Part shown: piece after piece, positions 1 through 32,000 of the stretch
Layout of the letters: each line of letters opens with the position of its first letter
Position numbering within the stretch: position 1 is the first letter of the stretch
NCBI RefSeq assembly: GCF_001017655.1
Contig: NZ_CP010904.1
Coordinates: 2,640,001 to 2,672,000, forward strand
Reading direction: 5' to 3'
Origin: Kiritimatiella glycovorans
Lineage (GTDB): Bacteria; Verrucomicrobiota; Kiritimatiellia; Kiritimatiellales; Kiritimatiellaceae
Length of the DNA: 32,000 bases
Position numbers and translations under genes: made by a program
Notes under the pieces: generated by a model
The model's database searches: none
Told to the model about the DNA's origin: nothing
Seen by the model: the letters and a program-made list of their open reading frames with translations, nothing else

Positions 1-2451
1 CTGGCTGATCTCAAGTCCGGGGTTCCCCGCAAACTGCTGCCCGTTGAGGCTTTCCTGCTGCGAGACGGGAGTGATCTCCTTGAAGGTCGGCCGGCCGATC
101 GTCCGGCTCCAGGTCCCCCGCAGTTTGACGTCGTGAAAAGGGCCGAGGATGAACCCGAGCGAGGGCAGAATATCCAGCTGCTCGATGTCCGCGTTCGCCA
201 GTTCATCGAGCGTGGTGTTCATGGAATCGGGAGAAACGAAGTCCGGGGTTTCCGGATCCAGCCGCACGTTGAGCACGGTGGCCTGCTGATCGTTGCCGTC
301 CGCGGCGTGCACCTCCGTGTGCAGTTCGGTGTGTTCCCAGCGCGCGCCGCCGATCACCTTGAGCCACGGGGTGACGGGCATTTCGCCCATCAGGTACTTT
401 GCGTGAACGTCCATGGTTCCCGTGTAGTCCACGTCATCCGAGAACTCTTTGATCATCCAGTTGACTTCGTTGGTCATGGAGTCGTAGCCGAAGAAACGGG
501 AGTATTCCCGTCCCTCCCCGTACGGCGGGGGATATCCCAGCCGTATGTCCTCAAGGAAGACATCGCTCCAGAGATCGTCGAACGTGGCGTTGGTATACAC
601 GGCATACGGGGTGCGAGCACCCATAATACTGGGTGCCGTGTAGTAAAAGGAGTCCTGCGTATAGCTCCGGTCGACGTCGTTCCAGGCGAGACCGGTCTTG
701 AATTCCCCTTCACGCTCCGGTCCGAGCCGGAACGGCCATCTCAGGTTCAGGTCGGCGTAGCGGTTTTCCTCAATGATCTTTCTCCAGGCGCGCTCGGCAA
801 AGTTCTTGGGCTTGCGCGGCCCGCCCCACTGACCGGTGCTCGGGTTATAGGCGGCGAGGAAAAAGCGGCGGTCGGGCTCGTTCTGCTCCGAAGCATTGTC
901 CGCCAGCGACCAGTCGATCACGGGTTCCATCCATTCGACTCCGAGGAAGGAACCCTGAGGCATAAACGTGAGCGGGTTTTCGCCGCGGAGCTGAAGCGAG
1001 TCCATGCTGCGCTCGCGATAGATCAGCGACTGGTTGTGCCAGTAGAGGTTCTCATTGGTTTCATCATCCCAGCGGACACTCGCGGTATCTTCGGCGTGCT
1101 GGGTCCGCAGGTACGAGAGCGTGAGTTCATGCTCGTCTTTCTCGAACCCGACCATGCCTCCGACCCCCCACCGCACGGTCTCGGTGCCCTCCTGCATTTT
1201 CCATTGGTCCGGATCGGGGCTCTCATTGCCCTCTCCCGATTCGACGGGGATCTCGAATCCGGTGAATCCGCCGTTCGAGACCTTAAATTTGTCCTGCCCG
1301 TCATCGAAGTAGGAAAAGCTGTTCTTGTAATTCATCGTACCCAGCCAGCCGAACGAAGCCCCGGAATCCAGGTCCAGGCGGTCGCCATACGTGAATTCCC
1401 AGCTGTGGTCCACGGGCGCCGTGTCGCGGGAGGTTCCGATCGTATCGTTAAAACTGCGCACCTGGGCGTCGCTGTGTCTGAACCGCTCCTCTTCCGCCGG
1501 GGTCGGGTCGGGATTGTCGAAGTTGGGATGACCGCCGCGGGGCTTGGAGATGAGCGGCAGCACCTCGCCGGATTCGAGCGTCTTTTCACGATTGCCCTCG
1601 TCGACCCCCCAGTAATCCACGCCCCCGTTCCTGTAGGTGAGGAAGTCGTCGTTCCCGGTAGCCTGGCTGTTATAGGCCGTTCCCGCCTTGACCTCGAAAA
1701 TCTCCCCGTCGGGAATCGAGCGCGTGACGATGTCGACCATTCCACCCGAGGTGTTGGCCGGGAGGTCGGGCGTGAAGGTCTTGTGGACCTGGACGCTGTC
1801 GAGCATCGCGCTGGGAAAAAGATCGAGCTGCACCGCGCGGACATCCGGGTCGGCGGTGGGCATGGCGACGCCGTTGAGGCGGGTATTGACGAACCGGTCG
1901 GAGAGTCCGCGGATCACGGCGTACTTGCCGTCCTGTACCGAGGCGCCGGAGACCAGTTTGACGGCCTCGGCGGCCGAGCCCGCACCCGCCTTGCTCATCA
2001 GGTCGGATCCGATGGCGTCCATGATCCCGATGTTCTCCGCGCGAAGGTTGAGCAGGCCGATCTCGGTGCTGCCGCCCAGTTCCAGCGGACGGACCACCAT
2101 CTCGTTCATGTCCACGTACTCTCCGGGCATGGAGACGGAAACCTCGGCCAGCGTTCCGGGGGTCACGACGACACCGCTTTCGATCACCCGCTTGAACCCG
2201 GCCTTGTCAAACACGAGGGCGTACGTGCCGGGGGTCAGGTTCTCGAACACGAAATGTCCGCCGTCGACCGTCTCCGTCTCCGCGCCCGTCTCCGAGACGC
2301 GCACTGGAACCCCGTCGAGCGGGACCTCGAATTCGAGATCCAGCACCCGGCCGCGAATCCCCCCGGAAGGTGCGGCCCGTACCTCGAACCCGCCGCCGAG
2401 GACGAGGAGGACAATGCCCGTGATAATAAAACTGAAAAAACCGCGCCCCAT
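1..2451 (-). CDS. TonB-dependent outer-membrane receptor (N-terminal carboxypeptidase-regulatory-like domain + plug + barrel); C-terminus lies beyond the left edge
   Basis: My own minus-strand translation from ATG at 2451 gives MGRGFFSFIITGIVLLVLGG (signal). It continues GRVLDLEFEVPLDGVPVRV..FENLTPGTYALVFDKAGF (CarbopepD_reg-like). Plug motifs follow: KYAVIRGLSDRFVNTRLNG and LDLFPSAMLDSVQVHKTFTPDLPANTSGGMVDIVTRS. The frame stays open for all 817 codons down to position 1. It is missing from the ORF track because no stop lies in the window. The 801-aa + ORF 133..2538 is its antisense shadow. A GAGGGA SD lies about 9 nt upstream. Confidence 0.88.
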   Translation of the reverse strand, partial: MGRGFFSFIITGIVLLVLGGGFEVRAAPSGGIRGRVLDLEFEVPLDGVPVRVSETGAETETVDGGHFVFENLTPGTYALVFDKAGFKRVIESGVVVTPGTLAEVSVSMPGEYVDMNEMVVRPLELGGSTEIGLLNLRAENIGIMDAIGSDLMSKAGAGSAAEAVKLVSGASVQDGKYAVIRGLSDRFVNTRLNGVAMPTADPDVRAVQLDLFPSAMLDSVQVHKTFTPDLPANTSGGMVDIVTRSIPDGEIFEVKAGTAYNSQATGNDDFLTYRNGGVDYWGVDEGNREKTLESGEVLPLISKPRGGHPNFDNPDPTPAEEERFRHSDAQVRSFNDTIGTSRDTAPVDHSWEFTYGDRLDLDSGASFGWLGTMNYKNSFSYFDDGQDKFKVSNGGFTGFEIPVESGEGNESPDPDQWKMQEGTETVRWGVGGMVGFEKDEHELTLSYLRTQHAEDTASVRWDDETNENLYWHNQSLIYRERSMDSLQLRGENPLTFMPQGSFLGVEWMEPVIDWSLADNASEQNEPDRRFFLAAYNPSTGQWGGPRKPKNFAERAWRKIIEENRYADLNLRWPFRLGPEREGEFKTGLAWNDVDRSYTQDSFYYTAPSIMGARTPYAVYTNATFDDLWSDVFLEDIRLGYPPPYGEGREYSRFFGYDSMTNEVNWMIKEFSDDVDYTGTMDVHAKYLMGEMPVTPWLKVIGGARWEHTELHTEVHAADGNDQQATVLNVRLDPETPDFVSPDSMNTTLDELANADIEQLDILPSLGFILGPFHDVKLRGTWSRTIGRPTFKEITPVSQQESLNGQQFAGNPGLEISQ

Positions 2452-2462
2452 GCTCGTGTCCC

Positions 2463-3713
2463 TCACCAGGGCTCGCCCAGACCTGCCAACATCCGCTCCA
2501 GCCTGCCCTCAAATTCTTCCGTCAGCGTCAGCCGGTAATGCCCCATCGAGGCGCACAGTTCGGCCACGATACGCGCCCGGGGGCGGCCGTTGTTCTGCTT
2601 CTCCGCGAGATCCAGCACCCGCCCGTAGTAGTCCCGGGCGCGATCTTCCCGGCCGATGGAGGCGAATCCTCCGGCCAGTGCGGTGATCGCCTCCATGCGA
2701 TAGATCGGGCGGATCTTCTGCGCCTGCTGTTCGAGTATTTCGGCCGCGTCCTCCATAAGGACCGCGGCGCGCTCGGGGCTGTCGGCCTCCTCGCTCCAGA
2801 CCTGTGCCAGTCCGACGAGCAGCGGGATATCGAACCGTGCGTTGAGGGGCAGTGATTTCAGGTCCTCTTCCGCGCGTTCGAGCACGGCCCGCCCCGCCTC
2901 AGCCGAACCGCCTTCGAACGCCCGCATCGCCATCCGGCGCAGGCTCTGCTGACGCATCAGGGGGGGGAGTTCGGCGATCAGGCCTTCGATGCGGTTGGTG
3001 ATCTCGGAAAAGGCCTCCGTGCCGGAGGATGCATCAGGATGGCCGAGGAGATCCGCGTAGCCCTTGACCACGGCATGCCGCACTTCAAAGCTCTCGGTAT
3101 CTTCGCGCGCCTTCATGTGATCCAGGGCGGACTGCACGCCTTCGCGCTGCGCGAGGTCCTCGATGCGCTGTTTCGTGACGCGGATCGATTCCTCTTCGGG
3201 GAGGTCGGTCTCGAGGCGGCCCGCCTCTTCCGTGTGATCCAGCGTGCTGTGGACTTGTCCGATGTGGGCCGTGATGCGGGTCTTCTGCCACCCGTCGATG
3301 GCATCGCGGAACTGACGTGCGAGATCGAGATTTTTTTCCGCGGCCGCCCTGCGGCCCGCGCGGGCGTAATGCGCGGCGAGATCGGTGTAGAGTTGGCCGC
3401 GCCTCCAGTTGCCGACGTCCTTAAGCCGCGATTCGACTTCGTCGGCCAGTCCGTGATGGAGGTAGGTTTTGAGCACTTCGTACTGTGCGTCGCTCCGGGT
3501 CACGAGGTAGGAGCGCACGGTCGGTATGGCGGTAGCGAAGCGGAAGCCCCAGTCGAGAACCTCAAGTTCTTCGGCGGGGATCTGCGGCGGCTGACAGGAG
3601 GCGGCCTTATGTTCGCGGTCGCGGCATCCGGTCACCGCGACGGCACCCGCAAGGAGGAGCAGGGTCAGACCTGCGAGACATCTGTTTCTGCGGCATCCGT
3701 CTTTTTTCGCCAT
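2463..3713 (-). CDS. Lipoprotein, all-alpha TPR/HEAT-like helical-repeat protein of unknown function
   Basis: ATG at 3713. Signal peptide with lipobox LLLLAGAVAVTG|C. The rest is Ala/Glu/Leu/Arg-rich helical-repeat sequence. The stop is 11 nt upstream of the TBDR start, so the two are probably co-translated. No family recognised. Confidence 0.7.
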   Translation of the reverse strand: MAKKDGCRRNRCLAGLTLLLLAGAVAVTGCRDREHKAASCQPPQIPAEELEVLDWGFRFATAIPTVRSYLVTRSDAQYEVLKTYLHHGLADEVESRLKDVGNWRRGQLYTDLAAHYARAGRRAAAEKNLDLARQFRDAIDGWQKTRITAHIGQVHSTLDHTEEAGRLETDLPEEESIRVTKQRIEDLAQREGVQSALDHMKAREDTESFEVRHAVVKGYADLLGHPDASSGTEAFSEITNRIEGLIAELPPLMRQQSLRRMAMRAFEGGSAEAGRAVLERAEEDLKSLPLNARFDIPLLVGLAQVWSEEADSPERAAVLMEDAAEILEQQAQKIRPIYRMEAITALAGGFASIGREDRARDYYGRVLDLAEKQNNGRPRARIVAELCASMGHYRLTLTEEFEGRLERMLAGLGEPW

Positions 3714-3741
3714 GGGTTTTATTCCGTACCGGGCTGTTTCA

Positions 3742-3778
3742 GATAAAAGTCCGGTGGCGGGCCTTCCGGCCCGCCACC
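3742..3778 (-). terminator. Rho-independent terminator (or attenuator) between the 592-aa gene and the lipoprotein/TBDR pair
   Basis: Perfect 11-bp GC stem GGTGGCGGGCC-TTCC-GGCCCGCCACC (3753-3778). On the minus strand it is followed by GGACTTTTATCT. Confidence 0.65.
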
Positions 3779-3807
3779 AGACGTGAGTTAAGCGGTTCCC
3801 GAATTCC

Positions 3808-5586
3808 TTACTGAACGCTGACGCGATACAGCAGGCCTTCTTCGAACTCGCTCAGGTCCGTAACGGCCTTCGTCGAACCGTCGCCGAGCACCGTACCGAC
3901 CGGGTACCAGCTGTTGCCGTCCGTGGAGGCTTCCACCACGTAGGCCACCCCGTCTTCCGTCTGGAAGAACGTGGAGAACGTGAGTTCCGAGGTGGCGCTC
4001 GCCGGAGCGGTCGGATTGGCGGGCGTGTCCATGATCTCGCTGCCGACCAGCGACCAGCCGCCCTTCGTCCAGTCATAGCTGGGACTGAAGGCGCCGTAGT
4101 AGTCGACCGGCGTGAAGAACCCGTCCGCCGGAGCTGTACGCGGGGTGCCGAGCGCGACCGAGGTCGGGCGCGGATCCAGATTCGTCACGACCATGATGGT
4201 GTTACCGGCCGTGTCGTAGCTCTGGTGCGCCTTCCGGCCGATGTTCCGGATCGGGCTCTGCGAGAGCACGATGTTACGCTTGGAGGCGTCCAGCAGATCC
4301 ACATCGCCTTTGTCCGTCGAGACGCTCTTGCCGATATTGTAGAACAGGCAATCGGCGATCTCGGTCTGGTACCCCTGCGTCTGCGTCCGGTAGAAGTACG
4401 AGTCATTCGAGTGACACGCCGAGCTGTAATCCGCCGCCGGGTAGTTCGACCATACGGTCGTCCAGCCGTCCGCGGAGCTCGCCCCTTCCGAACTGTACTC
4501 AATGTCCACGCCGTCACCGCCCATGTCCATGACGATGAAGTTGTAGAGCTGCGGGCGGCCGTTATCCCGGATTTCGATGCCGGTATCATCGGCCCAGCCG
4601 CCGCCCCAGGAGGCGTCCGAGTTCTCGCCCAGCCCGATCAGCGTGTAGTTGTGCCACTGCGACAGAGCGTAGGGCTGCGACTCGTCCGGGCTCTTGCCGC
4701 CATCCATTTCGAACGCGCGGTTGGCAACCCCGCCGCCGGATTCGGCCAGCCCGGGTTTGCAGGCGCCCTTCACCACGAGGCCGAACTGCGACTTTCCGCG
4801 GTATCCGCGGTCGCTGTCGAAGGCATCGTCCCCGATGTTGTAGGTGATGAGGTACTTCGAGTTGACCGTGCCGCCAAACCATTCAAAGCCGTCATCCACG
4901 TTGTTGACCACTTCGATATGATCCAGCTCGGTGCCGCGGCCGACCGCGCCCATCGTCAGGCCGTTGATTTCCTCATTGGCCTTGAGACCGAATCCTCCGT
5001 AGCGGATCGAGACGTAGTGCATCTCACCCGAGGAGTCATCGTCATCACAGCCGCCGAACTGACCCTCCAGATCGGTGACCCCCTCGATCTGCTCGGTCCG
5101 GTTGGAAACCGGGCCGCCGGCCGTGTCGTTGGCGATATACGTGTCGCCGAGCACAATCACTCCGCCCCATTCCTCGGAGATCTGGTTTTCGGCCACGGAG
5201 GTCCCGTTGTAGAACGGGCTGGTCTTCGCCCCGCCCGGAACGTTGTCATCTTCCTCGTTGGTGAATACGATCGGGTTCGTCGCCGTACCCATCGCCTCGA
5301 TGTACGAGTCGGACGCAATCACGAGCGCGCCGGGATTGTTGTCCGCCCCGACCGTCTCGTCGTCGTCCAGACCGCGGATGACGGTACCCTCTTCAATCGT
5401 CAGCGTCGCGCCGTCCGCGACGAAGACGATATTCGACAGGATGTACGTGTTGTCCGAGGTCCAGGTCGTACTGGTCGTGATGTCGCTGGCGACCACCACG
5501 TCGGCGGCGTCCGCCTGCGTCAGGCCGAAGCCCAGCGCAGCCGCGGCAGCCGCCGCGATGCTCAGTTTTTTAAGACTACTCTTCAT
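3808..5586 (-). CDS. Secreted Asp/Gly-rich protein (592 aa), possibly beta-helix-like, with a small C-terminal beta-sandwich-like tail; function unknown
   Basis: Track ORF is 3808..5625. I prefer ATG 5586, which gives MKSSLKKLSIAAAAAAALGFGLTQADA (signal peptide) with AAGGAG upstream. Motifs: GGCDDDDSSGEMHYVSIRYGG, NGLTMGAVGRGTELDHIEV, DDGFEWFGG. No family name recalled with confidence. Confidence 0.75.
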   Translation of the reverse strand: MKSSLKKLSIAAAAAAALGFGLTQADAADVVVASDITTSTTWTSDNTYILSNIVFVADGATLTIEEGTVIRGLDDDETVGADNNPGALVIASDSYIEAMGTATNPIVFTNEEDDNVPGGAKTSPFYNGTSVAENQISEEWGGVIVLGDTYIANDTAGGPVSNRTEQIEGVTDLEGQFGGCDDDDSSGEMHYVSIRYGGFGLKANEEINGLTMGAVGRGTELDHIEVVNNVDDGFEWFGGTVNSKYLITYNIGDDAFDSDRGYRGKSQFGLVVKGACKPGLAESGGGVANRAFEMDGGKSPDESQPYALSQWHNYTLIGLGENSDASWGGGWADDTGIEIRDNGRPQLYNFIVMDMGGDGVDIEYSSEGASSADGWTTVWSNYPAADYSSACHSNDSYFYRTQTQGYQTEIADCLFYNIGKSVSTDKGDVDLLDASKRNIVLSQSPIRNIGRKAHQSYDTAGNTIMVVTNLDPRPTSVALGTPRTAPADGFFTPVDYYGAFSPSYDWTKGGWSLVGSEIMDTPANPTAPASATSELTFSTFFQTEDGVAYVVEASTDGNSWYPVGTVLGDGSTKAVTDLSEFEEGLLYRVSVQ

Positions 5587-5617
5587 GATATTCAGTATCT
5601 CCTTATTCTTCTTCTGT

Positions 5618-6268
5618 TCAGCCAATCATCCGATTGCGCATCATTGTACGGCGGCGGAAAAATGCCAGACCGAGACCGCTGACGATGGCGATCACGCCCG
5701 TCGCGGGTTCGGGCACAGCAATCGCGCTCTGCAGGCCGTCGAAATCAACGGCATTAAGGTCCTCGCTTCCGCCGGGATCCACGGGGGCATCCCAGTCGTC
5801 CTGCGTGTAGTATCCCACCTGCGTGATGCTGCCCGGCGAAGTGGCCGAACCGCTCAGGCCGGGGAAATACAGCACGTACATAGGATCGCCCGTATCGTAG
5901 CCGGCGGGCATATCGCCCGTCGCGACCTGAGGGTCCGAACCGCCGTTGGACGTGGTCAGATCGAAAACGCCATCGCCCGAACCATCCATTGCGCCGTCCC
6001 ATACGAGCAGGTCGTCGGAGTCCCATTCGAAGGTATCCGTCGCGAGCACGCTCAGCCAGGTGGCGTTGTTGTCTTCGTAGTTGGACAGGCCGGCGCCGTC
6101 GATCCCGTCGTCATCGATGTCGATGAAAACGCAGAACTTATCGCCGAGCTCAACCCTGTTGTCGTCAACGTCGTTGTAATAGCCCGAGATCCCGGCAAAC
6201 GAGACATCGGCCATCGCCGCCCCGGCCGTAAGACCGATCGCGGCAAGCGTGAGAAGCACCTTTTTCAT
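5618..6268 (-). CDS. PEP-CTERM sorting-signal protein (216 aa), acidic secreted domain
   Basis: Track ORF is 5618..6295. I prefer ATG 6268, which gives MKKVLLTLAAIGLTAGAAMA (signal) with an SD-like AAGGGAG upstream. The C-terminus VPEPATGVIAIVSGLGLAFFRRR has a PEP motif, a TM helix and an Arg cluster. Confidence 0.88.
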   Translation of the reverse strand: MKKVLLTLAAIGLTAGAAMADVSFAGISGYYNDVDDNRVELGDKFCVFIDIDDDGIDGAGLSNYEDNNATWLSVLATDTFEWDSDDLLVWDGAMDGSGDGVFDLTTSNGGSDPQVATGDMPAGYDTGDPMYVLYFPGLSGSATSPGSITQVGYYTQDDWDAPVDPGGSEDLNAVDFDGLQSAIAVPEPATGVIAIVSGLGLAFFRRRTMMRNRMIG

Positions 6269-6294
6269 AATGATCGTATCTCCCTTGTTATTCA

Positions 6295-7191
6295 TCAGTA
6301 GGGTTTCTGGACCGTGACCAGACCGCCGACTTCGCCCGAGCCCGTGCGCAGGACGAATCCTTCGCCCTCATCAAGCGTCTTGCCCGGAGTATTCCAGTCG
6401 CCCGTGAATGCGTTGTAGCTGACCGACTCCGCCGGCGGTTTGTTCTGTCCCGTCGCACCGTTGTCATACAGCTTCAGCGAACGACCGGTGTTCGCCGAAA
6501 CGGAGGCGGCCGTTACATCGACCGGGAAGCCGGATCCGATGTGGTAGTCGTCTTCCACACCCGCCGCGACGATGAACGCCGCCTTCACCTGCGGCACATC
6601 GCCGGCACAGGCAAACGTCAGCTCCTCGCCGGAACCGTTGCGGATGATCATCTGCGTCAGCGGCGGCACGATGGTGGCGGGCGTATTCCAGTTTCCGCCG
6701 AATGCATCGTAACTCACCGTATCCGAAGGCGCGTCGTCCACACCCACGGTGGCGCTGTTGTAGAACTTCAGCGAAACGTCGTTCGTGTAACTGATCCCGA
6801 AATGACTTTCGGGGAACAGCGACGCCACGGTGTGATGCGGGATCACCTGGAATGCATCGCCCGCGCTGATATGCGTCAGCACGTTCGTGTTTTCCATCGT
6901 GAATCCATCCGTCCCGTTGTCGCTGATCGTGGTCCACAGGCCTTCGCCCGTGCCGCTGGTCATCCGGATGTAATAATCATCCGCATAGTCACCAGCGGTC
7001 AGCGTGTCGGACACCGTCACGCCCGTCGCCGTCTTCGTGTCGACCGTCGTTTCCAACGCATAGTCCTGGCTGAAAGGCACCGAGACCATTACGTCGGCAC
7101 CGGCGGGAATCGTGGTGGCATTGTAGCCGACCCATTCCCCGGCCAACACGACCGGCGCGGACAGCAACAGGGCCGCCGCCGCAGTCATCAT
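6295..7191 (-). CDS. Secreted protein with two ~55-aa internal repeats (298 aa); resembles PVC-group secreted paralog families (tentative)
   Basis: Track ORF is 6295..7323. I prefer ATG 7191, which gives MMTAAAALLLSAPVVLAGE (signal). The 44 upstream codons are Arg/Pro-rich and look non-coding. Repeats: SLKFYNSATVGVDDAPSDTVSYDAFGGNWNTP..IIRNGSGEE and SLKLYDNGATGQNKPPAESVSYNAFTGDWNTP..VLRTGSGEV. Confidence 0.75.
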   Translation of the reverse strand: MMTAAAALLLSAPVVLAGEWVGYNATTIPAGADVMVSVPFSQDYALETTVDTKTATGVTVSDTLTAGDYADDYYIRMTSGTGEGLWTTISDNGTDGFTMENTNVLTHISAGDAFQVIPHHTVASLFPESHFGISYTNDVSLKFYNSATVGVDDAPSDTVSYDAFGGNWNTPATIVPPLTQMIIRNGSGEELTFACAGDVPQVKAAFIVAAGVEDDYHIGSGFPVDVTAASVSANTGRSLKLYDNGATGQNKPPAESVSYNAFTGDWNTPGKTLDEGEGFVLRTGSGEVGGLVTVQKPY

Positions 7192-7460
7192 ATGTTTCTT
7201 CGTACTCACTCCTCGTCCTCTCTTTTTCGGTTTCGGTTCTCTGCTCTCCTCCACCGGGCGACGGACCTCCCGCCGCCTTGCTCCGCCCTGCTGTGCAGCA
7301 GGACACGATTGCTCGTCATTCAAACTCCGGCAGGCCGCCCTCCCTTCTGTTCCCCGCCCGCCAGCGATGAACGACGCAGGGCATTCACACGTATGCCCGT
7401 TAAGAAAAAGTTAGGTCCGTCTGAAATATGGGTTAAATCGAAGGGAAGGGAGAACGCCGC

Positions 7461-7483
7461 AAAAACAGCGCCGCCGAGGCGCT
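7461..7483 (-). terminator. Candidate intrinsic terminator inside the long spacer
   Basis: Minus strand reads AGCGCC-TCGGC-GGCGCT-G-TTTTT. That is a 6-bp GC stem, a 5-nt loop and a U5 run. It lies about 270 nt upstream of the cassette start codon at 7191. Confidence 0.35.
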
Positions 7484-7590
7484 CCCGGCTCGTCGTGGCA
7501 CGGCATCCGTTTGCCATCGTGCCCCCCCCCTGAAAGGCGTATCCAGCTGCGTTCATGAAAACGAAAGACAATGCACACGATGACTGTTAG

Positions 7591-7612
7591 GGGATAGTTA
7601 GGGGGTAGTTAG
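7591..7612. repeat. Tandem 11-mers GGGATAGTTAG / GGGGTAGTTAG (minus strand: three CTAAC-containing units)
   Basis: Read directly. A partial third unit, CTGTTAG, lies at 7584-7590. Confidence 0.8.
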
Positions 7613-7666
7613 AATTGTATGGAAGGGAAAGGAGGAGAGAGAAACGGGAAGAAAGAGGGGGACAAG

Positions 7667-7712
7667 AAAGAGGTTAACCATGAAGGGGGGAAGGGCATGA
7701 AGGGAAAGGCAA
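7667..7712 (+). repeat. Left arm of a perfect 46-bp inverted repeat
   Basis: AAAGAGGTTAACCATGAAGGGGGGAAGGGCATGAAGGGAAAGGCAA is the exact reverse complement of 8297-8342. Imperfect purine-rich similarity continues outward to about 7640. Confidence 0.95.
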
Positions 7713-7806
7713 AAAATTGACAGGATGAGGGAAAAGGAGGCGGAAATATTAACCGAGCCTCTTGCAAAACACCCCGCAGCGCGGCGCCTGACGGCTTGCG
7801 TCGCAA

Positions 7807-7879
7807 CGTACGCGTACTCGTACTCAGCGAAGCGGTACTCGTACTCGAATTCCTTGAATCGGGGGAGTGGGATCGCGCC
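7807..7879 (+). repeat. GTACTC-hexamer module, copy A
   Basis: CGTACGCGTACTCGTACTCAGCGAAGCGGTACTCGTACTCGAATTCCTTGAATCGGGGGAGTGGGATCGCGCC. It matches the reverse complement of 19874-19945 with about 5 mismatches and 1 indel (hand alignment). Confidence 0.9.
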
Positions 7880-7980
7880 CTACCCAAGAGGTGCAAGCCG
7901 AACCCATGCGTGAGGGTAGGGACGGACCTCCGGGCCGTCCGCAAAACCGGCGCGCTTAGCCTGTCCGCCGAAGGCATAAA

Positions 7981-8041
7981 GGGCCGTTACGTTCACGCAC
8001 CCGGCCTGCCGAGGGGCAGGCGTGCGGCGCTACTACGAACG
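7981..8041. repeat. REP-like imperfect palindrome, copy A
   Basis: GGGCCGTTACGTTCACGCACCCGGCCTGCCGAGGGGCAGGCGTGCGGCGCTACTACGAACG. The core hairpin is CGCAC..GCCTGCC-GAGG-GGCAGGC-GTGCG. It is roughly 85% identical to 22541-22600 by hand alignment. Confidence 0.85.
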
Positions 8042-8178
8042 TTTGTCGTCTTCCATCCCGCCTCTTCCCCGAACGGCTCCACCACAAAAATCTGCGAAGA
8101 ATCCCAAAAAAGCCTTTTTCGGACCCTCACACGTCCGAACGCACCGAAACGTACGCGGGCGCGCCATGTTCACGTACA

Positions 8179-8223
8179 GAACCCCTCGTGGCGACCGCCG
8201 CAGGCGGGCGACGCGAAGGGTTC
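8179..8223. other. Long imperfect hairpin (about 18 of 21 positions paired, 3-nt loop)
   Basis: GAACCCCTCGTGGCGACCGCC-GCA-GGCGGGCGACGCGAAGGGTTC, paired by hand from both ends. Confidence 0.7.
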
Positions 8224-8296
8224 TGCAAGAGCCTCTCCCTGTAATCAAATCTTAAACTCCTGAGCCTCTCCTATATGCCTATCTCTTGCCTTTCCC

Positions 8297-8342
8297 TTGC
8301 CTTTCCCTTCATGCCCTTCCCCCCTTCATGGTTAACCTCTTT
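8297..8342 (-). repeat. Right arm of the perfect 46-bp inverted repeat
   Basis: TTGCCTTTCCCTTCATGCCCTTCCCCCCTTCATGGTTAACCTCTTT. An 11-bp tandem duplication TTGCCTTTCCC (8286-8296 and 8297-8307) sits at its inner edge. An imperfect pyrimidine-rich extension runs to about 8378. Confidence 0.95.
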
Positions 8343-8430
8343 TCTTTCTCCCCCCTTCCCCCCCTTTCTTCCGCTGGACAACCGCGCCGAGTGCGTTAGC
8401 ATGGGCCCACCAATCCGCACCGCGGCCGAT

Positions 8431-9219
8431 ATGAAAGACACACAGAACTCTCCGGACTTCCGCAACATGCCCATCCGCAAGGTGGGCATCAAGGGACTGC
8501 GCTACCCGATCATCGTCAAGGATCGCCAGTACGAGTCCCAGCACACCGTGGCCCGCGTGAATATGTACGTGGACCTGCCGCACCATTTCAAAGGCACGCA
8601 CATGTCCCGGTTCGTGGAGATTCTCAACCAGTACCACGGCCGCATCTCGATCCATAAACTCGAGGGCATCCTGCGCGCCATGATCCGTACCCTCGACTCC
8701 CGCACCGCCCACCTCGAAATACGGTTCCCCTACTTCATCGAAAAACAGGCGCCGGTCTCCGGCGCCGTGTCGCTGATGGATTACGACTGCGCCTTTATCG
8801 CCTCACTGGATACCAACGGCGAGGAACACCCCCCCGACCTGGTCGTCGAAGTCGACGTCCCCGTCTGTACCCTCTGCCCCTGCTCCAAAGCGATCAGTAC
8901 GGACGGCGCGCACAACCAGCGCTCCTCCATCCGTATCCAGATCCGCAGCCAGGCCATGGTGTGGATCGAAGACCTCATCGAAATCGCGGAATCCGAGGCC
9001 AGCGCCCCCCTCTACTCGCTGCTGAAGCGCGAGGACGAAAAAGCCGTCACCGAACAGGCCTACCGGAACCCGCGCTTCGTCGAAGATGTCGTCCGCGGCG
9101 TGGGCGTGCGCCTGAAAGAAGACCCCCGCATCGACTGGTACCGCGTGGAAAGCGAAAATGCCGAAAGCATCCATAACCACAGCGCCTACGCACTCGTCGA
9201 ACCTGAAAAGAGACGCTGA
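8431..9219 (+). CDS. folE2: GTP cyclohydrolase IB (FolE2 / GCYH-IB, DUF198 family)
   Basis: Motifs: MKDTQNSPDFRNMPIRKVGIKGLRYPIIV, HHFKGTHMSRFVEIL, CTLCPCSKAISTDGAHNQRS, ENAESIHNHSAYA. The track ORF starts at 8275, but its first 52 codons translate the pyrimidine arm of the inverted repeat. ATG 8431 (alternative 8401) gives the usual FolE2 N-terminus. Confidence 0.9.
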   Translation: MKDTQNSPDFRNMPIRKVGIKGLRYPIIVKDRQYESQHTVARVNMYVDLPHHFKGTHMSRFVEILNQYHGRISIHKLEGILRAMIRTLDSRTAHLEIRFPYFIEKQAPVSGAVSLMDYDCAFIASLDTNGEEHPPDLVVEVDVPVCTLCPCSKAISTDGAHNQRSSIRIQIRSQAMVWIEDLIEIAESEASAPLYSLLKREDEKAVTEQAYRNPRFVEDVVRGVGVRLKEDPRIDWYRVESENAESIHNHSAYALVEPEKRR

Positions 9220-9384
9220 ACTTCCGTCCCCGAACCGAACCCGACCGCACCCCCCTGACCCCTCTCCGCAATATCGTCATACTTAGCTACAATCCTTTCA
9301 TCCGGCCGGGCCTCGCACACTTCTCCCTGCATCCGCCTAATATCGGCCGGCTCCCCGCAAGGTATCGCGCCACTTTTCGACCCC

Positions 9385-9430
9385 TTAATCGCAACATTTT
9401 TATATTTTCACTGTCTAATCTTCTATAAAG
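9385..9430 (+). promoter_or_regulatory. AT-rich island, candidate promoter/operator for the URO-D-Trx / COG0523 operon
   Basis: TTAATCGCAACATTTTTATATTTTCACTGTCTAATCTTCTATAAAG sits in otherwise GC-rich DNA, about 75 nt upstream of ATG 9503. I could not fit a clean -35/-10 pair or a palindromic operator. Confidence 0.35.
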
Positions 9431-9502
9431 GCGCCGCGGACTGCCCTAGTTTACGGGCTGAGATGCAGCCAGTGCCGTGTCAGACGGCGGAGGAGCGAGG
9501 CG

Positions 9503-10912
9503 ATGAAGGGAAAAGATGTGCTGTTGCGCGCGCTCGGGCGCGAGACGACGGAGCGGCCGGCGTGGGTGCCTTTCGTGGGCGTGCACGGCGGGAACCTGAT
9601 CGGCGAACGCGCGGACGATTATCTGAAGTCGAGTGATTCGATCGTAAAGGGGATCCGCAGGGCGAACGAACTCTACCGCCCGGACGGCATCCCCGTGGCA
9701 TTCGACCTGCAGATCGAGGCGGAGGTGCTGGGCTGCGACCTGCACTGGGACAGCAATGTCCCCCCGTCGGTCACCACCCATCCGCTCGAAGGCGGCACGG
9801 CGCTGGAGGACCTGCCGGACCTGAGCGAGGACGGCGGACGCTTTCCGGTCGTCCTCGCCGCACTGGACCGGCTCAGGGAGGAGATCGGCGATGAAACCGC
9901 CCTCTACGGGCTGGTTTGCGGCCCGTTCACGCTCGCCCTCCACCTCGCGGGCAACGAGATCTTTATTGATATGTACGACGACGAAGCCAAGGTTCGCAAA
10001 CTGGTCGAACGCTGCGCGGACTATGCGATTCAGTCGGCGGGCTTCTATCTGGACCACGGGGCGGACGTGATCGCCGTCGTCGATCCCATGACCAGCCAGA
10101 TCTCGGCGGAACACTTCACGGGCTTCGTCACCCCCGCCATGAACCGGGTCTTTGACTATATCCGCGGACGCGGATCGTACTCCTCGATCTTCGTCTGTGG
10201 CGACGTGAGCCGCAACCTGGACGTGATGTGCGGGACGGAGGCGGACCACATCTCGGTCGACGAACAGATCGATATGACCCGCCTGCGTGAGCTGGCGGAG
10301 AAGAACGGCAAGGCGTTCGGAGGGAATATCCGCCTTACGTCCGTGCTGCTGCTCGGGGACGAGGACGACGCGAAGCTGGAGACCCTGAACATCATGGACC
10401 GCAGCGGCTGCACCGGCTTCGTGCTCTCGCCCGGCTGCGACCTCCCGTACCACACCCCGCCGGCCAACCTGCAGGCCGTGGCGGAGATGGTGCACGACGA
10501 GTACGCCCGCGAAGTGGCGCGCAAGGTGCTTGCGGCCCGGGGCGAAAAGGAGGAAGAAACGTACGACGACATCGAACTGCCCGATTACGACGCGCAGAAA
10601 GCGGTGACGCTCGATGTCATCACCCTCGACTCGACCTCGTGCGCACCCTGCCAGTATATGATGGACGCGGTGCGACGCGCGGCAGACGACGCGTTCGTGA
10701 AGACCTATGTGAATGAACACAAGATCATGGTCCGCGACGGGATCGGCATGATGGCGCGACTGGGGGTGAAAAACCTCCCCACGATCTGTATCGACGGCGA
10801 GATCGCGTTCTCGTCGATCATTCCCGACCACAACACGCTGGTCGAAGCGATCGAAAACAAGGCGGTCGACAAGAATTACGTTTCGAAAAACGGAGGAGAT
10901 CCGAACTCATGA
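9503..10912 (+). CDS. Uroporphyrinogen-decarboxylase-fold (MtaA/CmuA-like methyltransferase family) protein fused to a C-terminal thioredoxin-fold CxxC domain
   Basis: GGAGGAG SD upstream. The N-terminal ~340 aa has URO-D/MtaA-like features: RPAWVPFVG, DPMTSQIS, IFVCGDV, GFVLSPGCDLPYHTPP. It lacks the HemE PxWxMRQAGR signature. The C-terminal ~85 aa (VITLDSTSCAPCQYM..LPTICIDGEIAF) resembles small redox-active disulfide (Thioredoxin_3-type) proteins. Confidence 0.85.
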   Translation: MKGKDVLLRALGRETTERPAWVPFVGVHGGNLIGERADDYLKSSDSIVKGIRRANELYRPDGIPVAFDLQIEAEVLGCDLHWDSNVPPSVTTHPLEGGTALEDLPDLSEDGGRFPVVLAALDRLREEIGDETALYGLVCGPFTLALHLAGNEIFIDMYDDEAKVRKLVERCADYAIQSAGFYLDHGADVIAVVDPMTSQISAEHFTGFVTPAMNRVFDYIRGRGSYSSIFVCGDVSRNLDVMCGTEADHISVDEQIDMTRLRELAEKNGKAFGGNIRLTSVLLLGDEDDAKLETLNIMDRSGCTGFVLSPGCDLPYHTPPANLQAVAEMVHDEYAREVARKVLAARGEKEEETYDDIELPDYDAQKAVTLDVITLDSTSCAPCQYMMDAVRRAADDAFVKTYVNEHKIMVRDGIGMMARLGVKNLPTICIDGEIAFSSIIPDHNTLVEAIENKAVDKNYVSKNGGDPNS

Positions 10913-11814
10913 TCCCGGTCTGCCTCGTCACAGGCTTCCTCGGCGCGGGAAAGACGACGTTCATGAAAAGTCTGGTCCGCCGCTACGGGGAGCGGCGGTT
11001 CGTCTATCTCGTGAATGAGTTCAACCCGCGCGATATCGACGGCGCGCTGGTCTCGGAGGAGAACCCGGACGTGGTGTCCATCCCCGGCGGAAGCATCTTC
11101 TGCCGCTGTCTGGTGACCGAGTTCATCGGACAGCTGAAAAACGTGCCCGAACGCTGGCCCGAAACAGAGGGCGTGATTATTGAGGCGAGCGGGATGGCGG
11201 ACCCGGGAGTGATCGGCGATATGCTGGCGGAGACGAAGCTCGATCGCGTCTACAGACTCCACCGCGTGATCAGCATCGTCGATCCCGGCACCTTCCTGAA
11301 GCTCGTCAGGACGCTCCCCAATATCACCACCCAAGTGAAGTCCGCGGACACGGTACTCGTCAATAAGACGGACCTCCACGAAGAAGAACAGCTCCGCGCC
11401 GTCGAACATGCGGTCCGTGAAACCGGCACGCAGGCGGAGATCGTACGCTGCGTCCGCACCGGAGCGGAAATTCCGATCTTCGAGTCGCCCGCCTCGGCTC
11501 TCGAGTTTCACGGTGAATACGCGAAGTGCCGCGATCCGAACTACGCGACGTTCGAGGTGCGCGCGGAAAAACCCGTCGATCCCGCCGCACTCGAAGAAGC
11601 GCTGAAGACCGGGGCGGACGATCTCTACCGTATCAAGGGCTACGCCCCCGCCCCCGACGGAGGCCTGCACTACCTCGATTATGCCGCCGGGCGGCTTACG
11701 ACCGAAAAGACCGGGGCGCAGGGTCGCGAGCCCGTAACCGTCTGGATCGTCCGCGGCGGATGCGAAGATACACTCGCGCCCTGGGCGGAGAAGGTGCTCA
11801 ACGACGGGGCATGA
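10909..11814 (+). CDS. COG0523 / CobW-family G3E P-loop GTPase (putative metallochaperone)
   Basis: Its ATG overlaps the upstream stop (ATGA at 10909-10912). Motifs: Walker A GFLGAGKTT, EASGMADP, NKTD. It has a CobW_C-like C-terminus. The metal motif is FCRCL rather than the canonical CxCC, and there is no His-rich tract. Confidence 0.9.
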   Translation: MIPVCLVTGFLGAGKTTFMKSLVRRYGERRFVYLVNEFNPRDIDGALVSEENPDVVSIPGGSIFCRCLVTEFIGQLKNVPERWPETEGVIIEASGMADPGVIGDMLAETKLDRVYRLHRVISIVDPGTFLKLVRTLPNITTQVKSADTVLVNKTDLHEEEQLRAVEHAVRETGTQAEIVRCVRTGAEIPIFESPASALEFHGEYAKCRDPNYATFEVRAEKPVDPAALEEALKTGADDLYRIKGYAPAPDGGLHYLDYAAGRLTTEKTGAQGREPVTVWIVRGGCEDTLAPWAEKVLNDGA

Positions 11815-11863
11815 CCACTGTTCGCATCCACCCTTCGCAAGGTGCCCTGGCCGCATCCTCATA

Positions 11864-14800
11864 TTATTCCGAAATCCGGAAACCTTCTCTCGAGGCATAA
11901 AATGCGTCGTTGGCCTCGCGATCGACAACGAGCCGGTCGTCAACCCATTGCATCCGCACCAGCGCCGGACGGCAGGCATAGCGTTCATTCCCGGCGAGTT
12001 TGTTGGCGGGGTTGAAAAAGACGCAAGCCCACCACCGGCCCTGATGATCGCAGAAGAAATTACCGTGACCCCCGCCCGTAATGGTGTTGTGACGCGGACC
12101 GTAGGGACCGCGAATCGAGTCCGCGGTGGCGAGCAGGGGATCGTAACTGTATTTTTTCGGGGCCGGATGCTGGGCGTAGGTAAAGCGATCCCCTTCGGCG
12201 AAACTCCAGTAGGTCTTTACGAGGCGGTACCGGTCGCGGGCCTTGAACAGAAACGCGCCTTCGGCGTAGGCCTCGCGCGGGAAAGGCGTCTCGCGCGGAT
12301 CCCACGGGCCTTCGGCCAATCCGCTCATATCCTCCCGGAACCGCGCGATCGAGCTTCCCTGGCAGGCCAGGTACACGGTTCCGTCGTCGTCTTCAAACAG
12401 ACTGGAATCGATCCCGCCAGTAAGCGGCGCGGAGGGATGCGGGTCCACGTAGGGGCCGTCCGCCCGCCCGCTCGTGCTGCGCAGGACGAAAGTCGCACCC
12501 CAGTGTTTGTGTCCGGCCCACTGTTCACGGGGAAGGTGGATGTTGTGATTGATGCAGGCGGTGAGGAAAAAGGTTCCCTGACTTTTCAGGTAATGGATCT
12601 CCGGCGCCCAGACCGCGCGGCGGACCCGGAGGGTCGAGCGCATTTCTGCGGTGAGATCTTCCGGCGCGACGAGTCGGCCCGGCGTGGAGCCGTCCTTATC
12701 GTAGACGTAGTAGAATCGCTGCCACCCCCTGGCTTCGTCCAGATCCCAGACCAACCCCATCGGCGTCCAGTGTTTAAGATCGCGCGATTTCCAGAGCCGG
12801 ATGCCGTCGTTGATATGCCAGGGATCCATTCCCGGGGCCTCGGTCGTACCCGTCATGTAATACCATCCGTCGGGGCCGGCGCAGACCTGCGGGTCGCGCA
12901 TGAAGGTATCCAGGAGCGGGCGCACCGAATCGGGCATCCGCGTCAGAGATGCGTTCGGATCGGCCATGCCGTATTCGAGGGGTGCGTTCTTCTGCGCGCG
13001 CCGCACCTCCACGGCGACCGGTCCTAGCAACCCGGACGGGAACTTCTCGAGGCCGTATTCCGACTCGGGAATCTCTCCGCGCACGAAGGTGTTTACGATG
13101 GCTTTGTCGGGAGGGAACTGCGCATCGCCGACCAGCCGGTTCATCCAGGTGTTCACCACGGCGATTTCCAGCCTGTTTTTCCCGTTCCGGACGGCATCGG
13201 TAAGGTCCACGCGAAAAGGCGGCTTCCACCGCGTACCGAGATCGTGTCCGTTGAGCTTCACATGCGCTACGTCCCCGACGTCGCCCAGATCGAGCGTATA
13301 GGTCTTTCCGTCCACCGGGTCTTCAAGTTCGAACTCCTTGTGATACGTCCCGTAACCGGAGAAATACCGGATCCCGGGCCTGTTCGCCTCCGTCCATGAC
13401 TTGAGTTCATCGAAGACGTACTCCGCCGGTGCGCCGCGGTTTTCCTGAAACGTGATCCGCCACGGACCGCTCAGCACCATCCTGTCCTCGACCGACGTTG
13501 AAGGTTCCCGCGGGAGTTCGCCTGCATGCGGATCAAAGACTACAAAGGTCGAGCCCCAGGGCGGCAAATCGACACGGACCGCGTCTTCGCCGACGGATTG
13601 CAGCCGGAAACGCGCACCCGTGCCGGGGTCCCATCGGCAGGGCGTCCCGCCGGTATTGCGGAAGGCCGCCTCCAGTTCGACTCCGCGACCGCTGCGGTTG
13701 GCGAGGAAGTAAACCTCGCGCCCGTCCCCCATGCGACGATGGACATGGGCGATTTCCGCCTCTCCGGCACCCCGGATCTTCACCTGGGGCGGGATGCCAT
13801 GCTCTTCAAAGACCGCCGCCAGCTCGACGCCCCAGTGAACCCTCCCCCGGCCGGTTCGCTTCGACCCCGAGGGCTCGGGATCAGGCCCCCATAACCGGTC
13901 GGTGAGTTCCTGGATAACGGCATCAGCCCGGGGCTGATCGGAGAGACTGGGGGAGCGGAGCGGTTTCGGGCCGACGACGATCGCGCCCCTGCGGACCAGC
14001 CGGTACACGGCTTCAAGCGTTTCGGGGAGCATTGTGTCGCGCGGCGGCAGGAGGAGTACGCGATACGTCGCTCCATGCGGCATGATGATCATGCCGTCTT
14101 CGACGCGGGCGCGTTCGCGAATCGCGCGCCCGTCTGCGGCATCGTAGTCCCGGCCCGTCGGCAGGGCCAGCGGAAGCTCGTCGCGCCTGGGCGTGATGTT
14201 CGGAAAGCCGTCGCCATAGAAGTAGAGCACGTCGTTGTCGACCACGCCCGCCTGAAGCAGGTACTGGCAGCGGGCCAGGTAGTCAAAGAACGGACGTCCG
14301 TCCGGCATCCAGGTAATGTCCGGACCGACGTCGATCCCGGTAGGCCCCCACGAAAAACCGATCGGGCGGTTGCCGACCTCCGGATCCATCCACAGGCCGT
14401 GGATGAACATCCGGCGCACGCCCTCGCTGAACGCGTAGTCACCCTGCTTCTTCATGTCGAGCGGCGAAATCCAGTTCCGATGCCACTGATTACAGGTATA
14501 GGATTCGATCAGCGTGAAGTCGCGGTTATAGACATTCGCGGCCGATGCCGCGTCCCTGACCGTGTTGCGGAGATCCGGCTCCGCACTTTCGCGTCCCCGG
14601 TTCCAGAATTCGCCGCTGGGATAGTCAGCCCGGGCAACCGACCCGATGGTGTCCATGTTCGCCTGGAAAAAGTGCCCGGACTGAGCGGAAAGTCTGATCC
14701 CGTGTTCGTGACACAGGGCAGCGAGTTCGGCGAAATGGTTGTGAATGTGCAGATCACCGATGGTGCGGCGGTAGTCCCAAAGGACGCGATCAGTGGTCAG

Positions 14801-16318
14801 GGCATCTTTGACGATCCGGCCCTCAAGCACGGGCAGATATGGCGTCAAATCATAGCCGCGCCGCTTTCTGAACTCGTCGAGAAAGGCCCCGGTCCAGAGG
14901 TTGCCCTCCTGCTCCCAGCTGTCGACGTGAAAGAAGTCGAGCGCCTCGCGGCCGCGCGGACTCAGGTGCTGCAGGATCGCCTCGCCCATCGCCTCATAGT
15001 GTTTTCGAATCGCCGCCGCGCTCATCTTGTCGGCTTCCAGCGCGCCTTCATTGCCCGCCCGGCCGCCGGCGTTGTACGTGTGCGCATACGCGGGCGTCAT
15101 GCCGAAACGGAGAATCGTCCATTCCCCCTCCGGCACCCGCCAGTCCAGCGTATCGTCGCCGTTCAGCCGCGCGGTCAGATGGGTGGTGCGCCGGGGCTCC
15201 AGCGCGGGAATACGCCCGGCCGCGGGCGTGGCCGCGAGGTGCCGCGCGGGCAGCGGGTCCCCTCCCCGGTGCATGCCGCGGGCATTGAAATAACCGCGCT
15301 TCAACGCGAAATTGCGGGGCGCCGGCACGTCCGGAGACCAGCTCCCCGGCTTCAGAAGCTGGACCTCGTACAGGCGAAGCTCACCGCGGGCGGCGGCAAT
15401 CGGCTGCGCGTCGGTCACGACGAGCCGGAACCGCCGCGCGGTCACGGGCTCGAACGAAACCTTTACCGGCGAATAACCGTCGGTTGAAAACCTGGCCGCC
15501 GGACTATAGGCACCGTCCACGCGTGCCTCAATCCGCCCTGTGCGCACACCGAAACGCGGGTTCTCCTGAATATAGAGACCGTCCGCGGTCACCGGGCGGT
15601 CAAAGACGAACTCCACCGTGACGGGGCGTTCCGGTTCCGGGGCGGGAACGGAAGCCGCGTTATGACGATTGCCGTCCATCATCCTCCCGGAAATGGAAGC
15701 GTCGCCGGGTTCGCCGTTGATCAGGATCTCCGGGGAATGACGGTGCATGAGCCGGTCCATGCGATCCGGGGTCGGCCAGGCGACCACGGCGATATCTTTA
15801 TAACGGGGATCGACGGAGGCGTCGGGCAGCTTCAGCGGTCCTTTGCGCGGGCCGGACACGCGCATCTCCGCAGAGGCGTTAAGCTGGTTGTTGTCCTCAG
15901 GCCCGATCCACGGCCCGCCGGTGTTCCAGGCGCAGCACAGGACGATCCCGAAGTCGAGGCCGAGCCGCTGCGATTCTTCAGCGGCGAAGTGGACGAGGTC
16001 GAGCCACTCTTCACTCATGAACGCGACCGGGCCGGGACGAACGTACCCGGGATCATGCTGGTGCAGGTTGGGGATGTCAAAGAGCAGCCCTCCGCCCAGC
16101 CCGACGGCCTTCATGTGCTCGAGATCGCGCGTGATCGCCGCGCGGTTGACGTTGCCGTTGATCCAGTCCCAGTAGACCATCGCCCGCGCCGTCACCGGCG
16201 GATCGGCAAAACCCGCCGGATCGATCCCGTCCGCTTCCGTGACCCGGCCGCCCGCCCGGGCCGTGAGCACTACGGCACAAGTTCCCGCCAGCGCGGTCAG
16301 AAAAACACGCTTCTTCAT
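11864..16318 (-). CDS. Secreted bifunctional glycoside hydrolase: GH106-like (alpha-L-rhamnosidase-type) module + GH2-like sugar-binding beta-sandwich + C-terminal GH43 beta-propeller (1484 aa)
   Basis: I prefer ATG 16318, which gives MKKRVFLTALAGTCAVVLTARA (signal) with AAGGGGAG 5 nt upstream. The N-terminus FADPPVTARAMVYWDWINGNVNRAAITRDLEHMKAVGLGG is typical of the GH106-type family. LDLGDVGDVAHVKLNGHDLGTRWKPPFRVDLT..NRLEIAVVNTWMNRL is the beta-sandwich. GH43 hallmarks: MRDPQV, WAPEIHY, GGIDSSLFEDDDGTVYL, AEGAFLF. Confidence 0.85.
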   Translation of the reverse strand: MKKRVFLTALAGTCAVVLTARAGGRVTEADGIDPAGFADPPVTARAMVYWDWINGNVNRAAITRDLEHMKAVGLGGGLLFDIPNLHQHDPGYVRPGPVAFMSEEWLDLVHFAAEESQRLGLDFGIVLCCAWNTGGPWIGPEDNNQLNASAEMRVSGPRKGPLKLPDASVDPRYKDIAVVAWPTPDRMDRLMHRHSPEILINGEPGDASISGRMMDGNRHNAASVPAPEPERPVTVEFVFDRPVTADGLYIQENPRFGVRTGRIEARVDGAYSPAARFSTDGYSPVKVSFEPVTARRFRLVVTDAQPIAAARGELRLYEVQLLKPGSWSPDVPAPRNFALKRGYFNARGMHRGGDPLPARHLAATPAAGRIPALEPRRTTHLTARLNGDDTLDWRVPEGEWTILRFGMTPAYAHTYNAGGRAGNEGALEADKMSAAAIRKHYEAMGEAILQHLSPRGREALDFFHVDSWEQEGNLWTGAFLDEFRKRRGYDLTPYLPVLEGRIVKDALTTDRVLWDYRRTIGDLHIHNHFAELAALCHEHGIRLSAQSGHFFQANMDTIGSVARADYPSGEFWNRGRESAEPDLRNTVRDAASAANVYNRDFTLIESYTCNQWHRNWISPLDMKKQGDYAFSEGVRRMFIHGLWMDPEVGNRPIGFSWGPTGIDVGPDITWMPDGRPFFDYLARCQYLLQAGVVDNDVLYFYGDGFPNITPRRDELPLALPTGRDYDAADGRAIRERARVEDGMIIMPHGATYRVLLLPPRDTMLPETLEAVYRLVRRGAIVVGPKPLRSPSLSDQPRADAVIQELTDRLWGPDPEPSGSKRTGRGRVHWGVELAAVFEEHGIPPQVKIRGAGEAEIAHVHRRMGDGREVYFLANRSGRGVELEAAFRNTGGTPCRWDPGTGARFRLQSVGEDAVRVDLPPWGSTFVVFDPHAGELPREPSTSVEDRMVLSGPWRITFQENRGAPAEYVFDELKSWTEANRPGIRYFSGYGTYHKEFELEDPVDGKTYTLDLGDVGDVAHVKLNGHDLGTRWKPPFRVDLTDAVRNGKNRLEIAVVNTWMNRLVGDAQFPPDKAIVNTFVRGEIPESEYGLEKFPSGLLGPVAVEVRRAQKNAPLEYGMADPNASLTRMPDSVRPLLDTFMRDPQVCAGPDGWYYMTGTTEAPGMDPWHINDGIRLWKSRDLKHWTPMGLVWDLDEARGWQRFYYVYDKDGSTPGRLVAPEDLTAEMRSTLRVRRAVWAPEIHYLKSQGTFFLTACINHNIHLPREQWAGHKHWGATFVLRSTSGRADGPYVDPHPSAPLTGGIDSSLFEDDDGTVYLACQGSSIARFREDMSGLAEGPWDPRETPFPREAYAEGAFLFKARDRYRLVKTYWSFAEGDRFTYAQHPAPKKYSYDPLLATADSIRGPYGPRHNTITGGGHGNFFCDHQGRWWACVFFNPANKLAGNERYACRPALVRMQWVDDRLVVDREANDAFYASREGFRISE

Positions 16319-16382
16319 GATACTCCCCTTAAAACGCACCTCCGCTAAACCATCAAAGCTTGAGCACAAACGGTCGTTTATG

Positions 16383-16940
16383 TTAATGATTGGTATCGTA
16401 TATTGTCAATTTATAGTTCTTCAGGTACACGGCCGCAGCCTTGATCCCCTCGCCGTATTGCACCGGAGCGTTGACCCCTTCGGGGAACGCGGCTTTGTTC
16501 AGATGGCCGCAGGCGCAGGTTTTGGTTTCAGCCTGGTGCTCGGTGACGATCAGCCGCAGGGGTGGCAGGTCATGGACTTGACGCTTTTCGATGCCCTCGA
16601 CGGATTGATCGGCTAGAGAGCGGCCGCAGTGTTCGCATTCCTTCACACGGTGCACTTCGGTGTGCTCGGGCTTGTCGGCCATCGCGAGCGTATGGCCGGT
16701 ATGGCCGGGCTGGCCGCCGGACTTGCGCTTGCCCTTCTTGCGCAGGCTTTTGGGCGCAGGTTTCTTGAAGCCGTCGCTGGAGGGCGGTTTGCTGCTGTTG
16801 CGCGAGTTTTTGGCGAGTTGGTTCTCAAGAGACTGAACGCGTTCTTCCAGAGCACGGATGCGCGCATCCATCATCAACAGTACCCGCACGACGGTTTCCT
16901 TGCCGGCGTCGTAGATCGCTTCGGCCTCTTGGCGTGTCAT
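16383..16940 (-). pseudogene. IS66-family transposase, N-terminal fragment only (leucine-zipper + zf-IS66 regions; DDE domain missing)
   Basis: Sequence: MTRQEAEAIYDAGKETVVRVLLMMDARIRALEERVQSLENQLAKNSRNSSKPPSSDGFKK..GGQPGHTGHTL..CEHCGRSL..EKRQVHDLPP..TEHQAETKTCACG..FPEGVNAPVQYGEGIKAAAVYL. It then diverges (KNYKLTIYDTNH*) at about 16415-16421. A full-length IS66 TnpC is roughly 500 aa; this is 185 aa. Confidence 0.8.
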
Positions 16941-17980
16941 CACCTGCCCGCCCTCCCTTCGGTTCGGGAGCAGGCGGGTGCGCACAACTCCCGCCGGAAC
17001 TCCGGGATGAGCGGATACAGATACACGTCCTTGACCGGCGCCTGGATGCGGCGGTCTCGATCGTTGCGGGTCCGCCCCTGCGTTGCGCCCAGGCGCATCC
17101 AGTTCGCGGCCCGGTAGCAGGTGCCTTTGAATCGGGAACGGTCCACGAACGTTTCCAAGGCATGCACGGGATGAGCGTACTTGCCCTGCCAGTCATCCCG
17201 GATGCGCCGGGCAATGAGGCCGAGGACGTGGCTGGCCAGATGCGGGACTTCGACCCAGGGCAGGATCAGGAAACGCGTATTGTTGGTCAATGCCTGGAGA
17301 TTGCGTTCACGGCAGGCCCGATCCCAGCCGAGGAAACGATCCCGATCCGCGCATTTCCATGCCGCCGAACCGAACAGCGCACAGGCCACGAGCCGACCGT
17401 GCCGGTCGCGGATCAGATAGCGCAGGTTCTCGCCCACCGTGTTGCGATGGCCCAAGTAGTGGTATCGGCCCAGCAGCCCTTTGAACAACTGCGAGTTATC
17501 CGAACGTGGGGCGACAAGGTCTGCCGACAGGGGCCGCAATGCGCTCAGGTCAGAGCGAATCGGTTCGGCGGCAGGTTCTACGGCAGGCACGCACCGGTTG
17601 CGGAAATGATTGGAAGACGGGCGTTGACGCGCCGGCAACTCGATGCATCCGCGCCGCTCCAGCTTCAACAGCAGGGAGCGCGCCGCCATGTCCTTGATAC
17701 GGCCCTGCGCGTTGCGCCAGTTCCAGCAGCGGCACAGTTCCCCGCTGAGGCGGGTACGCCCCCAGTCCCGATGCTCTGCCATCAAATCCCGGATCAAGGC
17801 GATCTCGCCGTCCGTGATCTTCCGCCCCTGAATGACCATAGCCTGTGCCATGGTCAGCAGCGTAGAAGACCACGCGATCCGAGTCCAGCAGAAACCGCGA
17901 CTTTTTTCTGTTGCGCTCGGGGGGGGGTAGACTACGATTGTTTCAGTGGTAGCGCCATGGTGGGGCTACCTGAGTAGTTA
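16415..17980 (-). mobile_element. Putative 1566-bp IS66-derived (non-autonomous?) insertion carrying a DUF4338 gene + truncated transposase
   Basis: The 8-bp direct repeat CAATTTAT lies at 16407-16414 and 17981-17988; IS66-family target duplications are 8 bp. An inverted 7-mer, TCAGGTA (16421-16427) and TACCTGA (17967-17973), sits 6-7 nt inside each repeat. The insertion splits an AT-rich divergent promoter spacer between the GH and sulfatase genes. Confidence 0.45.
16940..17851 (-). CDS. DUF4338-family protein (the family of Druantia DruA), here IS-associated
   Basis: 303 aa. Motifs I associate with DUF4338: LLGRYHYLGHRNTVGENLRYLI, ALFGSAAWKCADRDRFLGW, NNTRFLILPWVEVPHLASHVL, LETFVD..RFKGTCYRAANW. 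Its stop TGA (16942-16940) overlaps the transposase-fragment ATG (16940-16938) by 1 nt. Confidence 0.65.
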   Translation of the reverse strand: MAQAMVIQGRKITDGEIALIRDLMAEHRDWGRTRLSGELCRCWNWRNAQGRIKDMAARSLLLKLERRGCIELPARQRPSSNHFRNRCVPAVEPAAEPIRSDLSALRPLSADLVAPRSDNSQLFKGLLGRYHYLGHRNTVGENLRYLIRDRHGRLVACALFGSAAWKCADRDRFLGWDRACRERNLQALTNNTRFLILPWVEVPHLASHVLGLIARRIRDDWQGKYAHPVHALETFVDRSRFKGTCYRAANWMRLGATQGRTRNDRDRRIQAPVKDVYLYPLIPEFRRELCAPACSRTEGRAGR

Positions 17981-18011
17981 CAATTTATCATCATCAAGGC
18001 GGGGAGTCACG

Positions 18012-19586
18012 ATGGGCAGCATGTCGTTTTCGCGGAGGGATTTTCTCAGGACGGGGGCGGCTTTCGCGGCGGCCCCTCTGGCCGCACGAGCGAAGGAACC
18101 CCGCCGGCCGAACATCCTTTTTATCATCGCCGACGATATGGGGTACTCGGACCTCGGCTGCTACGGCGGCGAGGTGGACACGCCCCATCTGGACCGTCTC
18201 GCGAACCGCGGCGTGCGTTTTACACAGTTCTATAATTACGGCAAGTGCGAACCGACGCGTACGGCGCTGATGACCGGGCATCGCAACACGCCGGAGATCG
18301 GGTGCTACGGCGAGCGCGCCGAATCGTTCCTTCCCGCCCTCCTGCGCGAACAGGGCTACCGCACGCTGATGGCCGGGAAGTGGCACGTGTCGCGCAATCC
18401 GACGGACCGCGGCTTCGAGCGGTTCTTCGGAATCGAAGAGGGCGCCTGCAACTACTATACGGGATCGGGGCGCATCAAGCTGGGCAAAACGAAATTCCCC
18501 GTTCCCGCGGAGGGATTCTATACGACGGACGCTTTTACCGACTACGCGATCCGGTTTCTCGATGAGGCACAGCACGAGACTCCGGAACAGCCTTTTTTCA
18601 TGTATCTCGCCTACAATGCGCCGCACGACCCGCTGCAGGTTCCGGAGGAGGACATCGGAAAATACCGCGGGGTATACCGCGCGGGGTGGGAATACTTCAA
18701 GCAGCGGCGCTTTGAGCGAATCAAGCAGATGGGGCTGATTCCCGAAGACGCGGCCATGACCGCATGGCCGGAAAACCTCCCGCATTGGGACGAACTGACC
18801 GATGGGCAGAAGGACATGGAGGACTGCCGCATGGCGACCTACGCCGCCATGATCGACCGGATGGACCGCCAGATCGGGCGCGTCCTGCGGTGGCTCGAAA
18901 AAAATCGCAAACTGGAGAACACGCTGATCGTGTTTATAAGCGACAACGGCGCGAATCCCTTTGACCGCGGCTCGCGCAGGATGGTCGAAGCGGGAATTCT
19001 CCCGGGAGGCCCGGATTCACACTGGTCGCTCGGGACGGCGTGGGCTCACGTCTCCAATACCCCGTTCCGGATGTACAAACGCAACATGCACGAAGGCGGG
19101 ATCTGCGGACCGATGATTCTTCACTGGCCGGAGGCGGGCTACGAGGCGGGTTCGCTCGCGCGCATGCCGGTCCATGTGCTCGACTTTCTGCCGACCTTTC
19201 ACGCGCTCGCGGGCGGCACGGCCCGCCCGCCCGGCATCGAGGGCCAGGACATCTCCGCCGCCCTGCGCGCCGGAAAACAGTCGCGCCCGGACTACCGGAC
19301 CATGGCGTATATGGTCGATCACCGCTACGTGCGGCGCGGCGATTGGAAGCTGGTCTCGGTCGACGGTGAGCCCTGGGAACTGCACCACCTGGGACGCGAT
19401 CGCACCGAGACGGTGAACGTGGTCGACGAGCACCCCGAGATCGCCCGTGCGTTCGACCGGGCCTTTAACGAGTGGTACGAATCGTTCCGCAAGGAGCCTT
19501 TCGAGAAAGGCAAAGGAACGTCGGCACCGTTACGGATGGGCGACCGCGGCACCGGCGCACAGTACGTGCCGGTTGAAATGCCCTGA
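18012..19586 (+). CDS. Arylsulfatase-type S1 sulfatase with Tat signal peptide
   Basis: MGSMSFSRRDFLRTGAAFAAAPLAARA (twin-Arg). NILFIIADDMGYSDLGCYG. Formylglycine motif C-E-P-T-R in GKCEPTRTALMTGH. A GGGGAG SD lies 5 nt upstream of ATG 18012. The track start at 17946 adds 22 implausible codons. Confidence 0.9.
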   Translation: MGSMSFSRRDFLRTGAAFAAAPLAARAKEPRRPNILFIIADDMGYSDLGCYGGEVDTPHLDRLANRGVRFTQFYNYGKCEPTRTALMTGHRNTPEIGCYGERAESFLPALLREQGYRTLMAGKWHVSRNPTDRGFERFFGIEEGACNYYTGSGRIKLGKTKFPVPAEGFYTTDAFTDYAIRFLDEAQHETPEQPFFMYLAYNAPHDPLQVPEEDIGKYRGVYRAGWEYFKQRRFERIKQMGLIPEDAAMTAWPENLPHWDELTDGQKDMEDCRMATYAAMIDRMDRQIGRVLRWLEKNRKLENTLIVFISDNGANPFDRGSRRMVEAGILPGGPDSHWSLGTAWAHVSNTPFRMYKRNMHEGGICGPMILHWPEAGYEAGSLARMPVHVLDFLPTFHALAGGTARPPGIEGQDISAALRAGKQSRPDYRTMAYMVDHRYVRRGDWKLVSVDGEPWELHHLGRDRTETVNVVDEHPEIARAFDRAFNEWYESFRKEPFEKGKGTSAPLRMGDRGTGAQYVPVEMP

Positions 19587-19590
19587 AAGC

Positions 19591-19616
19591 GGATCCGAAC
19601 GGGATCTGTTTTTCTC
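19591..19616 (+). terminator. Weak candidate intrinsic terminator after the sulfatase
   Basis: GGATCC-GAACG-GGATCT is a 5-6 bp stem, followed by GTTTTTCTC. Confidence 0.4.
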
Positions 19617-19718
19617 TCGCCAGGCCGCCACCTGACTTCAACATTGCCCGAAGAAGCGCTCGAATCCCCCTGTGAACATTGAAGTGAGTTTTGAATCAGG
19701 GTGTCCCGGCGGAAAAAA

Positions 19719-19836
19719 GGGTTATTCGTGGATTTTTATGGAAGGGTTCCCGGGAAAGGTGGGATGCGGCAGATCGGAGGAGAGAGAGAGAACGATGAAG
19801 GACATGAAGAGCATGAAGGTTGGTTGAGGGGGGGAC
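19719..19836 (+). repeat. Purine-rich CATGAAGG module, copy B (related to 7616-7740 and, inverted, 8265-8378)
   Basis: GGGTTATTCGTGGATTTTTATGGAAGGG..GGAGGAGAGAGAGAGAACGATGAAGGACATGAAGAGCATGAAGG parallels TTGTATGGAAGGG..GGAGGAGAGAGAAACG..CATGAAGGGGGGAAGGGCATGAAGG at locus A. The first 25 nt also match 22243-22267 at 22 of 25 positions. Confidence 0.8.
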
Positions 19837-19840
19837 ATAT

Positions 19841-19945
19841 ACTCGTACTCGTACGCGTACTCGGAGCGCCGAAGGCGCGATCCCATCCATCGATTCAAGG
19901 AATTCAAGCACGAGTACCGCTTCGCTGAGTACGAGTACGAGTACG
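19841..19945 (-). repeat. 105-bp element bounded by inverted (GTACTC)n hexamer arrays; copy B of the GTACTC module
   Basis: Left end ACTCGTACTCGTACGCGTACTC (19841-19862). Right end GAGTACGAGTACGAGTACG (19927-19945). Interior 19874-19945 is the reverse complement of 7807-7879. Confidence 0.9.
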
Positions 19946-20010
19946 ATATTCCCCCGAGTGTCCCCATGTTGAACTCAGGAAACGGTGCGGAGTTCAAGGT
20001 AATTCGCACC

Positions 20011-20592
20011 CTACCCGAAGTACGGCGGCTCGTTGCCCGGCTTCCACTTGATGTTGCAGCCGGTGGAAGGACGCTGATTCGAGGGTACTTCACGTCCTTC
20101 GAGCACGGCATCGACCGCCTCGCGCAGGTCGCTGCCGGTCACCGGCCTGCCGCTGCCGGGGCGGCTGTCGTCGAGCTGACCGCGATACACCAGCTTCCGT
20201 CCGGCGTCGAAGAGGTAGAGATCCGGCGTGCAGGCGGCGCGGTACGCCTTCGCCGTTTCCTGGGTCTCGTCGAAGAGATAGGGGAAATCGAACCCCTGCT
20301 CTTCCGCCTGTTCCTTGAGACTTTCCGGGCGGTCATCCGGGTGCGTGCCCGGATCGTTGGCGCTGATCGCCACCGCCCCGAGTCCTTCCGGCCGGTACTC
20401 CTTCGCGATACGGGCCAGTCCGCCTTCGACGTGCTTGACGAAGGGACAGTGCCGGCAGATGAACATCACCAGCAGCGCCTCGCAGTCACGGAACGATTCC
20501 AGCGAAACCTGTTCGCCGGTACGCACGTCCGGAAGGTTGAATCCGGGGGCCTCTTCGCCCAGCTCCATCATGGTCGATGCGGTTTCCACCAT
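20011..20592 (-). CDS. Thioredoxin-fold redoxin (AhpC/TSA-like thiol-disulfide oxidoreductase)
   Basis: ATG 20592 is preceded by GGGAGGTG. MELGEEAPGFNLPD..ALLVMFICRHCPFVKH carries a CxxC. The C-terminal half is typical of the long redoxin family. Confidence 0.85.
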   Translation of the reverse strand: MVETASTMMELGEEAPGFNLPDVRTGEQVSLESFRDCEALLVMFICRHCPFVKHVEGGLARIAKEYRPEGLGAVAISANDPGTHPDDRPESLKEQAEEQGFDFPYLFDETQETAKAYRAACTPDLYLFDAGRKLVYRGQLDDSRPGSGRPVTGSDLREAVDAVLEGREVPSNQRPSTGCNIKWKPGNEPPYFG

Positions 20593-20612
20593 GGCGCACC
20601 TCCCCGCCCCGA

Positions 20613-21176
20613 TCACTCGGGGATAAAAAGCTTCTGTCCGACCTGCAGCCGGTCGGGATTCCTGAGGTTGTTCGCCTCGACGATTTTTTTGACCGTGACG
20701 CCGTATGCCTTCGCGATGGCCGAGAGCGTCTCGCCGCTCTGCACCTCGTGCTCGTACCCGTAGCCGTCCGTCCCGCCGCCCCCGTTCTGCGGCTGCTTCT
20801 CGAGGATGGTTTCCATCTCGCGGCTCACGTTCTTCACGATCGCCTCCCGGTCGCGCTCACGAGCCGCCTCCAGCTGATCGATCCTGGACTCCAGCGAAGC
20901 GATCCGCCGTCGGGTGGAAGCCGAAGCCGTGCCCGCGGTGGTCTGCATATCCTGCCGGAGACGGTTCATCTCCATCTCGAGCGACTCGATCTGTCCTTCG
21001 AGACGCCGGACCCGCTCATCCATGAGGCGCAGGTCCTCACGGAAACGCGCCGAATGCACTTCCGAGTTCGCTCGCGGCGCCGGAGCCGGCGACGCCTCCC
21101 AGGTCTGGCACCCGGCCAGCGAAATGACCGCGGCGGCTATGAGACTTCCCTGAATCATCACCCGTATGTGCTTCAC
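20613..21176 (-). CDS. LysM-domain lipoprotein with central coiled coil
   Basis: GTG start at 21176 with a GAAGGAG SD 6 nt upstream. Lipobox ISLAG|C. Heptad-rich middle region ([18 protein letters not shown]..). C-terminal LysM: [44 protein letters not shown]. Confidence 0.82.
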
Positions 21177-21191
21177 GCTTCGCTCCTTCGT

Positions 21192-22187
21192 TTAAGGGTT
21201 CCAGAGATAATAGAGCCGCGGGGAGCTGATCCGGGCCAGGCGGTCGATGCCCAGCCGCGACTCCATCCGGCCGAACAGGGCCGCCAGCCCCCGCGGCATC
21301 TCGTAACGCACCACGTAGAGTTCCTCCGCGCCCAGCAGTCCGGCGGCCGCGTTCACGGCGTGCTCCCAGTAGCCGATCTCGTCGATCAGCCCGTTCTCTT
21401 TCGCCGTGCGCGCGGGAAAGACGCGGCCGTCGAGAAGGTCGAGATTCTCGAATCCGCGCGCTTCCATGACGATCCCCGCAAAGCGGCGGTAGGCGTCGTC
21501 GACCAGCTTTTGAAGGATCTCCACGTCCTCTTCCTGCACCTCGCGGAACGGGTTCAAAAGATCCTTGTGCCGGCCGGAGGTGATCGTCACGTCCTCCACC
21601 CCGATCTTCTCGGACAGGCCGCGCACATTCAGACTCTGGAACAGGACCCCGACCGAGCCGACGATCGAGGTGGGTTCGGCGATCAGACGGTCGCCGGCCA
21701 TGGCCACGTAGTAGGCGCCCGAAGCCGCCATGTCGCGGACGAAAATCACGACCTTTCTCTCCGGCGTGCTTTCGCGGAAACGTCGCAGGGCCATGTACAG
21801 CTCGTCGCTCGCGGTAACCGCGCCTCCCGGTGAGTCCACCTCGAGGATGATCGCCTCCACATCCCCGTCGTTCTGCGCCGTCCTGATCTGCGCCAGCACC
21901 GATTCGACCATGCCCGCGGCTTCGAACAGCCCCCCCTGTCCCCCGCGCATGATCGGCCCCATGAGGGGAATACGCGCGACCTTGGTCTCGCCGTAGCCGT
22001 AGGACCACCGTTCGCGCAATCGAGGCTCCTGGTCGACGGGATACTTCGCCGTCAGCGATTCGCCTCCGCCCGCGCTCATCCCCGCCAGCAGCCCCAGGTT
22101 CACGGCGCCGCTCATCAGCAGAAAAAAGGCCAGCATCGCCACCGTGATCCAAAGTCCCAGAGTACTCTTTCCTCGCCGTCCACTCAT
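21192..22187 (-). CDS. sppA: Signal peptide peptidase SppA (S49 family, 36K type)
   Basis: Motifs: LEVDSPGGAVTASDELY, DMAASGAYYVAMAGD (catalytic Ser context), GSVGV. An N-terminal TM helix is present. ATG 22187 has GGAG 6 nt upstream; the alternative start is 22199. Confidence 0.9.
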   Translation of the reverse strand: MSGRRGKSTLGLWITVAMLAFFLLMSGAVNLGLLAGMSAGGGESLTAKYPVDQEPRLRERWSYGYGETKVARIPLMGPIMRGGQGGLFEAAGMVESVLAQIRTAQNDGDVEAIILEVDSPGGAVTASDELYMALRRFRESTPERKVVIFVRDMAASGAYYVAMAGDRLIAEPTSIVGSVGVLFQSLNVRGLSEKIGVEDVTITSGRHKDLLNPFREVQEEDVEILQKLVDDAYRRFAGIVMEARGFENLDLLDGRVFPARTAKENGLIDEIGYWEHAVNAAAGLLGAEELYVVRYEMPRGLAALFGRMESRLGIDRLARISSPRLYYLWNP

Positions 22188-22275
22188 GTGATGCTCCATT
22201 CGATGCGGGCACTATAACGCAACGCGCGAAAGACTTGAAGGAGGGTTATTCCTGGATTTTTGTGAAACTGCCGGA

Positions 22276-22323
22276 ATCGCAAAGATGGATGAGGATAGCG
22301 TAGGCAAAGAGATCGTGCTCCCT
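22276..22323 (+). repeat. ~50-nt direct repeat, copy 1
   Basis: ATCGCAAAGATGGATGAGGATAGCGTAGGCAAAGAGATCGTGCTCCCTC compared with copy 2 at 22449-22498. Confidence 0.85.
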
Positions 22324-22448
22324 CGAAGGAAGAAATTACCTGGCGACCTTGGCGGCTTGGCGAGAGAAAAACGGGTTGAAGTCACTTCAGCGGACGGAGT
22401 GCCGCCGCTGACAAATACACAAGACATGACTCTCGCCAAGGCGCAGAG

Positions 22449-22498
22449 ATCGCAAAGATGAATGAGAAGAGCAGAGGCAAAGAGATCGTGCGCTCTCT
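22449..22498 (+). repeat. ~50-nt direct repeat, copy 2
   Basis: ATCGCAAAGATGAATGAGAAGAGCAGAGGCAAAGAGATCGTGCGCTCTCTC. Confidence 0.85.
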
Positions 22499-22502
22499 CT
22501 TG

Positions 22503-22600
22503 CGTTCGTAGTAGGCCCGCAGACCCGCGAAGCGGGGCCAGGGCCGTTATCTTTCACGCTCCTGGCCTGCCGGGGCAGGCTTGCGGCGCTACTACGAACG
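22503..22600. repeat. 98-nt foldback containing REP-like copy C
   Basis: A perfect 12-nt inverted repeat, CGTTCGTAGTAG (22503-22514) and CTACTACGAACG (22589-22600), encloses the hairpins CCCGC-GAA-GCGGG and GCCTGCC..GGCAGGC. 22541-22600 is homologous to 7981-8041. Confidence 0.85.
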
Positions 22601-22647
22601 ATATCCCGCACCTTCACATCGTCGCCGCAACGTGCTAAAGCATACCC

Positions 22648-24024
22648 ATGCGGACGGAAAAAGACGGTTTAGGAACCCGGGAGGTGCCGGACGATGCGCT
22701 CTTCGGCATCCATACGCTGCGTTCGATGGAAAACTTCGGTTCCGCCGGCGCGAAGCTGCCGCTCGAACTGATCTATGCCATGGCGCGCATCAAACGGGCC
22801 TGCGCCCGGGCCAACCGCGGTCTCGGTCTTCTGGAAAAGGACACGGCGGAGGCGATCCAGAAGGCCTGCGACGCCGTGCTGGCGGGGGGGCACGACGACC
22901 AGTTTCCGGTCGATGTCTTCCAGGCGGGCTCCGGCACCTCCTCGCACATGAACCTCAACGAGGTGCTCGCCAACCTCGCGGCGATCGAACTCGGCGGCGC
23001 GCCGGGCGACCGCGACCGCGTCCATCCCAACGACGACGTCAACCGGGGGCAGTCCACCAATAATGTCTTCCCCTCCGCGATCCGCGTGGCGGTGGTCCTG
23101 GGCCTTCCGGAGCTCGACCGCGCAGCGGAGCACCTCGAAGAGGCGCTCGAAGAACGCGCCCGGGCCTTTGCGGGCGTAAGGAAGAGCGGCCGCACTCATC
23201 TGCAGGATGCGGTGCCGATCACGCTCGGCATGGAATTCGCGGCCTGGGCGCGCGCCGTGCGCAAGGATCGCGGAAGGCTGGACGCGGCGGCGGAACCGCT
23301 GCGCGAACTCGGCGTCGGCGGCAACGCGGTCGGCACGGGACTCAACACCCCGCACGCCTTCCGGGAGAAGATCCTGGCGGCGCTGAACGAAGATACCGGC
23401 GGGCATTTCGCGGTCGCGGAAGACGGCGTGGAGGCGACCCAGTTCCTGACCGACGCGGGGGCGTTCTCGGGCGCGCTGCGCGCCTTCGCGCACGACCTCC
23501 TGAAAATCGTCAACGACCTGCGCCTGCTGAGTTCGGGCCCCCGCACCGGGCTGGGCGAGATCACCCTGCCGGCCGTGGAGCCGGGATCCTCGATCATGCC
23601 GGGCAAGCTGAACCCCAGCATCTGCGAAGCCGCGAACATGGCCTGCATGCAGGTGCTGGGACTGGACCATGCCGTATCGCTCGCCTGCGGCGCCGGTCAG
23701 CTCGAACTCAACACTCATATGCCGCTGGTCGGTGCCAACCTCATAACCTCAGCCCGCATCATCCGGCGGATCTGCACGGCCCTGGCGGACCGCTGCATCC
23801 GGGGCATTGAAGCCAACGAGGCGGTCTGCCGCCGCAATTTCGAGCAAAGCGCGGGGCTGGCGACGGTGCTCAACCCGGTGCTCGGCTACGACCGCGTATG
23901 CGAACTGGTGCGCGAATCGGTGGCCTCCGGTCGCCCGATGTCCGAACTGGTTTCGGAAAAGGGTCTGATGAGTGACGTGGAATGGCAGCGGCTCGTCGAG
24001 GCCTCGACCGGCCCCTCCGACTGA
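22648..24024 (+). CDS. Class II fumarate hydratase / aspartate ammonia-lyase family lyase (subfamily ambiguous)
   Basis: The GSSIMPGKLNPSICEA signature is present. Aspartase-like features: DQFPVDVFQAGSGTS, QSTNN and LRLLSSGPRTGLGEITLP. Fumarase-like features: GRTHLQDAVPITLG and VHPNDDVN. Confidence 0.9.
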   Translation: MRTEKDGLGTREVPDDALFGIHTLRSMENFGSAGAKLPLELIYAMARIKRACARANRGLGLLEKDTAEAIQKACDAVLAGGHDDQFPVDVFQAGSGTSSHMNLNEVLANLAAIELGGAPGDRDRVHPNDDVNRGQSTNNVFPSAIRVAVVLGLPELDRAAEHLEEALEERARAFAGVRKSGRTHLQDAVPITLGMEFAAWARAVRKDRGRLDAAAEPLRELGVGGNAVGTGLNTPHAFREKILAALNEDTGGHFAVAEDGVEATQFLTDAGAFSGALRAFAHDLLKIVNDLRLLSSGPRTGLGEITLPAVEPGSSIMPGKLNPSICEAANMACMQVLGLDHAVSLACGAGQLELNTHMPLVGANLITSARIIRRICTALADRCIRGIEANEAVCRRNFEQSAGLATVLNPVLGYDRVCELVRESVASGRPMSELVSEKGLMSDVEWQRLVEASTGPSD

Positions 24025-24058
24025 CCAAGAACCGGCACCGAATAAACAGGAGGCGAGA

Positions 24059-24328
24059 ATGCACGATTTCATCACGTTCGTGCGTTACGCGCACCTCGAG
24101 ATGTCGACCGCAGTCGTCATCGCGTTCGTGCTCAGCATGACGGTCTGTCTGCTCTTCCGGGCGAGCCGATTCGGACTGATTCTGGCCTACCTTTTCGCTC
24201 TGCGCATGGGGGGAAACTTCATGTCCGAGTACTTCGGCCCCGAGTATTTCCCGTACCTGTTTATCTACAGCATGCTCGGGCTGGCGGTGTTTTTCATCGG
24301 CTTGTACCTGGCGTGGACTTCGGAGTGA
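24059..24328 (+). CDS. Small hydrophobic membrane protein (89 aa, ~3 predicted TM segments), unknown function
   Basis: AGGAGG lies 5 nt upstream of ATG 24059. GC3 is high by inspection. Hydrophobic stretches: AVVIAFVLSMTVCLLF, FGLILAYLFAL, LFIYSMLGLAVFFIGLYLAW. The track ORF start at 23972 overlaps the lyase 3' end. Confidence 0.7.
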   Translation: MHDFITFVRYAHLEMSTAVVIAFVLSMTVCLLFRASRFGLILAYLFALRMGGNFMSEYFGPEYFPYLFIYSMLGLAVFFIGLYLAWTSE

Positions 24329-24457
24329 GGGACCGCGGATGGTATCCGGTTGTCCGGTAATGGGTTTCCGAGTCGCCGGGTTGTTGGCGCACGCAAGGTG
24401 GGGCGGTTCCGATGTACAGCAGAAGGCCGTCCGCAAAAGAGCGGCGCGCTCGGAGAG

Positions 24458-24509
24458 CACGCCCTGCCCGGGAGACGCAAGCCGAACCAGGGCGTGATTC
24501 GATTTCATT
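24458..24509 (+). terminator. Candidate terminator hairpin
   Basis: A perfect 9-bp stem, CACGCCCTG (24458-24466) and CAGGGCGTG (24488-24496), with a 21-nt loop, followed by ATTCGATTTCATT. The long loop and interrupted U-run make it weak. Confidence 0.3.
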
Positions 24510-24654
24510 AGCGCCCATCAGCGGTTCTCCTTCTTCCTGAACCGCGAACTGACGCGAATATTTATGCCCGCCGGCGGGGAGTCACTACGAAACACGTTCT
24601 CTATCCCGATCCCCGCAGGGATTCTTGCGCAGGTGTCAGGCTTCCTCTGCCCCC

Positions 24655-25386
24655 CTACAGTCTCAGTCGCTTGAACACCGGCTCGGGGATCATCCGGATC
24701 ACGAGCATGATCCACCTCCAGATCCACTTCACGTAGATCACGTCGCGCCGTCCGTCGAGGGCTTTGAGCACCGCGTCGGCGACGTCGTCCGGGTCTGCGG
24801 TAAGCGCATCGGGCAGGTCCATTCCGGCGGTCATCCGGGTGCGCACGTAGCCGGGCTTCACGGTGAGCACGCGCACGCCGGCGGGGAAGAGGCGGTTACG
24901 GAGGCCGGAGAGGTAGGCGCTGAATCCGGCCTTGGCGCTGCCGTAGTGGGCGTTCGAGCCCCTCCCCCGGTCACCGGCCACCGAGCTGATCCCGACGATC
25001 GCTCCCGTTCCGGCCTCTTTCATCGACGCCGCGGCGCGGTCCAGCACCGACACGGCTCCGGCGTAATTTGTATCCACGATCCTGTGCGCCTCGGCGGGAT
25101 CGTTTTCCGCGGCGTCCTCGTCGCCGAGACAGCCGAATACGCAGACTGCGGTATCCGGCGCGACGGGCAGCGCGGCGTACCATTCCGGATGCGCCTCGCG
25201 GTCGAGGGCGTCGAACTGCACGGCATCGACCTCTGCGCCGGAGCGGATGCGCAGGTCCTTCACGTCGTCCTCCAGCCGCGCCGGGTCGCGCGCGGCGAGC
25301 ATCAGCCGGCATCCGCGCCCGGCACAGGCGCGGGCGAGGGCCCGCGCGATGTCGGAGGTCGCCCCCAGGATCAGCACGTTCTTCAT
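24655..25386 (-). CDS. Short-chain dehydrogenase homologous to DprE2 (decaprenylphospho-2-keto-ribose reductase type)
   Basis: MKNVLILGATSDIARAL (Rossmann). FDALDREAHPEW resembles the Mtb DprE2 FDALDTDSHP. YGSAKAG (YxxxK). VRVLTVKPGYVRTRM. The C-terminal IPEPVFKRLRL resembles DprE2 IPRSIFRKLPI. Confidence 0.85.
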   Translation of the reverse strand: MKNVLILGATSDIARALARACAGRGCRLMLAARDPARLEDDVKDLRIRSGAEVDAVQFDALDREAHPEWYAALPVAPDTAVCVFGCLGDEDAAENDPAEAHRIVDTNYAGAVSVLDRAAASMKEAGTGAIVGISSVAGDRGRGSNAHYGSAKAGFSAYLSGLRNRLFPAGVRVLTVKPGYVRTRMTAGMDLPDALTADPDDVADAVLKALDGRRDVIYVKWIWRWIMLVIRMIPEPVFKRLRL

Positions 25387-25405
25387 GGTGTCCGCCTTCC
25401 GGTGT

Positions 25406-26743
25406 TTAATCCGTCAACCCGATCCGGTCCGACTGCAGCGACGCAAGCCGCGTACCCCCTTCGTGGAGCATCGCGAGCGCCCGGCGGTACGAAGCCGCGG
25501 CGGGATACGTCTTCATGAACATGGCGCGGCTCATGCGCGCATCCTTGGCGAGATAGAGCCGGCCGCCGTACTCCGCGACCATGGCGTCGAGTTCGTCGAG
25601 CAGCGGGAACAGCGCGGGCCGGATCGCGAAATCGAGCGCCAGCGTGTAGCCCTCCATCGGGAACGAAAGCGGGTCGTCCTGCGGGCCGAAAAGCTTCAGC
25701 ACGGCGAGGAACGAGCCCATCCCGCTCTTCGCGATGCGGTGCAGGATGCGTTCCAGTCCCGCGCGCCCCGCGGCCTTCGGCAGGACGAACTGGTACTGGG
25801 TGAAGCCGCGCGAGCCGTAGATGCGGTTCCAGTTGCGGACGGCATCGAGCGGATAGAAAAAGCGGTTATAATCAGTGATCCGCAACCGGCGGTTGGCGAT
25901 CATGCGATGGTAATAGGCAAAATTGAACGCCTTCATCGTCAGCCGGTTCAGGGCGAAATTCGGGAAGGTGAACGGCACATTCATCTCGCGGCCCGGTTTG
26001 AGCGACAGCGGTGCGCGCCGTTCGCGCTCGGTGGGCAGTTCCGCGGCGCCGGCGTGTTCCCCGCGCATCATCAGGCTCCGCCCCAGGCGGGCTCCCGTGC
26101 TCAGGCAGTCGATCCAGGCGACCGAGTGCGTCCAGCCGGATGATTCCTCGAAGAGGTCCATGATCGCCGCCAGGTTCGGAGCACGGATCGTCTCCTCGCG
26201 GATGTAGGCCGATTCCACCGGCCGCAGGCGGAACGAGGCGGAGAGAATGACCCCGGTCAGCCCCATCCCGCCGCAGGTCAGCCGGAAAAGATCGGCGTTC
26301 TCGCTGCGCGAGCAGCGCTTCACGGAACCGTCCGGAAGCATGATCTCCAGTTCGCGCACATGGCGGCTGAAACTGCCGTCGACATGGTGGCTCTTGCCGT
26401 GAACATCGGCGGCGATCGCGCCGCCGACCGTGATCCGTTTGGTGCCGGGCGTGACGGGCAGAAACCAGCCGCGGGGCACGAAGACGTCGAGGATGTCGGA
26501 CAGCAGGACGCCCGACTGGCAGCGCAGTTCACCGGTGGCTTCATCGAAGGAGAGCAGCCGGTTGTAGCGGAGGGTGGAGATCATGGCGGGCGCGAGGGCG
26601 GAGTCGCCGTAGCAGCGCCCGTTGCCGCGGGGAATCGCCGAGTCCAGACCCGACAGCGTCTCCGCGAGCTGCCCGGCGTCCTCGAACTCGTGCATCGCGG
26701 CTTCGACCGACGGATAGCGGCCCCAGTTGGATATTCTCGGCAC
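25406..26743 (-). CDS. FAD-dependent oxidase homologous to DprE1 (decaprenylphosphoryl-ribose 2'-oxidase type)
   Basis: GTG 26743 is preceded by GGAGG (6-nt spacer). It gives VPRISNWGRYP, matching the TGWGR-type N-terminus. Motifs: RGNGRCYGDSAL, PGTKRITVGGAIAADVHGKSHH, GGMGLTGVI, FTQYQFVLP, LKLFGP, GGRLYLAKD. The track ORF (to 26959) adds 72 unsupported codons. Confidence 0.85.
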   Translation of the reverse strand: MPRISNWGRYPSVEAAMHEFEDAGQLAETLSGLDSAIPRGNGRCYGDSALAPAMISTLRYNRLLSFDEATGELRCQSGVLLSDILDVFVPRGWFLPVTPGTKRITVGGAIAADVHGKSHHVDGSFSRHVRELEIMLPDGSVKRCSRSENADLFRLTCGGMGLTGVILSASFRLRPVESAYIREETIRAPNLAAIMDLFEESSGWTHSVAWIDCLSTGARLGRSLMMRGEHAGAAELPTERERRAPLSLKPGREMNVPFTFPNFALNRLTMKAFNFAYYHRMIANRRLRITDYNRFFYPLDAVRNWNRIYGSRGFTQYQFVLPKAAGRAGLERILHRIAKSGMGSFLAVLKLFGPQDDPLSFPMEGYTLALDFAIRPALFPLLDELDAMVAEYGGRLYLAKDARMSRAMFMKTYPAAASYRRALAMLHEGGTRLASLQSDRIGLTD

Positions 26744-26818
26744 GGCTGACCTCCGCGACGGACGGTAACAGGACGTCCCCTTGTCAGCAAGAAGACAGAA
26801 GGCTATATTGAATCCGTC

Positions 26819-27187
26819 ATGGCTGCGGTGGAAATCAACTGCCCCGCCTGCGGGCGTGAAACCCTGCTCCGGCGCGAACCGTGCTTCGAGGGTCTGCGCA
26901 AGACCGGCGAAGCGCTGAGTTGCGCGTCCTGCGGCCACCTGTTTGCGGACGAGAGCCAAATCCCCTACAAGAGCGCCCCGCAGACCCCGGAACTGTTCGA
27001 CGAATCCGACCGCTCGCCCGCGGCGGATGTGTTTGACGGCGACGAGACCCGCCGGTTATGCCGTCACTGCGCCCACTACACCGTGAACCCCTTCCTCCAG
27101 TGGTGCGCACAACACCGCCGGGAGGTCGAGGCCACGGACACCTGCCCCGATTTCGAGGACGGCGGCGGAAAGGACGAAGAGGAATGA
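26819..27187 (+). CDS. Small double zinc-ribbon-like protein (122 aa), acidic linker
   Basis: CPACG..x22..CASCG at the N-terminus. CRHC..WC..C near the C-terminus. GC3 is high by inspection. Its stop overlaps the kinase ATG (ATGA at 27184-27187). Confidence 0.7.
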   Translation: MAAVEINCPACGRETLLRREPCFEGLRKTGEALSCASCGHLFADESQIPYKSAPQTPELFDESDRSPAADVFDGDETRRLCRHCAHYTVNPFLQWCAQHRREVEATDTCPDFEDGGGKDEEE

Positions 27188-28365
27188 TAAACGGTGTCGA
27201 ACGTTCCCCCGTACCGCTGCCGCGCCAGCGCCTGGCGGAAGCCGAATGGCGGCACCAGCGCGAGCGGCTGGTCGACCATCCCGGTCTTCTGCGCGCGCTC
27301 GACTCCGTGCCGGACATGATCCTGGTGGTCAACGACCGACGCCAGTGTCTGCACGCCAACCGCGCCTTCCGTGATTTTCTCGCGGATGAAGTCGGGGACC
27401 CCGACGCCCTCCGGGGGCGGCGCCCCGGGGAGATCCTTGGCTGCATCCACCGCGACGAAGGTCCGGACGGGTGCGGCACCTCCTCCTTCTGCCGCTACTG
27501 CGGCGCGGCGCGCTCGATGGCGCGGTGCGACGCCGAAAACGCGGAGGCGGTCGAGGAGTGTCATCTCCTGCGGCGCAGCAACGGCGAAGAGGTCGCCGTC
27601 GATCTGCGGGTCTGGTCCAGCCCGCTGGTGGTCGACGACGAACGCTTCACGCTGTTCTCGGCCCGCGACATCAGCGATGAGCACCGGCGCCGGGTCCTCG
27701 AACGCATCTTCTTCCACGACATCCTCAACACGGCCGGGGGGTTGCGCGGCGTGGCCGCGGCCCTGGCGGAGTCGCCGCTGCAGGACGCCGAACTGGAGGA
27801 GCTGGCACACCTGTTGTGCGAATCCGCCGACGACCTGCTGGAGGAGATCCGCGCCTACAAGACGCTGACCGCGGCCGAGCGGGGCGAGCTGGAGCCCGAG
27901 TTCGCGCGGCTCGATCCGGGGGCGGTGACGCGCCGCGTCCACAGACGTCTCGCACAGAGCGAACCCGCCGCCGACAAGACGTTCGATCTGCAGCTCGCGG
28001 AGGACGTTCCGGCGATCGTCTCCGACGCCTCGCTGCTGGGACGGGTCCTCACCAACCTGTCCAAGAACGCCCTGGAGGCCTCGGGCGCCGGGGACGCCGT
28101 ACGCGTCGAACTGTCCGCGGCGCCCGGCGGCGGGGTCTGCTGGAGCGTGCGCAACCCCGCCGTCATGTCCGAAGAGGTCAAGGCCGGGGTCTTCAAGCGC
28201 TCTTTCTCCACGAAAGGCTTGAACCGCGGTCTGGGCACCTACAGTATCAGGCTCCTCACCGAGTCGTACCTGAAGGGCGAAGTGGATTTCACGTCGACCG
28301 AGGAAGAGGGAACGGTATTCCGGCTCGCGTTGCCGGCCGGACCGGACGGCCGGGGGGCGGGCTGA
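27184..28365 (+). CDS. Soluble sensor histidine kinase with Cys-rich PAS-like input domain; no cognate response regulator in the window
   Basis: PAS-like PDMILVVNDRRQCLHANRAF. Cys cluster GCIHRDEGPDGCGTSSFCRYCGAARSMARC. H-box RIFFHDILNTAGGL. N/G boxes LTNLSKNALEA and STKGLNRGLGTYSIRLL. No TM segment noticed. Confidence 0.82.
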   Translation: MINGVERSPVPLPRQRLAEAEWRHQRERLVDHPGLLRALDSVPDMILVVNDRRQCLHANRAFRDFLADEVGDPDALRGRRPGEILGCIHRDEGPDGCGTSSFCRYCGAARSMARCDAENAEAVEECHLLRRSNGEEVAVDLRVWSSPLVVDDERFTLFSARDISDEHRRRVLERIFFHDILNTAGGLRGVAAALAESPLQDAELEELAHLLCESADDLLEEIRAYKTLTAAERGELEPEFARLDPGAVTRRVHRRLAQSEPAADKTFDLQLAEDVPAIVSDASLLGRVLTNLSKNALEASGAGDAVRVELSAAPGGGVCWSVRNPAVMSEEVKAGVFKRSFSTKGLNRGLGTYSIRLLTESYLKGEVDFTSTEEEGTVFRLALPAGPDGRGAG

Positions 28366-28383
28366 TACGAAGGGACACGGATC

Positions 28384-29340
28384 ATGAGCGAGAAAAGACT
28401 CACCCGCAAACGCGTGGTGGTGACCGGCGGGGCGGGTTTTCTGGGCTCGCATCTCTGCGAGCGGCTGCTGAACGAGGGGCACGACGTACTCTGCGTGGAC
28501 AATTTATTCACGGGGCGTAAAGACAACGTGCTGCACCTCATGGACCACCCGCTCTTCGAGCTGATGCGCCATGACATCACCTTCCCCCTCTACCTCGAAG
28601 CGGACGAGATCTACAACCTGGCCTGTCCCGCCTCGCCGATCCACTATCAGTTCGATCCCGTGCAGACGACGAAGACCAGTGTCCACGGCGCGATCAACGT
28701 TCTGGGTCTCGCCAAGCGCGTCGGCGCCCGGGTGCTTCAGGCCTCGACCAGCGAGGTCTACGGCGATCCGCAGGTTCACCCCCAGACCGAATCCTACTGG
28801 GGCCACGTGAACCCGGTCGGTCCGCGCGCATGCTACGACGAGGGCAAACGCTGTGCGGAGACGCTGTTCTTCGACTACCGCCGCGAATATTCGATGCCGA
28901 TCAAGATCCTGCGCATCTTCAACACCTACGGACCGCGCATGCACCCGCAGGACGGGCGCGTCGTCTCCAATTTCATCGTCCAGGCCCTGCACCACGAACC
29001 GATCACGATTTACGGCGACGGGTCTCAGACGCGTTCTTTCTGTTACGTGGACGACCTGGTCGAGGCGATGATCCGGCTGATGGACACCCCGGACGAAGTC
29101 ACCGGGCCGGTCAATGCCGGCAATCCCGTCGAGACCCCCATCCTCGCGCTCGCGGAGAAGATTATCGCCGCCGTCGGCTCCAAATCGGAAATCCGGATGC
29201 ACCCCCTGCCCGCCGACGATCCCCGGAAACGCCGGCCCGACATCTCGCTGGCGAAGGAGCTTCTGGACTGGGAGCCGGAAGTCGACCTCGACACGGGTCT
29301 GGAGCGGACGATCGAATACTTCCGCGAGCTGCTGGCGTAG
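28384..29340 (+). CDS. UDP-glucuronate decarboxylase (UDP-xylose synthase, extended SDR)
   Basis: Motifs: [30 protein letters not shown] (YxxxK), [18 protein letters not shown]. Confidence 0.9.
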
Positions 29341-29354
29341 CGTTTGCGCACAGC

Positions 29355-29831
29355 TCAGGGGGAGGTTGAACCCGGGCGTCTGCCCGGATCGATTTTCAGC
29401 ACGAGGTCCTGCACGCTCCCGTCGTTCACGTAACGCCGCACCTTTTCCAGCAGCGGTCCCTTGCCGAACCTCGACAGCTCACTCATCCACATGGGGTGGT
29501 CGACATAGACTACGAGGCGGTCGCCCTCCAGGCGGCCGGGGCGGGTATGATCCGCCACGGGGCGGCCGGCGATTTCCGCCCAGTCCTCGTGCAGCCGGCT
29601 TACGCGAAAGGCGTCCTCGAGCCCCATCCCGCCGAGTACGGGCGCGAGCACTTCATCGACGCGCTTGGTATGGCGGAGCGGTTCGGGCGGCCGCGGCGCG
29701 CTGATCCGCAGGCGTTCCCGCTGCATGCGCCAGTAATCGGGCCGGTAGCTCCTGCGTCGTTCAGGTTCCTCTTTCACGCCGGTATCCCCGACTTCGACCG
29801 TTGCACCCGGATCTCTCCGGGCGGATTTCAC
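29355..29831 (-). CDS. DUF721 / DciA-like protein
   Basis: LHEDWAEIAGRPVADHTRPGRLEGDRLVVYVDHPMWMSELSRF fits the DUF721 core. The GTG start overlaps the GT4 stop (GTGA). The true start is uncertain; MQRERL at codon 36 is possible. Confidence 0.6.
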   Translation of the reverse strand: MKSARRDPGATVEVGDTGVKEEPERRRSYRPDYWRMQRERLRISAPRPPEPLRHTKRVDEVLAPVLGGMGLEDAFRVSRLHEDWAEIAGRPVADHTRPGRLEGDRLVVYVDHPMWMSELSRFGKGPLLEKVRRYVNDGSVQDLVLKIDPGRRPGSTSP

Positions 29832-31042
29832 TTCGCCGCCGTCCGTCCGGAGGCATCGGCCGTATCGATGGCGTTCCGGTAAATGGTCTCCAGCCGCTCC
29901 GCGACGTTGGAAATCGCGTGCGGCCGGACCTTTTCCGCGGCGCCCTGCCGCATCGAATCCATCAGCGCGCGGTCTTCGACGAGTGCGTTCATCAGTCCGG
30001 CCATCCGGCCCGCGTCGTCCGGACGGAACAGATATCCATTGACGCCGTGTTCGACCAGCTCCGGGATGCCTCGCGAGCGCGGGCCGATGATCGGCAGGCC
30101 GAAGGCCATCGCTTCCAGCAGACTGACCGGCTGGTTCTCGGTTTTGCTCGCGGTGATGAAGGCATCGCCCAGCCGCGGGATATTATCGGCGATCAGCCGG
30201 TCGTGGGTCACGCGTCCGACGCGCACGACGGCGGATTCGATCCCGGCCCGCGGGATCAGCCGGTCGAGTTCCCGGTTCGCGCTGCCGTCGCCGACAATCA
30301 CAAATCGGGCGTGCTTATGTTTCAGGTACACCTGCCGGAAGGCCTCTACGGCCACATCGAGCGACTTTTCACCCGAGACCCTTCCGATGTAGATAAAGTT
30401 GAAGGTATCCCGGATCCCGTATTGCTCTCTCAGTGCGGCGATCTCTTCATCGGCGCGCAGTTCGGGTTCGCGGATGCCGTTGGAAATCACCGTCGGCTCC
30501 CACTTGAGGCCCTTGAGCATCAGGAACCGCTTGACCGTGCGCGAGGGGCTGATCACCGCGTTGCAGCGATTGAAAAAGGTGATCGAGTACTTCCACATCA
30601 TCTCCTTGGTGAGCCTCGTATCGGGCATGTAGAAGTGGCGCAGGTATCCCGGTTCGGCGTAAAAGGTGTGGAACGTACCGATCACGGGGACGTTCCGGAT
30701 CCGGGACTGGAGAAGCCCCTCCCAGCCGCAGCCCCACTCGGTGTGCACATGAATCAGTTCCGGACGGAATTCGCGCACGGTCTGGTAGGCCGGAAAAAAC
30801 GAGGGTACGGCGATGTTCAGGTCCGGAAACTTGCGCGTGGGGATGCTGATCGGGAGATCGTGGATGCGCGCTTCGGGATGCATCTCGTTGAGCGCATCTC
30901 CGCCGGCATCCTTCATCGGCCGCGGCCTGAAGATCGTCACTTCGTGGCCGCGCTTGACCAGCTCATTGGCCTGATTGATCACGGCGAAACTCACGCCGGA
31001 CACCCGCGGCAGAAAACTGTCTGTAAACATGCAGATACGCAT
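29828..31042 (-). CDS. GT4-family (GT-B) glycosyltransferase
   Basis: MRICMFTDSFLPRVSGVSFAV at the N-terminus. FIYIGRVSGEKS. C-terminal sugar-donor region ASKTENQPVSLLEAMAFGLPIIG. AGAGGAG upstream. Confidence 0.85.
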   Translation of the reverse strand: MRICMFTDSFLPRVSGVSFAVINQANELVKRGHEVTIFRPRPMKDAGGDALNEMHPEARIHDLPISIPTRKFPDLNIAVPSFFPAYQTVREFRPELIHVHTEWGCGWEGLLQSRIRNVPVIGTFHTFYAEPGYLRHFYMPDTRLTKEMMWKYSITFFNRCNAVISPSRTVKRFLMLKGLKWEPTVISNGIREPELRADEEIAALREQYGIRDTFNFIYIGRVSGEKSLDVAVEAFRQVYLKHKHARFVIVGDGSANRELDRLIPRAGIESAVVRVGRVTHDRLIADNIPRLGDAFITASKTENQPVSLLEAMAFGLPIIGPRSRGIPELVEHGVNGYLFRPDDAGRMAGLMNALVEDRALMDSMRQGAAEKVRPHAISNVAERLETIYRNAIDTADASGRTAAK

Positions 31043-31117
31043 GGGTCGGAAATCTCCTCTCGGCCCGTGACGGTTCCGTTAAGAATCGGGATCAGAATAC
31101 AGGATTATGCGTCCCGC

Positions 31118-32000
31118 TCAATCCCCTTCCGCCCCGGGCAGCGTGGTCCTCAGAGCCTGACCGCCCCCCTCGAGGGGCTGGATCGTGTAGGTCCCCGTCG
31201 AGGCGGGAATCAGCAGCGATTCGCCCCCGTGCCAGCGCGTCGTCCCGCCGGCGGTCCTCACGCGGGCCTCCCCGTCCGGAAGAAACCAGGCGTGAAACGT
31301 CGTCCCGTCCGTCTGCAGCGTGATCTCGGCGTCGAGCCTGAAGCGGTCGAGACGGAAGTAGGGCGAGCGGCAGATCCTGTCGCCGGCGGTGCCGTGTTCG
31401 GTGAAGGGCCGCGAAGTGCAGCGCGGATCGTCTTCGTCCCCGAAGTCGATGACCTCCAGCGCCTGTTCGAGGTGAAGCTCTCTCGGGCGGCCGTCGTGCC
31501 CCACCCGGTCCCAGTCGTAGACGCGATAGGTGGTGTTGCTGTTCTGCTGAATCTCGAGCAGCAGGCAGCCGCGGCCGATGGCGTGTACCCGTCCGCCGGG
31601 GACCCATACGGCTTCGCCGGCGGCGGCGGGCACGCGGCGCAGCACGTCGGCGAGCCGTTGTTCCCGCACGGCGGCCAGGAAGTTCTCGCGTCCGGTCCCG
31701 GGGGCCAGCCCGCAGTACACGCCGGCCTCGCGATCGCCCTCGAAAAAATACCACATTTCCGTCTTGGGGTCGCCGCCCGAGCGCGCGGCGCTCCGGTTAT
31801 CGGGATGGACCTGGACGCTGAGCACGTCGCGGGCGTCGATCAGCTTGATCAGCAGCGGGAACCCGTCCTCCGGCGCGGCGCTTCCCAGCAGGTCGCGGCC
31901 GTACACGGCGACCAGTTCGTCCAGCCCGCGCCCCGCCAGCGGACCCTCGCGGACCACGCTCAGGCCGTCCGGATGCGCCGAGATCTCCCACGACTCCGCC
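31118..32000 (-). CDS. manA: Type I mannose-6-phosphate isomerase (cupin); N-terminus lies beyond the right edge
   Basis: Motifs: FPLLIKLIDARDVLSVQVHPD, VWVPGGRVHAIG, TTYRVYDWDR. The frame stays open upstream of the track start at 31957 to the window end (..AESWEISAHPDGLSVV..). Confidence 0.85.
   Translation of the reverse strand, partial: AESWEISAHPDGLSVVREGPLAGRGLDELVAVYGRDLLGSAAPEDGFPLLIKLIDARDVLSVQVHPDNRSAARSGGDPKTEMWYFFEGDREAGVYCGLAPGTGRENFLAAVREQRLADVLRRVPAAAGEAVWVPGGRVHAIGRGCLLLEIQQNSNTTYRVYDWDRVGHDGRPRELHLEQALEVIDFGDEDDPRCTSRPFTEHGTAGDRICRSPYFRLDRFRLDAEITLQTDGTTFHAWFLPDGEARVRTAGGTTRWHGGESLLIPASTGTYTIQPLEGGGQALRTTLPGAEGD

What the first reader, a model, noticed from the sequence alone, without database searches (positions are those of the whole stretch)
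7192..8430. 1.24-kb gene-free divergent spacer with a perfect 46-bp inverted repeat bracketing 584 bp: candidate invertible switch, foldback element or large structured RNA
Seen:
- No credible CDS lies between the cassette start (7191, minus) and folE2 (8431, plus). The track ORFs there are low-complexity translations of purine or pyrimidine tracts.
- 7667-7712 is the exact reverse complement of 8297-8342 (46/46). Imperfect purine-rich extensions run outward to about 7640 and about 8378.
- The arms enclose 584 bp. Directly inside the left arm is A6 + TTGACA (7711-7722). Further in are a GTACTC-hexamer module (7807-7879) and several long hairpins (7981-8041, 8179-8223).
- An 11-bp tandem duplication sits at the inner edge of the right arm.

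Inference:
- Long IRs bracketing a few hundred bp between a surface-protein/TonB operon and another operon is the geometry of a phase-variable invertible promoter (inverton).
- One alternative is a foldback MITE.
- Another is a long RNA whose purine 5' arm pairs with its pyrimidine 3' arm.
- No recombinase is encoded in this window.
Basis: partly seen in the sequence, partly recalled or inferred. Interest (0 to 1): 0.75.

Follow-up and report, generated by a model that had tools for sequence, protein, structure and literature searches.

The report
Inverted-repeat bracket made of dispersed repeats
The perfect 46-bp inverted repeat is real, but it is most likely a foldback of dispersed intergenic repeat modules, some shared with bacteria of several other phyla, lodged between two operons of Kiritimatiella glycovorans, and not a promoter switch or an RNA gene.

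Summary
Window 7667-7712 is the exact reverse complement of 8297-8342 (46/46). Imperfect purine-rich extensions reach 7640 and 8369, and 584 bp lie between the arms. The spacer has no credible CDS. The source is Kiritimatiella glycovorans L21-Fru-AB.

The inverton reading is not supported:
- The 32-kb window encodes no recombinase.
- The 584-bp segment holds no promoter-like site. The only such sites lie outside the arms.

The interior is a patchwork of short modules that recur in three other large spacers of the window, two of them between convergent genes. Two modules belong to widespread families:
- The GTACTC module (a truncated half here) matches a hairpin repeat whose 22-mer occurs exactly in more than 120 loci of Planctomycetota, Melioribacteraceae, Chlorobiota and other groups.
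- The arms are three ~9-nt CATGAAGGG units. They resemble the arms of a hairpin family found in more than 120 metagenome contigs. That family's loop is either short or exactly one GxxExxY (TIGR04256) gene.

Neither family is in Rfam, and neither sequence appears in the searched literature.

Best reading: a decayed, ORF-less foldback repeat composite. The closest described kind is the IR-bordered intervening sequence (IVS) of 23S rRNA. Inversion cannot be excluded without reads.

The parts
7640..7666 (.). Left outer, imperfect purine-rich extension of the inverted repeat
   Evidence: It pairs with 8343-8369 with mismatches and two 1-nt indels.
7667..7712 (+). Left arm, perfect 46-nt core. Reading outer to inner: GGTTAACC, then three ~9-nt units CATGAAGGG / GGGAAGGG / CATGAAGGG, then AAAGGCAA.
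   Evidence: 46/46. TRF reports 3 x CATGAAGGG at 7679-7704. It is the second-best window hit of two hairpin-arm profiles, in the correct polarity.
7713..8296 (.). 584-bp interior ('loop'): non-coding mosaic of repeat fragments
   Evidence: No homologues or Pfam hits for its ORFs. No GxxExxY remnant by tblastn. No promoter-like site. RNA fold z = -2.5.
7807..7879 (+). GTACTC-hexamer module: the 5' arm plus most of the loop of a hairpin repeat. The GAGTAC partner arm is missing.
   Evidence: 92% identical to the reverse complement of 19874-19945. The 22-mer at 7820-7841 has more than 120 exact hits in other genomes. No GAGTAC run in the spacer.
7871..7955 (+). Two short pieces (7871-7913, 7933-7955) repeated in the spacer at 24.4 kb, plus a local GGACGG..CCGTCC hairpin
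   Evidence: 7871-7913 matches 24455-24497 at 77%. 7933-7955 matches 24425-24447 at 83%. The hairpin is read directly from the sequence.
7980..8041 (+). 3' half of a second hairpin module. The complete copy is at 22503-22600.
   Evidence: 89% identical to 22540-22600. 22503-22600 is a 98-nt self-complementary unit.
8177..8225 (.). Local 49-nt imperfect palindrome (hairpin)
   Evidence: Self inverted match at 77.6%. It appears in the MFE folds.
8276..8309 (+). 11-nt tandem repeat (3.1 copies) that extends the inner end of the right arm
   Evidence: TRF. L001 also shows two copies.
8297..8342 (-). Right arm, perfect 46-nt core (pyrimidine strand on +)
   Evidence: Conserved in the relative L001, 44 nt at 97.7%.
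8343..8369 (.). Right outer, imperfect extension of the inverted repeat
   Evidence: Partly deleted in L001.
7586..7612 (+). 11-nt tandem repeat GTTAGGGGATA x2.5, just outside the left arm. Possibly part of the repeat mosaic.
   Evidence: TRF.
7614..7643 (-). Weak promoter-like site facing the TIGR02597/TonB cassette (TTCTCT-18-TACAAT), outside the IR
   Evidence: Lenient scan, 8 of 12 matches. A consensus match only.
8375..8402 (+). Promoter-like site facing folE2 (TGGACA-16-TAGCAT), outside the IR
   Evidence: The -35 part is deleted in L001, so its function is doubtful.
19792..19946 (+). Related copy elsewhere in the window: a purine 9-mer x3 module (19792-19821) next to a complete GTACTC hairpin (19839-19946), in a spacer between convergent genes
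   Evidence: nhmmer E = 2.3e-7 and 0.008. IR 19843-19862 / 19927-19946. Fold. Gene layout.

Best explanation
The 733-bp unit (7640-8372) is a non-coding foldback composite built from dispersed intergenic repeat modules. It is not a dedicated genetic switch.

The arms. Its two arms are inverted copies of a purine-rich module made of three ~9-nt units: TTAACC-ATGAAGG-...-CATGAAGG. The design and polarity match the arms of a widespread hairpin repeat with consensus TTCACCAC GAAGGACAC GAAGAGCAC GAAGG ... CCTTCGTG..CTTCGTGGTGAA. In other bacteria that hairpin has one of two loop types:
- a short loop of 15-275 nt;
- a loop that brackets exactly one small gene for a GxxExxY protein (a PD-(D/E)XK-fold family).

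The loop. Here the loop is 584 bp and carries no such gene. It is filled with truncated halves of other hairpin repeats: a GTACTC-hexamer hairpin arm, half of a CGTTCGTAGTAG hairpin, and smaller fragments.

Shown here: the repeat anatomy, the recurrence of the modules, and the lack of coding, promoter and recombinase signals.

Inferred:
- The unit arose by insertion and decay of such elements in a permissive 1.2-kb divergent spacer.
- It is largely neutral or selfish DNA.
- If it is transcribed in either direction, its 46-73-bp stem would form a long duplex. By analogy with the IR-bordered intervening sequences of 23S rRNA, RNase III would be expected to cut that duplex.
- The perfect 46-bp identity also permits rare homologous-recombination flips, with no evident regulatory consequence.
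For: Mosaic interior:
- 7807-7879 matches the reverse complement of 19874-19945 (92%).
- 7980-8041 matches 22540-22600 (89%).
- 7871-7913 matches 24455-24497 (77%).
- The four largest spacers of the window share further modules with each other.
- Two of those spacers lie between convergent genes, so the modules are not promoter parts.

Both larger interior modules are truncated halves of hairpins that are complete elsewhere in the window.

GTACTC module:
- The layout is nearly always (GTACTC)n-loop-(GAGTAC)n.
- The copies are almost all intergenic. Convergent spacers are enriched and divergent spacers depleted.

Arms:
- TRF calls them 3 x CATGAAGGG.
- The 9-mer x3 pattern retrieves more than 120 metagenome contigs with hairpin partners.
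- Loop sizes are 15-275 nt or 373-390 nt, the latter being one 123-aa TIGR04256 gene (E = 1e-41).
- The variable C/T position in the 5' arm is matched by G/A in the 3' arm in 107 of 108 cells.
- Profiles of the 5' arms and of the unconstrained 3' arms hit 19792-19821 (E = 2e-7 and 0.008). The two IR arms are the next-best hits, on the correct strands, each with a collinear second segment.

Negative evidence for other functions:
- No CDS, recombinase or Rfam family.
- No promoter-like site between the arms.

Precedent: the Coxiella IVS has a 28-bp terminal IR stem cut by RNase III, an AG-rich stretch plus three tandem heptamers at its 5' end, and a decaying small ORF (PMC4990558).
Against: - The arms' match to the hairpin-arm profiles is not significant on its own (E = 0.55-0.78). 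The middle 9-nt unit is degenerate, and the arm is longer (46-73 nt) than typical family arms (~30 nt).
- The arm 26-mer has no other copy in the window or in two public collections. Dispersal of this exact arm is therefore unproven.
- The source genome could not be scanned.
- The loop holds no trace of a GxxExxY gene.
- The 9-mer modules lie next to GTACTC hairpins in only 7 of 124 cases, so a fixed 'nested' architecture is not general.
- No transcription data and no read data were available.
Confidence: 0.6

Rival explanations
1. Phase-variable inverton. A site-specific recombinase encoded elsewhere flips 7713-8296 between the 46-bp repeats. This switches expression of the TIGR02597/TonB-receptor cassette and/or the folE2-COG0523 operon.
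For: - A perfect IR brackets a few hundred bp between divergent operons, one of them for surface/outer-membrane proteins.
- Intergenic invertons are frequent in the related phylum Verrucomicrobia: Akkermansia has 5.55 per genome in the PhaVa survey.
- The palindrome GGTTAACC lies within each arm.
Against: - No tyrosine or serine recombinase in the 32-kb window.
- No sigma-70-like site inside the segment on either strand, even with lenient rules. The promoter-like sites lie outside the arms.
- The arms are low-complexity tandem 9-mers resembling a dispersed hairpin family, most of whose members have loops of 15-50 nt, too short for a promoter cassette.
- The interior is made of truncated repeat fragments.
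- The relative L001 shows the same junction as the window at the right arm, though only about 17 nt are informative.
Confidence: 0.12
2. Duplicated regulatory module. Each arm is an upstream operator or activator site for the outward-facing promoter next to it. The two divergent operons, possibly both zinc-responsive, would then be co-regulated, perhaps by looping out the 584 bp.
For: - Both arms read the same way towards their gene.
- Promoter-like -10 hexamers lie 48 nt (left) and 55 nt (right) beyond the perfect cores.
- folE2 with a COG0523/CobW GTPase is the classic make-up of a zinc-limitation regulon, and a TonB receptor cassette lies opposite. The regulon link rests on general knowledge and was not tested.
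Against: - In L001 25 nt between the arm and the -10-like hexamer, including the -35-like box, are deleted. The spacing is therefore not conserved.
- A related module sits in a spacer between convergent genes.
- No AT-rich Zur/Fur-like palindrome was found in the outer spacer.
- Both promoter calls are weak consensus matches.
Confidence: 0.1
3. A large structured non-coding RNA, or a long structured 5' leader, whose purine 5' arm pairs with its pyrimidine 3' arm.
For: - The fold is very stable on both strands: z = -16.2 and -11.9 for 7640-8372.
- Several internal hairpins are present.
Against: - No Rfam family matches at gathering score or at E<=5.
- The stability comes from the IR itself. The interior alone has z = -2.5.
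- The interior pieces recur separately, and truncated, in other spacers. The unit is therefore not conserved as a whole.
- No homologous spacers exist for a covariation test. The nearest genomes have FolE2 at 71% identity or less.
Confidence: 0.08

Closest known systems
Bacterial intervening sequences (IVS) of 23S rRNA, e.g. Coxiella burnetii, Leptospira, Salmonella (PMC4990558)
   Same: - A few hundred nt are bordered by terminal inverted repeats that form a long stem.
- The 5' border is AG-rich with short tandem repeats: three GACAGAT heptamers in Coxiella, three ~9-nt units here.
- The loop holds a small ORF that is often decaying or absent.
- The elements are regarded as selfish and horizontally spread.
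   Different: - This unit is not in an rRNA gene.
- It has no ORF, neither S23p/four-helix-bundle nor GxxExxY.
- Its stem is longer (46-73 bp against 28 bp).
- RNase III cleavage is untested.
- Its loop is filled with fragments of other repeats.
REP / BIME / REPIN-type extragenic palindromic repeats (E. coli, Pseudomonas); comparison from general knowledge
   Same: - Short hairpin-forming modules are dispersed in intergenic regions.
- They combine in mosaics and in both orientations.
- The GTACTC hairpins favour gene 3' ends.
   Different: - REP families are normally species- or genus-specific and tied to a RAYT transposase.
- Here the 22-mer is identical across several phyla, and no RAYT link was seen or tested.
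- The arms are tandem 6-9-nt units with variable copy number.
MITEs / foldback elements (e.g. Correia elements); comparison from general knowledge
   Same: A non-autonomous-looking unit with terminal inverted repeats and no coding capacity. In Melioribacteraceae the GTACTC hairpin sits inside a larger repeated unit of about 190 nt with conserved flanks.
   Different: - There is no target-site duplication at either IR boundary (read from the sequence).
- No second copy of the whole unit was found.
- The IR grades into imperfect low-complexity sequence instead of ending sharply.
Invertons (fimS, hin, Bacteroides capsule promoters, Akkermansia invertons)
   Same: An IR pair brackets a few hundred bp in an intergenic region next to surface/outer-membrane genes.
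   Different: - No invertase is nearby.
- No promoter was detected in the segment.
- No evidence of two orientations was obtained.
- The arms resemble a repeat family rather than a recombinase core site.
Cyanobacterial short tandemly repeated repetitive (STRR) sequences; from memory, not checked here
   Same: Tandem 6-9-nt units populate intergenic regions. Examples here are GTACTC, CATGAAGGG and GTTAGGGGATA. In Ca. Laterigemmans there are also CAGGTTT, CTGAACC and CCCGCCTC.
   Different: Here the tandem units are organised as the paired arms of hairpins, and one family brackets a gene.

Membership tests
Inverton (site-specific invertible promoter) | Pair of inverted repeats flanking the segment | tested here: met
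   46/46 perfect, 584 bp apart.
Inverton (site-specific invertible promoter) | Both orientations present in a population | not testable with these tools
   No reads were available, and the source genome is withheld from look-ups. The one related contig (L001) shows the window's junction over about 17 nt only.
Inverton (site-specific invertible promoter) | Cognate tyrosine or serine recombinase | tested here: not met
   None among the window's genes. The only transposase-related ORF is an IS66 N-terminal fragment. The rest of the genome could not be tested.
Inverton (site-specific invertible promoter) | Promoter (or other directional signal) inside the invertible segment | tested here: inconclusive
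   No sigma-70-like site at 7713-8296 on either strand, even at 8 of 12 matches. Promoter rules for Kiritimatiellota are unknown.
MITE / foldback transposon | Terminal inverted repeats with sharp ends flanked by a target-site duplication | tested here: not met
   The IR decays gradually outward. There is no direct repeat at the 7640/8369 or the 7667/8342 boundaries.
MITE / foldback transposon | Multiple dispersed copies of the whole unit | tested here: inconclusive
   No second copy in the window. The arm 26-mer is absent from genome and metagenome collections. The source genome itself could not be scanned.
9-mer x3 hairpin repeat (GxxExxY-associated; described here) | Arms of three ~9-nt units CAYGAAGNN with an (T)TMACCAY outer end, purine arm 5' and pyrimidine arm 3' | tested here: met
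   TRF gives 3 x CATGAAGGG. The outer end TTAACCATGAAGG is identical to L196. 23 of 28 positions match the L219 3' arm. Polarity is as in the family.
9-mer x3 hairpin repeat (GxxExxY-associated; described here) | Statistically significant match to a profile of family arms | tested here: inconclusive
   nhmmer E = 0.55 and 0.78 for the best segment, and E = 7-12 for the collinear second segment. These are the second-best hits in the window, after 19792-19821.
9-mer x3 hairpin repeat (GxxExxY-associated; described here) | Loop is short (15-275 nt) or is one GxxExxY ORF (~373-390 nt) | tested here: not met
   The loop is 584 nt with no GxxExxY remnant. One family member has a 630-nt loop, but it contains the gene.
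23S rRNA intervening sequence (IVS) | Inserted in a 23S rRNA helix and excised by RNase III | tested here: not met
   No rRNA in the window. The unit lies between protein-coding operons. Cleavage is not testable.
Curated structured RNA family (Rfam 15) | Covariance-model match | tested here: not met
   No hit at gathering score in the window. Only two chance-level hits at E<=5 in 7100-8500. The GTACTC hairpin loci also give no hit.
REP/REPIN | Association with a RAYT (Y1 transposase) gene and a genome-specific high copy number | not tested
   Needs the whole genome. None is encoded in the window.

The most novel reading that the evidence does not exclude
The two module families uncovered here may be parts of an undescribed, horizontally spreading class of nested hairpin elements. 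The families are the GTACTC-AGCGAAGCG hairpin and the 9-mer x3 hairpin that tightly brackets a GxxExxY PD-(D/E)XK gene. 'Full' copies would encode the GxxExxY nuclease that mobilises or maintains them. 'Empty' hairpins would be their MITE-like derivatives. The K. glycovorans unit would be a large decayed composite. Its 46-bp stem may still act in cis, for example as an RNase III cut site or as a substrate for inversion between a zinc-limitation operon and a TonB cassette.
Probability: 0.22. Interest if true: 0.75.

Novelty: new variant of a known kind. Interest (0 to 1): 0.45.

Why it matters
For this locus, the result removes a tempting false positive. Long perfect inverted repeats in PVC-group intergenic regions can be stacked repeat modules rather than phase-variation switches. 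IR-based inverton screens should mask such families.

More broadly, the trail led to two hairpin-repeat families with near-identical sequence across distant phyla. Neither is in Rfam, and neither sequence appears in the searched literature. One of them brackets, to within 0-2 nt, the gene of a protein family of unknown function (GxxExxY, PF13366). This makes two questions directly testable:
- what GxxExxY proteins do;
- how IVS-like elements spread.

Tried and rejected
- Exact look-ups of the window's FolE2 and of P0121 found nothing on record. The source genome appears to be withheld, so no genome-wide copy count or recombinase search was possible.
- The arm 26-mer gave 0 hits in genome contigs and in metagenome contigs.
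- No similarity of the spacer to plasmids.
- Homologous cassettes in relatives at 58% identity (L002-L006) are not adjacent to folE2 and have no comparable IR upstream. Comparative and covariation analysis of the spacer was therefore impossible.
- Spurious-ORF searches aimed at catching an inverted-orientation contig in the relative's sample found nothing.
- The PhaVa preprint holds no supplement text to check for K. glycovorans.
- My guess that GTACTC-hairpin loops hold four-helix-bundle pseudogenes was not confirmed: no NCBIfam hit.
- Viral-contig scans were uninformative. The 22-mer gave 0 hits, and the arm-grammar pattern hit only a phage coding sequence.
- A riboswitch or attenuator reading of the cassette leader was rejected: 7455-7610(-) has z = 0 and no Rfam hit.
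- A Zur-box-like AT-rich palindrome was not found.
- A fixed nested architecture (9-mer modules bracketing GTACTC hairpins) is not general: 7 of 124 cases.
Full report
**The observation.** The window comes from Kiritimatiella glycovorans L21-Fru-AB. The left-flank protein is 100% identical to its TIGR02597 family protein. FolE2, the URO-D-like protein and the CobW-like protein are its AKJ65472-65474.

- Positions 7667-7712 are the exact reverse complement of 8297-8342, 46/46.
- The repeat finder extends the arms to 7640-7712 / 8297-8369: 73 nt, 88% complementary, 584 nt between them.
- A gapped alignment shows that the outer 27 nt are imperfect, purine-rich and carry two 1-nt indels.
- No other inverted repeat of this quality exists in the 32 kb.
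- The spacer is non-coding. Its long ORFs have no homologues, and ten spacer ORFs give no Pfam hit at E<=10.
- FolE2 aligns to PF02649 from residue 1 when started at 8431.
- The left gene probably starts at GTG 7209 (304 aa).
- A 985-bp contig from the only close relative in the databases (L001; FolE2 97% identical, the next relatives 71% or less) carries the right arm next to folE2, 44 nt at 97.7%. The arm is therefore native sequence.

**Surroundings.**
- To the left lies a cassette of a TIGR02597 protein and three proteins without family hits. A TonB-dependent-receptor-like ORF follows and runs off the window. The homologous cassette in relatives ends in a TonB receptor, DUF3450 and ExbB, but there it is not next to folE2.
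- To the right lie folE2, an MtaA/URO-D-thioredoxin fusion and a CobW/COG0523 GTPase. By general knowledge this looks like a zinc-limitation operon.
- No recombinase is encoded anywhere in the window. The only transposase-related ORF is an IS66 N-terminal fragment.

**Tests of the proposed functions.**
- Rfam gives nothing at gathering score for the window, and only chance-level hits at E<=5 for 7100-8500.
- The unit folds far better than shuffles (z = -16 and -12), but this is the IR itself. The 584-nt interior alone has z = -2.5.
- The standard promoter scan finds one site, at 8375-8402(+), outside the right arm.
- A lenient scan adds 7643-7614(-), outside the left arm. It finds nothing between the arms on either strand.
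- The TTGACA just inside the left arm has no -10 partner.
- In L001 the 25 nt holding the -35-like box of the folE2-side site are deleted.

**The interior is a mosaic.** Comparing the spacer with the rest of the window shows that its pieces recur elsewhere:

| Spacer piece | Matches | Identity |
|---|---|---|
| 7807-7879 | reverse complement of 19874-19945 | 92% |
| 7980-8041 | 22540-22600 | 89% |
| 7871-7913 | 24455-24497 | 77% |
| 7933-7955 | 24425-24447 | 83% |

- The four largest spacers of the window share still more modules among themselves.
- Two of these spacers (19587-20010 and 24329-24654) lie between convergent genes. The modules are therefore not promoter components.
- At 19839-19946 the GTACTC module is a complete hairpin. 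At 22503-22600 the second module is a complete 98-nt hairpin.
- In the spacer under study each is only a half. The interior thus looks like decayed repeat debris.

**The GTACTC hairpin family.**
- Matches include 22 loci in Ca. Laterigemmans baculatus, many other Pirellulales, two Melioribacteraceae, Prosthecochloris and Rhodothermales. There are also MAGs labelled Deltaproteobacteria, Fibrobacterota, Bacteroidota and Bacillota. The MAG labels should be treated with caution.
- The element is a hairpin, (GTACTC)n[AGCGAAGCG GTACTCGTACTC]m - loop - (GAGTAC)n. Arm copy numbers vary and loops are mostly 8-112 nt.
- It is almost always intergenic. By a crude gene caller it is enriched in convergent spacers and depleted in divergent ones: 26 convergent / 44 tandem / 10 divergent, against a background of 64 / 170 / 81.
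- It is not an Rfam family.
- No paper in the library contains the sequence.

**The arms.**
- TRF describes each arm as three copies of CATGAAGGG.
- A cleaner version, GATGAAGGACATGAAGAGCATGAAGG, sits at 19795-19820 beside the complete GTACTC hairpin. Ca. Laterigemmans has the analogous CACGGAAGGACACGGAAGAGCACGGAAGG in both orientations, sometimes as inverted pairs a few hundred bp apart.
The consensus is TTCACCAC GAAGGACAC GAAGAGCAC GAAGG. It is followed after a loop by CCTTCGTG..CTTCGTGGTGAA.
- Of the 123 arms found, 61 have a partner within 1.5 kb. Their loops are 15-275 nt, or 373-390 nt, or 630 nt (one case).
- The 373-375-nt loops are exactly one 123-aa ORF that begins 0-2 nt after the arm. 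It is a TIGR04256 GxxExxY protein, E = 1e-41 to 1e-44. Its Pfam family PF13366 has unknown function and signs of multiple horizontal transfers.
- The variable C/T in the 5' arm is matched by G/A in the 3' arm in 107 of 108 cells.
- Profiles built from the 5' arms, and independently from the unconstrained 3' arms, hit 19792-19821 (E = 2e-7 and 0.008). The next-best hits in the window are the two IR arms, on the expected strands, each with a collinear second segment (E = 0.55-0.78 and 7-12).
- The outer end TTAACCATGAAGG is identical to one metagenomic member (L196). The arm matches another member's 3' arm (L219) at 23 of 28 positions.
- I take this as good but not conclusive evidence that the arms are a diverged CATGAAGG-type member of this design.
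- The loop carries no trace of a GxxExxY gene.

**Interpretation.** The best-supported reading is a foldback composite of dispersed repeat modules lodged in a permissive divergent spacer.
- The closest described kind is the IR-bordered intervening sequence of 23S rRNA. In Coxiella this has a 28-bp terminal stem cut by RNase III, an AG-rich stretch plus three tandem heptamers at its 5' border, and a small ORF undergoing decay.
- REP/BIME mosaics and MITEs are the other near relatives.
- The unit fails the MITE tests that could be run (no target-site duplication, no second copy). It is not in an rRNA gene.
- The inverton reading keeps some probability, for two reasons. Perfect 46-bp repeats can recombine, and Verrucomicrobia are rich in invertons.
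- Every testable defining feature of an inverton other than the IR itself came out negative or inconclusive.

**Limits.**
- The source genome could not be scanned, so the copy number of the arm and of the modules in K. glycovorans is unknown beyond this window.
- No reads or transcript data were available.
- The gene-context statistics rest on a crude ORF caller.

Noticed in passing
window 7820-7841 and 19839-19946; loci L007-L126: The GTACTC-AGCGAAGCG hairpin repeat has a 22-mer that is exact in more than 120 loci of several phyla, with many copies per genome in Pirellulales. The arm copy number varies (tandem 21-nt units in L040, L050, L063). Each arm contains GC-NNN-GC mini-palindromes (GCGAAGC, GCGCAGC). 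It is not in Rfam or in the searched papers.
   Followed up: partly
loci L127-L246 (e.g. L185 881-1300, L217, L232, L148): A 9-mer x3 hairpin (TTCACCACGAAGGACACGAAGAGCACGAAGG ... CCTTCGTG..CTTCGTGGTGAA) brackets a 123-aa GxxExxY (TIGR04256) gene to within 0-2 nt, or encloses only a short loop. This looks like full and empty forms of one element. Sibling word variants were seen in loops and flanks (CGCAAAGNN, CACAGAGNN, CACAGAT).
   Followed up: partly
window 22200-22647: This divergent spacer between the SppA-like and aspartate ammonia-lyase-like genes holds a 98-nt hairpin (22503-22600) and a 49-nt direct repeat (22276-22324 / 22449-22497, 86%). It also shares two short modules with the 19.6-kb spacer: 19608-19630 matches the reverse complement of 22350-22372 (96%), and 19718-19743 matches 22242-22267 (88%).
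   Followed up: no
window 16383-17851 (-): An IS66 transposase N-terminal fragment (DUF6444 + zf-IS66, 200 aa) overlaps the end of a DruA-like (Druantia) ORF. This is probably a disrupted mobile or defence remnant.
   Followed up: no
window 8431-11814 (+): folE2, an MtaA/URO-D-thioredoxin fusion and a CobW/COG0523 GTPase form one operon, typical of zinc-limitation regulons. No Zur/Fur-like AT-rich palindrome was found upstream.
   Followed up: partly
window 8275-8430: The GenBank protein AKJ65472 (314 aa) starts FolE2 at 8275, inside the repeat arm. RefSeq WP_052882695 (262 aa) starts at 8431, which fits the Pfam profile. The longer call translates the pyrimidine arm.
   Followed up: yes
window 7467-7483 (-): A terminator-like hairpin with a T-run (AGCGCCTCGGCGGCGCT GTTTTTGCGG) lies about 260 nt upstream of the cassette start codon, between the repeat unit and the gene. 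The surrounding leader is no more structured than shuffles (z = 0).
   Followed up: partly
L010 3922-4143 (-): A group II intron (RF02005, 146 bits) begins about 80 nt downstream of a GTACTC hairpin in Ca. Laterigemmans baculatus. The hairpin may be an intron homing or landing context.
   Followed up: no
L027, L043, L047, L124 (Ca. Laterigemmans baculatus): Intergenic regions are packed with arrays of short tandem repeats (CAGGTTT, CTGAACC, CCCGCCTC, an 18-nt CTCCCCTGTCATCCGCGT unit) around the hairpins. Inverted pairs of the CACGGAAG module lie 285-590 nt apart, the same geometry as the finding.
   Followed up: partly
L008, L049, L059 (Melioribacteraceae): Here the GTACTC hairpin is the core of a longer repeated unit of about 190 nt with conserved AT-rich flanks (TATTCTTGCTTTTTTTGGCAGAATATTGAATTGAG ... 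TTTGAATTTCTTTTTGGTTCTGGCTTTGCCAGC). It looks MITE-like.
   Followed up: no
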